DNA from: Planctomycetota bacterium
GTDB lineage: Bacteria; Planctomycetota; UBA1135; UBA2386
Reading direction: 5' to 3'
DNA length: 64,000 nucleotides
NCBI GenBank assembly: GCA_041398565.1
Contig: JAWKUN010000003.1
Location: 848,529-912,528, forward strand
Below the pieces are notes generated by a model. The model was not told where the DNA came from. It ran no database searches and worked only from the letters and a program-made list of their open reading frames with translations. A program made the position numbers and the translations under genes. Shown one piece after another: positions 1 to 64,000 of the stretch (positions are counted from its first letter, which is position 1; each line of letters opens with the position of its first letter).

Positions 1-1845
1 GTAGGTGGACGAGGACTCGATCTGCAGGGTCTTGGCGGCGAGGAGTCCGGCCAGTCCGACCGTTCCCGGCGTGCTCAGCTGCACCTTGGTGAAGCCCGAT
101 TCCTGCAGGAACTTGAGGACCTCGAGGAACGGCGGGAAGTGGATCTGCAGTCCTTCGTACTGCGGGAAGTCCAGGCTGACGATCGAGTCGAAGATCTTCA
201 GGCGACCCGAGGCCACCAGCTGAGCGATCTCCGGGTCGAGCATCCGTTGCTTGTGCTCGGCCGCTCCCAAGCAGGTGACGACGGTGAAGTCGATGCCGCG
301 GCGCGCGGCCTCGGCCAGCATGCGTCGGATCGTCTTGGCGACCCCGTTGATCTCGAAGAAGGTGTCCGTCATCAGCACCAGCTTCGGGGTCTCGGCGATG
401 TCGAACTCGCGACGGATGTCGCGGATGATGAGCCGGTCCGAACTCTGGTGGAAGTAGGACAGCAGGTAGGGCAGAGACACGAAGACGTTCGACGACACCA
501 GCGATACCGCCTCCTTGATGAGCCGCACGAGGTCGAGGGAGTTGGCCGAACCGATGCGTCCGACGTAGTGGGCAAAGATGCGGTTGACCAGCCCGGTGAC
601 GATCGCGAACGTCTTGTCGTCGATTCGGTGTGCCTCGGCCAGACGCCGCTTGAAGTCGGTGTCGAGGAGCAGGGCGTGCGCTTGTTCGGCCAGCGTCTTC
701 TCGAAGGACTTCGGCCGCGTCGTGCCCGCGCGCGGCGCGATGCGCCGGACGGCTGACTGCAGGAGTGCCTTGCCGCCGATGCTGATCTTCCGGCGCAGCG
801 GCACGCGGCCGCTCTCGAAGGCCAGTTGCAGCAGCGACCCCAACGGGCCACTGACGCCGACCGATCGGGTGCCGTTGTTGCGCTGCCTGCTGCCGTCGTA
901 GATCAGCTTGAGCATGGCGTGCGCCAGAGTGACCGGACCGCCGTGCGCGCCGGCCGCCTTGGTCTCCCGCCGCCGCATGGAGTCGACCAGGTCGTTGGCC
1001 GTCGGGTGGCGGCCGGTCTCGACCAGGAACTCGGTCCAGGTCTGCCCGGGGTTCAGACCGGAATGATCGTCGGAACCGCCGACCATGGTCTTCAGCCAGG
1101 GGGTCGGGCCCTTGGGCTGTAGGCCGTGCTTGTCGGCCAGTCGCTCGATCGTCGCCTGGTCCAATCCGTCGAGGAGACGCAGGGTGAGTTCGTTGAGCGA
1201 CCTTGTCCGGGTTCCGTTCTGCGTCTCGAACCCGTTGAGCAGCACCAAGACCTTCTCGATGTGCTCCGCCGTCAGAGCTCCCTCCCGGCCGTACGGACGG
1301 TTCTGGGTGCTCATGAGCGGATGCGTCATGAAGTAGGTGATCCGATTGCCGCTGCGGTTGCTCACCTCCTGCGCGATCTCGTCGTCGAGGTACGCGATCA
1401 TCTCGTAGAGGTTGCCGCGCAGCCGATCGACCTCGGCGAACTGCGTCTCGGTCACGTTGGCGACGGTGACGTGGATGTTGCAGCCGTCCTCGGGGAAGGT
1501 CGTCGTCATCTCGGCGCTGATGAAGACGTCGGGCAGGCCGGCGTCCAGCAGCTTGCGCACGCCGTCGATGGAGTTGTGGTCTGTGATCGTGACGAGAGTC
1601 ATCCCCTGTGCCTTCAGATCCCGGTACAGCTCGAAGGGATCGGAGTAGGACTCCGGGATGGCGAACGAGTTCGCGGCGTAGTAGTCGGTGACGTTCGATG
1701 CGTAGGAGTGGAGGTGGAAGTCGACCCTGTGGATCCTGCCACCGCTGGTGCCGCCGTCCCCGACGAGGGAGCCAGCACTGCGGTCACGGGAGGGATAGGG
1801 GACCACGGGCGCGGCATGCCGCGACGGACGTTCACGTTTCAACAC
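1..1845 (-). CDS. PHP-domain phosphoesterase fused to a GT-B (GT4-like) glycosyltransferase; the 3' end runs off the window
   Basis: My own translation of the minus strand. It is absent from the ORF track because no stop lies inside the window. GTG at 1845, then RIHRVDFHLHSYASN and TITDHNSIDG (PHP His/Asp metal motifs). Later comes KLVLMTDTFFEINGVAKTIRRMLAEAARRG, a glycosyltransferase N-terminal strand-helix. The + strand ORFs 139..756 and 1126..1995 look like its antisense shadows. Confidence 0.75.
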   Translation of the reverse strand, partial: MLKRERPSRHAAPVVPYPSRDRSAGSLVGDGGTSGGRIHRVDFHLHSYASNVTDYYAANSFAIPESYSDPFELYRDLKAQGMTLVTITDHNSIDGVRKLLDAGLPDVFISAEMTTTFPEDGCNIHVTVANVTETQFAEVDRLRGNLYEMIAYLDDEIAQEVSNRSGNRITYFMTHPLMSTQNRPYGREGALTAEHIEKVLVLLNGFETQNGTRTRSLNELTLRLLDGLDQATIERLADKHGLQPKGPTPWLKTMVGGSDDHSGLNPGQTWTEFLVETGRHPTANDLVDSMRRRETKAAGAHGGPVTLAHAMLKLIYDGSRQRNNGTRSVGVSGPLGSLLQLAFESGRVPLRRKISIGGKALLQSAVRRIAPRAGTTRPKSFEKTLAEQAHALLLDTDFKRRLAEAHRIDDKTFAIVTGLVNRIFAHYVGRIGSANSLDLVRLIKEAVSLVSSNVFVSLPYLLSYFHQSSDRLIIRDIRREFDIAETPKLVLMTDTFFEINGVAKTIRRMLAEAARRGIDFTVVTCLGAAEHKQRMLDPEIAQLVASGRLKIFDSIVSLDFPQYEGLQIHFPPFLEVLKFLQESGFTKVQLSTPGTVGLAGLLAAKTLQIESSSTY

Positions 1846-2058
1846 GGACGAACATGGGAGCTGGGCCCGATGCAGATGAAGACAGAGTCTCGTCAAGATT
1901 GTGGAGTGACGTGCGCCATGCCGTGGTCGAGCCGACCGTCGCACCGATCACCGACCCACTCGACGCTCCGTGAAGGACTCGGGAGGAAACCGTGATGATG
2001 CGGCTCTTCGCGCATTCGCGCGTGTGCGCTTGGGTGCGGAGCGGTATGCGAACGGCCC

Positions 2059-2676
2059 ATGTCGCCATCGATCGAGACGACCCATGATCCGGTCGCGCGC
2101 GGGTGGTCGTTCCTCAAGTGCTTCGTGCGCAATCCGCGCGAGGTCGGCGCCCTGTGCCCCAGCACGCGGCATCTCGGTGACGCGATGCTCATCGGGCTCG
2201 ACCTGCAGCGAGACGACGTCGTCGTGGAGTACGGTCCCGGGACCGGGTCCTTGACCGAGGCGATCCGCCGTCGCAGCGACCAGGTCGGCGGCTTGCGATA
2301 CCTCGGCATCGAGCGCGAGGCCGCGTTCTGCTCGATCTTGCAGCGGCGCTTTCCAGGCTTCGAATTCGCCCATGCCCAGGTCGAGGACGTCCGCTCCCTT
2401 CTGGACGCACGCGGGTTGCCGGCGCCGAAGGCGATCATCTCGGGCCTGCCCTTGATCTTCTTGCCGACGCGGCGGGACATCCTGCGCACTGCGAGCGCCG
2501 TGCTGGGGGGGGGCGGCTCGTTCCGCACGTTCACCTACCTCCAGTCCTGGATCATGCCGGCGGCGCGGGACGTGCGCCAAACCATGCGCAAGAGCTTCTC
2601 CACCTTCGGCTGCAGCTCGGTGGTGTGGCGCAACTTCCCTCCGGCGCTGGTGCTCCGCGGCGACAAGTCCGACTGA
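2059..2676 (+). CDS. class I SAM-dependent methyltransferase
   Basis: 205-aa ORF with SAM-binding motif I, VVEYGPGTGSLT, and balanced amino-acid composition. The substrate cannot be assigned from sequence. Confidence 0.7.
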   Translation: MSPSIETTHDPVARGWSFLKCFVRNPREVGALCPSTRHLGDAMLIGLDLQRDDVVVEYGPGTGSLTEAIRRRSDQVGGLRYLGIEREAAFCSILQRRFPGFEFAHAQVEDVRSLLDARGLPAPKAIISGLPLIFLPTRRDILRTASAVLGGGGSFRTFTYLQSWIMPAARDVRQTMRKSFSTFGCSSVVWRNFPPALVLRGDKSD

Positions 2677-2808
2677 GGCAAGGCGGAGTGAGGCACGGCC
2701 GAGAGGAGGCCGACCGAGCGAGGTTCGCGGGAAGCCGGGTGGACTGCGGTAGGGCCGCGAGTGGCCACGCCGGCGCGGCAGGCTCGCCCCTGCCGCGCGT
2801 GTGCGCGC

Positions 2809-5226
2809 TCAGTCGCGCAGCGGATTGCGGAAGCGGCCGGTGTTGACGAAGCGGTTGTCCACCTCGCCGCCGTCGTTGTCGAGGCACACCCACAGATCGC
2901 CGCGCACCAGGGCCAGGCCCTCGACCTTCTCGAAGGGGAAGAAGGCAGGTACCACGTCGACAGCCAAGGCCTTGACGACCGTGTCGCTGCCGCTCGCCTC
3001 GCCCGGCTGGCCATCGGTGTCCGGGACGAGACCGTCGAGCCGGAACGCCGCCACCGACTTGAGGCGCGTCGGCGCGCCGATGCCCTGGTCGCGCTCGATC
3101 ACCAGGTAGGTGCCGTCGCCGACGCTGAGGATCTCGCTCAGCCCGACGAAGCCGGCGCCGGTCGCGGCCTCGAGCGGGTAGTAGAAGAACTCCCAGTCGC
3201 CGCCGTAGCGCAGGCCGTTCGACGGGGCGCGTCCGCGGCGGATCTGCTCGAGGTCGTAACGGGCGATGCGGGTGTGGGTCGCCGCTTCGCCGTTGAACTG
3301 ACGCTGCACGCACGCCAGCAGGTAGCGTCCGTCGGGCGACAGGGTGACTCCCTCGAAGCCGTTGCCGCGGATGCGCCCGCCGCCGGCCGAACCCACCGCG
3401 CGCCCGCCGATGGCCGGATCGGCCGCGGCGTCGATGTTGCTGGGCATCTGGATCTCGCGCAGCACGCGCCCGAACAGGTCGGTCTGCACGATCAGGTTCG
3501 GGCTGCTGCTGCCGTTGCCTTCGCTGGCCAGGAAGAAGCCGCCGAAGAACGGGATCGGGGTGAGGATCGAGGCGTCGCGCACGATGCCTTCGCCGTCGTA
3601 GCGCGCCTGCGCGCCGTTCTTGGTCACCGGCACCAGCGGCGTCACCGGGGCGAAGGGCGCGCCCAGCCAGACGTGGTAGATCGTCGTCGGCAGGGCGTTG
3701 TCGGGCACCGCGAAGGCGCCTAGCGGCGTGCCGTCGAGGCCGGACAGCGCACCGAACGGACCGGCGAGCGAGAAGAGCTGCGGGCGGTCGCCGTCGTTGG
3801 GCAGGTGGCTCAGGCCGCCGAAGATCGACAGGGTGCCCGAGACCTCGTCGGCGGTGACCACGAGGTTGCGCTGCGGGATGGCGACGACGCCCTCGGGCGA
3901 GATGCCGGTGGGCAGGAGCTGCACGAACTGCGGCTGCCGTGGTCGGGTGATGTCGTAGACCGCCATGAACGAGCCGCGCTCGCTGAGTACGAAGGCGAAG
4001 TCGGTGCGGCCGAAGGTCGCCGTGGTCACCCCTTCGATCTCGGTGCCGCGCGCGTCGCTGCGGCCGTCGGGATACTGGCCGAAGATCACCGCCAGCTGCT
4101 CGAGGGTGCCGGCGTCGTTGAAGACCCGATCGCCGCGCGGCGAGAAGCCGCTCCAGCCGCGCCCGCCCGTGTAGACGAGTTCACCTTCGTCGGCGGTGTA
4201 GAGGACGCTGCCGTCCGGGCTGAAGGCGATCGCATCGGGCTGCAACGGGCCCCCGGCCACCGGGTTGCCGCTGCCGTCCCGCGGCGCCGGGATGGTGGCG
4301 CCGATCGAACTCGGATAGCCCTGCACGAACTCGATGGTGTCGTTGTCGTCGAGGTCGGCCGCCCGTTCGGTGGCGTTGCCGGTGGAGAACAGGCGCACCA
4401 GCGACGGCGCGCGTGGGTCCGAGAAGTCGACGATGGCGATGCCGTTGTTCTCCTGCAGAGTGATCGCCGCGGTGTTGTCGTGCACGTCGACGTATTCAGG
4501 CTGCGCGTCGGCCGGGAAGAGCAGGCCGGCCCGCGTCAGCGCCGCCGCCGACAGCTCGACGTCAGCGACCGTGGCCTCGCCGACCGCCGTAGGGTCGATC
4601 GTCACCACCTGCACCAGGCCCGGCAGCGAGCGGTCTTGCGGGAAGGTCGTGCCGCGCGTGGGGAAGCCGGGAAGGTCTTCGTCGAGCACGAGCTCGTTGG
4701 CGTCGACGACGATGGGCTGGTTCTCGATGCAGACCACCGCCACCAGGCGGCCGCGGCGCTCCACCAGCTTGACGCTGTCGGGTTGGAAGCCGATCGCCAC
4801 CGTGCCGAGCAGCGTGGGGCTCGCCGGGTTGCCGGCGTCGATCACGAAGAGACGACCGGCGTTGGCCGGCAGGCGTGGATCGGGCGCGGGTTGGCCGACC
4901 TGCGGCGGCGTCGTGATGACGGCCGCCACGACGTAGTGCCCGGCGTAGGCGACGCTGGTGGGCTCGCCACCGGTGGTCACGTTGGCCGAGGCCACCGGGT
5001 GTGCGGGGTCGCTGATGTCGACGAAGCCGACCCGGCCGCCGCTGGCATCGCTGTAGGCGAGGGTGCGTCCGTCCGGACTGGCGGCCACGATTTCGGCGGT
5101 GCCGCCGACCACTCCGAAGGAGGCCAGTGGCCGGAAGTAGCGGACCTGCCCTTGAGCTTGGAGGGAGGGGGCTGCGAAGAGCGCGGCGACCGCGAGCGCG
5201 GCGAGAGTGCAGTGGGGAGTGTGCAT
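2809..5226 (-). CDS. secreted beta-propeller / phytase-like esterase family protein (putative phosphoesterase)
   Basis: ORF 2809..5322. The internal ATG at 5226 gives a signal peptide, MHTPHCTLAALAVAALFAAPSLQAQ. The C-terminal part (GFEGVTLSPDGRYLL, LSEILSVGDGTYLVIERDQ, KVEGLAL) resembles the esterase-like-activity-of-phytase family. The N-terminal part (SPDGRTLAYSD...VDISDPAHP) is propeller-like. Confidence 0.65.
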   Translation of the reverse strand: MHTPHCTLAALAVAALFAAPSLQAQGQVRYFRPLASFGVVGGTAEIVAASPDGRTLAYSDASGGRVGFVDISDPAHPVASANVTTGGEPTSVAYAGHYVVAAVITTPPQVGQPAPDPRLPANAGRLFVIDAGNPASPTLLGTVAIGFQPDSVKLVERRGRLVAVVCIENQPIVVDANELVLDEDLPGFPTRGTTFPQDRSLPGLVQVVTIDPTAVGEATVADVELSAAALTRAGLLFPADAQPEYVDVHDNTAAITLQENNGIAIVDFSDPRAPSLVRLFSTGNATERAADLDDNDTIEFVQGYPSSIGATIPAPRDGSGNPVAGGPLQPDAIAFSPDGSVLYTADEGELVYTGGRGWSGFSPRGDRVFNDAGTLEQLAVIFGQYPDGRSDARGTEIEGVTTATFGRTDFAFVLSERGSFMAVYDITRPRQPQFVQLLPTGISPEGVVAIPQRNLVVTADEVSGTLSIFGGLSHLPNDGDRPQLFSLAGPFGALSGLDGTPLGAFAVPDNALPTTIYHVWLGAPFAPVTPLVPVTKNGAQARYDGEGIVRDASILTPIPFFGGFFLASEGNGSSSPNLIVQTDLFGRVLREIQMPSNIDAAADPAIGGRAVGSAGGGRIRGNGFEGVTLSPDGRYLLACVQRQFNGEAATHTRIARYDLEQIRRGRAPSNGLRYGGDWEFFYYPLEAATGAGFVGLSEILSVGDGTYLVIERDQGIGAPTRLKSVAAFRLDGLVPDTDGQPGEASGSDTVVKALAVDVVPAFFPFEKVEGLALVRGDLWVCLDNDGGEVDNRFVNTGRFRNPLRD

Positions 5227-5453
5227 GGAGCGAAGACGAGGAGACGGGCACGCAGCGCGCACCGCGCGCGCCGCAGGCGGGACGTTCCGTTGGTGAAGCC
5301 CCGTTCTTCGCACCATGCCCACGCGGTCGTGCCTGTGCGTGAGACCTTCGTGTGGGGCACGTGAAGATGGCGACCTCCTTCAGCCCGATCGGATGGAGGG
5401 TCCGCGGCGTCAGCTGCATCCGACGGCGAAGTCGGCCCTCGTCTTGGCCGTTC

Positions 5454-6632
5454 CTAGTAGCTCATCGCCAGCGGCGTGCCGAGGGTCAGCACGTTGCTCG
5501 CATCGAGCAGCATGGTCTGCAGGATCAGCGGGGTGCCCAGCGACATCGGCGGGCGTGGCAGGCTGAACACGTGGCTGCCGCTGGCGTCGAGGATGCCGGC
5601 GTCGACGAGGAGGAACGCGACCGGATCGACGAAGACGCGGCCGAAGGGCGTCGCTTGCGACTGGCGCAACAGGCTCACCAGCGAGAAGGCGGCGTCGCCA
5701 GCGTTGCCGCGCACTTCGAGCGGCGACAGGACGCCCTGGCTCGGTGTCTGCCGAGTCAGGGTCGCCACCATCTGCGCGCGCACGCTCGTGCCCGAAGCGT
5801 TGATCGGCGGGCCGCCGTGGCTCGGCTGCAGCGTGATCGAGGGGTCGTAGACGAGGATGCCGCCGCTGGCGCGCACGGCTTCGGTCGGCAGCGCGCTGGC
5901 GCCGTTCCCGGTGCCGGCGACGACCGAGGTGCCGGCGTGGCCGAGGGTGATCGTGCTGTTCGTCGCCACGAGCCCCATTGCGGGTCCCCAGGTGCTGGAG
6001 ATGGCGTCGCCGCCGCGCACGTCGCAGTCGGACAACACCATCGTGCTGTCCAGGGCCTCCAAGCCGACCGCGCCGGCCACGCCGGCGATCAGTTGGCACT
6101 GGCTCATCGCGACGTTGCTCTGCCGGGCGAAAGCGCATTGCACCCCGCCGCTCACCTGGACGTCGAGGACCGAGACGGTGTCCGAGGTCTCGATGTGCAG
6201 ACCGACGATCTGCACCTGCGCCACGCGCAGCGCCTCGAGGTGCACGGTACCGCGGTTGTTGTAAAGGTAGATCCCGGCGGCGCCGCCGGTGGTTCGCTCG
6301 CGGATGAGGAAGCCGCGGATGCTGACCTGCTGCTGCGCCGTAAGGTCGAGGATCGCGAAGCCGGCTTCGGCCTGGCTCGGGCGCACCTCGGCGCCGGCTT
6401 CGCCGACGAAGGTCAGGGACTTGCCCTGGACGATGGTGGCCGAATAGACCCCGGCACGGACCAGGATCTTGTCGCCGTCGGCCGCCATCTGCACCGCCGA
6501 CGGGATGTCGCGCGTGTGGGCGCCCGCACCGTACTGCTGGTCGACGACCCAGACCTGCTGGGCGGGCACGGCGGCGGCGAGGACGAGGAGGAGCGGGAAG
6601 GTGGACTGCATCGATTGCATTGTGGATCGCAT
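5454..6632 (-). CDS. secreted right-handed beta-helix repeat protein, function unknown
   Basis: ORF 5454..6818. The internal ATG at 6632 gives the signal peptide MRSTMQSMQSTFPLLLVLAAAVPAQQ. The body has repetitive short beta-strand turns rich in G, S, T and V. The C-terminal module is shared with three other secreted proteins in this window. Confidence 0.6.
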   Translation of the reverse strand: MRSTMQSMQSTFPLLLVLAAAVPAQQVWVVDQQYGAGAHTRDIPSAVQMAADGDKILVRAGVYSATIVQGKSLTFVGEAGAEVRPSQAEAGFAILDLTAQQQVSIRGFLIRERTTGGAAGIYLYNNRGTVHLEALRVAQVQIVGLHIETSDTVSVLDVQVSGGVQCAFARQSNVAMSQCQLIAGVAGAVGLEALDSTMVLSDCDVRGGDAISSTWGPAMGLVATNSTITLGHAGTSVVAGTGNGASALPTEAVRASGGILVYDPSITLQPSHGGPPINASGTSVRAQMVATLTRQTPSQGVLSPLEVRGNAGDAAFSLVSLLRQSQATPFGRVFVDPVAFLLVDAGILDASGSHVFSLPRPPMSLGTPLILQTMLLDASNVLTLGTPLAMSY

Positions 6633-6887
6633 CGCTTGTTTGGGGGAGGTCTGACGACCGGACGTTCGGATCCGACGTTCGCACCCGTCGTGCCGGAGCG
6701 CTGCAGAAACCGGCGCGTGGGCTCGTGCGGAATCGCACGGCGCCCGTCCCGTCGCGATCGCCGGTGTGGCGCACCCGAAGCGATCCCGGACGGAGACGGA
6801 CCGTGCGCACTCGCTCACTCCGTCGGCTCGGCCACCCGATCCTCGTTACCGTCACGCAACGACAAGGGCAACACGGAGAACGCGTCG

Positions 6888-8069
6888 ATGACCGCCAGCA
6901 TCCTGCAGCTGCTGCACGAAATGGTGCAGCGCAAGGCATCCGACATGCACATCAGGGCCGGCTCCGCGCCGGGCTTGCGCATCGACGGCCGCGTCGTGCC
7001 GCAGCGCGAGCACGGCGTGCTCACTGCCGGTGACACCGCCGATCTGTGCAAGGAGTTGATGTCGGAAGATCAGTGGGAGCGCTTCAGTGCCGAGCACGAC
7101 CTCGACTTCTCGTACGCGGTCAAGGACCTGGCCCGCTTCCGCATCAATGCACTCATCCAGCGTGGCTCGATGGGGCTGGTGATCCGGCAGATCCCCGACT
7201 CCATTCCCAACCACCACGATCTGGGGCTGCCCAAGGTGTGTCTCGACCTCGCCGCCAAGCCGCGTGGTTTGGTGCTGGTGACCGGTCCGACCGGTTCCGG
7301 CAAGTCGACCACGCTGGCGGCCATGATCGACTTCATCAACGAGACCGAGGAGGGCCACATCCTGACCATGGAGGACCCGCTCGAGTTCGTGCACCAGGAC
7401 AAGAAGTCCTTCGTGACCCAGCGACAGATCGGCCAGGACTGCGCCTCGTTCCGCGAGGCGCTGCGCCGCGCCCTGCGCCAGGATCCCGACGTCATCCTGA
7501 TCGGCGAGATGCGCGACCTCGAGACCATCTCGATGGCGATCTCCGCCGCCGAGACCGGCCACCTGGTGTTCGGCACCCTGCACACCACGAGCGCGATCTC
7601 GACCGTGGATCGCATCGTCGATGTGTTCCCGACCGACGCGCAGCAGCAGGTGCGGGTGCAGTTGTCGGGGACGCTGCAGGGCGTGATCTCGCAGACCCTG
7701 GTGCCGAGGATCGGCGGCGGACGCATCGCCGCGCGCGAGATCCTCGTCGCCACCGACGCAGTGCGTTCGCTGGTGCGCGAGGGCAAGTCGGCGCAGCTGC
7801 TGAACCTGATGCAGACCGGCCGCTCTGCCGGCATGTCCACCCTCGAGGACGAGCTCTTGCGCCTGAGCCAGGAGGGACTGATCAGCGCCGACGACGCGGT
7901 CAGCAAGGCCAACCGACCGGAAGACGTCCGGCGTCGCTTGGGCGATGCGCCGCGGCCGAGTTCGCCGGCGCCCGGCGGCTCGTCGCGACCGCAAGCGGCT
8001 GCCGCCGGCACGACGCCGACCCGGCCGCTCGGCAGTCTGCGCGCACGGGCCCAGAGCCTGCGCTCCTGA
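6888..8069 (+). CDS. pilT: type IV pilus twitching-motility ATPase PilT
   Basis: MTASILQLLHEMV..., Walker A GPTGSGKSTT, Walker B/Asp box ILIGEMRD, and GHLVFGTLHT. A GGAGAA sequence lies about 10 nt upstream of the ATG at 6888. There is a Pro/Ala/Ser-rich C-terminal tail of about 40 aa. Confidence 0.9.
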   Translation: MTASILQLLHEMVQRKASDMHIRAGSAPGLRIDGRVVPQREHGVLTAGDTADLCKELMSEDQWERFSAEHDLDFSYAVKDLARFRINALIQRGSMGLVIRQIPDSIPNHHDLGLPKVCLDLAAKPRGLVLVTGPTGSGKSTTLAAMIDFINETEEGHILTMEDPLEFVHQDKKSFVTQRQIGQDCASFREALRRALRQDPDVILIGEMRDLETISMAISAAETGHLVFGTLHTTSAISTVDRIVDVFPTDAQQQVRVQLSGTLQGVISQTLVPRIGGGRIAAREILVATDAVRSLVREGKSAQLLNLMQTGRSAGMSTLEDELLRLSQEGLISADDAVSKANRPEDVRRRLGDAPRPSSPAPGGSSRPQAAAAGTTPTRPLGSLRARAQSLRS

Positions 8070-8082
8070 AGCAAGCCCCGGA

Positions 8083-9339
8083 TCAGTCTCTGCGTCGCTC
8101 GACTTGCGGGGCGCGCGCGAGCGCGCGCTCGAGGTGCGCGGCCAGCTGCCGGCCACGCGCGGCGTCGCCGCGCGCGCAGACCGAGCCGTCGCGGTCGAGC
8201 AGGATCGCGTGCGGCAGCACCTCGATGCCGAAGCGTTGCGCCAGCGGGCCGTCGAGGCCACCGTCGTGCACCAGCTCCCAACCGAAGCCCAGCTGCTTGG
8301 CAGCTTCGCGCACGGTGTCGTCGTCGCTGGCGTCGAGCGCGATGCCGACGATCTCGAAGCCCTGCGTGTGGAAGCGCTGGTAGGTGGCCACGAGGTCGGG
8401 TGCTTCGGCAGACGTGATCGGGCACCAGCTCGCCCAGAAGTGCAGCAGCACGCAGCGACCGTGCAGCGCGCTCAGGTCGATCTCTCGGCCGCTGAGCGCG
8501 CGCGCCCGCCATGCGATCGGGGCCTCGGTCGTCGCGGCTGCTGTCGTCTCGGCGACGGTGGCACCGTACAGCGCGCGCACCGCTCGATCGCGTTCGGGTT
8601 CGCTGAGCGTCCGGTCGTCCAGCAGGCGCCGGACCAACGCCAGGCGCACGCTCGCCACGTCGACGCCGACACCGCAGTGCACGAGCGCCGTCTGCACCCG
8701 GCTGCCCACCGCGGTGGCCGGTTGCTGCAGGTCGAGCGCGCGCATCGCCCAACCCTGCACGCGCACGGGGTCGGGGCTGGCCCGCGCGCCCTCCTCCTCG
8801 ATGGCGTCGAGATACACTCGGCCGACCAGCGTCGCGTGCGCCGGTACCGGCAACTTCGCGTAGCGCGCGAAGTAGGCTTCGAGGTCGCGGACGGCAGTCT
8901 CGTAGTCGCCGTTGAGGAACTGGTACAGCGCGGGGGCATAGCCGACCCCGGCGAGGTCACGGTCGCGGTACTTGTCGAGGAAGCGGCCGAGGCCGGGCGC
9001 GGCGACGTGGGCGTCGGCCGCGCCGGCTGACACGCGCAGGACCTCGGTGAGCTCGCGCACCAGGGGGTCCTGGGCGCGGGGCTCGCGCGGGGCGGGCACC
9101 GGGGCGCCGAGCCGCGGTGGAAGCTCCTTCTTCTGCTGTTCGACCGTTTCCTCGACCTTCTCCGCGACCCTCTCCTTGACCTTCTCCTTGACAGGGGGAG
9201 GGGTCTGCGCGCTGACGTCGATCAGTGTGGCGAGCCCGGCCAAGGCGAATCCCATGAGCCGGGCGCGCGCGGGCGTGGGCGTTCGCCGCGTGAGACTGGG
9301 GGACGCCGAGTCCGATTCCGAGACGGTCAGCGAAGACAT
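8083..9339 (-). CDS. TlpA/redoxin-family thioredoxin-fold protein with an N-terminal helical domain; the active site reads WCPIT (CxxT)
   Basis: The C-terminal part LLHFWASWCPITSAEAPDLV...GFEIVGIALD...VLPHAILLDRDG is a typical TlpA/ResA-like fold. The probable start at 9339 (MSSLTV...RRTPTPARARLMGFALAGLATLIDVSAQ) gives an export signal. Confidence 0.7.
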   Translation of the reverse strand: MSSLTVSESDSASPSLTRRTPTPARARLMGFALAGLATLIDVSAQTPPPVKEKVKERVAEKVEETVEQQKKELPPRLGAPVPAPREPRAQDPLVRELTEVLRVSAGAADAHVAAPGLGRFLDKYRDRDLAGVGYAPALYQFLNGDYETAVRDLEAYFARYAKLPVPAHATLVGRVYLDAIEEEGARASPDPVRVQGWAMRALDLQQPATAVGSRVQTALVHCGVGVDVASVRLALVRRLLDDRTLSEPERDRAVRALYGATVAETTAAATTEAPIAWRARALSGREIDLSALHGRCVLLHFWASWCPITSAEAPDLVATYQRFHTQGFEIVGIALDASDDDTVREAAKQLGFGWELVHDGGLDGPLAQRFGIEVLPHAILLDRDGSVCARGDAARGRQLAAHLERALARAPQVERRRD

Positions 9340-9519
9340 CCAGCGACCGAGGTCGACACAGGGGCTGGGAGTGTATCCCGCCCACGCCGCCGGGTAACTC
9401 CGCCCGGAGCGGGGGTGCCGCAACTTTCGCTCGGTTCCCGGGGCTTGGCGCGCGCCGCGCTGGCGTTATCTTCGCCTCATGTCGGCCCACCGGGCCGGAC
9501 GAAGTCCTTCCAGGAACGC

Positions 9520-9822
9520 ATGAAGATGCCCAGACTCCTCTTGCTGTCGAGCGCAGTCGCCCTGCTCGGGGCGGTCGCCCCCGCCCAGCTCGGACCCGAC
9601 CCGCGTGACCAGATGCGGCAGATCGCCGACAAGGTCGCCGAAGAGATGAAGGAGATCGACCGCCTGCTCACGTCGCGCGACACCAGCGGTGCCGCCGCCG
9701 GCGCGCTCGAGCGCAGTGCCGCAGGCATCGACAAGATGCTCGACGGCGCGCAGACCTCGAACAAGCGCGTCCAGCAGGGGATCGAGGAGCTGATGGCGCA
9801 GCTCAGCAAGTGCGGGCTTTGA
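9520..9822 (+). CDS. small secreted helical protein ending ...KCGL-TGA (possibly the N-terminal part of a longer product)
   Basis: ATG at 9520 gives the signal peptide MKMPRLLLLSSAVALLGAVAPAQ. This is followed by a helical, charged sequence. The stop is TGA at 9820-9822. Confidence 0.55.
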   Translation: MKMPRLLLLSSAVALLGAVAPAQLGPDPRDQMRQIADKVAEEMKEIDRLLTSRDTSGAAAGALERSAAGIDKMLDGAQTSNKRVQQGIEELMAQLSKCGL

Positions 9823-9836
9823 AGCGGTGGTGGTGA

Positions 9837-9854
9837 GGGCTCTGGTCAGAGCCC
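9837..9854 (+). promoter_or_regulatory. perfect 7-bp hairpin with a GGUC tetraloop, starting 14 nt downstream of the in-frame TGA (SECIS-like candidate)
   Basis: GGGCTCT (9837-9843), GGTC (9844-9847), AGAGCCC (9848-9854). A possible lower helix pairs 9824-9829 with 9863-9868. No T-tract follows, so it is not a classical terminator. Confidence 0.45.
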
Positions 9855-9861
9855 GCAAGAC

Positions 9862-10206
9862 ATGCCGCAGGATGGACAGCAGCGCGACGGCCAGCAGCAG
9901 CCAGGACCGCGTCGGGAAAACCAGACGCCGGACATGGTTCAGACGGAACAACAACAACAACAGCAGCAGGCTGGCGGCAAGCCCCAGGGTGGCGGTGAGA
10001 ATCCGCAGACGGCGGAGAACCGAGCCGCCGCCAAGCAGCAGGCCGACGACGGTAAAGAGGTCGCGGAGCGAACGCGCGAGGTGTCCGAGTGGGGCAACCT
10101 GCCGGAGTACCTCGGCGCGATCAAGCACCGTGGTGGCGTGCCGGAAGTCAGCGAGAAGTACCGCAAGCTGTACGACGCCTACCTGCGCGCTCAGGCGAAG
10201 AAGTAG
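9862..10206 (+). CDS. Gln/Gly-rich protein with a conserved-looking C-terminal WGNLPEYL...YRKLYDAYLRAQAKK motif (possibly the continuation of 9520..9822)
   Basis: Coding-like sequence in the same frame as 9520..9822. It has no signal peptide and no Shine-Dalgarno-like sequence of its own. The C-terminal 45 aa are non-repetitive and look conserved. Confidence 0.55.
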   Translation: MPQDGQQRDGQQQPGPRRENQTPDMVQTEQQQQQQQAGGKPQGGGENPQTAENRAAAKQQADDGKEVAERTREVSEWGNLPEYLGAIKHRGGVPEVSEKYRKLYDAYLRAQAKK

Positions 10207-10235
10207 ATGGGCGGGCGACGAGGCCGCCGCCCATC
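10206..10235 (+). terminator. hairpin immediately after the stop codon (9-bp stem GATGGGCGG/CCGCCCATC, 12-nt loop)
   Basis: The stem is read directly from the sequence. It lies between convergent genes and has no U-tract. Confidence 0.3.
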
Positions 10236-10354
10236 GTGCCAGCGTTGCGGCGGGTGGAGCAGGCTCCACCGCTGAACGCTGGCTGCCGACAGTTGGCGGT
10301 AGCCGGTAGGTGGCAGCGAGGTAGGCGGCAGCAGAGCAGGCTGCCGATCCGGGC

Positions 10355-12595
10355 TCAGCCGCCCAGCGACAGGGCTTGGCCGGGTCCTTCGCTCTCGTCC
10401 ATCGCCGCGCGCAAGCGCTCGGCCAGGGCGCTGTATCGCCGCATCGAGTCGGCGTTGTCGATCGCCATCTGGAGCGCGCGGGCCGAGCCGACCAGCACGA
10501 CGAGCCGGCGGCCGCGCGTGACAGCGGTGTAGAGCAGGTTGCGCTGCAGCATGACGAAGTGGTCGTTGGCCAGCGGCATCAACACCGCGGGGTACTCGCT
10601 GCCTTGCGAGCGGTGCACCGAGATGGCGTAGCCGGGGACCAGCTGGTCGAGTTCGCCCGGCGCGTAGGCGAGCGTGCGCTCGCCGAAGCGCACCTGCAAG
10701 TGGCCGTCGTCGTCGATCGCAAGCACCCGACCGGCGTCGCCGTTGAAGACCTCGCGGTCGTGGTCGTTGCGCACCTGCAGCACCTTGTCGCCGATCCGGA
10801 ACACGGTCTGTCCGCGCGTCAGCTCGGCGCCGCTCGGGTTGAGGACCCGCCGCAGCTCGAGGTTGAGCGCGTCGGCTCCGAGTTCGCCGCGGTACATCGG
10901 ACACAACACCTGGATGTCGCGGAAGGGATCCAGTCCGAAGGCTCTGGGGATGCGCTGGCCGACCATCTCGCTCAGCAGCGCGCGCGTCTGCGCCGGCGCC
11001 TGCGTCTCGACGAAGAAGAAGTCGTCGCCGTCGCGACCTCGTTCCGGTAGGTGGCCGTGCAGGATCTCGTGCGCGGCGGCGACGATCTGCGAGCAGCGTT
11101 GCTGGCGGAAGATCTCGCGCAGCGCGGTCACGGGCGGCACGCCGCTGTCGATCAGGTCGCGCAGGAAGTTGCCCGGCCCGACCGCGGGGAGCTGGTCGGC
11201 GTCGCCGACGAACACGACCCGCATGCCCGGCGGGGTGGCGCGCAGCAGCGCGTAGGCGAGCTGCACGTCGAGCATCGACGTCTCGTCGACGACGAGCATG
11301 TCGCCGGCCAGCGGCCGCTCGGCGTCGCGCTGGAAGCGGAACACCCCGGCCTGGAACTCGAGCAGCCGGTGGATGGTGGTCGCGGAGTGTCCGGTCGACT
11401 CCTCGAGGCGCTTGCTGGCGCGACCGGTGGGCGCGCACAGGTGCAGGCGCATGCGATGCTGGCCGAGGATCGCCACCAGCGCGCGCACGATGGTGGTCTT
11501 GCCCACGCCCGGGCCACCGGTGATCACCGACACCGGGCTGCCGAGAGCCGTCACCAGGGCCTGACGCTGGCCTTCGGTGAGGTGCATGCCGCTCGAGCGT
11601 GCGAAGTCGTCGACAGCGGCGCCGGCGGCGAAGGGCAAGGGCGCCGGCACCGCCGTCGCGAGCTGGTGCAGACGGCGGGCACAGCCGGTCTCGGCCAGGT
11701 GCAGGGTGCGCGGGTAGGCCCGTGGATGTCCGGATGCCGGCTCCTCGACCGTCACGCGGCCTTCGCGCACGAGCTGGGGAAGCGCGCCCTCGGCGAGCGG
11801 GACCGGCACGTCGAGAAGGTCGACCGTGGCCTGCACCAGCTCGTCGGTCGGCAAGAAGCAGTGGCCGGCGCGCGCACCCTCGCCGAGCACGAAGAGCGTG
11901 CCGGCGCGGACGCGCGAGGGCGCGTCGCGTGCGACACCGAGGCGCTGCGCCAGCTGGTCGGCGGTCTTGAAGCCGACACCGATCACCTCGTCGGCGAGGC
12001 GGTAGGGGTCGGTGGCGATGAGGGCGGCGGCGCCGCGGCCGTAGCGCTTGACGATGCGCGCCGCCAGGCCCTGCCCGAGCCCGTGGCTGCGCAGGAACAC
12101 CAGCACCTCCTGGACGTCGCGTTGCGCGCGCAGGGCGTCGACCAGGGCGGCCGCCTTCTCCTTGCCGACTCCCCGCACGTCGGCCAGGCGGTCGGGCTCG
12201 GCCTCGATGACGGCGAGCGCGTCCTGGCCGAGCGCGGCCACGATCTTCTTGGCCGTGGCGGGTCCGACCCCCTTTGCCAGGCCCGAGGAGAGGTAGGCCA
12301 CCAAGCCCTCCTCCGACCGGGGCACTTCGGCCTCCACCCGCGCCACCTCCAGCTGCGCGCCGAAGCGGGGGTGCTCCACGACCTTGCCGACGAGCCTAAG
12401 ACTCTGGCCTTCATGGAATTGAGCCAAGATGCCGACGGCAGTGCGCTGGCCGCCGCCGTCGCTCGCCAAGCGGACGACCGCGAACCCGGTCTCCTCGTTG
12501 CGGAAGGTGAACCGTGCGACCGTGCCGGTCCAAGTCACCTCCGCCGCCGCCTGGTCTGGCTTTTGTCGCACCGGCCGTTGCTCGCTGGAGGGCAC
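10355..12595 (-). CDS. recD2: RecD2-type (RecD/TraA family) ATP-dependent 5'-3' DNA helicase
   Basis: 746 aa. The N-terminal region contains helix-hairpin-helix-like repeats. Walker A is GGPGVGKTT, Walker B is MLVVDETSMLD, and there is a C-terminal SVHRSQGSEYPAV motif. Confidence 0.9.
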   Translation of the reverse strand: MPSSEQRPVRQKPDQAAAEVTWTGTVARFTFRNEETGFAVVRLASDGGGQRTAVGILAQFHEGQSLRLVGKVVEHPRFGAQLEVARVEAEVPRSEEGLVAYLSSGLAKGVGPATAKKIVAALGQDALAVIEAEPDRLADVRGVGKEKAAALVDALRAQRDVQEVLVFLRSHGLGQGLAARIVKRYGRGAAALIATDPYRLADEVIGVGFKTADQLAQRLGVARDAPSRVRAGTLFVLGEGARAGHCFLPTDELVQATVDLLDVPVPLAEGALPQLVREGRVTVEEPASGHPRAYPRTLHLAETGCARRLHQLATAVPAPLPFAAGAAVDDFARSSGMHLTEGQRQALVTALGSPVSVITGGPGVGKTTIVRALVAILGQHRMRLHLCAPTGRASKRLEESTGHSATTIHRLLEFQAGVFRFQRDAERPLAGDMLVVDETSMLDVQLAYALLRATPPGMRVVFVGDADQLPAVGPGNFLRDLIDSGVPPVTALREIFRQQRCSQIVAAAHEILHGHLPERGRDGDDFFFVETQAPAQTRALLSEMVGQRIPRAFGLDPFRDIQVLCPMYRGELGADALNLELRRVLNPSGAELTRGQTVFRIGDKVLQVRNDHDREVFNGDAGRVLAIDDDGHLQVRFGERTLAYAPGELDQLVPGYAISVHRSQGSEYPAVLMPLANDHFVMLQRNLLYTAVTRGRRLVVLVGSARALQMAIDNADSMRRYSALAERLRAAMDESEGPGQALSLGG

Positions 12596-12689
12596 AGGTT
12601 ATCGTCTCCGCCCCTCCTCACGGCCGATAGAAGTCGATCCCGGGCGACGACCGCCCGCGCCGGCGGCAACGGCCAACCCACGGCAACGC

Positions 12690-12977
12690 ATGATCAAGGT
12701 CCAGCTCCGTCCGAACGAGCCTCTCGACGCCGCGCTGCGGCGCTTCAAACGACAGTGCAACTACGCCGGCGTGTTTCGCCTGGCCAAGAAGTACACCTCG
12801 TTCGAAAAGGCCAGCGACAAGCGCCGCCGCGAGGAGCGTGAGCGGATCCGCAACATCCAGCGCGCCCAGCGCCGCATGACGCGCGTGCGCCCGCGCACGA
12901 CGCGCAAGTCGAAGGTGAAGGCGACCGCGGCCAACGAGGCGGCGGAAGAGACCGAGCTGACCACCGCCGCCGAGTGA
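12690..12977 (+). CDS. rpsU: 30S ribosomal protein S21 with a basic C-terminal extension
   Basis: MIKVQLRPNEPLDAALRRFKRQCNYAGVFRLAKKYTSFEKASDKRRRE is a typical S21 core. The ATG is at 12690. Confidence 0.85.
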   Translation: MIKVQLRPNEPLDAALRRFKRQCNYAGVFRLAKKYTSFEKASDKRRREERERIRNIQRAQRRMTRVRPRTTRKSKVKATAANEAAEETELTTAAE

Positions 12978-13008
12978 GCCTGCGCGGTCGCGGCTAGACT
13001 GACGACCT

Positions 13009-14040
13009 GTGCTCCCGCGCTTCGCCGGCCAACCGCCCAAGGACCTGTCGCGCCCGCTGCAGCGGGTCGAAGTGAGGATCGATGCGCGCCAGGACGGAGC
13101 CCGTCTCGACGTGGCGCTGCACTCGTTCTTGACCTGGCGGTCTCGCAGCAGCATCCACCGACTGATTCGCGACGGCTACGTCGAGTTGAGCGGGCGGGCG
13201 GCTCGGCCGGCGTCGCGCGTGCGGGCCGGCGAGATGGTCGTGGTGCGGGTGCCGCACAGCCCCGAACCCGATGCTTCGACGTCGCCCGACGGCTTCGACA
13301 TCCCGATCCTGTACGAGGACCGTTGGATGGTGGTGGTCGACAAGCCTGCCGGTCTCGCCGTCCATCCGGCCGGCCGCCGCGTCTACGGCACCCTCATCCA
13401 CTACCTGCACTGTCGCTACCGGCGCCCGGACGACCCGGGCCACGACGTAGTGCCGCGCCTGCTGCACCGTCTCGACCGCGAGACTTCGGGCGTGGTGGCG
13501 GCCGGCCTCGACGACGACTTCCACGCGGTGGTCGGCCGGCAGTTCGAGGAGCGGCAGGTCGAGAAGACCTACCTGGCGGTCGTGCACGGTCGCCCGCGCT
13601 CGGACGACGGTTGGATCGACGCCAGCATCGGGCCGGCGCGTAGCTCGGCGATCCGGCTGAAGCTCGAGGCGCGCGACGACAGCAGCGGGCTCCCGGCACT
13701 CACGCACTATCGAGTCCGGCACGCGCACGGTGCCTACGCTTTGGTCGAGCTGACGCCCAAGACCGGCCGTACGCATCAACTGCGCGTGCACATGGCGGCG
13801 ATCGGCTGCCCCCTCGTGGGCGACAAGGTGTACGGCGTCCCCGACGACGTGTTCTTCAGCTACCTGACCGATTCGATCAGCGACGAGCAGCGGCGCACCC
13901 TGGTGCTCGACCGTCACGCCCTGCACGCGCATCGCCTGCGCCTGTGGCACCCGCGGCGCGAGGAGGAACTCTCGCTCACGGCGCCCTTGCCGGCCGACAT
14001 GGCCGCTCTCGTCGGCCTCGCCGCGGACACCGAGCTGTAG
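13009..14040 (+). CDS. RluA-family (RluD-like) 23S rRNA pseudouridine synthase with an S4-like N-terminal domain
   Basis: The catalytic motif is HRLDRETSGVV, followed by the conserved GRTHQLRVH. The start is GTG at 13009. Confidence 0.85.
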   Translation: MLPRFAGQPPKDLSRPLQRVEVRIDARQDGARLDVALHSFLTWRSRSSIHRLIRDGYVELSGRAARPASRVRAGEMVVVRVPHSPEPDASTSPDGFDIPILYEDRWMVVVDKPAGLAVHPAGRRVYGTLIHYLHCRYRRPDDPGHDVVPRLLHRLDRETSGVVAAGLDDDFHAVVGRQFEERQVEKTYLAVVHGRPRSDDGWIDASIGPARSSAIRLKLEARDDSSGLPALTHYRVRHAHGAYALVELTPKTGRTHQLRVHMAAIGCPLVGDKVYGVPDDVFFSYLTDSISDEQRRTLVLDRHALHAHRLRLWHPRREEELSLTAPLPADMAALVGLAADTEL

Positions 14041-14144
14041 CTGCGGGCCCGATCAGCTGCGGGCCCGTTGGGGGGTGTGCGAGTTCGTCCTGCGCGCTCG
14101 CCTGGCGCCGGCGACGCACCGCCCCCGCGTCGCTGGATGCGGGT

Positions 14145-14369
14145 TTACAGACGGAGCAGGTAGGGCGTCACCAAGCGGTAGCGATCGGTGCGCAGCTGCG
14201 GGTCGGGGCTGAACGCGGTGTCGCTGGCGTCGCCACGGGGCGCCGACTGCGAATGGGGCGACGGCGCGACCGTCGAGCTATCCTCGGATGCCGGCGCCGT
14301 GTTCTCTGCAACTCGTTCCATCACGTGTTCGGCGGGCATGTCCTCGGCTCCTGCGACGTTGATCCTCAC
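14145..14369 (-). CDS. hypothetical small protein (74 aa or shorter)
   Basis: High GC3, a TAA stop and non-shadow amino-acid composition. There is no recognisable family, and the start is uncertain (internal Met codons are present). Confidence 0.3.
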   Translation of the reverse strand: MRINVAGAEDMPAEHVMERVAENTAPASEDSSTVAPSPHSQSAPRGDASDTAFSPDPQLRTDRYRLVTPYLLRL

Positions 14370-14580
14370 GGACTTCGAGCAGGCTAGCGACGGTCGGACG
14401 CCCTCACAAGCTGCGGACTCCCCCCTTTTCTCCTGTCCGCATACGCAGGCGACAAGGCACCCGCGCCCCTTGGTCGTATGGCTTCGGCTGGCGAGCCGAA
14501 GACGGCGCTCGCCTCAGAGCCTGAGAGAGAATCCTCTCGAAGGCTCTGCGCGGCCGCGTAGGCGGCCGCCAATCGGGATT

Positions 14581-14948
14581 CTGAGCTGCAAGGGCTGCGA
14601 ATCGTCGCGGCGGGCGCGAATTCGGCGGTGTTGTTCCGTTGCCACAGAGCTGACCAGGCCACGCCCGAGCAGCCCTGGAAGCTCCAAGCAACAACAGCGC
14701 CGGCGGCCCCCTCTGGTCGGCGCTGCGCCGACATCAACCCTTTGGGTTGCGGCCGCCGGCCGCGCTGAGCTGCAAGGGCTGCGAATCGTCGCGGCGGGCG
14801 CGAATTCGGCGGTGTTGTTCCGTTGCCACAGAGCTGACCAGGCCACGCCCGAGCAGCCCTGGAAGCTCCAAGCAACAACGGCGCCGGCGGCCCCCTCTGG
14901 TCGGCGCTGCGCCGACATCAACCCTTTGGGTTGCGGCCGCCGGCAGCG
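14581..14948. repeat. tandem direct repeat, 2 x 184 bp (copy 1 is 14581-14764, copy 2 is 14765-14948, 182/184 identical)
   Basis: I aligned the copies by eye and found two substitutions, at unit positions 116 and 181. The first 5 nt of a third unit follow. The units contain several perfect hairpins. Confidence 0.9.
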
Positions 14949-14979
14949 CTGAGAGGCCGTATCCTGATTCTCTCTCGGC

Positions 14980-15111
14980 CTAGCGGGCGAGAAACCAGCC
15001 CAGGAAGAGCGGCAGGAGCGACACCACCACATAGAGGGTCAAGATGGCGCGCAACTCGCGCTTCAAGCTCGGCGGCTCGGGGGCGCGCGGCGGTGCGTCG
15101 TCGGTGGTCAT
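14980..15111 (-). CDS. 43-aa single-pass membrane micropeptide, translationally coupled to the upstream gene
   Basis: MTTDDAPPRAPEPPSLKRELRAILTLYVVVSLLPLFLGWFLAR. Its ATG (15111-15109) overlaps the TGA (15110-15108) of the preceding gene as ATGA. Confidence 0.5.
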   Translation of the reverse strand: MTTDDAPPRAPEPPSLKRELRAILTLYVVVSLLPLFLGWFLAR

Positions 15112-16639
15112 GTTCGCTGTCTTCGTAGGCTTGCGTAGGCGAGGCCGGTCGCAACGAGCCCGGTTGGCAGAGCCGCGGCCAGCGGCAGCGCCGCTGCCAG
15201 CAGGCCGACGAGGGTCAGGGCGAGCGCCACGGTGAGCAGGCCGCCGAACTCGGTGCTCTCGCCGTCGGCGGTGCCGGAGAACGGGACCTCGGTCCATCTG
15301 CGCAGGGACAGGTGTGCGACGCCGACGGCGAGACCGAGAGCGAGCAGGGTCGTGGCGACGGCCGACCACCACCCGACCGTCGGTACTCCGGCCAGCAGGA
15401 GCACCGCATGCACCGGCAGCAGTACGTGTGTCGTCAGCGCGATGGCGATGCCACGGCGGATGGTGGCCGCCGGCAGGTCAGGGCTGGAGGCGAATACCCA
15501 GCGCGCGTGCGGCTCGTCGCCGACCCCGAGGAAGCCGACGAGGAAAGGCAAGTAGATGCCCGGCAGCTGGGCGGCGAGCGCGTGCAGGCGCTGAGCGGTG
15601 TTGGGGTCGCGGTCGAGGAACGCGAGAAGCCACATGCCGGCCGGCAGACCGAACAGCGGTAGGACCCGGCCGCGGAAGGCGGCGCTGCGGTAGAGCATCG
15701 CCGCGGTGAAGGCCGCGACCGCGCGGACGCGCGTGCGGTCGGCGGAGAGGTGAGCCACCATCGCCGCCAGCGGGCGGGCGCCACGCACGCGCAACGTGGT
15801 GCGGCTCTCGGCGTCGGCGGCCAAGGGCAGAGTAGCCAGCGCCAGGAGCGCCAACGTCACGAGCAGCGTGAGCAGCGCCGCGCCGTGCCCGGCGATCACA
15901 CGGCCGGCGTGGAAGGGCGGCCAGGCCTGGAGGATCGCGGCCGGAAGGGGGAGTTGCTCGGGGCCCGCGTCGAGCTGCCGCGCGCACAGCGCGAACGCGA
16001 CGAGGCCGCCGAAGAGGAGCAGCGCCTTGAGCGTGCCGCCGGCCAGCTGCGCGCGCGTCGCGCCGAAGGTGCGGTCGAACAGGCGCAGCAGCAGCGCCAG
16101 GGCGCTGGTGAAGAGGCCCGAGCAGAGGCAGGCCAGGCCCAGGTAGAGGGGAACCGTCAGTGCGCTCTGCCCCGGCAGGAAGGCGCAGAGGATGGCCGGC
16201 GGCAGCGCCATGCCGATGGTCAGGAGGCACACGTAGAAGCTCGCGTGCAGGGCGCGCGCCAGGAGCACGGTGGCGGCGGGCATGGGCGAGGTCGCGACGA
16301 GCACGCGGTCGGCGCGTGTGCGGTGTGCACCGCGGTCGTCGCCGAGGTGGCCGATGCCGACCAGCAGCGTCGACAACGACAGGTTGGCGGCGGCGAAGGC
16401 GCCGGCCGGCGTGTCGGGGAACAGCAGCGCGGCGAACACCAGGGCCAGGAACGCCTGGCCGAAGATCGTCGTCGTCAGACTGCTGCTCGGTTGGCCGCTG
16501 CGCCGACTCTCGCCGAAGAAGTCGAGGATCAGCCAGGCGTGCACGAGCGCCCGCACGCGGTTCCTGGGCAGCGCGAGCGACGTGGTGGCGAGCGAGTCGC
16601 CGGACGACACTGGCACGTCGGTGGCTCCGGCGAGTTCGG

Positions 16640-16643
<4 letters not shown>
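15108..16643 (-). CDS. polytopic inner-membrane protein (roughly 10-12 predicted TM segments), unknown family
   Basis: 511 aa with many hydrophobic Leu/Ala/Gly-rich segments separated by short Arg-containing loops. Its ATG overlaps the stop of the FIST gene as ATGA (16643-16640). Confidence 0.7.
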
Positions 16644-17875
<1,232 letters not shown>

Positions 17876-17898
17876 GCCCGGTGTTCGCTGGCCCGCCT

Positions 17899-20800
17899 TC
17901 AGGCGTCGCCCTTGGCGAGGAAGACGGCAGCCGTCGTCGGCGCCCGGGTCAACCCGAGGACCGCCTGCACGCCACGCGCGTAGGCCGCGAGTTGGGCCAC
18001 GTGTGCCTCGGGGTCGGGGTCACGGTCCGTCTTCCAGTCGAGCACGTGGACATCGCCCGCGGCGTCGGCGAACACCACGTCGACGATGCCGTGCACGACC
18101 TGGCCGTCGCCATCGCGGTAGGTGAGGGCGATCTCGCGCTCGACCCACGCCGCCGAGCGCAGGGCGGCGGCGACGTCGCCGCGATGGAAGCGCGCGAGCC
18201 AGCCGTACAACTCGTCGCGATCGGCTTCGGCGCCGCTCACCGCCGCGAGCAGGTCCGGGTCCACGTCGGTACGTTGCAGGTCGACCACGGCCAGGTAGGC
18301 GTGCGCCGCCTGCCCGCGCCGGCGGGCAGCCTCGCCCGCGACGCCGCCGGTGACCGGCCACCGACCCGGTCGATCGTCCACCGCGCTCGGTCGCAGCGAC
18401 CGCCGGCGCGCCGCCTGCGCCGCGCGCACAGCCAACGCTCGGTGCGCGGCCAACGCTTCGACCGTGCTGCCGAGATCCTCGTCGGGGCCGCTCGTCGTCG
18501 GTATCGCTTCGATCCCGGTCGGTCGCATGGGGCGCACCAACAGGCCGTTGCTGCCCACCGGCACGGAGGTCAGGTCGCGTTGCCACAGCGACTCCTGCGT
18601 GAGCTTCTCGTCGTCGTGGCCGACCAGCAGCAACCGTTCCTTGGCGCGCGTGGCGGCGACGTAGAACAGACGGCGTTCCTCGGCCTCCTGGTGTTTGCCG
18701 GCCTCGACGCGCGCCACCAGCGCCGCACGGTTCTTGCGCTCACCGACCTGCACCGCCACCAGCGCACGCCCGTCGGCAGTGAACGTGCGCTGCGCCGGGG
18801 CGCCGTCGCCGTCGGGGTCCGACGGCGGCCGGCGCGCCAGGTCGGGCACGATCACGACTTCGAACTCGAGGCCCTTGGCCGCATGCACGGTCATGATGCG
18901 CACCGCGTCGGTGTCGCGGTCGAAGAGCGGGCTCTCCTCGTCGTCGGTCTCGCGCAGCGTGCGCCGCTCGACCAGGGCTGCCGCCTCGGCCAGGTCGAGC
19001 GGGGCTGCGCGCAGCAGCTGCTGCAGCAAGCGGTCGAGGTTGGCCAGGCGCTGCGCCCCCTCGAAGCCCGAGCCCTCCACCAGCAGCAGCTCCTCGTGGC
19101 GCAGGATCGCCGGGAGCGCCTCGTGCAGCGGCTGGCCGGCGATGCGGCCGTGCAGGTCGCGCAAGAAGCGCATGCCCTCGGCCACCGCCCCCTCGCCGGC
19201 CGGCTCCTGGCGCCAATCGAAGGTCCCACCGCTCGCGCGGTGACGCAAGAGGTCTCTGTCGCTGGCGCCGCACAGCGCCGAGCGCAGCACCGCCAGGGTC
19301 GGCACCGCGTCGAACGGGCGCGCCATGGCGGCCATCAGGGCACCCGCCAGCACGATCTCGTGCCGTGAGTAGAAGCGGCGACTACCCTGCAGCACGTAGG
19401 GGATGTCGGCCTGCCGCAGCGGCCGCAACAGCCAGGTGGTGTCCGCAGCGGCGCGCAGGAGGATGGCGATGTCGCCCAGCTTCACGCCCTCTGCTTGCAG
19501 CTCGCCGATCAATCGCTGGATGGCACGTCCCTCGCGCTGGCGGCGTTCGTGCGCCTTGCCGGCGAGCGCGTCGGCTTCGAGCAACAAGAGCTCGACGCGG
19601 GCGGGGGTGCTACCGCCGCGCACCGGCACCACCGCTTCGTAGCCGAGCTGATAGGGCACGTCTTCGGTCAGGGTGTGCCGGCACGTCTCGTTGACGAAGT
19701 GGAGGATCTGTGGCCGGCTGCGGAAGTTGGCCGACAGCGCCAGGCGGCGTCCGCTGGCCACGTGCTCCACCGCACGGAAGTAGGCGCCGACGTCGGCACG
19801 CCGGAAGCGGTACACGCTCTGCTTGGCGTCACCGACGATGAACAGGCAGGGCCGCAGCGCCAGCGCGCAGGGGTCGCGGGCGGCACCGCCGGGGTCGCGC
19901 GCCGGGTCGCTCGCCAGCAGGAAGAGGACGTCGTACTGCAGCGGGTCGGTGTCCTGGAACTCGTCGACCAGGATGGTCTGGAAGCGCTGCGCCAGCTTCT
20001 TGCGCACGGCGCCGCGGTCGAGCAGCACGCGCCGCACCAGCAGCAGGAGGTCGTCGAACGACAGCTCGCCGGCGCGCGCGCGCGCCTGGCGCTGCGCGTG
20101 CAAGAACGGCAACAGGAAGGCGTGCGCCAGCGCGATCGACTCTTCGTCGGCGTCGAGCAGGCCCAGCACGTATTTGCGGTGGGCGTCGAGACCTTCGGTG
20201 GCGGCGGCGTCGCGCTGCTCGCCGAGCTCGCGCTTGCCCGCCTTCGGCGTGTTCTTGGCGAGCACGTCGGGCCGGCCCGCAGCGGCCTCGCCGCGGCGCA
20301 GGGCCGCGTACGCGGACAGCACCGCGTCGGCGCAGTCGCGCCACGCCGGCCGTGCGCCGGCGTGCGCGTCGACCAGGGCGCGCAGGTCGGCCTCGCGTGC
20401 CGGCAGGTCGTGCGGCTGGAACGGCCGCCGGAGCTCGTCCCAGGCCTCCTCGGGCATGTTCAGCAGCGCGAAGGCCAGCTCGCGCAGCTCGGCCGCGTCG
20501 AAGCGTTCGAGCGCCTCGGCGTGTTCGCCTTCGGTGGCGGGGCCGAGGAACTCGAAGAAGTCGCGGTCGAAGCGCGCGCGCACGCTCTCGTCGCTGCCGA
20601 CCTGCACGACCGCCGGCAGGTCGAGCGCAGCGGCGTGCTCCTGCAGCAGGCGCAGGCAGAAGCCGTGGAACGTCGACAGCACCAGCCGATCGACGTCGCC
20701 GAGCACGTCGCCGGCTCGCCGCACGTGCTCGGGTCCGATGCCGAGCGCCGCCAGGACGAACGCGTCGGCGGCGTCGACGGACTCGCCGGCGACGAAGGCC

Positions 20801-21060
20801 GGGACGGCGGACAGCATGCGCACGAGCCGCTCGCGCATCTCGGCGGCGGCGTTCTCGGTGAAGGTGACGGCCAGGACGCAGTCGGGGTCGATGTGCTGGG
20901 TGAGCAGCGCCGCCAGCAGGCGTCCGACCAGGAGCGACGTCTTGCCGGTGCCGGCGCCGGCGGTGACGACCAGGTTGTGGCCGAAGTCGGTGAGCGCGGC
21001 CCGGCGCGCGGCATGGTCGGGCAGGTCCACGGTCCGCCGCGCGTCAGGAACCATCGTCAC
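17899..21060 (-). CDS. addA: UvrD/Rep-type helicase-nuclease, AddA-like (C-terminal PD-(D/E)xK nuclease)
   Basis: Walker A is AGAGTGKTS, followed by FTENAAAEMRER and ILVDEFQDTD. The C-terminal part GIVDVVFADAAGDVHVLDWKTD is the nuclease motif. Confidence 0.85.
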   Translation of the reverse strand: MTMVPDARRTVDLPDHAARRAALTDFGHNLVVTAGAGTGKTSLLVGRLLAALLTQHIDPDCVLAVTFTENAAAEMRERLVRMLSAVPAFVAGESVDAADAFVLAALGIGPEHVRRAGDVLGDVDRLVLSTFHGFCLRLLQEHAAALDLPAVVQVGSDESVRARFDRDFFEFLGPATEGEHAEALERFDAAELRELAFALLNMPEEAWDELRRPFQPHDLPAREADLRALVDAHAGARPAWRDCADAVLSAYAALRRGEAAAGRPDVLAKNTPKAGKRELGEQRDAAATEGLDAHRKYVLGLLDADEESIALAHAFLLPFLHAQRQARARAGELSFDDLLLLVRRVLLDRGAVRKKLAQRFQTILVDEFQDTDPLQYDVLFLLASDPARDPGGAARDPCALALRPCLFIVGDAKQSVYRFRRADVGAYFRAVEHVASGRRLALSANFRSRPQILHFVNETCRHTLTEDVPYQLGYEAVVPVRGGSTPARVELLLLEADALAGKAHERRQREGRAIQRLIGELQAEGVKLGDIAILLRAAADTTWLLRPLRQADIPYVLQGSRRFYSRHEIVLAGALMAAMARPFDAVPTLAVLRSALCGASDRDLLRHRASGGTFDWRQEPAGEGAVAEGMRFLRDLHGRIAGQPLHEALPAILRHEELLLVEGSGFEGAQRLANLDRLLQQLLRAAPLDLAEAAALVERRTLRETDDEESPLFDRDTDAVRIMTVHAAKGLEFEVVIVPDLARRPPSDPDGDGAPAQRTFTADGRALVAVQVGERKNRAALVARVEAGKHQEAEERRLFYVAATRAKERLLLVGHDDEKLTQESLWQRDLTSVPVGSNGLLVRPMRPTGIEAIPTTSGPDEDLGSTVEALAAHRALAVRAAQAARRRSLRPSAVDDRPGRWPVTGGVAGEAARRRGQAAHAYLAVVDLQRTDVDPDLLAAVSGAEADRDELYGWLARFHRGDVAAALRSAAWVEREIALTYRDGDGQVVHGIVDVVFADAAGDVHVLDWKTDRDPDPEAHVAQLAAYARGVQAVLGLTRAPTTAAVFLAKGDA

Positions 21061-23929
21061 CTCCGAGAACCGGCTGGTAGGTCGACTTGCTGCGCAGGCG
21101 CAGGTAGCGCTGCACGGTCGGTCGGTCGGCGTTGTAGACGCGTTCGCGGCTGGGTGGATGCAGCCGCCGGCAGGCGGCGCGGAACTCGCAGAAGCGGCAC
21201 ACGCGCGCGGCGTCCATGCCCGGCACGAAGGTCCCGGACGCGCGCACGTCGGCCAGGACCTGCAGCGTCTCGCGCAACGCGTCGGTGAACTTGCCGCCGA
21301 GGAAGTCCTGGGCGTAGCGCCACCTCAGCCAGAACTCGTCGTCACCGGCGAGCCCGGGGTGCACGGCGCGCACGCCCAGGTCGTGCACGTGCCCGCCGAG
21401 CGTTTGCGTTGCCATCGCGGCGTACGCCGGCATCTGCAGGTGGCGTCCCTTGAGGATCTCGGTGGTGGAGAGGACCTGGCGCGGGCGGGCGCCGGTCTTG
21501 TAGTCGATGATGCGCAGGCTGCCGTCGGCCAGGCGGTCGACGCGGTCGGCACGCCCGCGTACCGACAGGCTGCGACCGTCGCCCAGGTCGAGCTCTCCCT
21601 CGAGCGGATGCTCTTGATGCAGCGGGGTGAGTCCGTGCGTCCGCAGCGCGCGCACGTCGTCGGCGAAGGTGCGCGCCACGGCGTCCGTCCACTGGCGCAC
21701 CAGGATGCGGTGCAGGCCGGGCAGGGTGTGGGCCAGCGGCGACGCGTCCGCCAGCATCGCGTCCAGGCGCGGCAACAGCTCGTGTGCCAGGGCCGCCTCG
21801 TCGACGACTTCGTCCGTCTGCGCGGCGCGTCCCAGCCGCGCGTGCAGCTGGGCCAGGAGATCGTGCACGTTGGCGCCGACCGCGGACGGCGCCAGCGCCA
21901 GCGCATCGGGTTCCGGCGGCAGCGGCTGCACGCGCAGCACGCGCTGGAACAGATACTGATGCGCGCACTTGGCGAGCTGCTCCAGGCTGCTCACCGACAC
22001 GGCGCCGGCGCGCTCGCGATCGTCGTCGCTGCCGATGTCGCCGTCGAAGGCGAGGTCGCCCGCGAAGCGTTCGAGCGTGGCGACACGCTTGGTCGCCGCG
22101 GCGCCGCGCGCGCCGAGCAGCTTGCTCGCCGCCGCCGCCGAGCTGCCGATCAGGGCCACGTGGACCACGGCGGCATCGAGCGGAGCGAGCCCGCTCTGCA
22201 CGCGGGCCAGGGCGCGCGCCTGCGGGTGCGCGCGTTCCACCGTCTCGTCGCAGCCGGCGAGCACCGGGGCCAGGGTCGATTCGAGCAGCGGCGAAGGACC
22301 GACTGGCCGGCCCTGCGTGTCGGTCTGCGACCGGCTGACGTGCAGCGCGCTGGTCGGTAGCGCGGCGAGCTGGACGAGGCGGCGCGTCTCGTCGGCACGC
22401 ACCGTCGCGCGCGGCGACAGGCCCAGCGCCACGCGGTCGTGGTCGGACAGGAAGGTCGGCGGCGGCGTCGGCAGCGGCACTTGGTCGTCGGCCGCGCCGA
22501 GCAAGGTGAGGTGCCGCGCCGGGAAGGCCAGCGCGTCGCCGTACTCGACGACGTGGACGGCCTCGCCGCCGGACGGGCCGACCGGCAAGCCGCGTCCCTG
22601 CAGCAGGTCGAGCGCATCGCCGACGAAGTCGTCGGCGGCGGCGTAGCGTAGCTCGGTCGAGAGTTCGGCGAGCGTGGCGGCGGCCTCGGCGTCGCGGCTG
22701 CCCGTCGCAGGCTCGTTCAGCTCGCCATCGAGCAAGTGGATCAGGGCGTCGACCTTCTCCTCGCCGGTGCGGGCGTCTTGTGCTGTTCGCACGCGGCCAG
22801 CGAGCCGTCGCACGCGCTCCGCTGCTGCGGGGGCCCGGTCGCTCAGGGCCGCGACGACGCGCTCGGGCAGGGCGCCTGCGCCGGACAGGCCGAGCGTCCG
22901 CGCCCGCACCTCGAGCGCGTGCTGCTCGGCGGGGGGCAGCGGCTCCTTCGCCAGCTCGCTGCCGGCCAGCGCCAGGTAGGCGCGGGCCGGGGCGCCGTCG
23001 AACAGGAGGCGCACGGCGTGTGCTGCCAGCGCGCCGCGCGGTTCGCGCGTGATCGGCGTTTCGGCGTGCGCCCGCAAGGGCATGCCCTCGGCGGCGAAGG
23101 CGACGGTCAGCGAGGGGACGTACGGTCCGAGCCGCGGTGCAGCCACCACCATGTCGCGCAGCGTGACCCCGGACGCGAACGCCAGCGCGCAACGGTGCGC
23201 AGCGGCGCGCAGCTCGGCATCGAGCGTCGGGTGCGCCGAGCGGCTGCGGGCGGCGACGGGCACCTCTGCCGCGGGCGCGGTCACGATCTGGACGTCGCTG
23301 CACGCGGCCAGGTGATCCAGCACGCCCAGCACGTCGCGCGCGTCGTGGTCGCCGACCTTGGCCACGAAGAGCGGTTGCCGCGGACGCCGGCCGGCCGCCA
23401 GCAGCGAACGCAGGCGCGCGATGCGCTTGCCGCGGCTCTCGCGCGCGTGCGCGGCCAGGGCGGCAGCGAAGGCCCGGGCGATCGCGAGCGTCTCGCGCCC
23501 CCAGTTCGAGAGAGAGGGCGCGGCCGCACCCGGCTCCGGCGCTCCCCCGCGCATCCACTCGCGGCACGTGGCGAGCAGCGCGCCCAGGCTGGCGCGGTGG
23601 CGCAGGGCGTAGGGCGCCGCTTCGCCGCGCTGGCCGCGCAGCACTTCGCACAGGATCGCGCGTTCGGCCAGGGGGGGCAGCACGTCGTCGCCGGCGGGTT
23701 CGCCGAGCAACCAGGACAGCTCGCGCGCCAACGCCACCGGGGTGAGGAAGCGCACGCCGAGCATGCCGCCGCGTTCTGCAACCACCGAGTCGCGCAGCGC
23801 GGTCGCCGCCTCCGCCGACGAGGCGAGGACGAAGGCGCGGCCGTGCCGCCCCGAACCCTCCGGCAGATGGGCGCACAGCCACCGCACGTGAGGGTGCATC
23901 GCCGTGGCAACCGCCTTGGCCCGTCGCAT
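21044..23929 (-). CDS. addB: AddB-like PD-(D/E)xK nuclease subunit with a C-terminal Cys cluster
   Basis: GRADRVDRLADGSLRIIDYKTG is the nuclease motif, and the C-terminal CRFCEFRAAC is an Fe-S-type cysteine cluster. No Walker A is seen. The ORF extends to 24073, but that would overlap the divergent gene, so the start at 23929 or 23899 is preferred. It overlaps addA by 17 nt. Confidence 0.75.
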   Translation of the reverse strand: MRRAKAVATAMHPHVRWLCAHLPEGSGRHGRAFVLASSAEAATALRDSVVAERGGMLGVRFLTPVALARELSWLLGEPAGDDVLPPLAERAILCEVLRGQRGEAAPYALRHRASLGALLATCREWMRGGAPEPGAAAPSLSNWGRETLAIARAFAAALAAHARESRGKRIARLRSLLAAGRRPRQPLFVAKVGDHDARDVLGVLDHLAACSDVQIVTAPAAEVPVAARSRSAHPTLDAELRAAAHRCALAFASGVTLRDMVVAAPRLGPYVPSLTVAFAAEGMPLRAHAETPITREPRGALAAHAVRLLFDGAPARAYLALAGSELAKEPLPPAEQHALEVRARTLGLSGAGALPERVVAALSDRAPAAAERVRRLAGRVRTAQDARTGEEKVDALIHLLDGELNEPATGSRDAEAAATLAELSTELRYAAADDFVGDALDLLQGRGLPVGPSGGEAVHVVEYGDALAFPARHLTLLGAADDQVPLPTPPPTFLSDHDRVALGLSPRATVRADETRRLVQLAALPTSALHVSRSQTDTQGRPVGPSPLLESTLAPVLAGCDETVERAHPQARALARVQSGLAPLDAAVVHVALIGSSAAAASKLLGARGAAATKRVATLERFAGDLAFDGDIGSDDDRERAGAVSVSSLEQLAKCAHQYLFQRVLRVQPLPPEPDALALAPSAVGANVHDLLAQLHARLGRAAQTDEVVDEAALAHELLPRLDAMLADASPLAHTLPGLHRILVRQWTDAVARTFADDVRALRTHGLTPLHQEHPLEGELDLGDGRSLSVRGRADRVDRLADGSLRIIDYKTGARPRQVLSTTEILKGRHLQMPAYAAMATQTLGGHVHDLGVRAVHPGLAGDDEFWLRWRYAQDFLGGKFTDALRETLQVLADVRASGTFVPGMDAARVCRFCEFRAACRRLHPPSRERVYNADRPTVQRYLRLRSKSTYQPVLGGDDGS

Positions 23930-24024
23930 GCGCACAGTATGCGCGCCGGCACGCGGGTCCCGATCGACAAAGCTGGCGCGCACGCCGTGGCCGGCCGCGG
24001 GGGCGCCGGTAGCATGGATTCGCG

Positions 24025-25497
24025 ATGCGAGGACCGGTGCCGCCCACTCGAGCCAGCGCAGCACCGCTTCCATCGAGCGCTCGGAACCGTGGCACGCGCA
24101 CCGTGGCGGTGTGCTCGCTCGTCGCGCTGGCCTTGGTGTTGCGGGTCACGGGCCTCGGCGCGCATTCGCTCTGGTTCGACGAGTGCATGACCTGGCTCAT
24201 CGCGCGCGCACCGCGGCCGCTCGAACTCGTGCAGCAGGAGCTGAACCCACCGTTCGCGTACCTGGTGTTCTGGTCGTGGATCCGGATCGCCGGCGACTCG
24301 GTGTCGGCCCTGCGCCTGTTGCCGGCGCTGGCGTCGTTCGCGGCAGTCCTCTTGGGGGCGCGTGCCGCCCACGAACTCGCGGGACCGCGCGCCGGTCTCG
24401 TGGCGCTGCTGCTGCTCGGCACGAGCCCGCTGAGCGTGTGGTACGGACAGGAGGTGCGTTCCTACTGCTTCGTCGAGGTCGGGTCGGCGCTGCTCCTGCT
24501 GGCCTGGGCGCGGCGGCATGGAGGACGCCGGTCGTGGCCGTGGGCGGCAGCGGGCACCTTCGTGGCGGTCGGATCGCACTACTTGGCTGTCCTCGTGCCG
24601 GCCCTGGTGCTCGGCGTGGCGTGGGGCCAGACCTGGTGGCGTCACCAGGGAGGAGGCATGCGCGTGCGGCTGGTGCGGGCGGCCGGCGATCCGTTCGTGC
24701 GCGGGGTCGCTCTCGGGCTGTTGTGCTGGCTGCCATGGTGGATCCTCGTCACGCGCGTGCAGCTGCGCACGCCTTGGGGACGAGGGTCGGTGCCCGACGC
24801 ACGCGCCCTCGTCGAGCTGCCGTCACGCCTCTACTTCGTCGCCGGTTCCGCGCTCGCGCCGGCCGTCCGCGGTCTCGTCGGAGTGGGGGTCGTGGTCTGG
24901 AACCTCGGTCTCGCCGCCGCGGCGTGGCGCGCCGTGCGTCGGCCCGGCGTGCTGCGCGTGCTGATGCTGATCCCGGCCGGCGCGGTCCTCGCCAGCGTCG
25001 CGGTGTCGTGGTGTTGCGTGCCGGTCTTCGGCGTGCGCTACCTGCTGGCGGCCCATCTCTGGCTGGTGACGGCAGTCGCGGCGGCGGTGCGGGCGCGGGT
25101 CGCCGAGACGGCGACCGTGGTTCTCGTCGCGGCCGTCGGCGTGGCCAACGTGCTCGCGACGCGTGCGGCCGACGTCAAGGAGGACTTCGCTGGCGCCGCC
25201 TCGGCCTTGACCGCGCGCTTCCAACCGGGTGACCGCATCGTGTGTCTGACCGGCGTGCTCGAAGCGTTCGAGCAAGCGCCGCTGCGCTACTACCTGCGTC
25301 ACGCACCCGAGTTGCTCGCAGCCCTGACTCCGGCGTTGGACGTCCTTGCCTCACCGACCCCCGGCACCGTGCACATCGTGTTGCGCGAGGCCCCCTATTC
25401 GTGGCCGCTCTGGCAGCGCCTGCTCGAGTGCGGCACCGTCGTGAGCGAAACACCGATGCACAACCGCGTGAAGTACGCGCAGCTCCGCCTGCCGTGA
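24025..25497 (+). CDS. ArnT/PMT-like (GT39/GT83-type) membrane glycosyltransferase
   Basis: The N-terminus SLWFDECMTWLIA...LNPPFAYLVFWSW, multiple TM segments and a soluble C-terminal domain together give the typical dolichyl/undecaprenyl-phosphate-sugar transferase architecture. Confidence 0.65.
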   Translation: MRGPVPPTRASAAPLPSSARNRGTRTVAVCSLVALALVLRVTGLGAHSLWFDECMTWLIARAPRPLELVQQELNPPFAYLVFWSWIRIAGDSVSALRLLPALASFAAVLLGARAAHELAGPRAGLVALLLLGTSPLSVWYGQEVRSYCFVEVGSALLLLAWARRHGGRRSWPWAAAGTFVAVGSHYLAVLVPALVLGVAWGQTWWRHQGGGMRVRLVRAAGDPFVRGVALGLLCWLPWWILVTRVQLRTPWGRGSVPDARALVELPSRLYFVAGSALAPAVRGLVGVGVVVWNLGLAAAAWRAVRRPGVLRVLMLIPAGAVLASVAVSWCCVPVFGVRYLLAAHLWLVTAVAAAVRARVAETATVVLVAAVGVANVLATRAADVKEDFAGAASALTARFQPGDRIVCLTGVLEAFEQAPLRYYLRHAPELLAALTPALDVLASPTPGTVHIVLREAPYSWPLWQRLLECGTVVSETPMHNRVKYAQLRLP

Positions 25498-25571
25498 ACC
25501 CCACGTTACGCCACCGTAACGATCCCCACACATTGGTGTCTGACTCCACTAGTGCGGGTACACGTGGGCGG

Positions 25572-26231
25572 GTGAACCGAGCCGAGAAGGTGCGGCGGAT
25601 CCTGCGCATCCTCGACGAGCTGTATCCGGCGCCGCCGATCCCGCTCGCGCACGAGGATCCGTTCACGCTGCTGGTGGCGGTGGTGCTGTCGGCGCAGACG
25701 ACGGATGCGCGGGTCAACGTGGTGACGCCCGGTCTGTTCGCCGAGGCGGCGACGCCCGCGGCCATGGCGGCGCTCGGGGCGCGACGCATCCTGCGCCACA
25801 TCCGCACCTGCGGGCTGGCGCCGACCAAGGCCAAGAACATCGCCGCGCTGTCGCGCCTGCTGATCGAGCGCCACGGCGGGCAGGTGCCCGCGGACCTCGA
25901 CGCGTTGACCGCGTTGCCCGGCGTCGGACGCAAGACCGCCAGCGTGGTGCTGGCGCAGGCCTTCGGCATTCCGGCGTTCCCGGTCGACACCCACATCCAC
26001 CGCCTGGCGCGACGTTTCGGTCTGTCGGACGGCAGCAGCGTGCTGCAGACGGAGCGGGACCTGCGCAAGGCCTTCCCCGAGGACACCTGGATCCGGGTTC
26101 ACCTGCAGCTGATCCAGTTCGGTCGCGAGCACTGCCCGGCTTTGCGCCACGACCCGGTCGGTTGTCCGATCTGCGCGTGGGCCGTGACCACCTCGCAGCG
26201 TGGCGGACGTCGTCCACGTGGTCAGGCCTGA
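25572..26231 (+). CDS. nth: endonuclease III (HhH-GPD DNA glycosylase/AP lyase)
   Basis: PFTLLVAVVLSAQTTD, the HhH-GPD motif LPGVGRKTASVVL, and DTHIHRLARR. The start is GTG at 25572, with alternatives TTG at 25533 and GTG at 25536. Confidence 0.85.
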   Translation: MNRAEKVRRILRILDELYPAPPIPLAHEDPFTLLVAVVLSAQTTDARVNVVTPGLFAEAATPAAMAALGARRILRHIRTCGLAPTKAKNIAALSRLLIERHGGQVPADLDALTALPGVGRKTASVVLAQAFGIPAFPVDTHIHRLARRFGLSDGSSVLQTERDLRKAFPEDTWIRVHLQLIQFGREHCPALRHDPVGCPICAWAVTTSQRGGRRPRGQA

Positions 26232-26351
26232 CGCCATCGGCGGAGCCGCCCGGTGGTGCTCGCCGAGTTCGAGGTCACGCCGCGCTGAGCACTGCGGTGC
26301 GCCGGGAACCGGCGTATGGATCTCCGATCGACGGCTGCCGATAACGCTGCC

Positions 26352-28010
26352 ATGTGTTCGATCCTCGGCATCCTGGAGATCAAGTCCGACCCCGGTGAGG
26401 CCCGCGAGCTGGCGCTCAGGCTGTCGCGCCTGCAGCGCCACCGCGGCCCCGACTGGTCGGGGGTGTGGGCCAGCGCCGATGCCGTCTTGGCGCACGAACG
26501 GCTGTCGATCGTCGACGTCGAGAACGGGGCCCAGCCGCTGCGCAGCGAGGACGACTCCCTCGTGCTGGCGGTCAACGGCGAGATCTACAACCACAAGGCG
26601 CTGCGCGCGCGCCTGCGCCGACCCTACGCGTTCGCCACCCAGAGCGACTGCGAGATCATCCTGCCGCTCTACCGCGAGCACGGACCGGCGTGCCTCGACA
26701 TGCTGGAGGGGATGTTCGCCTTCGTCCTGTGGGACGCGGCGGCGCGCTCCTACCTGATCGCGCGCGACCACCTCGGCATCGTTCCGCTCTACACCGGCCG
26801 CGACGCCGCCGGCAACCTGTTGGTCGCCTCCGAGATGAAGGCGCTGGTGCCGCACTGCCGGACCGTGAGCGCCTTCCCGCCCGGCCACTACCAGACCGGT
26901 GCTGACCACGAGCCACAGCGCTACTGGGCGCGCGATTGGTTCGACTTCGCTGCCGCCGACCGGCCGGGGCGACCGGCCGACATCCGCACCGCCCTCGAGG
27001 CTGCCGTGCACAGCCACCTGATGACCGACGTGCCCTACGGCGTGCTGCTCTCGGGCGGGCTCGATTCGTCCATCATCGCTGCCACCGCGGCCCGCTTCGC
27101 CGACCGGCGCATCGAGGACGACGACCGCAGCGAGGCCTGGTGGCCGCGCCTGCACTCGTTCGCCATCGGCCTGCACGACGCTCCCGACCTGGCGGCGGCT
27201 CGGGAGATGGCGAACCACATCGGCACCGTGCACCACGAGTTCCACTTCACGCCGCAAGAAGGTCTCGACGCGTTGCGCGACGTCGTCTACCACACCGAGA
27301 CCTACGACGTCACCACCGTCCGCGCCTCGACCCCGATGTTCCTCATGGCGCGCAGGATCCGCGCCATGGGCATCAAGATGGTGCTGTCGGGCGAGGGCTC
27401 GGACGAGATCTTCGGCGGCTACCTCTACTTCCACAAGGCGCCGGACCCGCGCGCACTGCACGAGGAGACCGTGCGCAAGCTGCAGGCGCTGCACCTCTAC
27501 GACAACCTGCGCGCCAACAAGTCGATGGCAGCTTGGGGCGTCGAGGCGCGCGTGCCGTTCCTCGACAAGACCTTCCTCGACACTGCCATGCGCATCGACC
27601 CGGCGAGCAAGATGGTGCGCGGCGGTCGGATCGAGAAGCAGATCCTGCGCGACGCGTTCGCCGACATCCTGCCGCCGCAGATTCTCGCGCGGCAGAAGGA
27701 GCAGTTCTCCGACGGCGTCGGCTACGGCTGGATCGACGCCCTCAAGGCCCACGCCGAGGCGAAGGTCTCCGACCACGACCTCCAGCGCGCGCACGAGCGC
27801 TTTCCGCACAACGTGCCGCAGACCAAGGAGGCCTACCTCTACCGCGCGATCTTCGCCGAGCACTTTCCCGGCGACGACGCGGCGCGGACGGTGCCGGGTG
27901 GACCCTCGGTCGCGTGCTCCACCGCGGCGGCGATCGCCTGGGACGCGGCGTTCGCCAAGATGGCCGACCCGTCCGGCCGCGCGGTGAAGGTGCACCGGTC
28001 GGCACTCTGA
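26352..28010 (+). CDS. asnB: asparagine synthase (glutamine-hydrolysing)
   Basis: MCSILGI gives the N-terminal nucleophile Cys2. The PP-loop is LLSGGLDSS, followed by a conserved C-terminal synthetase domain. Confidence 0.9.
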   Translation: MCSILGILEIKSDPGEARELALRLSRLQRHRGPDWSGVWASADAVLAHERLSIVDVENGAQPLRSEDDSLVLAVNGEIYNHKALRARLRRPYAFATQSDCEIILPLYREHGPACLDMLEGMFAFVLWDAAARSYLIARDHLGIVPLYTGRDAAGNLLVASEMKALVPHCRTVSAFPPGHYQTGADHEPQRYWARDWFDFAAADRPGRPADIRTALEAAVHSHLMTDVPYGVLLSGGLDSSIIAATAARFADRRIEDDDRSEAWWPRLHSFAIGLHDAPDLAAAREMANHIGTVHHEFHFTPQEGLDALRDVVYHTETYDVTTVRASTPMFLMARRIRAMGIKMVLSGEGSDEIFGGYLYFHKAPDPRALHEETVRKLQALHLYDNLRANKSMAAWGVEARVPFLDKTFLDTAMRIDPASKMVRGGRIEKQILRDAFADILPPQILARQKEQFSDGVGYGWIDALKAHAEAKVSDHDLQRAHERFPHNVPQTKEAYLYRAIFAEHFPGDDAARTVPGGPSVACSTAAAIAWDAAFAKMADPSGRAVKVHRSAL

Positions 28011-28049
28011 CCCCGAGGCTCGGACCGATCGGCCCGTCGCCGTCGCGTC

Positions 28050-28835
28050 TCACCCCGGTGGCGCAGACGGACCACCCGTCCGATGCGCCGATGCCGCGAC
28101 CCGCTGCCACAGGGCCGCGAGCCATTCGGGCCAGGCCAGCTCGGCGAGGGGCAGGACCAGGTGGCTGCACCCGGTCAGCACGCGCAGATCGGCGTCGGGC
28201 AGCAGCCCGAGCATCTCGCGCGCGCAAGCGAGCGACGGCACGACGCGGTCGCGGTCGGCGGCGAACAGCGCCACGGGCTGCCGCACGCCATCGAGGTGCC
28301 GGCGTAGGTCGAGCTCGGCGACGAGGCGCAGGCGCGCGCGGTAGGCGGCGTCGAAGCGCGGTGGCCTCTGCGCCATCGTCGCGGTCAGCTCGGGTCGTTC
28401 CTGCGCGCCGAGCGCCCGCCGCGCCCCCACGCGCATGCGCAGCCAGCGCAGCGCGCCGGGCGGGCACAGCGCGCTGGCGGCGCGGGTCAGGGCCAGCTGC
28501 CCGCGGCGCGGGTAGCGCACGAAGCTGTTCACCAGCGCCAGCGCGACGACTCGCTGGGGCGCTGCCAGCGCGGCTCGCAGGGCGATGGCGCCGCCGAACG
28601 ACTCGGCCAGCAGCAGGCTGGGGCCTGCCTCGACTGCCGCCAGCGCGTCGAGCGCTGTGTCGGTCAGGTGTGCGTAGCTGTCGGCGCCGCCGGGTCGGTA
28701 GTGCAGGCGGATGACGCGGAAGCGCGCGCGCAGCCGCGCGGCGCACGGCGTCATCAGCGCCCCGGTGCCGCCGATGCCCGGCAGGTAGACGACCGTCGGG
28801 CCGTGGCCGTCGTCGTCGAGGATGTCGGCACGCAC
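28050..28835 (-). CDS. alpha/beta-fold hydrolase
   Basis: The nucleophile elbow is AESFGG, and a C-terminal GCSHLV region supplies the probable catalytic His. 261 aa. Confidence 0.7.
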   Translation of the reverse strand: MRADILDDDGHGPTVVYLPGIGGTGALMTPCAARLRARFRVIRLHYRPGGADSYAHLTDTALDALAAVEAGPSLLLAESFGGAIALRAALAAPQRVVALALVNSFVRYPRRGQLALTRAASALCPPGALRWLRMRVGARRALGAQERPELTATMAQRPPRFDAAYRARLRLVAELDLRRHLDGVRQPVALFAADRDRVVPSLACAREMLGLLPDADLRVLTGCSHLVLPLAELAWPEWLAALWQRVAASAHRTGGPSAPPG

Positions 28836-28920
28836 GCGCCCTGGCTACCAGGTGCCGGGGCGGCGATCAACGGCCAGCGGGCTTCGCTTCTCGGCGGCGG
28901 ACCGGCTTCGCAGCAGCTGC

Positions 28921-29784
28921 TCAGCCCTGCTGCGGCGGCGCGCCGTCTTCGGGCGGCTTCGACATGCCGAGCATGCGTTTGACGCCCTTCTTCATCGCCT
29001 TCCAGCCGTCGCGCACGTTGCGGCTGAGCTGTTCGAGCGGCATCGCCACCTTGCCCTTGAACTTCTCGTCCGGGCGCGCCTGGAACACCGTGCTGTGCGC
29101 CTTGCCGTCCCAGTGGGCCGGCGGCTCCTTGGTGTAGTAGTAGGCGGCGAAGGATTTGCGCGCGACGCCGGGCGGCGCCGTCAGAGGCGTCACGCCGTGG
29201 TAGCTGGTCTCGCTGGTCTCGAACACCACGCAGCGGTTCAGGATCGGCGCGTAGGAGTGCCAGCACTTCTTGACGTCCTTGTCCCACAGCTCGATGCGGC
29301 CGCCCCAGTCCTCGTGCCACTCCGGGTTGAGGTAGACGAGGATGTTGAGGCGGCGGTGCCACCCGCGGTCGTCGAGGATGTTGAAGTCGACGTGCACGTC
29401 GAGCCGGCCGCCCGGACCGGTCTGGTGCATGCCGCCGCCGTCGAGCTTGTCGTCGGCCAGGAGGTTCGGGATGCCGGTGATGTAGCTGAGGTCGGCGAGG
29501 AACTCCGGCGAGGACAGCGCCTTGTGCAGGGCGAGCACCGGGGGCGGGAACCTGCTGGAGTCGGTGATCTGCAGCTTGAGCTTCTCGTTGACGCTCTTGA
29601 AGGTCAGACCCATCTTCTGCGCCTCGTCGAAGCCGGGCATCGCCGCCGCCACCTCTCGGGCGAAGGCCTCGTCGAGGAAGCCGTCGATCTTGAAGAACGG
29701 GAAGGGCTGTCCGCTCCGGAACTCGTTGCGGAGCTGGTCGCGGTCGTACGGGCGAAGGACGCGCGTCGTCGAGGTGGCTGTCAT
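28921..29784 (-). CDS. 2OG-Fe(II) oxygenase superfamily protein (prolyl-hydroxylase-like)
   Basis: LDVHVDF is the HxD iron motif, SYHGV supplies the distal His, and RKSFAAYYY supplies the 2OG-binding Arg/Lys. The start at 29784 (MTATSTT) is preferred over 29847. Confidence 0.7.
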   Translation of the reverse strand: MTATSTTRVLRPYDRDQLRNEFRSGQPFPFFKIDGFLDEAFAREVAAAMPGFDEAQKMGLTFKSVNEKLKLQITDSSRFPPPVLALHKALSSPEFLADLSYITGIPNLLADDKLDGGGMHQTGPGGRLDVHVDFNILDDRGWHRRLNILVYLNPEWHEDWGGRIELWDKDVKKCWHSYAPILNRCVVFETSETSYHGVTPLTAPPGVARKSFAAYYYTKEPPAHWDGKAHSTVFQARPDEKFKGKVAMPLEQLSRNVRDGWKAMKKGVKRMLGMSKPPEDGAPPQQG

Positions 29785-30258
29785 GGCGATGTCGGGTTCC
29801 AGCGAGGGCCGGTCGGTCGCAGCGGGTGGCGCGGCCAGCGGCTGCACTCATCTTGTCGGCGGTGCGGCGAGCTTTCCAGGAGACCGCCTCACCCGCGGCC
29901 TGGCACGGGTCAACCGCCGAGAGACTATCGGGTTTTCAGCCGCCGTTTCGTGTGCGGCGATCGCGATCTTCTGCTCGCCGTACCGCGTCGCCGCTCCGCC
30001 GCGCGTGCGCACCTCGGCCCGAGCGCACGCGCCGTTGGCGCCGCGCCGTCGGTGCGATCGTCGTTTGCAGGTCCTTGCATCGGGTGGCCCGGCCGCGTAG
30101 CTCAGTGTCGTGATCGCAGCGGTTCGGGCAGTCCCGTCAGGCGTCGGCGCACGGCGCCAGTCACCACCGTCGGCCGTGCGCGGGGCAGGCGGCGTTGCCC
30201 TGCGGCCCGCGGCAGCCTCGAGCGTCGCGTCACGCGAGACCCGGCCCCCAGCGTTGCG

Positions 30259-31002
30259 GTGACCGAGCACGCCACGGCTGCGCATCCGCGGGTATCGCTC
30301 GTCGTCCCCATGCACGACGAGGAGGACAACGTCGTCCCCTTGCTCGAGGAGGTCGAGGTGGCCCTGGCCTCGGTGGCGCCGTTCGAGGTGCTGATGGTCG
30401 ACGATTGCAGCAAGGACGACACCCTCGAGCGCCTGCGCGCCTTCAAGGCGGCCGGATCGCGTCCTTGGCTGCGCATCGTGCGCCTGCGCCGCCAAGTGGG
30501 GCAGAGCGGCGCCGTGCTGGCCGGCGTCGAGCAGGCGCGGTCGCACCTCGTGGCCACCCTCGACGGCGACCGTCAGAACGATCCGCTCGACGTGCCGAGG
30601 CTCCTGGCCCTCGTTGAGAGTGGGCAGTGCGACGGCGCGACCGGAGTGCGGGTCAGGCGTCAGGACACCTGGGTGCGCAAGGTCAGCTCGCGCATCGGCA
30701 ACCGCGTCCGCAACTGGATCACCGGCGACCGGGTCACCGACGCCGCCTGCGGCGTGAAGGTCCTGCCGCGCGCCGTGTTCCTCAAGGCGCCGCGCTTCAA
30801 CGGCATGCACCGCTTCATGCCCACGCTGATGCGCTACCTGGGCCTGCGCATCCTCGAGGTGCCGGTGAACCACCGCGCCCGCGCCGCGGGTCGCGCCAAG
30901 TACGGCATCGGCAACCGGGCGCTGCGGGGTCTGCGCGACTGTTTCGCCGTGCGCTGGTACCGCCAGCGCGTCGTCGATCCCAGCGTCGAGGCCGAATGGT
31001 AG
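30259..31002 (+). CDS. family 2 glycosyltransferase, polyprenyl-phosphate sugar synthase type (ArnC/DPM1-like)
   Basis: VSLVVPMHDEEDN...VLMVDDCSKDDT...TLDGDRQNDP contains the DxD-type motifs. The start is GTG at 30259. Confidence 0.8.
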   Translation: MTEHATAAHPRVSLVVPMHDEEDNVVPLLEEVEVALASVAPFEVLMVDDCSKDDTLERLRAFKAAGSRPWLRIVRLRRQVGQSGAVLAGVEQARSHLVATLDGDRQNDPLDVPRLLALVESGQCDGATGVRVRRQDTWVRKVSSRIGNRVRNWITGDRVTDAACGVKVLPRAVFLKAPRFNGMHRFMPTLMRYLGLRILEVPVNHRARAAGRAKYGIGNRALRGLRDCFAVRWYRQRVVDPSVEAEW

Positions 31003-32525
31003 CGCTGGTCTACCTGGCCATCGCCTGCGTCGTGTTCGCGCCCGGCGTGCTCAGTCCTTCCGACTGGGTGGGCACCGAGGCGCGGCGGCTGCAGATCGCG
31101 GTCGAGATGGTGCAGAGTGGCGATTGGCTGGTGCCGACCCTCGGCCACGAACCGACGCTGTCGAAGCCACCGCTCTTCTACTGGGTCACCGCGCTCCTGC
31201 ACGGCTGGCTGCCGGGCCACGACTGGCTCCTGCGCACGCCCGGCCCGGCGATGATGTGGGTCACCGCCTGCCTGGCGCACTTCCTGGTGCGTCGATCGCA
31301 CGGCAAGGGCGCGGCATGGTGTGCCGGGCTCGGCGCGCTGCTGGCGCCGATCGTCGTCGCCACGGTGCCCCGCGCCGAGATCGATCCGTTGTTCGCCGGG
31401 CTCACTTCGGTGTCGATCCTGCTGATGGCCTACGGCGCCGCCTTCGGCCAGCGGGCCACCTCGGCGCTCGGCGGCCTCGTGGGGGGGATGGCGATCCTGG
31501 TGAAGGGCCCACCCTTCGCCATGTTCCTCGTGGGCACCGCAGCAGTCTGGTTGCGGCGGCGCCGCGGCCGCGGCTTGCCGGTGGCGCTGCTCGCCATGGC
31601 GGTGCCGCCGACCGCGTACTACCTGGCACTGACCCAGCGCCTGCAGGTCGGCACGTTGGTCGACGTGGCCACCAACGAGAGCGTGGCGCGCATGGCGTTG
31701 TTCACCTGGGGGCACGTCCTCGACACGCCGATGCACTTCGTGCGCGCGTTCGCGGCGACGCTGCCGTTCGGGCTGCTGCTGTTCTTCGAGTACCGCGGGG
31801 CGCGGCGTGCCGAACCCGACGACGCCGAAGCCTTCGTGCGCATGCTGGCGGCGGCGTTCTTCTCGTCGGTGCTGGTGCTGGCGGTGTTCCCAGCGCGGCC
31901 CATGCGCTACCTGCTGCCGGCGGTGCCGCTCTTCTTCGTGGCCGTCAGCCCGTCGGTGGCGGCATTCGCCCGCCAACCGTGGCTGACGCCAGGCATCCGC
32001 GCGAGCCTGCGGGCGCTGGCGCTGCTGGGTGCCGCGGGCCTGTGCGCCTCGCCCTGGTTGCCCGCTCCGATGGGCTGGCAGACCGCGCTGGGGTTCCTCG
32101 CGCTGGCCGTGCTGCCCCAGATCGCCACCGACGGTCGCCGGGCGGTGGCGACGCTGCTCGTGTTACCGGTGGTGGCGGCGTGGACCTTCCTGGCGCCGTT
32201 CGCCGACTACCGCACGGCGGCGCGCGAGCCCTTCCGTGCCGCCGGCGCCGTGCTGCGTCGCGCGGTCGACGAGGCCGGAGCGAACGACTTGGCGACGCTG
32301 CTGCACGTGCACTCGGCCGTGCTCCTGCACGCGGGGTTGCTGCCGCCCGGCGACGAGCTGGCGCGTCGCGACCCGACCGCGCCGTGGCTGCTGATGGAAG
32401 AAGGGGCGGGACCGACCGGCGAATGGTCGCACGTGGCCAGGGCCGAGCTGCCGCCGCCGGCCTACGTGCCGCGCGTTCGCCTGCAGCTGCCGCGTGTCGC
32501 GCTGCTGCTCATGGAGCGCAGGTGA
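30996..32525 (+). CDS. ArnT-like (GT83/GT39) polytopic glycosyltransferase
   Basis: EPTLSKPPLFYWV is the signature periplasmic loop. There are about 11 TM segments. The ATG at 30996 overlaps the upstream stop (31000-31002). Confidence 0.75.
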   Translation: MVALVYLAIACVVFAPGVLSPSDWVGTEARRLQIAVEMVQSGDWLVPTLGHEPTLSKPPLFYWVTALLHGWLPGHDWLLRTPGPAMMWVTACLAHFLVRRSHGKGAAWCAGLGALLAPIVVATVPRAEIDPLFAGLTSVSILLMAYGAAFGQRATSALGGLVGGMAILVKGPPFAMFLVGTAAVWLRRRRGRGLPVALLAMAVPPTAYYLALTQRLQVGTLVDVATNESVARMALFTWGHVLDTPMHFVRAFAATLPFGLLLFFEYRGARRAEPDDAEAFVRMLAAAFFSSVLVLAVFPARPMRYLLPAVPLFFVAVSPSVAAFARQPWLTPGIRASLRALALLGAAGLCASPWLPAPMGWQTALGFLALAVLPQIATDGRRAVATLLVLPVVAAWTFLAPFADYRTAAREPFRAAGAVLRRAVDEAGANDLATLLHVHSAVLLHAGLLPPGDELARRDPTAPWLLMEEGAGPTGEWSHVARAELPPPAYVPRVRLQLPRVALLLMERR

Positions 32526-33532
32526 CACGGGCCGCCGACGTCGTGGTCGTGCGCATGTCGGCGATGGGCGACGTGGTCCACAGTCTGGGGGCCATCGAGG
32601 CTCTGGCCAGGGCGCGCCCGGGTTGGCGCGTACACGTGGCCGTGCAGGAGGAAATCGCTCCGCTGCTCTGCGGGCTCGATCACATCGCCTCGGTGGTCAC
32701 TCACCGGCGGCGGCCGGCGGTCGTCGGCATGCTGCGCTCGCGTCGGCTGCTGCGACGCCTGCGCTGCGACCTTGCGCTCGACCTGCAGGGCAACTGGAAG
32801 AGTGCGCTGGCCGTGCGCCTGTCGGGGGCGCGGCGCCGCGTGGGGATCGCGCCGCCCTGGCGACGCGAGCCCGGCAGCGCGCGCCTGCTCACCGAACTGG
32901 TGCCGGCGACGCAGGAGGCAGCGCATCCGCGCCGGCTGGCACTCGACGTCGTCCGTCACGTTGCCCCCGACGCGCCGGACCTTCTGCCGCGGCTCGTGAG
33001 CACCGAGGCCGAGCTGGCACGCGAGGCCGCGGCGTTGCAAGCGCTCGGCATCGACGCCGAACTGCCCTTCCTCGTGCTCGTGCTCGGTCCGCCGCGCGAC
33101 AACCGCAGCTGGCCAGCCGGGTCCGCGGCGCTCGAGGCGGCAGCGTGCCCGTGGCCGGCGCTCGTGCTGCTCGGTCCGGCCGAGCCGTCGGGCATGCAGG
33201 TGCCCCCGGGCGTGCCGTTGCTGCGGCACGGCGTCGGCGAACTGCGCCGCCTGGTGGCGCTCGGTGGACTGGTGGCGCGCGCCGGCGGCCGGGTCGTCGG
33301 GCCCGACCAGGGACCGACGCACGTGCTCGCTGCGACCGGGGCCGAGGTGACGGCGCTGTACGGGGCGCAGGATCCCGACTGCACCGCCTCGTCTGCAGTC
33401 CGCGTCTTGGTGCGCCGCGACCGCCCGTCGTGCGTTCCCTGCCGCCGCCGGGTCTGCGATCATGCCGAGGGTCCGGTGTGCATGCAGTTCCAAGTCGCCA
33501 CCGGTGAACCCCCATCGCCTCCGCTGGCATGA
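32522..33532 (+). CDS. family 9 glycosyltransferase (heptosyltransferase-like)
   Basis: [33 protein letters not shown] is the typical GT9 N-terminus. The GTG at 32522 overlaps the upstream TGA as GTGA. Confidence 0.75.
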
Positions 33533-33879
33533 CCTCGCTCGAAGTCTTCCCCAATCCCAACCCCGAGCGCGACTACGAGATCGTCATCCGTGCGCCGGAG
33601 TTCACGTGTCTGTGCCCCAAGACCGGGCAGCCGGACTTCGCGACGATCGTCATCCGCTACGTGCCCGACCGTCTCTGCGTCGAGCTCAAGGCGCTGAAGC
33701 TGTACCTGGTGTCCTACCGCAACGAGGGTGCGTTCCACGAGGCGGTCACCAACCGCATTCTCGACGACCTGCGCCGGGCGCTGGCGCCGCGCTGGCTTCG
33801 GGTCAGCGGGCGCTTCCGCGTGCGCGGTGGCATCCGCACCACGGTCATCGCCGCCCACGGCACCCGCTCTGCGCCCTGA
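33529..33879 (+). CDS. queF: NADPH-dependent 7-cyano-7-deazaguanine (preQ0) reductase, unimodular type
   Basis: [20 protein letters not shown] contains the catalytic Cys, and ELKALKLYL is the QueF motif. It overlaps the GT9 gene as ATGA. Confidence 0.9.
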
Positions 33880-33897
33880 TCGCTGGTTCGTTGCCTG

Positions 33898-33913
33898 GGG
33901 CGCGTCGGCGCCC
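33898..33913 (+). terminator. short GC hairpin about 18 nt after the queF stop (GGGCGC-GTCG-GCGCCC)
   Basis: 6-bp perfect stem with a 4-nt loop and no U-tract. This is weak evidence in a genome this G+C-rich. Confidence 0.25.
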
Positions 33914-34041
33914 TCGGGGCCTCCGGGGCCTCGTAGGACAGGCCTCGGGCGGGGCCGCCTCCCGCTGGCACGCGCCGACCTGCTAATCTCACGCGCGCCG
34001 CCGGTCACCTGCCACCCGGAACCTCCTGCCGAAAACCCCCA

Positions 34042-35028
34042 ATGGCGTCTCTGCACCGAATCGCGCTCCTGGGCGCGCTCCCCCTCTCCCTCGTACTCAC
34101 GCGCACGCTCTGGTCGTACGGCACCGGCGCACTCGCGGGCGAGACCGGCATCCTCGGCCAGGTGCCTCTCGACGTGACCCGCGCCATGCCCGGCTGCGGC
34201 GCCTGCCACCGCGCCAATCCCGGCGGCAACCAGTTGAACGTCGACGTGGCCCTGAGCGCGCGCTCGCTGACGCCGGGACAGTCGATCACAGTGACGACCT
34301 CGGCCACCGGCGGGCGCCCGCATCCGCTCAACTGGGGCGGGTTCTCCTGCGACGCCGACGTCGGCGCGTTCAGTGCCGGCACCGGCACGCGGGTCGGGCT
34401 CGGCGGCCTGGGAATCACCCACGTCACCGCGTTCGCCTCGCCCAACCGCACTTGGACCTACGGCTACACCGCTCCGGCCACGCCGGGACCGGTGAACATG
34501 TGGGCCAACGTCAACACCGTCGACGGCGACGGCCAGGCGACCGCGGCCGACCTGTGGGCGTTCCATGGCGGCGATGGGCTCGAGCAGACGCCGACGCCGG
34601 TGCGCATGTTCGTCAACGCGGTCGACGTGCTGCCCGTGGGCGACTCGTGTGTCGGCAGTTGGGAGAACTATCCGGTGCTCGGTGCCCGCCAGCAGCCGCG
34701 CGCGGGCAACTCCACGTTCACCGTCGAGGTGGTCGGTGCGACCCCGTCGTCGACCTTCGTGCTGTTGATCGGCACGCCGTTGCCGCCGCTCGATCTTACG
34801 CCGATCGGCGTCACCGGTTGCACCCTGCACGTCAACTCGGTGGCCTCGGTGGTGGTGGGAACGTCCGGCGGCGTCGCCAAGTACGCGGACGGGACCGCGA
34901 CGGTGCCGCTGCCGATCCCCAACAACGCGCGCGGCACCTTGCGCCTGCAAGGCGCGTTCGTCGACCCGACCAACGGCCGGCCGCTGCCGCTGACGGTCAC
35001 CAATGCGCTCGACGCGGTGATCCGGTAG
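34042..35028 (+). CDS. secreted protein with a CGACH (CxxCH) motif and the shared C-terminal module
   Basis: The N-terminus is hydrophobic (IALLGALPLSLVL) and is followed by MPGCGACHRANPGG. The beta-rich body resembles Reeler/DOMON-like folds, though this is a recollection and not verified. The C-terminal 100 aa align with 42302..43867. Confidence 0.6.
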   Translation: MASLHRIALLGALPLSLVLTRTLWSYGTGALAGETGILGQVPLDVTRAMPGCGACHRANPGGNQLNVDVALSARSLTPGQSITVTTSATGGRPHPLNWGGFSCDADVGAFSAGTGTRVGLGGLGITHVTAFASPNRTWTYGYTAPATPGPVNMWANVNTVDGDGQATAADLWAFHGGDGLEQTPTPVRMFVNAVDVLPVGDSCVGSWENYPVLGARQQPRAGNSTFTVEVVGATPSSTFVLLIGTPLPPLDLTPIGVTGCTLHVNSVASVVVGTSGGVAKYADGTATVPLPIPNNARGTLRLQGAFVDPTNGRPLPLTVTNALDAVIR

Positions 35029-35134
35029 GCGCGACCCCGCGGGCCACGCGGCTGCGCACGCTGGCGATGCGCGGGTGCTGGCTGCCGCGTGCTTGCACGT
35101 GGCGCCCCGGACGCCGTGGGCGTAGAAGGGCCGC

Positions 35135-36295
35135 GTGAAGACCAAGCTCGTCCTCGGCCTGACCCTGGCGACGCTGCTGCTGGCGCCGAGCTGGCCGGAG
35201 CCGCCTCTGCGCACCGGCGCCTACGTGCAGGACGTCACCCGTACTTCGGCGAAGATCTGTTGGGTGGGCGATCGTGGCGACGGTGTCGCCCTGGTCGTGA
35301 CGGCGCGCGGCGGTGGCGGCGCTCCCTCGGTCGCCTGGCAAGAGCGAGGCGAGCGCACCGTGGCGTTGGTCACCGGGCTCCTGCCTGCGACCGAATACGA
35401 GTTCGTCGCCAACGAGGGCGAGCGCAGGCACACCGACTTGTCGGGCACGTTCAAGACGCCTCCCGCCACGAGTGACGCGCGGGTGCGCTTCGCCGTGCTC
35501 GGCGATTCCGGTGGGCTGCCACTGTGGGTCAACCTCAGCCGCGCACCGATCGTGCACGCGCTGGCCAGCGTCGACGCGCTGCCCGCGGCCGGACACGTGT
35601 CGACCATCGGGGCCATGCTGGCGGACGCCAAGCCCGAGTTCTGGCTGCACACGGGCGACGTGATCTACCCGCGCGGCGAGCAGCGCCACTACCGGCCGGG
35701 CTTCTTCCTGCCCTTCGCCGAGGCCCTTCGTCACGCGCCCGTGTATCCGGTGATCGGCAACCACGACTGGGAGTGGACCGACGGGCGGCCGCTGCTCGCC
35801 AACTTCGAGCTGCCGGACGTCGGCGACGAGCAGTTCTTCACCTTCGCCTGGGGGCCGGTGCGGGTGGTGGGGCTCAACCTCAACCGGAGCGTCGGCCTCG
35901 ACCCCGGCCTCGCTTTCCTCGACCGTGTCCTGGCCGCTGCCGACGAGCCATGGCGCATCGTGGTCGAACACTTCCCGCCGTGGTCGGCGTCGGACCAGCG
36001 CGACCGGCCCGACCTCATCGAGCGGCTGGTGCCGGCCCTGGTCGCGGCCAAGGTCGACGTGCTCTTCTGCGGCCACGACCACACCTACCAGCGCTACCGC
36101 GCCGAGGGCCCTCTGCACGTCGTCGTCACCGGCGGCGGCGGCAAGAGCCTGTACGAGCTGCGCGAGCACCCGCGCCTGGTGGTGGCGAAGAGTGCCTACC
36201 ACCTGTGCACGGTCGACTGCGGGCCGAAGCAGTTCTCGCTGCGCGCGGTCGGGCTCGACGGCAGCGAGATCGACAGCTTCTCCATCGAGAAGTAG
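35135..36295 (+). CDS. secreted calcineurin-like metallophosphoesterase with an N-terminal purple-acid-phosphatase-type beta domain
   Basis: The signal peptide is MKTKLVLGLTLATLLLAP. The motifs are GDSG, GDVIYPRG, GNHDW and GHDHTYQR. The start is GTG at 35135. Confidence 0.8.
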   Translation: MKTKLVLGLTLATLLLAPSWPEPPLRTGAYVQDVTRTSAKICWVGDRGDGVALVVTARGGGGAPSVAWQERGERTVALVTGLLPATEYEFVANEGERRHTDLSGTFKTPPATSDARVRFAVLGDSGGLPLWVNLSRAPIVHALASVDALPAAGHVSTIGAMLADAKPEFWLHTGDVIYPRGEQRHYRPGFFLPFAEALRHAPVYPVIGNHDWEWTDGRPLLANFELPDVGDEQFFTFAWGPVRVVGLNLNRSVGLDPGLAFLDRVLAAADEPWRIVVEHFPPWSASDQRDRPDLIERLVPALVAAKVDVLFCGHDHTYQRYRAEGPLHVVVTGGGGKSLYELREHPRLVVAKSAYHLCTVDCGPKQFSLRAVGLDGSEIDSFSIEK

Positions 36296-36328
36296 CCGCC
36301 GCGACGATTCGCAGCCCTTGCAGCTCAG
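36296..36328 (-). repeat. 33-nt copy of the head of the 184-bp repeat unit (CTGAGCTGCAAGGGCTGCGAATCGTCGCGGCGG), in inverted orientation
   Basis: Exact match to unit positions 1-33 when read on the minus strand. It contains the hairpin GCTGCGA-ATCG-TCGCGGC. Confidence 0.85.
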
Positions 36329-37701
36329 CGGTCGAGCAGGGCGCGCACCCGTGCCACCGCCTGCCGGACGTCGTCCGTGGTCGTGCGCGCGTTCGCCACG
36401 CACCAACGCAGGACGTAGCGGCCGTCGACGCGCGAGGACGACAGCATGAGGAAGCCGTCGGCGAGCACGGCCTCCATCAAGCGCTGCGTCGCATCCTCGC
36501 CAGCGCGGGAGGCGAAGGTGAACACCGACAGGCGGGGCGGCGTGACCACCTCGAGGCGAGGATCTTCGACGACCAACGCACACGCCAGCCGGGCGCACGC
36601 GAGGTCGCTGCGGATGGCGTTGCGGATCTGCTCGAGTCCGCACGCCCGCAGCAGGAACCACAGCTTCAACGCGCGGTTGCCGCGCGTCAGCTCAGGGCCG
36701 CGAGCGAAGAAGTTCACCTCGGCGTCCGGGATGTCCTGCAGGTACCCCGCCGGCCCGCTGGCGAAGCCGCGCTCGAGATCGGCAACGCGAGCCGTCAGCA
36801 GGCAACCGCTCTCGAATGGCACGTAGAGCCACTTGTGCGGGTCGAGGGTGATCGAGTCGGCGCGTTCGAGCCCGGCGAACGTCGGGCGGTGCTCCGGTAG
36901 CAGCGCCACGGCGCCACCGTAGGCGGCGTCGACGTGGAGCCAGGCACCCACTTGCGCGCACACGTCGGCGATCGCAGCGATCGGGTCGACGCTGCCGGTG
37001 GTCGTCGAGCCGGCGTTGGCGCACACGAAGGCTGGCCACCGTGAGGCAGCTCGGTCGTCGGCGATCGCCTCGGCCAGCGCGGTCGGCGACAAGCGCTGCT
37101 CCGAGTCGGTCGCCAGCGTGCGCACGTGCGTCACTCCGAGGATGCGGGCGGCCTTGGCCATCGAGTGGTGCGTCTCGCTGCTGGTGTAGACGACGGCGTT
37201 CGCGCGTTCCTCGGGTCGGGTGGCCAGGGCCGCGGCGAGCGCGCTCAGGTTCGCCACCGAGCCGCCGCTGGTCAGCACGCCCGTCACGCCCCCTGGCAGC
37301 GCCAGCGCCTGCCGCAGCCAGTCGAGCACCTCGACCTCGAGCTGGGCCATGGCCGCGCCGCCCAGCCAGGTGCCGACGAAGAAGTTGGTGGCGGCGGCCA
37401 CGAACTCGCCCAGCGCGCCGGCGTAGCTGCCCGGGCCGGGGATGTAGGCGAAGAAGCGGGGGTGGTTGGTCTGGGTGCAGCGTGGCACCAGGTGGTCGAA
37501 GAAGCGCTCGAGGCAGGCTTCCATGCCGACCCCCTCCTCCGGCAGCGGTTCGCCCACCGCGGCGTGGAGGTCGGCGGCGGTGTGGCGCTCGCCCACGCGC
37601 AGCTGGCGCTGGCCTTCGAGGTGGGCGGCGATCGCATCGACCGCGGCGTGGCCGAGGCGACGCATGGTCTCCAGGTCGGGAACGAGGGGGAATGGAGGCA
37701 T
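36325..37701 (-). CDS. group II pyridoxal-phosphate-dependent amino-acid decarboxylase
   Basis: [19 protein letters not shown] and [13 protein letters not shown] (the PLP-binding Lys). The start at 37701 (MPPFPLVPD) is preferred over 37890. Confidence 0.85.
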
Positions 37702-37889
37702 CGGGCGCGGAGCGTGGCTGGGCCATCCGTGATAGCGCGTGCCGACGTCGCTGCCACCACCTTCCGGCACCGGCGACGCCGGCGCTGTCACTCGCCCCTG
37801 GGCCGGCCATGCCGGCGTTCTCGGTCTTCGTTTGCCGCTGGGCCTGCGCCGTTCTATTGTCCGCCCGCTCCGCCCGCCGTCCCGCCGCA

Positions 37890-38714
37890 ATGACCCAACC
37901 TCGTCGCGCTGTCGCCCTGACCCAGGACGTGCGCTTCGCGCCCGACGTCTTCGTGGTCGTCGCCGGTCCGTGCGCGGTGGAGTCCGAGCCGCAGCTCATG
38001 GCGACCGCCGCGGCGGTGGCTGCCTCGGGCGCGCACGTCTTGCGCGGCGGTGCCTACAAGCCGCGCACGTCGCGGCACTCCTTCCAGGGGCTCGGTCCGG
38101 CCGGTCTCGATCTCCTGCGTCAGGCGTCGATGCGGTCCGGTTTGCCCGTCGTCACCGAAGTGCTCGACCCGCGCGACGTGGAGCTGGTGGCCGAGACGGC
38201 GCACATGCTGCAGGTCGGGTCGCGCAACATGCAGAACTTCGCGTTGCTGCGCGAGGTCGGACGCCAGCGCAAACCGGTTCTGCTCAAGCGGGGTGCGGCC
38301 GCCACCCTCGACGAGTTCCTGAAGGCGGCCGACTACATCGCCGGCGAGGGCAACGAGCGGATCGTGCTCTGCGAGCGTGGCATCCGCTCGTTCGATCCCG
38401 CCGTGCGCAACACCCTCGATCTCGCTGCCATTCCTCTCTTGCAGCAGGCGAGTCCGTTCCCCGTCGTGGTCGATCCCAGCCACGGCACCGGCCGGCGCGA
38501 TCTGGTGGCGCCGATGGTGCTCGCTGCCCTGGCGGCCGGTGCGGACGGGGTGATGGTGGAGGTGCACCCGCAGCCGGACGCGGCCCTGTGCGACGGTCCA
38601 CAGGCGCTGCTTCCGAACGACTTCGCCGAGTTGATGGGGCAGCTCCGTCGCTGGATCCGTTGCAGCGGCCGCCGGCTGCTGACGCCCGAAGACGCCGTAC
38701 CTCGAGACAGCTGA
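37890..38714 (+). CDS. 3-deoxy-7-phosphoheptulonate (DAHP) synthase, type I-beta (KDO8PS-like)
   Basis: [34 protein letters not shown] and VDPSHGTG. Confidence 0.85.
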
Positions 38715-39472
38715 TGGACCGAAAACCCTACATCGCGGGCAACTGGAAGATGAATCTCGACCGTGCCCACGCGCTCGACCTCGTCAAGACGATCAAGGGC
38801 CGCCTGGGCGACGGCACCGACAAGGAGGTCGCGGTGTTCTGTCCGGCGGTCTACCTGGCCGATGTGTCGGCCGTGGCGCAGGGATCGCCGCTCGGCATCG
38901 GCGCGCAGAACTTCTTCTACGAGAACGACGGCGCCTACACCGGCGAGACGTCGGCGCGCATGCTGCGCGAGGTGGGCGCCGACCGCGTGCTCATCGGGCA
39001 CTCGGAGCGGCGGCACGTCTTCCGCGAGCTCGACGAGTGGATGGGCAAGAAGATGCAGGCCGCCTTGGCCAACCACCTGCTGCCGGTGCTTTGCATCGGC
39101 GAGACGCTGGACGAGCGCAAGGCGAACCGGACCGACCGCGTGCTGAAGAAGCAGCTCGAGGCCGGCTTCGAATTCGTGCAGCCCGACCAGATGCACCGCG
39201 TCACCGTGGCCTACGAGCCGGTGTGGGCGATCGGCACCGGCGAGGTCGCCTCCATCGACCAGATCGCCGCCGCGCACGCCACGATCCGCAAGTGGATCAA
39301 GAGCAAGCTCGGCGACCAGGCCGCCGAGATCTGCCGCGTCCTCTACGGCGGCAGCGTCAAGCCCGACAACATCAAGGCGATCATGGCGATGCCCGACGTC
39401 GACGGCGTACTGGTGGGCGGTGCCAGCCTGAGGGCGGAGCAGTTCCTGCCCATCATCGAGTACGAGAAGTGA
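38714..39472 (+). CDS. tpiA: triosephosphate isomerase
   Basis: IAGNWKMN, IGHSERR, AYEPVWAIGTG and YGGSV. The ATG overlaps the upstream TGA by 1 nt. Confidence 0.92.
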   Translation: MDRKPYIAGNWKMNLDRAHALDLVKTIKGRLGDGTDKEVAVFCPAVYLADVSAVAQGSPLGIGAQNFFYENDGAYTGETSARMLREVGADRVLIGHSERRHVFRELDEWMGKKMQAALANHLLPVLCIGETLDERKANRTDRVLKKQLEAGFEFVQPDQMHRVTVAYEPVWAIGTGEVASIDQIAAAHATIRKWIKSKLGDQAAEICRVLYGGSVKPDNIKAIMAMPDVDGVLVGGASLRAEQFLPIIEYEK

Positions 39473-39536
39473 AGGCGGCTCGGGTCGCCCCGGCACCCGG
39501 AAGGGCTTCTTCGGTCTCGCGATCGGTGGCATCCGT

Positions 39537-39584
39537 GGGCTGCATGTGCGGCTGCATGTGGGGCTGCATGTGGGGCTGCATGTG
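39537..39584. repeat. 4 x 12-bp tandem direct repeat (G/C)GGCTGCATGTG
   Basis: GGGCTGCATGTG CGGCTGCATGTG GGGCTGCATGTG GGGCTGCATGTG, read directly from the sequence. It is intergenic, about 110 nt upstream of the ECF sigma start. Confidence 0.9.
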
Positions 39585-39692
39585 CCGCGAATCCTCGCTC
39601 CCCGCGCGACTTCGCCCGCGGCGCTCGGCCCGGAGCCGGCTCGCGACGGTCGCGGAGCACGGCCGCGGCCGCTGCGTCTGCGGGCACGAGCC

Positions 39693-40325
39693 ATGGATGC
39701 CGACGCCACTTTCGATCTGTTGAGCCGCTGGCGCGCGGGCGACCGCGACGCCTTGGGCGCGCTGCTGAATCGCGACCTCGAGTGGATTCGTGCCTTCGTG
39801 CACCGGCGCCTCGGCAACGCGCCGGCGCGCAAGTTCGGCGACACCGACGACTTCGTGCAGGAGGCGGCGGTGCGCGTGCTGCGCGAGGGACCGCGCTTCC
39901 TGCTCGCCGACCGCGAGCAATTCCGCCTGCTGCTCGCCACCATCGTACTCAACGTCATCCGCAGCCAGCACCGCGCCTTGCAGACCCTCAAGCGCACGGT
40001 GCAGCGCGAGCAGCCGCTCGGCACGGACTCGGTGCTGATGCTGGATCCGCCGTATCGCGACGACGTGCCGCCGGACGAACGCGCCGCGCAGGCCGAGCAA
40101 GAGGAGTGGTTGCGTCTCGGCTTCCTGCTCCTCGATCCCGACGACCAGCAGGTGATCGACCTGCACTGGCAGGGCAAGACCGACGCCGAGATCGGTGCGG
40201 TGGTCGGTGCGGTGGCCAACACCGCGCGCATGCGCCGCCAGCGCGCCACGGCCCGCCTCATGCACATCGTGCTCGAGGCCAAGGCCGGCCGCATCGAGCG
40301 CGTCCTCGGGGAGTCCGCGGCGTAG
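39693..40325 (+). CDS. ECF-type RNA polymerase sigma factor (resembles the TIGR02999/ECF43-like group)
   Basis: The N-terminus DATFDLLSRWRAGDRDALGALL is typical of this ECF group. DDFVQEAAVRVL is region 2, and QQVIDLHWQGKTDAEIGAVVGAVANTARMR is the region 4 HTH. Confidence 0.8.
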   Translation: MDADATFDLLSRWRAGDRDALGALLNRDLEWIRAFVHRRLGNAPARKFGDTDDFVQEAAVRVLREGPRFLLADREQFRLLLATIVLNVIRSQHRALQTLKRTVQREQPLGTDSVLMLDPPYRDDVPPDERAAQAEQEEWLRLGFLLLDPDDQQVIDLHWQGKTDAEIGAVVGAVANTARMRRQRATARLMHIVLEAKAGRIERVLGESAA

Positions 40326-40372
40326 ACGACGGGCGGAGCGGCGCCGGTCGCCAGCCACCGCCGGCGGATTCT

Positions 40373-40407
40373 GCGATGGGCGGCGATCTCGGTCGCCCGC
40401 CCATCGC
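40373..40407 (+). terminator. 11-bp-stem hairpin GCGATGGGCGG / CCGCCCATCGC about 45 nt after the sigma-factor stop
   Basis: Read directly from the sequence. The arms share the 9-mer GATGGGCGG/CCGCCCATC with the hairpin at 10206-10235. No U-tract. Confidence 0.35.
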
Positions 40408-40509
40408 TGGATGGCCGGCGACCTCGTCCGTCCGGTCATCGCCGAAATCCGGTGCGGTCGACCCGAGCCTCGGAGTTCTCGACTCGATTCCTGCCAACGA
40501 GACAAAACG

Positions 40510-42003
40510 ATGAACTCCAAACTCTTCCTCAGTCTGACGGTCACGGCTCTGTGCGGCGCGCTCGGCGCGCAGCAGACCAACGCGCTCCTGTTCGCCACCA
40601 AGGGCAACGAGGAGACCCGCTCCGGCAGCAACGGCACGTCGCTGCGCAACCTGCTGCCGCGCTCGATCGGGGTGGTGACGCCCAGCCAGGGCGCCAACTC
40701 CTCGGCCGAGAACTTCGGGCCCGGCCTCGCCTTCCAGACGCTGGCCGGCGACGAGAACGCCGACGGCACTGTGTTCGCCCCCAATCTCACCGGCCCGATC
40801 GACGCACTGACGGTTCTGCCGTACGAGTGGGACGTCGAGCGCGGAGCGCGCCCGCGCACCCGCCCCGTCACCCTCCTCGACTGCTACATCTCGCCGACGC
40901 ACGACGTCGGAATCGCGGTCAGCGGGGCGCCGGGCCTGCGCAAGGGCGACTGCGGCCGTTTCGTCCGCACCCCCGCCGGCAACGGTCAGGTCGCACACTT
41001 CATCACCGCCGAGCAACTCATCTCGTCGCTCGGCATGTTCGACGTGGTGACGCAGCAGCCCCTGACCCCCGCCGACATCAACCTCGACGCCATCACGGTG
41101 AGCGTCGACCGCCACATCTTCGTGTCGTTCACCGACGACCACGCCATCCGCGTGCAGCGCAACGGCGCGCTGGTCAACTTGATGCTGCAAGACGGCGCCA
41201 TCGCCTGCATCCCCGGACCCACCTGGGTGCCGAACGCGCGCGGCGAGGTCGCCAACGTCCTGCCCAACCGCGGCGTCGTCGTCCTGCCGGAGGCGCAGGT
41301 GGACGTGCTGGTGGTCAACGCCGCTCTCACCGACAACGCCGGCGCCTGCGTGCCGGCGGTCGACGACGTGGAGTCGCTGGCGATCGACCCCAACGGCGGC
41401 ACCTTCACCACGCAGTGGGGCAACCAGGCGCTCACATGGCCGCACCTGATGTTCACCGGTCCGCTGATGACCGGAGCCGGCGTCGTCACCACGGGTGGCG
41501 GCGGCCAGATCGCGCAGGTGAACGGGGGGGCGTTGGCACGCGGCTGCGGCGTCGGTCCCACCATCGGTGTGCAGATGGGGCTGGCGCCGAGCGGCAGCGT
41601 CAGCAGTCTCGGCGCCCTCGAGTCCCTGGCAAAGGAACCCTGCTGGTTCGTGCTCGGTTCGCCCACCCCCAACGGCCTCGGCGGCGCGGTCACGGTGGAC
41701 GTCGGAACCAACCTGCCGGTGGCGGTGGTGGCGCTCGGCTTCGGTCTCGGCGCTCTGCCGGTCTCGCCGTCGATGTCCTTCCTCCCCTGGTCGCCGAACA
41801 CGGAGTGCTTCCCCGAGATCTACCCGACCGTGCTGCCGAACCCGCTGCTGCCGGTGGCGATGGCGGCAGGTGCCGGCGCCGCGCGCTTCGGCTCGATCAC
41901 CTTCCCCGGCTCGCCGGTCGTCGGGACGGGCATCCTGTTCCAGGGCTTCACGGCGGTCGGCGCCAACCTGCACGCCAGCAGCCCGCTGACGCTCACCGAC
42001 TGA
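40510..42003 (+). CDS. secreted protein of unknown function with the shared C-terminal module
   Basis: The signal peptide is MNSKLFLSLTVTALCGALGAQQ. The composition is rich in G, A, V, T and N and is not shadow-like. The C-terminal tail reads ...ARFGSITFPGSPVVGTGILFQGFTAV...SSPLTLTD. Confidence 0.6.
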   Translation: MNSKLFLSLTVTALCGALGAQQTNALLFATKGNEETRSGSNGTSLRNLLPRSIGVVTPSQGANSSAENFGPGLAFQTLAGDENADGTVFAPNLTGPIDALTVLPYEWDVERGARPRTRPVTLLDCYISPTHDVGIAVSGAPGLRKGDCGRFVRTPAGNGQVAHFITAEQLISSLGMFDVVTQQPLTPADINLDAITVSVDRHIFVSFTDDHAIRVQRNGALVNLMLQDGAIACIPGPTWVPNARGEVANVLPNRGVVVLPEAQVDVLVVNAALTDNAGACVPAVDDVESLAIDPNGGTFTTQWGNQALTWPHLMFTGPLMTGAGVVTTGGGGQIAQVNGGALARGCGVGPTIGVQMGLAPSGSVSSLGALESLAKEPCWFVLGSPTPNGLGGAVTVDVGTNLPVAVVALGFGLGALPVSPSMSFLPWSPNTECFPEIYPTVLPNPLLPVAMAAGAGAARFGSITFPGSPVVGTGILFQGFTAVGANLHASSPLTLTD

Positions 42004-42040
42004 GGCGACTCCACGCCGCCTTGACACGGGCGGCGCCACC

Positions 42041-42072
42041 CCGACCGTGCGCCGTTGGCGGTGCACGGTCGG
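42041..42072 (+). terminator. strong hairpin (14-bp stem including one G-U, UUGG loop) 38 nt after the stop of 40510..42003
   Basis: CCGACCGTGCGCCG-TTGG-CGGTGCACGGTCGG, followed by TT. Confidence 0.45.
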
Positions 42073-42301
42073 TTCCCGCCGGCGGTTCGGCCCCGAGATT
42101 CGCGTGCGGTGCCGGGCCGCCTGGCATTCCTGACCTCGCCGCGGCGGGAACCGGCTGGAAACCCCAGCCCCTGGCCGACGGCGTGTTGCCGTCTCGCGCG
42201 GAGGAACGCCCCAGGCCGCGCCGAGGCATCGATCGAGACCTACGGTGGGGCGGCGCCCGGTACCATCCGCGTTCGGGACGGCTCCCTTCGCATCGACCGC
42301 C

Positions 42302-43867
42302 ATGAACTTCGCCCCACGCTCGAGACCCCTGCTCGCCCTGATCGCGCTCGCGCCGTGTCTGCCCGCACAAGGTCTGCGCTGGGCCGATACACGCGAGGCG
42401 CCCGTCGCGCACGTGCGCGAACTGGCGAACGGCGATTGGATGCTGACCTTCGACGGATGGTCCACCACGGCGCTGGTGCCGTCCGGCGGTGACGATCAGG
42501 CGGCGGCGGTGGGCGTCGACTACGGCGCGCGCACGGTGCGTGCGACCGAGAGCGAGTTCATCCGTGGCGGCGAAGGCGGCGAGGCGGTGCAGGCGGCCTG
42601 GTTCCCCTTCGCGCCCGACCCTTCGGTCGACGCCGCCTTCGCCTCGCGCAGCAACCCGCTGCTGGTCTGGTCGGGATTCCGGGCGCCGGTCGGCACCGTC
42701 CCCGATCACGACGGCGGGGCGCTGTCCTTCCGCGTGCCGTTGCAGGGCGGCGCCCGCCTCTCGGCGGCGGTCTTCCTGGCCTCCATCGGTCAGCCGGTTG
42801 CCGGCGCCGCCCACGTGAACGCGCAGGGCAACGCCACCGGCCCGGTCTTCCTGCTGCAGGCCAGCGCCGTGCGTCTCGCCGACATCTGCTGGTACAAGTT
42901 CGACCGGGGCCTCGGCAGCGACGCCATCAACTACGCCGGCGTCGAGGGCGGCGCGCGCGGCGCGGCGCGCCTCCAGAACCCCTCGCGCTCGCCGTGGACC
43001 GACGGTGCCTTCGGCGGCGCGCTTGCCGCCGGCAGCACCTGCGATACCGGCTTCCACGGCGACATCGGCGCTCGCTTCACGGTGGCGTGGTTCATGCGCC
43101 AGGGCGCCGCGCTCTCCGGCCAGTCGCCGGTGTTCGCGCTCGGCAATCTGCGCTGCTTCACGGGCGGCGTCGCCGGCCCGGGTCTGCAGTGTTCGGGGTG
43201 GGGTGGCGTGGCGTTGACGTTGCCCGACGACATCAGGAGCCAGGCCGCACGCGGCTGGGTCCACGTCGCCCTGGTGGTCGATTCCGACAACGGCCAGGCA
43301 ACGTGGTTCGTCAACGGTGCGCGGCGCCAGCGCGCGACGATCAACACGTTGGTGCGCGTGCCGCCGGTGGCCGGATCGATGCTGATCGGTTCGAGCAACG
43401 GCCAGACCTGTGCCTACGACCTCGACGAGTTCCGCATGGTCGCCGAAGCCGTGCCGGACCCGGTCATCCAGGTCTGGGCCAACGACACGCCGGCAGCCGC
43501 CCAGGCCTTCACCAGCGCGTGCGGCGCGACTCTGCGTCACTCCGGCGTGCCGTCGTTGGGCTCGACGTTCGAGTTCCGTCTCGAGGCGGCGCCGTCGTCG
43601 GCGGTCGGCTTGTTCGCGACCGGTGCGGCGCGCGTGCCCCTCGACCTCGGCACGTTCTTCTCGGGGCTCGCCGGCTGCCAGTGGCATTCCGGTACGACGG
43701 CACCGCTGTTCGTGTTCGCGGTGGGCAACGACGGCCTCGCGTCGCGGCTGCTGCAAGTGCCGAACGCTGCCGAGTTGCGCGGCGTCGAACTCTTCGTGCA
43801 GGGCTTGGTCGTGGAGCCCACGCTGACGGTGCGTGCGACCAACGCCTACGTGCTTTCGTTGCGCTGA
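42302..43867 (+). CDS. secreted LamG/concanavalin-A-like lectin-fold protein with the shared C-terminal module
   Basis: The signal peptide is MNFAPRSRPLLALIALAPCLPAQG. The LamG-like core is FTVAWFMRQ...VHVALVVDSDNGQATWFVNG...MLIGSS...YDLDEFRM. The C-terminal tail aligns with 34042..35028. Confidence 0.6.
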   Translation: MNFAPRSRPLLALIALAPCLPAQGLRWADTREAPVAHVRELANGDWMLTFDGWSTTALVPSGGDDQAAAVGVDYGARTVRATESEFIRGGEGGEAVQAAWFPFAPDPSVDAAFASRSNPLLVWSGFRAPVGTVPDHDGGALSFRVPLQGGARLSAAVFLASIGQPVAGAAHVNAQGNATGPVFLLQASAVRLADICWYKFDRGLGSDAINYAGVEGGARGAARLQNPSRSPWTDGAFGGALAAGSTCDTGFHGDIGARFTVAWFMRQGAALSGQSPVFALGNLRCFTGGVAGPGLQCSGWGGVALTLPDDIRSQAARGWVHVALVVDSDNGQATWFVNGARRQRATINTLVRVPPVAGSMLIGSSNGQTCAYDLDEFRMVAEAVPDPVIQVWANDTPAAAQAFTSACGATLRHSGVPSLGSTFEFRLEAAPSSAVGLFATGAARVPLDLGTFFSGLAGCQWHSGTTAPLFVFAVGNDGLASRLLQVPNAAELRGVELFVQGLVVEPTLTVRATNAYVLSLR

Positions 43868-43956
43868 CGTTCGACGTCAGAGCTGTTGGCGCGGATTGAT
43901 CTTCATAATTTCTTCGGCCTCATCTTCACGCACCACCCGGGCCGAAGGTGGTGGTG

Positions 43957-45018
43957 ATGCAAAGCGGGAAGCCGAGAAGTTGGTTCGTGAAGATGCTGCC
44001 GACGCTGGGCGCTCTGGCACTGGCCGGATGCGCGAGCACCGGGGCGTGGGATGGGCAGACCGCGATGGTCGGCAATTGGACGCGCCTCGCCGATCGCGGT
44101 GACGCGACCGCGCAGTTCATGCTCGGCCTGGCCTATGACATCGGCGACGGTGTCCCCCAAGACGCATCCGCCGCGGCCGGGTGGTACGGGCGGGCGGCCG
44201 CGCAAGGTCACCCGGCTGCACAGAACAACCTCGGCTTGCTCTACCGCGAGGGGCGGGGTGTGCCGCTCGAGCCCCAGCGCGCCGCGCACTGGATCGCGCA
44301 GGCGGCGGCGGCTGGATTCGTGCGCGCCCAGGTGAACCTGGCGCTGATGACCCTGCGCGGCGAGGGCGTCGCCCGCGATCCGGTCGGCGCGCGCGAGATG
44401 CTGCTGCCGGCCGCGGGCGCCGGCGATCCCAAGGCACGGCGCGCGCTCGCCCTCGTCGAAGACGTGATGGGGGCGTCGGGCGACACCCCGTTGGCTTTCG
44501 AGCTCTTCGAGCGCAAGGCACAGCAGGGCTCGCCACAGGCGCAGCTCGAGGTCGGTCTGCGCTGTCTGCAGGCGCGCGGCGTCGACCGCGACCTCGCGCG
44601 AGGGCTGGCCTGGGTGCGGCGCGCCGCAGAAGCCGGGTTCCCGGCCGCGGAATTCACGCTCGGCTGGATGCACCACCACGGCGTCGCCACGCCGCGCGAC
44701 ACGACGCGCGCGGCGATGTGGCTGCGCCGCGCCGCGGAGCACGGAATGGAGCAAGCCCAGGCGCAGCTCGGCGTGATGTACGCCCGCGGCGAGGGCCTGC
44801 CGCAGGACGATGTCGAGGCCGCCCGCTGGCTGCGGGCGGCTGCCGAGGCGGGCGTGGCTCAGGCTCGCTACAACCTGGGCCTCGTGCTGGCGCGCGGACA
44901 GGGCGTACCGCGGAACCTCGAGGACTCCGAGCGCTGGCTGCGTCTGGCCGCAGAGCAGGGCCTGCCCGCCGCGCGCGCGCGCCTGGCGATGCTGGCGCAC
45001 GCGACGCCGCGCCGCTGA
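43957..45018 (+). CDS. Sel1-repeat (TPR-like) lipoprotein
   Basis: The lipobox is LALAGC. There are at least 7 Sel1 repeats of the form A.AQ..LG..Y..G.GV..D...A..W...AA. GAAGG lies upstream of the ATG at 43957. Confidence 0.8.
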   Translation: MQSGKPRSWFVKMLPTLGALALAGCASTGAWDGQTAMVGNWTRLADRGDATAQFMLGLAYDIGDGVPQDASAAAGWYGRAAAQGHPAAQNNLGLLYREGRGVPLEPQRAAHWIAQAAAAGFVRAQVNLALMTLRGEGVARDPVGAREMLLPAAGAGDPKARRALALVEDVMGASGDTPLAFELFERKAQQGSPQAQLEVGLRCLQARGVDRDLARGLAWVRRAAEAGFPAAEFTLGWMHHHGVATPRDTTRAAMWLRRAAEHGMEQAQAQLGVMYARGEGLPQDDVEAARWLRAAAEAGVAQARYNLGLVLARGQGVPRNLEDSERWLRLAAEQGLPAARARLAMLAHATPRR

Positions 45019-45047
45019 CCGACCGCCGGGGCGGCCGCGCGTCGACC

Positions 45048-46304
45048 TCAGGCCTCGAGGCCGAGCTGTGCCGCGAGTCGCGCGTAGTCGGCGCCCGACG
45101 CCGGGATGCACGACGGCAGCAGGTGGCGTTGCGACGCGATCCAGGGGTCGGTGTGTGCCGTCGCCCGCAGGCCGCCTTCGAGGCCGAGCAGACGTCGCCA
45201 TTCCCGGGTGCGCGCCTGTCCGTAGTCCTCGAGCACGGCGGGGGTGGCGCGGTCCTGCAGGATGTCGGCCAGATGGTTACCGAGGTCCCAGGCTTCGCGC
45301 AGGCCGACGTTCATGCTCTGGATCCCGGCCGGACCGGTCATGTGGCCCGCGTCGCCGGCGAGCCAGACGCGGCCGTGGCCGAAGGAGTCGGCGAGCCTGC
45401 CCTCGAAGCGAACGAAGTCGCTCCAGCGGATGCCGTCGATGCCGCCCGAGAACCAAGGCGTGCGCGCGGCCAGGAGCTCGCGCAGGTGCTCGACGCTGAG
45501 CTCGTCGCCGTAGCCCTCGCCCGGCATCACCAGCTCGCGCGACTTCTCGCGGGTGTCCTCGTCCCGGGCCTGCACCGGGATCTGGAAGCTGAAGCGGCAG
45601 TAGCCACCCGGTAGCGGCCACACCACGTTGGCGCCGTGATCGTCGAGGATCAGCCGCATCTCGTCGCCGAGGTCGGCATCGGTGTGGAACTCGAACACGG
45701 CGAAGTCGGTGGTGTCGACCACCTGCCGGCTGGCGATGTCGAGCGTCCGACGCACGCGCGAGGCGTGACCGTCCGCACCGATGACGAAGGCGAACTCCTC
45801 GTCCCACGACTTGGTCACCACCCACTCGGTGTGCTGCACGACGTAGCCGATACTGTCCTTCGCCAAGCGGTCGAGGTGCGTTCGCACGCGCTGGCCGTCC
45901 TGCTCCAGCCCGGTGAGTTCGTGGCTCCACTTGATCTTGACCCCGGCGGCGCGCAGCTGCTTCTCGAGTTCGGCTTCGAGCGCGTCCTGTCGGATGACGG
46001 CGAGGAAGGAATGGTCTTCCGGAAGGTCGGCGATGCGCATCTCGGCCCGCCGGTCCTTGCCCTCGTACAATCCGACGCGGCGCACGCGGTGGGCGCGTTC
46101 CAGCACGCTGCCGAGCGCATCGGCTTGCTCGAGCAGGCGCAGGGCGTCGGCGTGCAGCGCCAGGGCGTAGCTGCGCGTGCCCGAACTCCAGGCGCGGTCG
46201 ATGACTTCGACGCGGACGCCGCGTCGCGCCAGAGCGAGAGCCGCGAACGAACCGACGGGCCCTGCGCCGACGACGAGAACTTCGTGCTTCTTGCGACCGA
46301 ACAT
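45048..46304 (-). CDS. FAD-dependent monooxygenase (UbiH/PHBH-like)
   Basis: VLVVGAGPVGSFAALALARRG is the GxGxxG motif, GADGHASRVR follows, and LAGDAGHMTGPAGIQSMNVG is the FAD motif. The start is at 46304. Confidence 0.8.
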   Translation of the reverse strand: MFGRKKHEVLVVGAGPVGSFAALALARRGVRVEVIDRAWSSGTRSYALALHADALRLLEQADALGSVLERAHRVRRVGLYEGKDRRAEMRIADLPEDHSFLAVIRQDALEAELEKQLRAAGVKIKWSHELTGLEQDGQRVRTHLDRLAKDSIGYVVQHTEWVVTKSWDEEFAFVIGADGHASRVRRTLDIASRQVVDTTDFAVFEFHTDADLGDEMRLILDDHGANVVWPLPGGYCRFSFQIPVQARDEDTREKSRELVMPGEGYGDELSVEHLRELLAARTPWFSGGIDGIRWSDFVRFEGRLADSFGHGRVWLAGDAGHMTGPAGIQSMNVGLREAWDLGNHLADILQDRATPAVLEDYGQARTREWRRLLGLEGGLRATAHTDPWIASQRHLLPSCIPASGADYARLAAQLGLEA

Positions 46305-46502
46305 ACCTGTGCCTCGGTCAAGGCCTCGACCACGGTCGGTGCCGCACCTTGGACACGACGACCCGTCGTCCAAGCCGTACTGCAGGAGCGCCAGGCGAAC
46401 TCCTGCGTCGAGTCGGGGTTTTCAGCGGCGCGCACGGATGGCTGCGGGGGCACGACCCTGGCCGACGAGCTGGCCGCGGCGCTTGCCGCGGTGACTGGGG
46501 TC

Positions 46503-49115
46503 CTAACGCAGCGCGCGCGCCGCGCGCACACCGAGGTTGCCCGAGCGTGTTGCCGGATCGTCTTGACGTCGCAGCGCCGCGCGCGCGTGCATCGGCGCGT
46601 GGTCGAATGCACCGCCACGCAGCACCTTCTGGCCGTCGCCGTCGTCGCGGAGGCCGTCGCCTTCGCCGCAGGGATGTCGATAGCTCGCGTAGGTGTCGCG
46701 GCACCACTCCCACACGTTGCCGGCGGTTCCGTACAGACCGAACGCGTTGGGCTCCAGTGCGTCGACCTCGGCGTGCCAGACGTAGCCATCGGAGAAGTGC
46801 TCGCGCGCGGTCGCGGCCAGCGTCTCGAGCGCCACCAGCTCGAACCACTCGGCCCCGGCGGCGAGGGCCGTCTCGTCGGCGACGTTGGCGCCCGCCACCA
46901 GCGCGGCCACGTCCGTGCCCGTCCACCACGGCGTGTGGGTGCCGCCGCGCGCCCCGTACTCCCATTGGGCCTCGGTGGGCATGGTCAACCCGGCCTGGGT
47001 GAGCACGCGCGAGCAGGCGTTCCACGAGACCATCTCCACCGGGTGTGCCAGGCTGAGTCTCACCTTGAAGTTGGAGCCAGGCCGTGCCTCGGCCGGGTTG
47101 CCACCGCCGGTGAGGCGCATCCACTGCCCCTGGGTGAGCTCGTGCTCGGCGAGGAAGAACGGCGCCAGCGTCACGTCATGTGGCGGGCTCTCGCTGATGC
47201 GCGCCATGGGGTCGTAGTTCGGGGCATCCTCGGACTTGCTCTGCGCGCCCATGACGAACGTGCCTCCGGGCAGCAACGCGAACACGATGCAGGTGTCGTC
47301 GTCGACGAAGAAGTGGCCGGTGGGGCCGCGCTCGGGCATCGACCCGGAGCGCGGGTGACCGAACTCCCACAGTCCGTTGGCCGGGTTGGGCCCGAGCGGG
47401 ACCAGGCCTTCCTGCACGGCGAGCTGCATGCCGCCGTAGAGGGGGCTCGCGGCGATGGCGGCGACGGCATCGCGCCACGCGTCGGCGGCGGCGGCCGTCG
47501 CCGCCCGCTCGCGCTCGAGCTGATCCAGGTTGCGGCGGACACGGGTGATGGCGCCTCCGGGTTGCGTCAGCGCGTCGGCTTGCCCCACGACGCTGCGCAG
47601 GGTCTCGAACAGGAAGCGACGCGCCGGGTCGGCCGGCGGGGTGGGGCCCTCGGGCCCGGCGGTCCCCAAGCGCGCCAGCGCCGGGCGCACGGCTTCGACC
47701 TCGGCGCGCAGGTCGTCGGCGCGCTGCAGCCAGACCCGCAGGGCCGGGCCGTACTCGGGCCACGCGCGGTAGATCGGCGCCTCGGCGGCTTGCAGTTCGT
47801 CCAGCCGCCGCACGAAGGACACCAGCTCGAAGTCCTTGCGCGTCTCCTCACCATTCACGTACAGGAGCGAGATCACCACCAGCGCCGCGGCCACGAGCGC
47901 CATGACCGCCACCACGTACGGGTTGCGTTGCACCCAGCGGCGGGTGCGCAGTAGGCGTCCGGCGCGCCGGGCCAGCACCGGCTCGCGCGCACGCACCCGT
48001 CGCAGGTCGTCGGCCAGGTCGGCCGCCGTGCGGTAGCGCCGGTCGAGGTCCTTCTCCAGCGCCTTCTCCAGCACGACGTCGAGGTCGGGTGGCAGGGCGC
48101 GGTTGCTGCGGCTCGCCGGCGGTGCGGTCTGCTTGGCGATGGCGTCGAGCAGCTCGCGCATCGACTGGCCGCCGAACGGGCGCACGCCGGTGGCCGCTTC
48201 GTACATGGTGACTCCGAGCGCGTACACGTCGGCCCGGTGGTCGACGCCGCGCGCGTTCGGCGTCACTTGCTCGGGCGCCATGTAGAGCGGTGTGCCGGCC
48301 AGCTCCCCGGTCATCGTCAAGCCGAGGTCGTCGTCGGCTGCGAGCGCCATCCCGAAGTCGAGCACGATCGGGTTGCCGTCGGGCTCGATCAGGATGTTGG
48401 CCGGCTTGACGTCGCGGTGGACGACTCCCTGCGCGTGGGCGAAGTGCAACGCCCTCGCCACCGTCTCGATCGTTTCCAGCAGCGCGTCCACCGCTGCGCG
48501 CGAAGTGGTCGCCGACGCCGGCGGCTCGCGTGCGATGCGGGCGGCCAGGGTCTCGCCGTCGAGGAAGCGCATCGCCATGAACGGCATGCCGCCTTCTTCG
48601 CCGACCTCGTACACCGGACAGATGTTGGGGTGCTCGAGGCGCGCGGCCAGCTTGGCCTCGCGCCAGAAGCGCTCGAGGGCCGCCGGCGAGCCGAGGCGCT
48701 CGGGACGGATCAGCTTGAGCGCGGCCTTGCGGCGCAGGCGCACGTCCTCGGCCAGGAACACCACGCCCATGCCGCCCTGGCCCAGCAACCGCTCGACCCG
48801 GTAGCCGCCGATGGCCTGACCGTCGCCGGGCAAGCCGCGCCACGCCGTGCCAGGGCTCGGCCCGTCGGCGCGCGTCGCGGCCGCATGCTCCTCGGTCGCC
48901 AGCAGGTCGCGCAGGATGTCGGCGACGTCCGGATGGGCCGCCACGAAGTCCTCCGGCGGCGGCGCCGCGCCCTGCTGCCGGGCGGCTCGGTAGCGCTCGA
49001 CCAGCGCCAAGGCGCGGGCGTAGGCCTCGAAGGACGACATCGAGGCGATCTTAGGCGCGCCGGCGCCGGCCAGCGCGTCGGAGACGAGCTGCGCGGACGC
49101 CGATCCGGTCGGCAC
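46503..49115 (-). CDS. Ser/Thr protein kinase - single TM - extracytoplasmic FGE/sulfatase-modifying-factor-like domain
   Basis: The kinase motifs are GQGGMGVVFLA, ALK, HRDVKPANIL, DFG and APE. The TM segment is VVAVMALVAAALVVISLLYV. The C-terminal part VSWNA...WEYGARGG...GNVWEWCRD...RGGAF is an FGE-like domain. The start could be 49040 instead of 49115. Confidence 0.85.
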   Translation of the reverse strand: MPTGSASAQLVSDALAGAGAPKIASMSSFEAYARALALVERYRAARQQGAAPPPEDFVAAHPDVADILRDLLATEEHAAATRADGPSPGTAWRGLPGDGQAIGGYRVERLLGQGGMGVVFLAEDVRLRRKAALKLIRPERLGSPAALERFWREAKLAARLEHPNICPVYEVGEEGGMPFMAMRFLDGETLAARIAREPPASATTSRAAVDALLETIETVARALHFAHAQGVVHRDVKPANILIEPDGNPIVLDFGMALAADDDLGLTMTGELAGTPLYMAPEQVTPNARGVDHRADVYALGVTMYEAATGVRPFGGQSMRELLDAIAKQTAPPASRSNRALPPDLDVVLEKALEKDLDRRYRTAADLADDLRRVRAREPVLARRAGRLLRTRRWVQRNPYVVAVMALVAAALVVISLLYVNGEETRKDFELVSFVRRLDELQAAEAPIYRAWPEYGPALRVWLQRADDLRAEVEAVRPALARLGTAGPEGPTPPADPARRFLFETLRSVVGQADALTQPGGAITRVRRNLDQLERERAATAAAADAWRDAVAAIAASPLYGGMQLAVQEGLVPLGPNPANGLWEFGHPRSGSMPERGPTGHFFVDDDTCIVFALLPGGTFVMGAQSKSEDAPNYDPMARISESPPHDVTLAPFFLAEHELTQGQWMRLTGGGNPAEARPGSNFKVRLSLAHPVEMVSWNACSRVLTQAGLTMPTEAQWEYGARGGTHTPWWTGTDVAALVAGANVADETALAAGAEWFELVALETLAATAREHFSDGYVWHAEVDALEPNAFGLYGTAGNVWEWCRDTYASYRHPCGEGDGLRDDGDGQKVLRGGAFDHAPMHARAALRRQDDPATRSGNLGVRAARALR

Positions 49116-49180
49116 CTTCTCCCTTGCGCCGAGGCGTCGTCGGCCCGATCATCCGGCGCCCAGCACCGCCACCACCCGCC

Positions 49181-49414
49181 ATGTGGTTTGCCATCAAGCT
49201 CGTCCTCTGGATCCTCTTCCTCGGGTCTTCCATCCTGCTCGCCACCGTCGTGCTCTTGCAAGAGAGCAAGGGCGGCGGCTTGGCTGAGGCGTTCGGCGGC
49301 GTCGGAGCCGAGACGTTCGGCGTCAAGACGCGAGGCATCAACAAGTTCACCTTCACTCTGGCGGGGATCTTCGTCGGCTCGGCGCTGGCGCTGCACATGC
49401 TGTGGAATGCGTGA
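49181..49414 (+). CDS. secG: preprotein translocase subunit SecG
   Basis: MWFAIKLVLWILFLGSSILLATVVLLQESKGGGL...FTLAGIFVGSALAL shows two TM segments with the conserved central Q..KGGG motif. Confidence 0.8.
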   Translation: MWFAIKLVLWILFLGSSILLATVVLLQESKGGGLAEAFGGVGAETFGVKTRGINKFTFTLAGIFVGSALALHMLWNA

Positions 49415-50307
49415 GCCCCGTCGTCAGCATGACTGGGGTCGGGTCGGCCAGCGGTGACACCGCGCTGGGCCGCACCGTGGTGGAGCTGCGAGCCGTCAAC
49501 GGGCGCAGCCTGGTCGTCAAGCACCGGCTGACGGCGGGCGCCGCCGGGCTCGACCTGGCGCTGGAGCGCGCCATCGCCGCGCGCGTGCGGCGCGGTTCGG
49601 TGATCTGCACCCTCGAGGCGGTTCCCACCGAGCAGACCCGGCGCAGCGTCGTCGATCGCGCGGCCCTGCGTGCGGCGGTGCAGGACCTGCGCGCCGCCGC
49701 GGCGGAGGTGGGCCTGCAGGGCGATGTGCGTCTGGCCGACGCGCTGGCTCTGCCGGGTGTCGTGCTCGGACCCAACATCGACGGCACGCGCCTGGCCCGC
49801 GACCTGCCGGCCGACGTCGCCGACCTTCTCGAGCGGGCGCTGGCGGCGCTCGTGCGCGAACGCCAGCGCGAGGGCGAAGCGACCGCGCGTGTCGTCGGCG
49901 ACCTCTTGGCCGAGCTGGGCCGCGCGCGCGTGAGGGTGGCGGCGCGCGCGCCGCGGGCTCTGGCCGACTACCGCGGCCGCCTGCTCGCGCGGGTCAACGA
50001 GGTGCTGGCCGGGCAGACCAAAACGCCGCTCGAGCCGAGCGACGTGATCCGCGAGGTGGCGATGTACGCGGAGCGCACCGACGTCACCGAGGAGCTGCAG
50101 CGCATCGACGCCCACCTCGACCGCGCCCTGGAGCTCCTGCGCCAGGGCGGTGAGGTGGGTCGTGCCCTCGAGTTCCTGATGCAGGAGCTCCTGCGCGAGG
50201 TCAACACCGTCGGCAGCAAGGCGCAGGACGTGGAGATCGCGCACGACGTCGTGGCGATGAAGGCAAACATCGACAGGCTGCGCGAGTTGGTGGCGAATCT
50301 TGAGTAG
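49411..50307 (+). CDS. yicC: YicC-family stress-induced protein
   Basis: The N-terminus contains SMTGVG. The C-terminus RSDVTEELQRIDAHL...GRALEFLMQELLREVNTVGSKA is the DUF1732 signature. The GTG at 49411 overlaps the secG TGA as GTGA. Confidence 0.85.
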   Translation: MSPVVSMTGVGSASGDTALGRTVVELRAVNGRSLVVKHRLTAGAAGLDLALERAIAARVRRGSVICTLEAVPTEQTRRSVVDRAALRAAVQDLRAAAAEVGLQGDVRLADALALPGVVLGPNIDGTRLARDLPADVADLLERALAALVRERQREGEATARVVGDLLAELGRARVRVAARAPRALADYRGRLLARVNEVLAGQTKTPLEPSDVIREVAMYAERTDVTEELQRIDAHLDRALELLRQGGEVGRALEFLMQELLREVNTVGSKAQDVEIAHDVVAMKANIDRLRELVANLE

Positions 50308-50863
50308 GTGCGAAGCCAGCCGCGGGTGCATGGTGGTGATCTCGGGTCCGTCGGGCTCGGGCAAGACCAGCGTGGTGAAGGCGCTCAAGGCGGAGCCGCG
50401 CGTCGAGTTCTCGGTGTCGGCGACGACGCGCAAGATCAGGCCGGGCGAGCGCGATGGCGTCGACTACCACTTCCTGGCGCGCGAGGACTTCGAACGGAGG
50501 ATCGCCACCGGAGAGTTCCTGGAGTGGGCGGAGTACAACGGCCGCTTCTACGGCACGCTGCGTGCGCCCATGCGGGCCGCCATCGACGCCGGCCGCGTGT
50601 TCTTGCTGGAGATCGAGGTCAAGGGCACGCGCCAGCTGCGCCAAGCCGGCGAGCCTGGCCTCTACATCTTCCTGGCGCCGCCGAGCCTCGATGAGCTGCG
50701 GCGGCGTTTGGTGGCGCGCGGCACCGACTCCGCCGACGAGATCGAGCGGCGCGTGAGCATCGCCGAGGAGGAGATGCGGCACGGCGAGCTCTACGACCAC
50801 ATTCTGGTCAACGTCGATCTGGACGCGACCATCGCGCGCGTGCGCGCGCTGATCGGGCTGTGA
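50300..50863 (+). CDS. gmk: guanylate kinase
   Basis: The P-loop is SGPSGSGKTS, followed by SATTRKIRPGERDGVDYHF and EWAEYNGRFYGT. The start is TTG at 50300 or ATG at 50330. Confidence 0.9.
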   Translation: MSRCEASRGCMVVISGPSGSGKTSVVKALKAEPRVEFSVSATTRKIRPGERDGVDYHFLAREDFERRIATGEFLEWAEYNGRFYGTLRAPMRAAIDAGRVFLLEIEVKGTRQLRQAGEPGLYIFLAPPSLDELRRRLVARGTDSADEIERRVSIAEEEMRHGELYDHILVNVDLDATIARVRALIGL

Positions 50864-51387
50864 AGGGCAGGCGCGTCTTGGTCGGGGTCGGCGGCGGCAT
50901 CGCCGCCTTCAAGGTGGCGGCGCTGGTGAGCCGTTTGGTGCAGCGCGGCGCCGAAGTGCGCGTGGCGATGACGCGCGCGGCCACCGAGTTCGTCGGTCCG
51001 CTCACCTTTGCCGGTCTCAGCGGCCAACCGCCGATCCTGCGTGCGACTCAGATCGACCCGGACGGTAGCGTCCCGCACATCGCTGCGGCGCGTGCGGCGG
51101 ACGTGTTCGTGATCGCGCCAGCGACAGCGGACCTCTTGGCCAAGCTCGCCGCCGGCGTCGCCGACGACCCGGTGTGTCTCCTGGCGTTGACGTTCGGCGG
51201 CCGCAAGCTGCTGTGCCCGGCGATGAACGACGCCATGTGGTGCAGCGAGCCGGTCCAGCGCGCCGTCGACCATCTGCGGCGCCGCGGTTTCGAGGTCCTG
51301 GGGCCGGTGGTGGGACACCTCGCGGAGGGCTACGACGCCGTCGGCCGCATGGTCGAGCCGGACACGATCCTCGAGGCACTGTCGTGA
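50860..51387 (+). CDS. coaC: phosphopantothenoylcysteine decarboxylase (stand-alone flavoprotein CoaC domain)
   Basis: VLVGVGGGIAAFKV, VIAPATADLLAKLAAGVADD and CPAMNDAMW. It is only 175 aa, and no CoaB domain follows. It overlaps gmk as GTGA. Confidence 0.8.
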   Translation: MKGRRVLVGVGGGIAAFKVAALVSRLVQRGAEVRVAMTRAATEFVGPLTFAGLSGQPPILRATQIDPDGSVPHIAAARAADVFVIAPATADLLAKLAAGVADDPVCLLALTFGGRKLLCPAMNDAMWCSEPVQRAVDHLRRRGFEVLGPVVGHLAEGYDAVGRMVEPDTILEALS

Positions 51388-52211
51388 CGCTGCGTCGCTT
51401 CGCCTTGCGCGGCGCGGCGGCGGACATGGCGCGCGCGCTCGACTTCCTGCACGTGCACGCCGACGTGCGCGGCGTCGAGGAGCGCGAAGGCGAGTGCGAG
51501 GTGTGGATCGAAGGCTGCCTGCCGGCGTCGGCGGCGTCCCTGTCGCCGTCCGGACTGGCGCTCGACGAGCTGGAAGTCGACGCGTCGATGTTCGCGCACA
51601 CCGGGCTCGAGCGAGATGCGCCGGTCCTGGTGGCGCCCGACCTGTGCGTGCGGCCGCCCTGGGTGGCGCCGCCGCGCGGCTTCGCCGGCATCGACCTCGT
51701 CGTGCCGCGTGGCTCGGCCTTCGGCAGCGGTGAGCACGCGAGCACGCAGGCGACCCTGCAAGCGCTGCACGCATGCTGGCCGACGGAAGAGGTCGGGACC
51801 TGCGTCGACGTCGGCACCGGGTCGGGGATCCTGGCGCTCTACGCGCGCGCGCGCGGCGCGCGCCGTCTCGTCGCCTGCGACGTCGATCCCGGCGCTGCCG
51901 CAGCGGCGGCGGCGCTGGTCGCCGACGCCTGGGTGTTCGCCGGTGAGGCGGCCGCGCTCGACGAGCGTGCGGCCGTGGTGGTCGCCAACATGACGGCCGG
52001 CGAGCTGGCGGGATCGTTGCCCGCCATCGCGGCCCTGTGGGACGGCCGCGGCTTGCTCGTGCTGGGTGGTCTTCGCGGCGCCGAGGAGGTGGACGAATGC
52101 GAGGGCGCGTGCGTCCGGCTGGGCCTGACCGTCGGGGCGCGCCGGTTCGTGCGGGAGGCGTTCGCAGCGCTCGCCTACGCCGGTGGCAGCGGTCGACCCT
52201 GCGTCAGGTAG
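51384..52211 (+). CDS. prmA: ribosomal protein L11 methyltransferase
   Basis: RPPWV...IDLVVPRGSAFGSGEHASTQATLQAL...VDVGTGSGILALYA...ACDVDPGA. It overlaps coaC as GTGA. Confidence 0.75.
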   Translation: MTLRRFALRGAAADMARALDFLHVHADVRGVEEREGECEVWIEGCLPASAASLSPSGLALDELEVDASMFAHTGLERDAPVLVAPDLCVRPPWVAPPRGFAGIDLVVPRGSAFGSGEHASTQATLQALHACWPTEEVGTCVDVGTGSGILALYARARGARRLVACDVDPGAAAAAAALVADAWVFAGEAAALDERAAVVVANMTAGELAGSLPAIAALWDGRGLLVLGGLRGAEEVDECEGACVRLGLTVGARRFVREAFAALAYAGGSGRPCVR

Positions 52212-52912
52212 ACGTCGAACCGCAGTGCCCGTCCGGCGACGGTGAAGTCCACCGGCTCGCGCAGAGCGGCGGCGTGGCGTGGTCGCTTGACGACGACGCG
52301 GCGCGCCGTCCGCCATGCAACAGCGAACAGGGCGTCGAGGTCCGGCTCGCGCGGGACCAGGATCCGTAGGACCTCGGCTTCCTTCTTGACGCGGGCGCTC
52401 TTGCTGCGCGCCGGGAACATCGGATCCAGGCAGACGGCGTGCACGCTGTGCGCGGGTCGCGTCGCGAGGGCGTCGATGGCGTCGGCTTCGTGCAGCTCGA
52501 TCGGGGCCGTGGTGGCCAGCGCGTCGCGCAACAGGAAGGCCAAGACGGGGTGGCGCTCGTACGCCTGCACGCGGTAGCCGAGCGCGGCCAGCTCGAGCGC
52601 GTCGCGGCCGAGACCGCACGTCGCGTCGACGACGAGGTCCTCGCGCGCGCCACCCACTGCGCGCGCCAGCAGGCTGCTGTGGCGCCCGACCGATGCGCGG
52701 GGCGCCAGCATCGCCGCCCGCACGATGGACATACCGCCCGGTAGGCGCGCGTTCAGGAGGAGGCCTCGATCGTCGCGGCGCAATACCAGGTCGACCGACG
52801 CCTCCGCTCGGGACGCGACCAGCCGCGCCAGGCCGCATCGCACGGCCAGCTGCTCGAGGTCGAGGTCGCGGGCGGGGTCGCGAATCTCGACGGCGATCCT
52901 CTCGCCGGTCAC
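52175..52912 (-). CDS. rsmJ: 16S rRNA (guanine1516-N2)-methyltransferase RsmJ-like SAM methyltransferase
   Basis: VVDATCGLGRDALELAALG is the SAM motif, followed by VCLDPMFPARSKSARVKKEAEVL. Its 3' end overlaps the prmA 3' end by 37 bp. Confidence 0.7.
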   Translation of the reverse strand: MTGERIAVEIRDPARDLDLEQLAVRCGLARLVASRAEASVDLVLRRDDRGLLLNARLPGGMSIVRAAMLAPRASVGRHSSLLARAVGGAREDLVVDATCGLGRDALELAALGYRVQAYERHPVLAFLLRDALATTAPIELHEADAIDALATRPAHSVHAVCLDPMFPARSKSARVKKEAEVLRILVPREPDLDALFAVAWRTARRVVVKRPRHAAALREPVDFTVAGRALRFDVYLTQGRPLPPA

Positions 52913-53291
52913 GACGTCCGCCTCGCGTCACGGGTGCGTCGGCCCGACGCGGACCCCGGTCGAGCGGGGGGTTGTTCGCGTTCGCTGGGCCGTGGCCGAG
53001 GGGGGTATCCGGCGCGGCCGTTCCGTTGGCACCGGGCCGAACCAGGCGGGATGCAAGGCTGGCCACGGCCCGACCCGACCCGGGCGAACTCGGTCAGACC
53101 CCGGGCGCGGTGCGCATGGCTCCACCGCATCTGGGTTGCTCGCGGGCGCACGTGCATGGGGGGCATTTTCACTCCGGCGGACGGCGGAATCCGGGGCGCA
53201 GTGCTAGACTTCGGGAGTTCCCTCCTGTCAACCGCCGCGGGACGCATTGCGCTGCTGCGAACCCGCTGACCTACATCCCGGACCAGCCACC

Positions 53292-53873
53292 ATGCGGCGA
53301 CTGCATCTCAAGCTCTTCTATCTGCGCACTCGTTTCAAACGCGAACCCCAGGGCGTGACCGCCCGAACGTTGGGTGTGCGACCCGCCACCATGTCGCACC
53401 TCGAACAGGGGCGTTCGCTGCCGACGTTGCCGATGTTGCTCGCCCTGTGCAAGCACTACGACGTGACGCCGACCTACCTCTTGGACGACGAGCGACCGAT
53501 CGAGCCGCAGGCTCGTGATCGCTGGACCGAACGCGGCGCGCTGATCTGCCGGGGAGACTGGCTCGAGTGTCCCGACGGTTCGGCGATCAAAACGGCGGAC
53601 GGAATGTGGCTCGCACCGGTCATGGCCGGCGCGCGCTTCTACGACTCGACCGCGCAAGCGCAACGCATGCTGTGCCACAGCAAGCAGGAAGCCGTCGCAC
53701 TGGAGCGGACTCTGGTGCAGGCGGAGTCGAACCGCGACCGCGAGCTCGAGCAGATGCTGAGCAACGAACTGCTCGGCCAACGCAAGCCACGCACCAAGTC
53801 GGTGCGCAAGGTCGTCAAGCCGCTGAACCCTCCGCTGCGACGCCACGGCGAAGAAGTTCCGGCCGAGGCCTAG
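53292..53873 (+). CDS. XRE-family helix-turn-helix transcriptional regulator with an uncharacterised C-terminal domain
   Basis: VTARTLGVRPATMSHLEQGRSLPTLPMLLALCKHYDVTPTYLL is a Cro/C1-type HTH. The ATG is at 53292. Confidence 0.65.
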   Translation: MRRLHLKLFYLRTRFKREPQGVTARTLGVRPATMSHLEQGRSLPTLPMLLALCKHYDVTPTYLLDDERPIEPQARDRWTERGALICRGDWLECPDGSAIKTADGMWLAPVMAGARFYDSTAQAQRMLCHSKQEAVALERTLVQAESNRDRELEQMLSNELLGQRKPRTKSVRKVVKPLNPPLRRHGEEVPAEA

Positions 53874-53886
53874 GAGCACCGGACGA

Positions 53887-55233
53887 TCAGCGCGCCGCGG
53901 CCAACGGCCAGGCTGGCCCCGGGTGGTAGGCGATTGGATTGCCACCACGCGCCCCAGCCAGGTGCTCCAGGCGGAGCATGATGCCGTTGAGGCCGTTGCG
54001 GTCAGGACGCTGCGCCGAACACCAGACGTGGTCGCGCTTCAGGATCCGCGTGAGGAACCGTTCGCGGAGCGACGGCCGGTCGTGCTCGAGAGCGTCGACC
54101 AGAGCCGGGTTCAGCTCTTCGAGCTTGGCCAGGCGCGCGACTCCGGGCACGCCGTAGGGAGCGCGGCCGAGGTGGACGACCGGGGTTCCCTGCAAGAGGG
54201 CCCCACCGGCCAGAGGATGGTTGATGGTCAGGGCGGCGAGGGCACCGGCCAGGATCGTCGGCGCCGCTTCCTCGGGCTCGATGCGGAAGCCGTGCTCGGC
54301 CAAGGCGCGGCGCTGACGCACGTCGGCGGCCACGCCAACGACGTGCGCGGACGGTGAACAGCGAGACAGCGCGTCGCGCGCGGCCCGCAGCACGGTGAGC
54401 GCGTCGAGGCCGGGTGGGGCATCGAGGCGCACCCGCGCGCTGTTGTCTGGCTGGAGCAGAACCGCGAGGTACAGAGTCGGCAGCGGCAAGGGTGCGCGCA
54501 CCGGGACCGAGGGCAGCGGCAGCGCTGCGCGCCACGCGTGCCAGGCCGATGCACCCGCGCGTGCGCCGTCACACCAAGCCGTCCGCAGCGCGGCGGTCAG
54601 GCGGCTGGCGGCGGAGGGCGCCATGGGCGTGCGGCGCAGGGATGCGGGTGCCAGCGACGACCCGAACCACGATGAAAGGGTCGCCTGCAGGAAGGGGCGG
54701 TCGCCGCGGGCGCTGCGGTAGTCGCCAGCGGATCGGCGGCACAGCGACGCGTCGCCGTCGCAACCGTCGCCGTCGCAGGCGAGGGTGGCCGGCAGCAGCC
54801 CCTGGCCGAGGTGCAGCACGCCGACCCCGGCGCGGCGGGCCACGAAGTGCACGAGTCGGTGCAGGCCGCTGCGTCCGTCGTGCACCAGGACGGCGTCGGG
54901 GGGATCGCGCTCCAGGGTCTGCAACACGCCCGGCGCGAGGTGGCGCAGGCGGCGCAGAGCGCGCAGCCAAGCGCGCTCGTGATCGGTCGGGCGGCCAGCG
55001 AGGGCGCAGTCGATCTCCGCCAGTTCCCGCAGCGGCAGCGCGGGGTCATCGGCCAGGCGGGCGATGCGGCGCAGCGGCCGCACCGTGAAGCCCTGCGCCG
55101 CCCAGAACGCTTGCTCTTCGGGCGCTTCGGCGAGCACGCTCACACGGTGGCCTCGTCGCATGGCCAGCTCGGCCAGGCGGTCGTGCAGGTGGAAGCTGCC
55201 GAGGCTGGGGGCGACGAAGAGGACGTGCGGCAT
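53887..55233 (-). CDS. capsule-polysaccharide-biosynthesis (KpsS/KpsC/LpsZ-like) family protein, tentative
   Basis: MPHVLFVAPSLGSFHLHDRLAELAMRRGHRVSVL is a GT-B-like N-terminus. LYLAVLLQPDNSARV resembles the PLQ..D motif of Capsule_synth proteins. This assignment is from recollection of the family and was not searched. Confidence 0.45.
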   Translation of the reverse strand: MPHVLFVAPSLGSFHLHDRLAELAMRRGHRVSVLAEAPEEQAFWAAQGFTVRPLRRIARLADDPALPLRELAEIDCALAGRPTDHERAWLRALRRLRHLAPGVLQTLERDPPDAVLVHDGRSGLHRLVHFVARRAGVGVLHLGQGLLPATLACDGDGCDGDASLCRRSAGDYRSARGDRPFLQATLSSWFGSSLAPASLRRTPMAPSAASRLTAALRTAWCDGARAGASAWHAWRAALPLPSVPVRAPLPLPTLYLAVLLQPDNSARVRLDAPPGLDALTVLRAARDALSRCSPSAHVVGVAADVRQRRALAEHGFRIEPEEAAPTILAGALAALTINHPLAGGALLQGTPVVHLGRAPYGVPGVARLAKLEELNPALVDALEHDRPSLRERFLTRILKRDHVWCSAQRPDRNGLNGIMLRLEHLAGARGGNPIAYHPGPAWPLAAAR

Positions 55234-55599
55234 GCGCCGGAGAGACGACTCGCCGGGTCGGGCACACGCGCACCGGAGCGCGGCCCATCGGCATGTTCCT
55301 TGATCGGCCAACCTCTCCCCGCGGGTGTTGCCGGAAGGCGATCGGGCGTGGCGAGGGGCCGACCACGGACCCCGAGGTCCGGTGTCTCCGTGCTGGACGG
55401 ACCTCGCGGCCGCGCACCGCGCGGCCACAGCGGCCGAGCCCGTTCGAGCCATGCCGCGCCAGAGTGCGCCTCGTCTCTGTGCGATCCAGCAAGCAGCAGG
55501 ATCGAAGCAGGTGGCGCGAAGCGCCGACTGCAACCAAGTCTCCGGTTGCGGCTCCGGCGATCACGCATCCTCGACGAAGGGGCAGTAGCATGCTCCCCG

Positions 55600-57054
55600 A
55601 TGGGTGCCCGTGCGGACGCAAGCCTCGTCGCCGGGCTCGGTTTCGCTCTGTCATGGGCGCTGCGCCAGCACACCTTCTACAAGGCGGATGGCGACGTCTA
55701 CTTGATGAGCATCGTCGAGGGGAATCTGCGGCACCCGCACCACATGCTCTACAAGCCCCTGGTCGCCGGCCTGCATCGGTTGCTGGCACCCGCGGGGCTC
55801 AGTCTCTACGAGGCCGGGGTGCTGGCCAGCGCGCTCGGCACCGGGTTGGGAGTCGGCTGCGCCTGCTGGGCGGCGCGCTGCCTCGGCCTGGGCCGGCGCG
55901 ACGCCTGGCTCGTGGCTCTGACCATGCTCTCCGTGCCCGCCGTCTTGTTCTTCGCCACGGTGGTCGAACTGCACGGCGTCTATCTGGGGTTCGCCGGTCC
56001 GGCGTTGCTCGCGACCGCGGCACTGGCGAGGAGGCCGACCCCGGCGCGTGGCGTGTGGCTCGGTCTGGCGTTGGCTCTGGCCTACGTCGGACACGCCAGC
56101 GCCACGCTGCTGCCCGCTGTCGCGCTGGGCGTCTGTCTCTCCTACCCGGTGCAACAAGGGCGCACGGCCCAGGACGCCAGCGCGGCCCGCAGCTTGCTGG
56201 CGTCGGCGTGGGCGCTGTGCGTGCCGATGTCGTGCGCCGCCGCCGTGCTCGCGGCGTGCCTGGGGATCCTGCCGGTCCTGGGGCGCTGGCTGGACCTCGG
56301 CGTCGATACGCACTCCGCCGCAGCCTACGTCGTGCGGGACGCCGCAGCGTTCGCGTCCGACCCGCGACGTTGGGCTTCGACACTCTGGTTCGAATGGCTG
56401 CTGCCGTACGCGCCGTGCAACGCCCTGGCCCTGGTGTTGTGCTTCGCCGGGCGGTGGCGCACGCCGGCGCGCTGGCTGCACCTGGCGGTGGCGCCGTACT
56501 ACCTGCTGTGCGTGTTCCTGCTGCCGAGCCCCGAGTTCGGAGCCTACCTCACGCCGCTGGCGTGGCCGCTGGCGCTGTTGGTGGTCCGCGCGCTCCGACC
56601 CGTGGCCGTCGTCGGCGTGGCGGCCCTCGGCTTCGCCGGTGGTCTCGCTTGGATCAGCGCGCACGATCAACCGGAACTCGCCCGCCGCTTTGCGGCCGGT
56701 GCCAGCGAGGCGGCGCAGGCGCGCCCCTTCTACCTGCTGCTCGGCGACCACGACGACGTGAAGGCGACGCTGGTCGGGCTGCCGGACACGGGCAGTCTGA
56801 TGTTGCTGCACGCCGGTGCGGTGGCCGCGACGCAGCTGCCCGCCGTGCTCGACCGCCTCGACGCGCTCTTGCGCGAGCAGTGGCGCGCCGGCCGCGCCGT
56901 TCTGCTCACCGCCGGCGCCGTGCGGCAGCTCGACGAAGTCGTGCCCAGCGGGCCGCAGGTCCTGCCGGGCCTGCAGTCGCGCTACGACCTCGTGGCCGTC
57001 GACATCCGGCGCGAGGATGCGGTGTTCTCGGGGTGGCGGCTGCACCCGAAGTGA
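55600..57054 (+). CDS. polytopic membrane protein with a soluble C-terminal domain (possible ArnT-fold glycosyltransferase)
   Basis: About 10 hydrophobic segments are followed by a soluble tail of about 130 aa. There is no diagnostic motif. Confidence 0.55.
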   Translation: MGARADASLVAGLGFALSWALRQHTFYKADGDVYLMSIVEGNLRHPHHMLYKPLVAGLHRLLAPAGLSLYEAGVLASALGTGLGVGCACWAARCLGLGRRDAWLVALTMLSVPAVLFFATVVELHGVYLGFAGPALLATAALARRPTPARGVWLGLALALAYVGHASATLLPAVALGVCLSYPVQQGRTAQDASAARSLLASAWALCVPMSCAAAVLAACLGILPVLGRWLDLGVDTHSAAAYVVRDAAAFASDPRRWASTLWFEWLLPYAPCNALALVLCFAGRWRTPARWLHLAVAPYYLLCVFLLPSPEFGAYLTPLAWPLALLVVRALRPVAVVGVAALGFAGGLAWISAHDQPELARRFAAGASEAAQARPFYLLLGDHDDVKATLVGLPDTGSLMLLHAGAVAATQLPAVLDRLDALLREQWRAGRAVLLTAGAVRQLDEVVPSGPQVLPGLQSRYDLVAVDIRREDAVFSGWRLHPK

Positions 57055-57176
57055 GACCGCGCCGGTGCCACCGCGTTCGCCGGTGGGGGCGTCGCGATTC
57101 GCGACCTGCGTCCGACGCTCGGGTCAACTCCAGAACGGGCCGCGCCGATCCCTGGAGCGTTCAGGGAGATCACCGC

Positions 57177-57953
57177 ATGCACGCAGCAACCTGCACGCTC
57201 TCGAGGCGACGCGCCGGCTCGGCCACGCGGAACGGCTCGCGCGGCGTCGACCTACGACCGACGGCTTCGACCACGTTCCACCGGCTGGCGGAGTGCGGGT
57301 TCACGCTGATCGAGGTGCTGGTCACCTGCACCATCATCGGCGTGCTGGCCGGCATCACCGTTCCGACCTACATCGCCCGGCGCATCTCCGCCAACGAGGG
57401 CGCTGTGGTCGCCACCCTGCGGGCGGTGTCCCAGGCCCAGTTCCAGTTCCGCGCGCAGAACTCGGTCGACACCAACCGCGACGGCGGCTCCGAGTACGGC
57501 TCGCTCGGCGAACTGGCCGCGGTCGATCCGCTGCGAGGTCTGTCTGAGCCCCTCAGCCAGCGCCTGCTGAGCTCCACCTTGGGCACGCTCGACAACAACG
57601 GCCACGCGATCTTGCACGGCTACCGTCTGGCTCTCTACCTGCCGGACGCCAGCGGTGCAGGGGTGCTGGCGACGCTGGCCAACCGCAGCCAGTTCGACGC
57701 ACTCGGGGCGCGCGACTACTACACCTGCCTGGCGTGGCCGATCTCGGTGGACGTCACCGGCCATCGCACCTACTTCCTGAACCAGCAGGGGCAGGTGCTG
57801 AAGACGCTGGCCAATCCGTATTCCGGCCTCGCGTCGATCCCGCCGGCCGGTGCCGGGTTGCAGGGGACGTCGGGGCCCGGCCAGATCAACTCGCAGTTCC
57901 TGGCGGCGAACGCGACCGGCGCCGACGGTCGGGCCTGGGCGCCGGTCCACTGA
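57177..57953 (+). CDS. prepilin-type N-terminal cleavage/methylation domain protein (type IV pilin or pseudopilin-like)
   Basis: AECG|FTLIEVLVTCTIIGVLAGITVPTYI is the class III signal with Glu at +5. It is preceded by an unusually long 41-aa leader counted from the only in-frame ATG. Confidence 0.7.
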   Translation: MHAATCTLSRRRAGSATRNGSRGVDLRPTASTTFHRLAECGFTLIEVLVTCTIIGVLAGITVPTYIARRISANEGAVVATLRAVSQAQFQFRAQNSVDTNRDGGSEYGSLGELAAVDPLRGLSEPLSQRLLSSTLGTLDNNGHAILHGYRLALYLPDASGAGVLATLANRSQFDALGARDYYTCLAWPISVDVTGHRTYFLNQQGQVLKTLANPYSGLASIPPAGAGLQGTSGPGQINSQFLAANATGADGRAWAPVH

Positions 57954-58109
57954 CCGACGGCAGCGGCGGGGCGGCCCGGGGCTGCCGACGCGCCCCGAGC
58001 CGGACGCGACGCCCGACGCGCTGTTGCCCGAGGACGGTGCAGGTCGATGCTCCACCGCGCTTTCCGGCGCGAATTGCCACGCGGAGTGCATGGGTCGCGC
58101 GCCTTGTTC

Positions 58110-58139
58110 TTGACGCGCTGGGGGCCGGGTGATGACAAT
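58110..58139 (+). promoter_or_regulatory. candidate sigma-70-type promoter for glmU-prs (TTGACG-N18-GACAAT)
   Basis: -35 TTGACG at 58110-58115 and -10 GACAAT at 58134-58139, 36 nt upstream of the glmU ATG. This is a pattern match only. Confidence 0.3.
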
Positions 58140-58174
58140 CCGCGCCCTTTTTCGCCCTCCCGCGCCGCACCTCC

Positions 58175-59443
58175 ATGAGCCGCCCCCTCGCTGTCGTCGT
58201 GCTCGCTGCCGGTCTCGGGAAGCGTACGAAAGTCGCCGTCCCCAAGGTCCTGCTGCCCCTGTGCGGGCGCACCTTGCTCGACACGGTGCTCGACAGCGTC
58301 CACGAACTCGCGCCCGACCGGACGGTGGTCGTGCTCCACCACCACAAGGCTGCGGTCGAGAAGGCGATCGCCCACCGCCCCGGGCTCACCGTGGTCGACC
58401 AGGGCGAGCCGCGCGGCACCGGACATGCGGTGCAGGTGGCGATGGAGACGCTCGTCGACTTCGAGGGCGACATCATGGTGGTCTACGGCGACTGTCCCCT
58501 GGTGACGACGCCGACCCTGGGCGCGCTCAGGGCGGCGCGCGGCGAAGCCGGCGCCAGCTTGTTGACCGCATTGCCCGACGATCCGTCCGGGCTCGGGCGC
58601 ATCCTGCGCGACGTCACCGGCAACATCGTCGGCATCCGGGAGGAGCGCGACTGCTCGCCCGAGGAACTCGACATCGACGAGATCAACGCCGGCTTCTACT
58701 GCTTCGACTCGAGGCACCTGGCGCAGGCCCTGGTGGGGCTGTCCGACGACAATGCTCAGGGCGAGTTGTACCTCACCGACACCGTCGCCGCGTTGGTCGA
58801 GGGTCCGGGGGTCACGACCCACACCGTCGACGACGCCGAGGAGATTCTCGGCGTCAACTCGCTGCGCGATCTGGCGGTGGCGCGCGACGTGATGCAGGAG
58901 CGCATCCTGCTCGCGCATCTCGCCAACGGCGTCATCATCGAGGATCCCGCCACCACGTACATCGAGCACGGTGTGCACATCGGCCACGACACGCGCGTGC
59001 TGCCGTGTACCGTGATCCGCACCGGCTGTGTCGTCGGGGTCGGCTGCGAGGTCGGCCCGTTCGCGCACCTGCGAGCCGGGGCGCGGCTCGAGGACGGGGC
59101 CGAGATCGGCAACTTCGTCGAGATCAAGAAGAGCACGATCGGCCGCGGCACCAAGGCCAAGCACTTGAGCTACATCGGCGACGCCACCGTGGGCGCGCAC
59201 GCCAACATCGGTTGTGGGACGATCACGGCCAACTACGACGGCAAGCACAAGCACCACACCAAGATCGACGACGGCGCCTTCATCGGCAGCGGCACGGTGC
59301 TGGTGGCGCCATCGGTGGTCGGCAAGAACGCGGTCACCGGCGCGGGAGCGGTCGTCACCCGCGGCTCCGAGGTGGCGCCGGGCGAGGTCTGGGTCGGCGT
59401 GCCGGCCAAGCGCTTGCGCCCGAAGGCGGGAGGGGGCGAGTGA
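58175..59443 (+). CDS. glmU: bifunctional UDP-N-acetylglucosamine diphosphorylase / glucosamine-1-phosphate N-acetyltransferase
   Basis: VVLAAGLGKRTK, GTGHAV, YGDCPL and the C-terminal left-handed beta-helix hexapeptide repeats, including NYDG. Confidence 0.92.
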   Translation: MSRPLAVVVLAAGLGKRTKVAVPKVLLPLCGRTLLDTVLDSVHELAPDRTVVVLHHHKAAVEKAIAHRPGLTVVDQGEPRGTGHAVQVAMETLVDFEGDIMVVYGDCPLVTTPTLGALRAARGEAGASLLTALPDDPSGLGRILRDVTGNIVGIREERDCSPEELDIDEINAGFYCFDSRHLAQALVGLSDDNAQGELYLTDTVAALVEGPGVTTHTVDDAEEILGVNSLRDLAVARDVMQERILLAHLANGVIIEDPATTYIEHGVHIGHDTRVLPCTVIRTGCVVGVGCEVGPFAHLRAGARLEDGAEIGNFVEIKKSTIGRGTKAKHLSYIGDATVGAHANIGCGTITANYDGKHKHHTKIDDGAFIGSGTVLVAPSVVGKNAVTGAGAVVTRGSEVAPGEVWVGVPAKRLRPKAGGGE

Positions 59444-59445
59444 CC

Positions 59446-60408
59446 ATGTTCCGGCGCGAGCGGCTGCGCGTCTTCTCGGGAACGGCCCACGACAAGTTGG
59501 CGCGCGACATCTGCGCGCACATGGGCATCCCGCTCGGCGACGCCGTGCTCAAGCCCTTCCCGGACGGCGAGATCGACCTCAAGGTCGAGTGCGACGTCCG
59601 CGGCGCCGACGTGTTCGTCGTCCAGCCGACGTGTCCGCCGGTACACGACAACCTGTTCAAGCTGCTGTCGTTCGCCGACTGCCTGCGGCGGGCCTCGGCC
59701 GACCGCATCACCGCGGTGATCCCCTACTTCGGCTACGCGCGCAAGGACCGCAAGGACGAGGGGCGGGTGCCGATCAACGCCAAGCTGGTCGCCAACCTGA
59801 TCACCGCGTCGGGGGTCAACCGCGTCGTCGCGGTGGACCTGCACGCACCGCAGATCCAGGGCTTCTTCGACATCCCCGTCGACCATCTCTACGCGCGCCC
59901 GGTGATCATGGAGATCCTGCGCCGGCTCGACGTGCAGAACCCGATCATCCTGTCGCCGGACGTGGGAGGCGTCAAGCTGGCGCGCGCCTACGCCAAGGAC
60001 CTGGAGTGCGACATCGCCATCGTCGACAAGCGCCGCATCTCCGGCGACACGACCGTGGTCGAGCACGTGGTCGGCAGCGTCAAGGACCGCGACGTCATCA
60101 TCGTCGACGACATGGTCGCGACGGGCGGCTCCATCGCCGATGCCGCGCGCATCGCCAAGGAACGCGGCGGCAAGAAGGTGTTCATCGCCGCCACGCATGC
60201 GGTGCTCGCCGGCAGCGCGGTGGACAAGCTCAACGCCGCGCCAGTCGAGGGTATCGTGTTCACCGACACCATTCCGGAGCGCGCCAACTTGCAGCGCTGC
60301 ACCGTCGCATCGATGGCGCCGCTGCTGGCGCGCGCCATCGACCGTATTCATCGCAACGAGAGCGTAAGCGTGCTCTTCGACGGCAAGGCCGCACCGGTCG
60401 AGCGCTGA
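59446..60408 (+). CDS. prs: ribose-phosphate diphosphokinase
   Basis: FPDGE, YFGYARKDRK, DLHA.QIQGFF and the PRPP loop VIIVDDMVATGGS. Confidence 0.92.
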   Translation: MFRRERLRVFSGTAHDKLARDICAHMGIPLGDAVLKPFPDGEIDLKVECDVRGADVFVVQPTCPPVHDNLFKLLSFADCLRRASADRITAVIPYFGYARKDRKDEGRVPINAKLVANLITASGVNRVVAVDLHAPQIQGFFDIPVDHLYARPVIMEILRRLDVQNPIILSPDVGGVKLARAYAKDLECDIAIVDKRRISGDTTVVEHVVGSVKDRDVIIVDDMVATGGSIADAARIAKERGGKKVFIAATHAVLAGSAVDKLNAAPVEGIVFTDTIPERANLQRCTVASMAPLLARAIDRIHRNESVSVLFDGKAAPVER

Positions 60409-60431
60409 GGAAACGCGCACGAGGATTCATC

Positions 60432-61055
60432 ATGGAAGTCGCCAAGATCAATGCCACTGTTCGCCAGGAGACGGGCAAGAGGGCCGTCGCCCGCCTCCGT
60501 ACCGAGGGACGAGTCCCCGGCGTCATGTACGGCCAGGGCTCGCAGAACGCGAGGTTCACCCTCGACGTGCTCGAGCTGCAGGCGCACCTGCGCCAGCACC
60601 ACCGCGTGTTCAAGGTGAAGCTGGACGGCGCCGAGCAGGCCGCCTACCTGCAGGACGTGCAGTACGACTGCCTGACCGACGAGCCGTTGCACGTCGACTT
60701 CAAGCGCATCGACCTCAACAAGCCGATCGACCTTGTCGTGGAGATCGTGTTGCTCGGGCACCCGGTCGGGCTCGGCAAAGGCGGCGTGCTGATCCGCGAC
60801 CGCATGGAGATCGAGGTCTCGGCGCTGCCGAACGCCATCCCCGAGAACCTGCCGATCAAGATCGACCACCTCGACATCGGTGGTCGCGTCCTGGCCAAGG
60901 ACCTCCAGCTGCCGGCCGGGGTGACGCTGCGCCTGGCGCCGGAGTCGACGATCTGCCACGTCACCGAGGCGCGCGTCGAGGCGGCTTCGGCGACGCCTGG
61001 CGAGGCCGCCGAGCCGGCCAAGGCGGCGGACGAGAAGAAGGACGACAAGTCGTGA
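60432..61055 (+). CDS. rplY: 50S ribosomal protein L25 / general stress protein Ctc
   Basis: RQETGKRAVARLRTEGRVPGVMYG, then LHVDFKRIDLNKPI and an acidic/lysine-rich tail. GAGGA lies upstream of the ATG. Confidence 0.88.
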   Translation: MEVAKINATVRQETGKRAVARLRTEGRVPGVMYGQGSQNARFTLDVLELQAHLRQHHRVFKVKLDGAEQAAYLQDVQYDCLTDEPLHVDFKRIDLNKPIDLVVEIVLLGHPVGLGKGGVLIRDRMEIEVSALPNAIPENLPIKIDHLDIGGRVLAKDLQLPAGVTLRLAPESTICHVTEARVEAASATPGEAAEPAKAADEKKDDKS

Positions 61056-61122
61056 CCGGCGTGGCCGGGGCGTCAGGCTCCGGCCCAGTCAGGGTTCCGC
61101 TCCGGCCAGGTCTCCGCCTGCC

Positions 61123-61749
61123 ATGGCTGCCAAGCGCATCGTCCTGGGAATCGGTAACCCGGGCCTCGAATACGAGGGTACCAGGCACAACGTCGGCTTC
61201 ATGGTCGTCGACCACGTGGCGCGTCGCCGCGACCTCGCCTTCGCGCGCCTCGAACGCAAGGACGCCGCCGGCACCAAGCTGTTCTCGGGGAAGGTCAAGG
61301 CGACGTGGGCGCATGGCTCGGCCCGGGGACAGGACTTCGTGCTGGTGAAACCACTCACCTACGTGAATCTGTCAGGCGACGTCGCCGGACCGATGTTGCG
61401 CCACTTCGGTCTCACGCCCGAAGCCTTGCTGGTCGTCGTCGACGACTTCAGCCTTCCGCTCGGCAAACTGCGCCTGCGCGCGTCGGGGAGTTCCGGCGGA
61501 CACAATGGTCTGCGCTCCATCGAGGCTGCACTGATGACGCAGGCATACCCGCGATTGCGCGTCGGAATCGGCGCGCCGCAGGCAGGCTTCGTCGACCACG
61601 TGCTGGCGCGCTTCTCGCCCGACGAGGACGGCATCCTGCAGCCGGCCCTCGCCCGCGCGGCTGACGCCGTCGCCGGCTGGCTCGACCGCACGGAGCTGAA
61701 CCGCTTGATGGACGTGTTCAATCGCGACGAGTCCGGCCCGGCGTCATAG
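61123..61749 (+). CDS. pth: peptidyl-tRNA hydrolase
   Basis: IVLGIGNPGLEYEGTRHNVGF, TYVNLSG and GGHNGLRSI. Confidence 0.92.
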   Translation: MAAKRIVLGIGNPGLEYEGTRHNVGFMVVDHVARRRDLAFARLERKDAAGTKLFSGKVKATWAHGSARGQDFVLVKPLTYVNLSGDVAGPMLRHFGLTPEALLVVVDDFSLPLGKLRLRASGSSGGHNGLRSIEAALMTQAYPRLRVGIGAPQAGFVDHVLARFSPDEDGILQPALARAADAVAGWLDRTELNRLMDVFNRDESGPAS

Positions 61750-61922
61750 GCCAGCGTGCGCTGCCGAGGCCCGAGTGTCCGGTGCCCGCGGACGGAGCCA
61801 TTCGCCCACGTGTTTCCGCGTGCGTCTGCCGTGGGGTGCGTGCTACCCTGATTCTCCTGAGCTGACCGCCCGCGCGCGGGCGCGGAATCCGTGCGGTCGT
61901 ATCGCCACGAGGACATCACGCA

Positions 61923-62246
61923 ATGCCCGACTACGCAGCAGACATCAAGAAGTACACCGCCAACGTCAACGAGAACGCGATCGCCGGCCTGGTGAAGCAC
62001 TTCGGCATCGCGCTGAGGGAAGGCAGTGATTCGTCCTTCGTGTCCGTGAGCGACAAGGCCGAGACCGACCGTGTGCGCGAGGGCTTCCTCAAGAAGAAGT
62101 GCGCGCTCACCAACACCGACGCCGAACTGGACACCGCCATCAAGGAAGTCGGAGAGAAGATGAAGGCGGAGAGGCGCAAGCTGCGCGTCACCTTCTGCTA
62201 CCTGCTGGCCGAGAAGTTCGACAAGCTCGGTCTCTTCGGCGGCTGA
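61923..62246 (+). CDS. DUF2853-family protein
   Basis: 107 aa. The pattern ...SVSDKAETDRVREGFLKKKCAL...LDTAIKEVGEKMK..RRKLRVTFCYLLAEKF matches my recollection of DUF2853 proteins. Confidence 0.65.
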   Translation: MPDYAADIKKYTANVNENAIAGLVKHFGIALREGSDSSFVSVSDKAETDRVREGFLKKKCALTNTDAELDTAIKEVGEKMKAERRKLRVTFCYLLAEKFDKLGLFGG

Positions 62247-62552
62247 TCCCCGACGGCCCTCGCCGCGGGCCGGGATTCGGCGATCTGCCGCTTCCGGCGT
62301 GCCGGTGCGTCGCGAGCCCGGCGGCATTGGCGCTGGCGCGGCGCGACAACGTAGTGGACGTCCTCGTGGCGGCTCGCTACATTCCCGCGTCCGCGTTCGG
62401 GCCGCCTCGGTGGCTCCGGTGCGGCAGCCGGGCAGCCGGCTGGTTCTTTCGACGACCTGATCCTGCCAAGGGCCGGACCGTGAGCCGGCCGTCGGGGCCT
62501 CGTGCCCCGTCTCCAACTCGGCTGGTGCTCCGCCCGTTCAGGCGCGTCGCTG

Positions 62553-62598
62553 CACCTCCTGCCGTAGGAACAGGAGGTGAAGGCCCGCGAGAGCGGGC
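62553..62598 (+). promoter_or_regulatory. two adjacent perfect hairpins in the rpsF 5' leader (candidate autoregulatory leader)
   Basis: CACCTCCTG-(9 nt)-CAGGAGGTG at 62553-62579, and GCCCGC-GAGA-GCGGGC with a GNRA tetraloop at 62583-62598. They lie 65-110 nt upstream of the rpsF GTG. Confidence 0.3.
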
Positions 62599-62663
62599 GC
62601 CGCGCCCGTGCGTGGCGACGTCTTCGTCCATGGTGGGGCCGCGTGGCTCCGGAGCACGAGCGA

Positions 62664-63164
62664 GTGAACAAGACTTACGAATGCATGGTCCTGGTGAGCA
62701 ACCAGGAAGTCCGCAAGGGCTGGCAGGCCTGCAAGCAGTCCATCGTCGACCTGTTCGGCAAGCACAAGGCTGGAGTGGTGAGTGCGCGCCGGTGGGACGA
62801 GCGACGCCTGGCCTACCCGATCAAGGGGCAGCAGCGCGCAACCTATCTGCTGGTCTACTTCCAGTGTGACCACCTGGTGCCGGCGGCCATCCGTCGCGAG
62901 CTGGACTTCCACGACAGTGTGCTCCGGCACATGATCTTCCAGTGCGAAGAGGTGCCCGCCGAGGCGCACGAGCCCGAGGTTGCCTTCGACGAGGCGCGCG
63001 TCGGCGAGGACGGTACGCCATCCACGCCGGCGCCTGCGCCGGCCGCCGCCGAGCCCGCGACCGAGCCCGAGCCCGCGACCGAGCCCGAGGCGTCCGCGGA
63101 AGCGCCCGAGGCCGCCGAAGAAACCAAGCCTGCCGAAGCGACTGAGGAGGAGCAGAACCAATGA
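62664..63164 (+). CDS. rpsF: 30S ribosomal protein S6 with an acidic Pro/Ala/Glu-rich C-terminal tail
   Basis: (V)NKTYECMVLV...RRWDERRLAYPIKGQQRATYLLVYF is the S6 core. The start is GTG at 62664. Confidence 0.88.
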   Translation: MNKTYECMVLVSNQEVRKGWQACKQSIVDLFGKHKAGVVSARRWDERRLAYPIKGQQRATYLLVYFQCDHLVPAAIRRELDFHDSVLRHMIFQCEEVPAEAHEPEVAFDEARVGEDGTPSTPAPAPAAAEPATEPEPATEPEASAEAPEAAEETKPAEATEEEQNQ

Positions 63165-63430
63165 GCGATCTCGACTTCGATCGTGACTTCGAGGAAGGGC
63201 GCGGACGCCGCGGGCGTTTCCAGCGCTTCACGCGCGGCAAGGTCAAGGCCGAGCCGACCCAGCCCATCGACTACAAGAACATCGAGTTCCTGAGCGGCTA
63301 CGTGAGCGCCCAGGGCAAGATCGTGTCGCGCAAGCGTTCGGGCTTCTCCGGCCAGAACCAACGCAAGTTGGCCATCGCCATCAAGCGTGCCCGCTTCCTG
63401 GGCCTGATGCCTTTCGTGGGGAGGAGCTGA
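63161..63430 (+). CDS. rpsR: 30S ribosomal protein S18
   Basis: IDYKNIEFLSGYVSAQGKIVSRKRSGFSGQNQRKLAIAIKRARFLGLMPF. It overlaps rpsF as ATGA. Confidence 0.92.
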   Translation: MSDLDFDRDFEEGRGRRGRFQRFTRGKVKAEPTQPIDYKNIEFLSGYVSAQGKIVSRKRSGFSGQNQRKLAIAIKRARFLGLMPFVGRS

Positions 63431-63431
63431 G

Positions 63432-63884
63432 ATGCAGGTCTTGCTCAAGCGCAATGTCGAGCACCTCGGTCGGGTCGGCGACGTCGTCAACGTGAAGCCG
63501 GGCTTCGCTCGGAACTTCCTGTTGCCGTCGGGGCGCGCCGTCGCCGTCAGCGCCGGCAACCTGTCCGAGATCGAGCGTTTGCGGGCGCGCGCTCGCCTGG
63601 AGGAACAGGATCGGATCAAGCAGATGCGGGACCTGGCGCAACTTCTCGGCAGCGCATCGGTCACCATCGAGGGGCGTGCCAACGAGGAGGGTCACCTGTT
63701 CGGATCGGTCAACGCCGCACAGATCGCTGCCGCCCTGCGCGCCAAGGGCCACCAGGTCGAGGACTCCCAGGTGCGTCTCGACGCACCGCTCAAGGAGATC
63801 GGCGTGTTCGACGTCCGCCTGCACCTGCACCAGGAAGTCGATGCGACGGTCAAGGTGTGGGTCGTCCAGGCCAAACCGAGCTGA
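63432..63884 (+). CDS. rplI: 50S ribosomal protein L9
   Basis: MQVLLKRNVEHLGRVGDVVNVKPGFARNFLLP. Confidence 0.92.
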   Translation: MQVLLKRNVEHLGRVGDVVNVKPGFARNFLLPSGRAVAVSAGNLSEIERLRARARLEEQDRIKQMRDLAQLLGSASVTIEGRANEEGHLFGSVNAAQIAAALRAKGHQVEDSQVRLDAPLKEIGVFDVRLHLHQEVDATVKVWVVQAKPS

Positions 63885-63903
63885 CGCGGGCGGCCGCGAT
63901 CGC

Positions 63904-64000
63904 ATGAACGAGGCCATCAAGGTCTGCCTGATCAGCCTCGGCTGCGCGCGTAACTTGGTCGATTCCGAGGTGATCCTCGGTCATGCCGTCGAGGAGGGCT
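63904..64000 (+). CDS. rimO: radical-SAM methylthiotransferase, RimO/MiaB family (5' fragment; continues beyond the window)
   Basis: My own translation gives MNEAIKVCLISLGCARNLVDSEVILGHAVEEG, the UPF0004 N-terminal domain with its first conserved Cys. The position after rpsF-rpsR-rplI is compatible with rimO, but only 32 aa are visible. Confidence 0.6.
   Translation, partial: MNEAIKVCLISLGCARNLVDSEVILGHAVEEG

Follow-up and report, generated by a model that had tools for sequence, protein, structure and literature searches.

Members of the selenoprotein families recently described by Haft and colleagues, among them the MerB-like CU proteins and the ResA-like WAxxUGC family (NF041054), are typically recorded in databases as sequences cut short at selenocysteine. 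In the fdhF gene of E. coli, the coding sequence itself contains, 3′ of an in-frame UGA, a stem-loop capped by a GGUC tetraloop. Inspection of the K-12 gene placed this UGA at codon 140 and the apical loop at nt 22–25 (with the U of UGA as nt 1); the loop position agrees with that given in the sequence-only reading of our locus. The model of bacterial SECIS elements asks for a loop of 3–9 nt on a stem of 4–16 bp, at 16–37 nt from the UGA, with a G in the first two loop positions and a folding energy of −7.5 kcal/mol or lower (PMC13188914). Sec decoding has been documented for some Planctomycetes (PMC4807772).

We analyzed a 64-kb stretch of Planctomycetota DNA (the window), in which positions 9520–10206 of the plus strand form a single gene of 228 codons plus a stop, broken by an in-frame TGA at 9820–9822. 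The upstream ORF (9520..9822) terminates with ...LSKCGL-TGA, the downstream ORF (9862..10206) is in the identical frame, and the 39 nt separating them read SGGGEGSGQSPQD. All coordinates given in the sequence-only reading proved correct when rechecked against the sequence. In the PGAP (NCBI) annotation, the gene is split into R3F56_11400 and R3F56_11405, both hypothetical. An alternative start is the ATG at 9526, which is the choice of NCBI and Prodigal. Judging from sequence comparisons, it is very probable that this region encodes one secreted Planctomycetota protein of about 228 residues, with the UGA at 9820–9822 decoded as selenocysteine and a SECIS located directly downstream. This reading combines a conserved in-frame UGA, a Sec/Cys pair, a downstream frame under selection and a conserved hairpin.

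The complete gene (9520..10206, plus strand, as for all its parts below) has full-length single-ORF homologues of 226–260 residues, which span 99% of the fused sequence. Its first part (9520..9585) is predicted to encode a signal peptide for secretion, MKMPRLLLLSSAVALLGAVAPA, with QL as the next residues; in this peptide, basic residues precede a hydrophobic core and an A-x-A motif. A22 and Q23, near the end of this peptide, are almost invariant in alignment A1; a cleavage site is predicted there, and the mature protein would be secreted. An N-terminal helical hairpin domain with an invariant EIDRLL motif occupies residues 28–97 (9601..9810), as defined by invariant columns and by helices 28–53 and 60–97 of an AlphaFold model, which is of low confidence (mean pLDDT 56). 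The in-frame UGA (9820..9822), our proposed selenocysteine codon, corresponds to residue 101; it aligns with Cys in homologues and recurs as TGA in other lineages. The candidate Sec residue stands directly C-terminal to helix 2, where the linker begins; in the window it is part of C-G-L-U, and its codon is immediately preceded by the rare codon CTT. The low-complexity Gly/Gln/Pro/Ser-rich linker (9823..10074) is predicted to be disordered (pLDDT <50 over residues 102–181) and holds a conserved R-x-E-N-Q-T-P-D motif, of which R131 is invariant in alignment A1. A conserved C-terminal domain, WGxLPxYL...RGGxPxVxxKYRKxxxAYL (10090..10203), with W191, G192, L194, Y197, R204 and G205 invariant, completes the protein.

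The divergent neighbour, lying outside the gene on the minus strand (8083..9423), encodes a ResA/TlpA-like thiol:disulfide oxidoreductase with a WASWCPIT motif, recognized by the Pfam models AhpC-TSA, Redoxin and Thioredoxin_8 and by the NCBIfam model ResA. The same oxidoreductase neighbour was found in the related loci L003, L004 and L005, so that this genomic context is conserved. Its match to the selenoprotein model NF041054 is weak (47 bits for a cut-off of 300), and it carries Cys, not Sec.

The protein family comprises 521 representatives at 50% identity. As the sequence-only reading had proposed looking for, the nearest relatives of the window gene turned out to be single ORFs with CGLC or CGMC (P0001, P0002 and P0004, codon TGC) where the window has CGL-TGA. 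A second Sec/Cys pair was found in a distant subfamily, with U-PFG in L018, L020 and L023 and C-PFG in L026. A Cys is present at the UGA position in about 17 of 108 full-length representatives, in most of which it is the sole Cys after the signal peptide; about 88 of the 108 have none at all after the signal peptide. A metagenome scan with a DNA pattern for NKRVQQGI recovered one family member only, a Cys form, and an earlier metagenome scan yielded no relative.

The possibility that the TGA is an assembly error, which the sequence-only reading had asked to be checked, was addressed with Logan assemblies: five independent assemblies of different sequencing runs reproduced the TGA, with 0–1 mismatches across the region. 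A TGA at the helix-2 boundary, with the frame open beyond it, was observed in all nine lineages for which DNA was examined (the window, L001, L017, L018/L019, L020, L021, L022, L023 and L024/L025), some of them sharing no more than about 35% amino-acid identity with the window. In about five or six of the nine, the window included, the frame extends through the conserved C-terminal domain and closes at an ordinary stop codon; three of the eight others lie on contigs too short to show this domain. N-terminal-only ORFs of 93–113 residues ending at the same point form 33 clusters at 90% identity, 24 of which are additional to these lineages and represent further candidates. The residues that flank U vary between subfamilies, other TGA forms having SGL-U, GSGT-U, NGC-U or GGS-U, and one lineage may carry two Sec codons located five codons apart (U-SGGG-U).

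The segment downstream of the TGA is under purifying selection. Comparison of the window with L001 (dS about 1.2) gave a dN/dS of 0.19 upstream of the TGA and 0.145 downstream, falling to 0.06 over the final 60 codons. Deeper pairs (L018, L020, L023, L024) were left out, because codon bias and linker misalignment make their dN/dS values unreliable. Codon usage around the TGA is also unusual: 6 of 12 codons end in T, compared to a window background of 5.3% (p = 1.5e-5), and a T-ending codon precedes the TGA in 10 of 10 TGAs. The rare codons are concentrated at positions where the RNA structure requires them: TCT and GGT provide a stem U and the loop U of the hairpin described below.

The apical SECIS-like hairpin, GGGCUCU-GGUC-AGAGCCC (9837..9854), was confirmed as the sequence-only reading had described it, with a 7-bp stem, a GGUC tetraloop at 9844–9847, that is at nt 25–28 from the U of UGA and starting 21 nt past the UGA, and a folding energy of −11.3 kcal/mol. 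In the minimum-free-energy fold (−24.9 kcal/mol), it stands on a lower helix (9824–9828 with 9864–9868), giving an extended structure from 9824 to 9868. Such a helix had been anticipated, but with 6 bp and two G-U pairs, whereas the fold contains 5 bp with one G-U. L001 shares this architecture, with one U-G pair becoming U-A. No T-run follows the hairpin, as had been noted, and an intrinsic terminator is ruled out by the absence of a U-tract 3′ of it.

This hairpin is retained in the TGA-bearing loci, with the same spacing and with base changes that compensate each other, which answers the question raised in the sequence-only reading about its conservation. The consensus is GGCYCU-GGUC-AGRGCC, usually atop a lower helix. 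The loop position is identical to that of fdhF (nt 22–25) in L018, while the window loop lies at nt 25–28. Unlike the single fdhF case, spacing within the family ranges from 18 to 27 nt past the UGA; the apical loop is of the GGUC type in seven of nine lineages (GGUCA in one of them) and GGG or CGGGC in the two others. The stem sequence is unrelated to that of fdhF, and the stems are perfect over 6–7 bp and do not contain the unpaired U of the E. coli element. All nine TGA lineages fit the geometry of the bacterial SECIS model. In L001 and L017, the bare 6-bp hairpin reaches −7.1 kcal/mol, and it takes the lower helix to bring the structure within the energy limit (−17.8 to −20 kcal/mol).

This general model is permissive here, as 77% of the TGAs in the window fit its geometry and 18% its energy limit too. 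Folding of 66 nt in the window gave a z-score of −1.3; an equally stable 48-nt fold was obtained after 4.5% of its 954 TGA trinucleotides, and a Watson-Crick stem of 7 bp or more, with a loop G and the right spacing, after 4.2% of them. Taken alone, the window hairpin is thus within chance for DNA of 71% GC, and it is the comparative evidence that lifts the finding above chance. A GGUC tetraloop hairpin with the right spacing follows just 5 of 953 window TGAs. Furthermore, a covariance model (R1) constructed on five lineages, the window not among them, matched the window once, at 9832–9859, with 37.9 bits (E about 2e-8), the runner-up scoring 13.4 bits. An alignment that takes the structure into account has 93.9% of its cells paired; two pairs have changed on both sides, and one more occurs in U-A, U-G and C-G states. 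The covariation score is 0.293, compared to 0.149 for shuffled alignments, 3 of 500 shuffles reaching 0.293 (seven sequences, model-fitted alignment). The signal is weaker in a sequence-only alignment, where 26 of 500 shuffles reach the observed score and the 5-nt loop of L024 is misplaced.

Model R1 found no match in the Cys forms L003 and L026 and in the Gly form L004, which lack the hairpin. L003 folds equally stably (−25.6 kcal/mol), but as a different hairpin. The Cys form L002/L012 has a decayed copy of the hairpin (22.4 bits), changed at exactly the synonymous sites that supply the stem U and the loop U. A search with known bacterial SECIS models, which the sequence-only reading had suggested, was negative: there was no Rfam match at gathering score in the window and none at E ≤10 in positions 9700–10000. 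More generally, neither the protein family nor the RNA element is represented by a model in Pfam, NCBIfam or Rfam.

How the ribosome deals with the TGA could be explained in other ways. Gene callers, PGAP among them, treat the locus as two genes or as a truncated one, in which the TGA closes the N-terminal ORF and the C-terminal part either has its own start or is not produced, and the window does carry an ATG at 9862 from which the downstream ORF could start. However, this codon is GAA in L001, where no in-frame start occurs before the conserved PDM codon. The argument of the sequence-only reading that the lower helix would sequester this ATG is therefore irrelevant, since the ATG is not conserved, although its observation that no Shine-Dalgarno-like sequence precedes the ATG was borne out. 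Downstream ORFs called in other lineages begin 88–390 nt past the TGA and leave conserved in-frame sequence uncovered. A separate C-terminal part would be devoid of the signal peptide that full-length homologues supply. The whole segment is kept in frame, with no more stops, at a synonymous divergence near 1. We consider separate or truncated genes to be very unlikely. Still less credible is a functionless nonsense change of TGC to TGA, in a pseudogene or by sequencing artefact. A single substitution would be sufficient to produce it, but the agreement between five independent assemblies, the presence of TGA at this position in nine lineages and the strong purifying selection downstream effectively refute this explanation.

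Programmed readthrough, or partial termination, could occur at a leaky UGA decoded by a near-cognate tRNA for Trp or Cys, perhaps with stimulation from the hairpin, and would produce a short isoform of 100 residues together with the full-length protein. It predicts the same pattern of conserved UGA, downstream frame and hairpin, it agrees with the dispensability of Cys or Sec at this site in most homologues, and Sec machinery in the source genome is at present putative. Simple leakiness does not, however, predict that the stop should invariably be TGA and be matched to Cys in two separate subfamilies, nor that the hairpin should display, at SECIS spacing, the GGUC loop of the E. coli SelB-binding element. 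To our knowledge, conserved programmed readthrough of bacterial cellular genes is barely documented. We therefore regard readthrough as improbable, if slightly less so than a split gene. A global reassignment of TGA to Gly or Trp was also considered and rejected, as TGA ends 29 of 43 window ORFs (called by third-position GC content) and is their main stop codon. A third-position GC scan of the window, L001 and L004 for further genes interrupted by TGA returned only antisense artefacts.

Under the preferred interpretation as a selenoprotein gene, the hairpin would be bound, by analogy with fdhF, by SelB carrying Sec-tRNA(Sec), and the latter would be handed over to the UGA positioned in the A site of the ribosome; SelB binding of the family hairpin is thus putative. 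The source genome would then be expected to insert Sec and to encode selA, selB, selC and selD. Using tRNA scans, Pfam searches of about 40 window ORFs and tblastn with E. coli SelA and SelB, we detected no selA, selB, selD or tRNA either in the 64 kb of the window or in related loci totalling about 184 kb, a sample too small to be informative about a genome of several Mb. The sequences listed in a search with E. coli SelA were all enterobacterial.

The sequence-only reading had also stressed a C-x-x-U motif. The window indeed reads CGLU, but the motif is not general across the TGA forms of the family. The protein resembles CxxU/CxxC selenoproteins of the thioredoxin fold (thioredoxin-like, DsbA-like, Prx/AhpC-like and SelW-like) by its C-G-L-U, replaced by C-G-L-C in sister lineages, and by its thiol:disulfide oxidoreductase neighbour. 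It differs from them by its predicted organization, in which the helical hairpin is followed by a disordered linker and then by a small C-terminal part that is again helical. In agreement with the proposal that the flanking sequence is not a thioredoxin fold, we obtained no thioredoxin-type match in Pfam or NCBIfam, and the AlphaFold model is all-helical, at low confidence. We thus rejected membership of this fold family, given the absence of a fold or domain match and the lack of conservation of CxxU. The short annotated ORF ending at the UGA is reminiscent of the families reported by Haft and colleagues, as is the C-U dipeptide in L020, P0297 and P0316, but the protein matches no NCBIfam model. 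By its N-terminal domain, which is predicted to be secreted and all-helical and is of comparable size, it is also similar to CpxP/Spy/ZraP-type periplasmic proteins (PF13801, Metal_resist); this match is weak (E = 0.049, 14 bits) and far under the curated cut-off of 29 bits, and serves as a lead only. The claim that this would be an undescribed selenoprotein family is consistent with our failure to find a published description of it.

Residue 101 is probably a redox-active or a metal- or thiol-reactive selenol. A catalytic role would be atypical here, since most homologues have neither Cys nor Sec; Sec appears to be optional in the family and would not be a core catalytic residue. We tentatively suggest, with appreciable doubt, that selenium is used in a non-catalytic manner. 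The Sec would belong to no folded redox domain, would lie where the helical hairpin meets the disordered linker, and would be optional, both Sec and Cys being absent from about 80% of homologues. Such a residue could form a reversible selenylsulfide tether to a partner, for instance the neighbouring TlpA-like reductase, or capture metals or chalcogens in the periplasm.

If confirmed, these results would add a new selenoprotein family in a phylum whose selenoproteome is barely charted, and would correct a systematic annotation error, in which two hypothetical proteins or a short fragment are recorded, in at least 33 sequence clusters, including R3F56_11400/R3F56_11405. As its apical loop is common to E. 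coli fdhF, the element is directly testable in existing SelB reporter systems, and the compact, defined SECIS (GGCYCU-GGUC-AGRGCC) could be used to find further selenoproteins in Planctomycetota. Sec is usually pictured as replacing the catalytic Cys of an oxidoreductase, a view that does not match a Sec which borders a disordered linker and which most family members do without. The family would thus be a useful case for understanding why selenium gets used at all.

The window gene at 9520-10206 (+) opens with an ORF that starts at ATG 9520 (or 9526) and ends ...LSKCGL-TGA at 9820-9822. A second ORF, 9862-10206, shares its frame, and the 39 bases between the two are SGGGEGSGQSPQD. This description of the locus, taken from the sequence-only reading, was confirmed in the window sequence. 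In NCBI, a 1.62-Mb contig of a Planctomycetota MAG carries the locus as two hypothetical proteins, R3F56_11400 and R3F56_11405, of 98 and 90 residues. Public annotation either splits the gene in two or keeps the N-terminal ORF alone. Three short ORFs of the family (P0263, P0308 and P0309) are labelled 'methyl-accepting chemotaxis protein' in IMG, apparently a name wrongly carried over from a coiled-coil match.

The TGA could have arisen as an assembly error. However, the 114-residue downstream ORF was found on contigs of five separately assembled sequencing runs, and all five assemblies reproduce the region including the TGA with 0-1 mismatches. The TGA is therefore real and an assembly artefact was rejected. 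Reassignment of the codon is likewise ruled out, because TGA is the commonest normal stop of this window (71% G+C), where it ends 29 of the 43 ORFs called by third-position GC content.

The fused 228-residue protein, used as a query, matched 29 proteins from Planctomycetota metagenomes. All but a few consist of one ORF, 226-260 residues in length, with about 99% query coverage. Among the closest homologues, the TGA column is occupied by Cys in P0001 (CGLC), P0002 (CGMC) and P0004 (CGLC), and by Gly in P0003 (SGLG); the Cys codon is TGC in both P0002 and P0004, the forms with DNA examined. An exhaustive profile search gave 521 family representatives at 50% identity. Cys occupies the proposed selenocysteine (Sec, U) site in about 17 of 108 full-length representatives, mostly as the sole Cys after the signal peptide, and about 88 of the 108 have no Cys whatever after it. 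A distant subfamily also provides a Cys counterpart, protein P0213 at locus L026, with SSS-C-PFG (TGC CCG TTC GGG) matching U-PFG (TGA CCS TTC GGN) among the TGA forms.

Scanning GTDB species representatives for relatives identified locus L001 (JANPER010000221.1), with 78% amino-acid identity to the window protein and a TGA at the same column (...SKSGL-TGA-SGSGEGSGQ...). In the profile search, many short proteins matched the N-terminal half alone, ending just after its second helix. The DNA of seven of these was inspected; all seven end in TGA with the same frame open beyond. Their junctions read CGL-U-SGSGEGSGQ (L017, ENA), GSGT-U-PFGDGPGQ (L018/L019, JGI and Logan), NGC-U-PFGGQGSGQ (L020, Logan), CGGGT-U-SSGKLGQ (L021, ENA), GNGT-U-SGGG-U-SE (L022, ENA), NGGT-U-PFGSDAGPG (L023, Logan) and LGGS-U-SSGCSECSGQ (L024/L025, Logan). 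In the window, L001, L018, L020, L023 and L024, the frame reaches the conserved C-terminal domain (WGxLP...YRKF..AFLK) and a normal stop. A protein search with the N-terminal halves returned 31 clusters (90% identity), all stopping at the TGA point after 93-113 residues, save one 67-residue fragment, and ending in ..CGL, ..SGL, ..GSGT, ..NGC, ..GG[STGN] or ..QCGGG[TN]. Together with two found earlier, this makes 33 N-terminal-only clusters. L022:605-622 (P0268, ENA ERZ5385979) carries two in-frame TGAs five codons apart (GNGT-TGA-SGGG-TGA-SEPS...), followed by one GGCCCU-GGUC-AGGGCC hairpin whose loop is 42 and 27 nt away from them, respectively. The double TGA may be an error, because contig coverage is 1.3x and the 3′ end is apparently frameshifted; if real, it would be a two-Sec variant served by one SECIS (selenocysteine insertion sequence).

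The locus could also be read as a pseudogene, or as two genes with the downstream one starting independently, as at ATG 9862. Comparison of the window with L001 gives dN/dS values of 0.19 upstream of the TGA (dS 0.72), 0.145 downstream of it (dS 1.17) and 0.06 for the last 60 codons. L001 has GAA in place of ATG 9862, and no in-frame start before the conserved PDM codon, 117 nt downstream; the interval is nonetheless in frame and similar to the window. In other lineages, gene callers put the start of the second ORF 88-390 nt past the TGA. Given selection after the TGA, missing starts and an open frame, the stretch beyond the TGA is taken as translated, and both readings are poorly supported.

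As previously described, bases 9837-9854 form a perfect hairpin of 7 bp, GGGCUCU-GGUC-AGAGCCC; counted from the U of UGA, nt 25-28 make up its loop. The statement that E. coli fdhF has a GGUC apical loop at nt 22-25 also proved right in the K-12 gene, where the UGA is codon 140. The 66-nt window fold has z = -1.3 against shuffles, and an equally stable 48-nt fold follows 4.5% of the 954 TGA trinucleotides of the window. Watson-Crick stems of at least 7 bp with a G in the loop, at 16-37 nt, follow 4.2% of window TGAs. A published bacterial SECIS model specifies 3-9 nt for the loop, with G in its first two positions, 4-16 bp for the stem, a spacing of 16-37 nt and a free energy <= -7.5 kcal/mol (PMC13188914); 77% of window TGAs show this geometry, and 18% also satisfy the energy limit. 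Rfam has no match in the window, nor in the hairpin region. By itself the window hairpin is not significant, and the case must therefore rest on comparison with related sequences.

Such a hairpin is present in all nine lineages, with stems of 6-8 bp and loops that start 18-27 nt after the UGA. The loop is GGUC in six lineages and GGUCA, CGGGC or GGG in the others; the GGUC loop of L018 occupies nt 22-25, the very position that it has in E. coli fdhF. Within the window, only 5 of 953 TGAs are followed, at SECIS spacing, by a GGUC tetraloop on a stem of 5 bp or more, and GGUC hairpins with stems of 6 bp or more number just three on both strands together. A covariance model built from five lineages, with the window left out, gave one match in the 64 kb, at 9832-9859 (37.9 bits, E = 2e-8); the runner-up scored 13.4 bits. 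It also recovered L024, outside its training set, at 16.5 bits. A weak match at L023:1133-1161 (17.1 bits, E = 0.02), in the 3′ end of the upstream gene about 60 nt before the family gene start, adjoins no in-frame TGA examined and may be due to chance. Covariation was computed on a structure-aware alignment of seven hairpins, which favours the structure because it was fitted to the model: 93.9% of cells are paired (at most 59% with partners slid), and the score, 0.293 versus 0.149 for shuffles, was reached by 3 of 500 shuffles. Double substitutions from G-C to U-A occur at two pairs, and one further pair passes through U-A, U-G and C-G. With a sequence-only alignment the signal is weaker (26 of 500 shuffles).

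No such hairpin was found in the Cys forms L003 and L026 or the Gly form L004, although L003 folds stably into an unrelated hairpin. The Cys form (CGLC) of L002/L012 keeps a decayed copy (22.4 bits; L002:2354-2381, L012:9430-9457), which differs at exactly two synonymous positions, where TCG replaces TCT and GGG replaces GGT, so that the closing pair is broken and the loop U gone. This copy looks like a fossil SECIS left after Cys replaced Sec. In the window, the stem U and loop U are supplied by TCT and GGT, and T-ending codons make up 6 of the 12 that surround the TGA, compared with 5.3% in the window as a whole (p = 1.5e-5), and 5 of 12 in L001. The codon before the TGA (window 9817-9819 and its equivalents in L001 and L017-L024) ends in T at ten of ten TGAs, as CTT, ACT, TGT, TCT or GGT; the corresponding codon of the Cys and Gly forms is CTC, ATG or AGC. 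The base after the ten TGAs is always A or C. This pattern suggests a conserved requirement for a U-UGA-[A/C] context, which is absent from E. coli fdhF (GUC UGA CAC).

The N-terminal sequence resembles a signal for secretion. A low-confidence AlphaFold model (mean pLDDT 56) has long helices at 28-53 and 60-97, with the Sec position directly after the second, then disorder over 102-185 and two short C-terminal helices. The most that we infer is that a periplasmic protein exposes a reactive selenol where domain and linker meet. In the window subfamily the gene is flanked by a divergent ResA/TlpA-like thiol:disulfide oxidoreductase (8083-9423, -), extended at its N-terminus by about 290 residues, and by a convergent RecD2 helicase, an arrangement conserved in the homologous loci L003, L004 and L005. 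The second-best NCBIfam match of this oxidoreductase is a selenoprotein family, NF041054 (47 bits, cut-off 300), but the ResA-like WAxxUGC motif of that family is replaced by WASWCPIT, with Cys instead. Two large adjacent ORFs at 17899-24145 (-), one with UvrD helicase and PD-(D/E)XK domains and the other with PD-(D/E)XK, resemble an AddA/AddB-type helicase-nuclease pair; such a pair also lies downstream in L004, so synteny reaches well beyond the TGA gene. Distant subfamilies have a large, uncharacterised gene upstream, whose end the family gene overlaps, and a DUF4175 protein nearby. Elsewhere in the window, a Ser/Thr protein kinase domain and, C-terminal to it, an FGE-sulfatase (formylglycine-generating-enzyme-like) domain are fused in one ORF (46503-49148, -), and 43909-45018 (+) encodes a protein with five Sel1 repeats, whose name is unrelated to selenium and which is not Sec machinery.

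No selA, selB or selD and no tRNA gene was found within the 64-kb window and 184 kb of related loci, which says little of whole genomes, and the matches listed for an E. coli SelA query were enterobacterial only. The Sec trait is present yet patchy in Planctomycetes, with full gene sets in Gemmata, Isosphaera and two Porphyra-associated strains (PMC4807772). The proposal of a candidate novel selenoprotein is supported by the recurrent TGA, the Cys homologues and the conserved hairpin; the finding is real, and selenocysteine is the best, and a very probable, explanation of the TGA. The mechanism appears to be known bacterial Sec insertion. The protein family and its SECIS appear undescribed, because no Pfam, NCBIfam or Rfam model covers them and, within the library searched, our literature search found no paper treating selenoproteins, Planctomycetota and SECIS together. 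The family is unusual in lacking a thioredoxin fold, as the sequence-only reading held of the flanking sequence, in the proposed position of Sec where a disordered linker begins, and in the optional use of Sec or Cys among its members.
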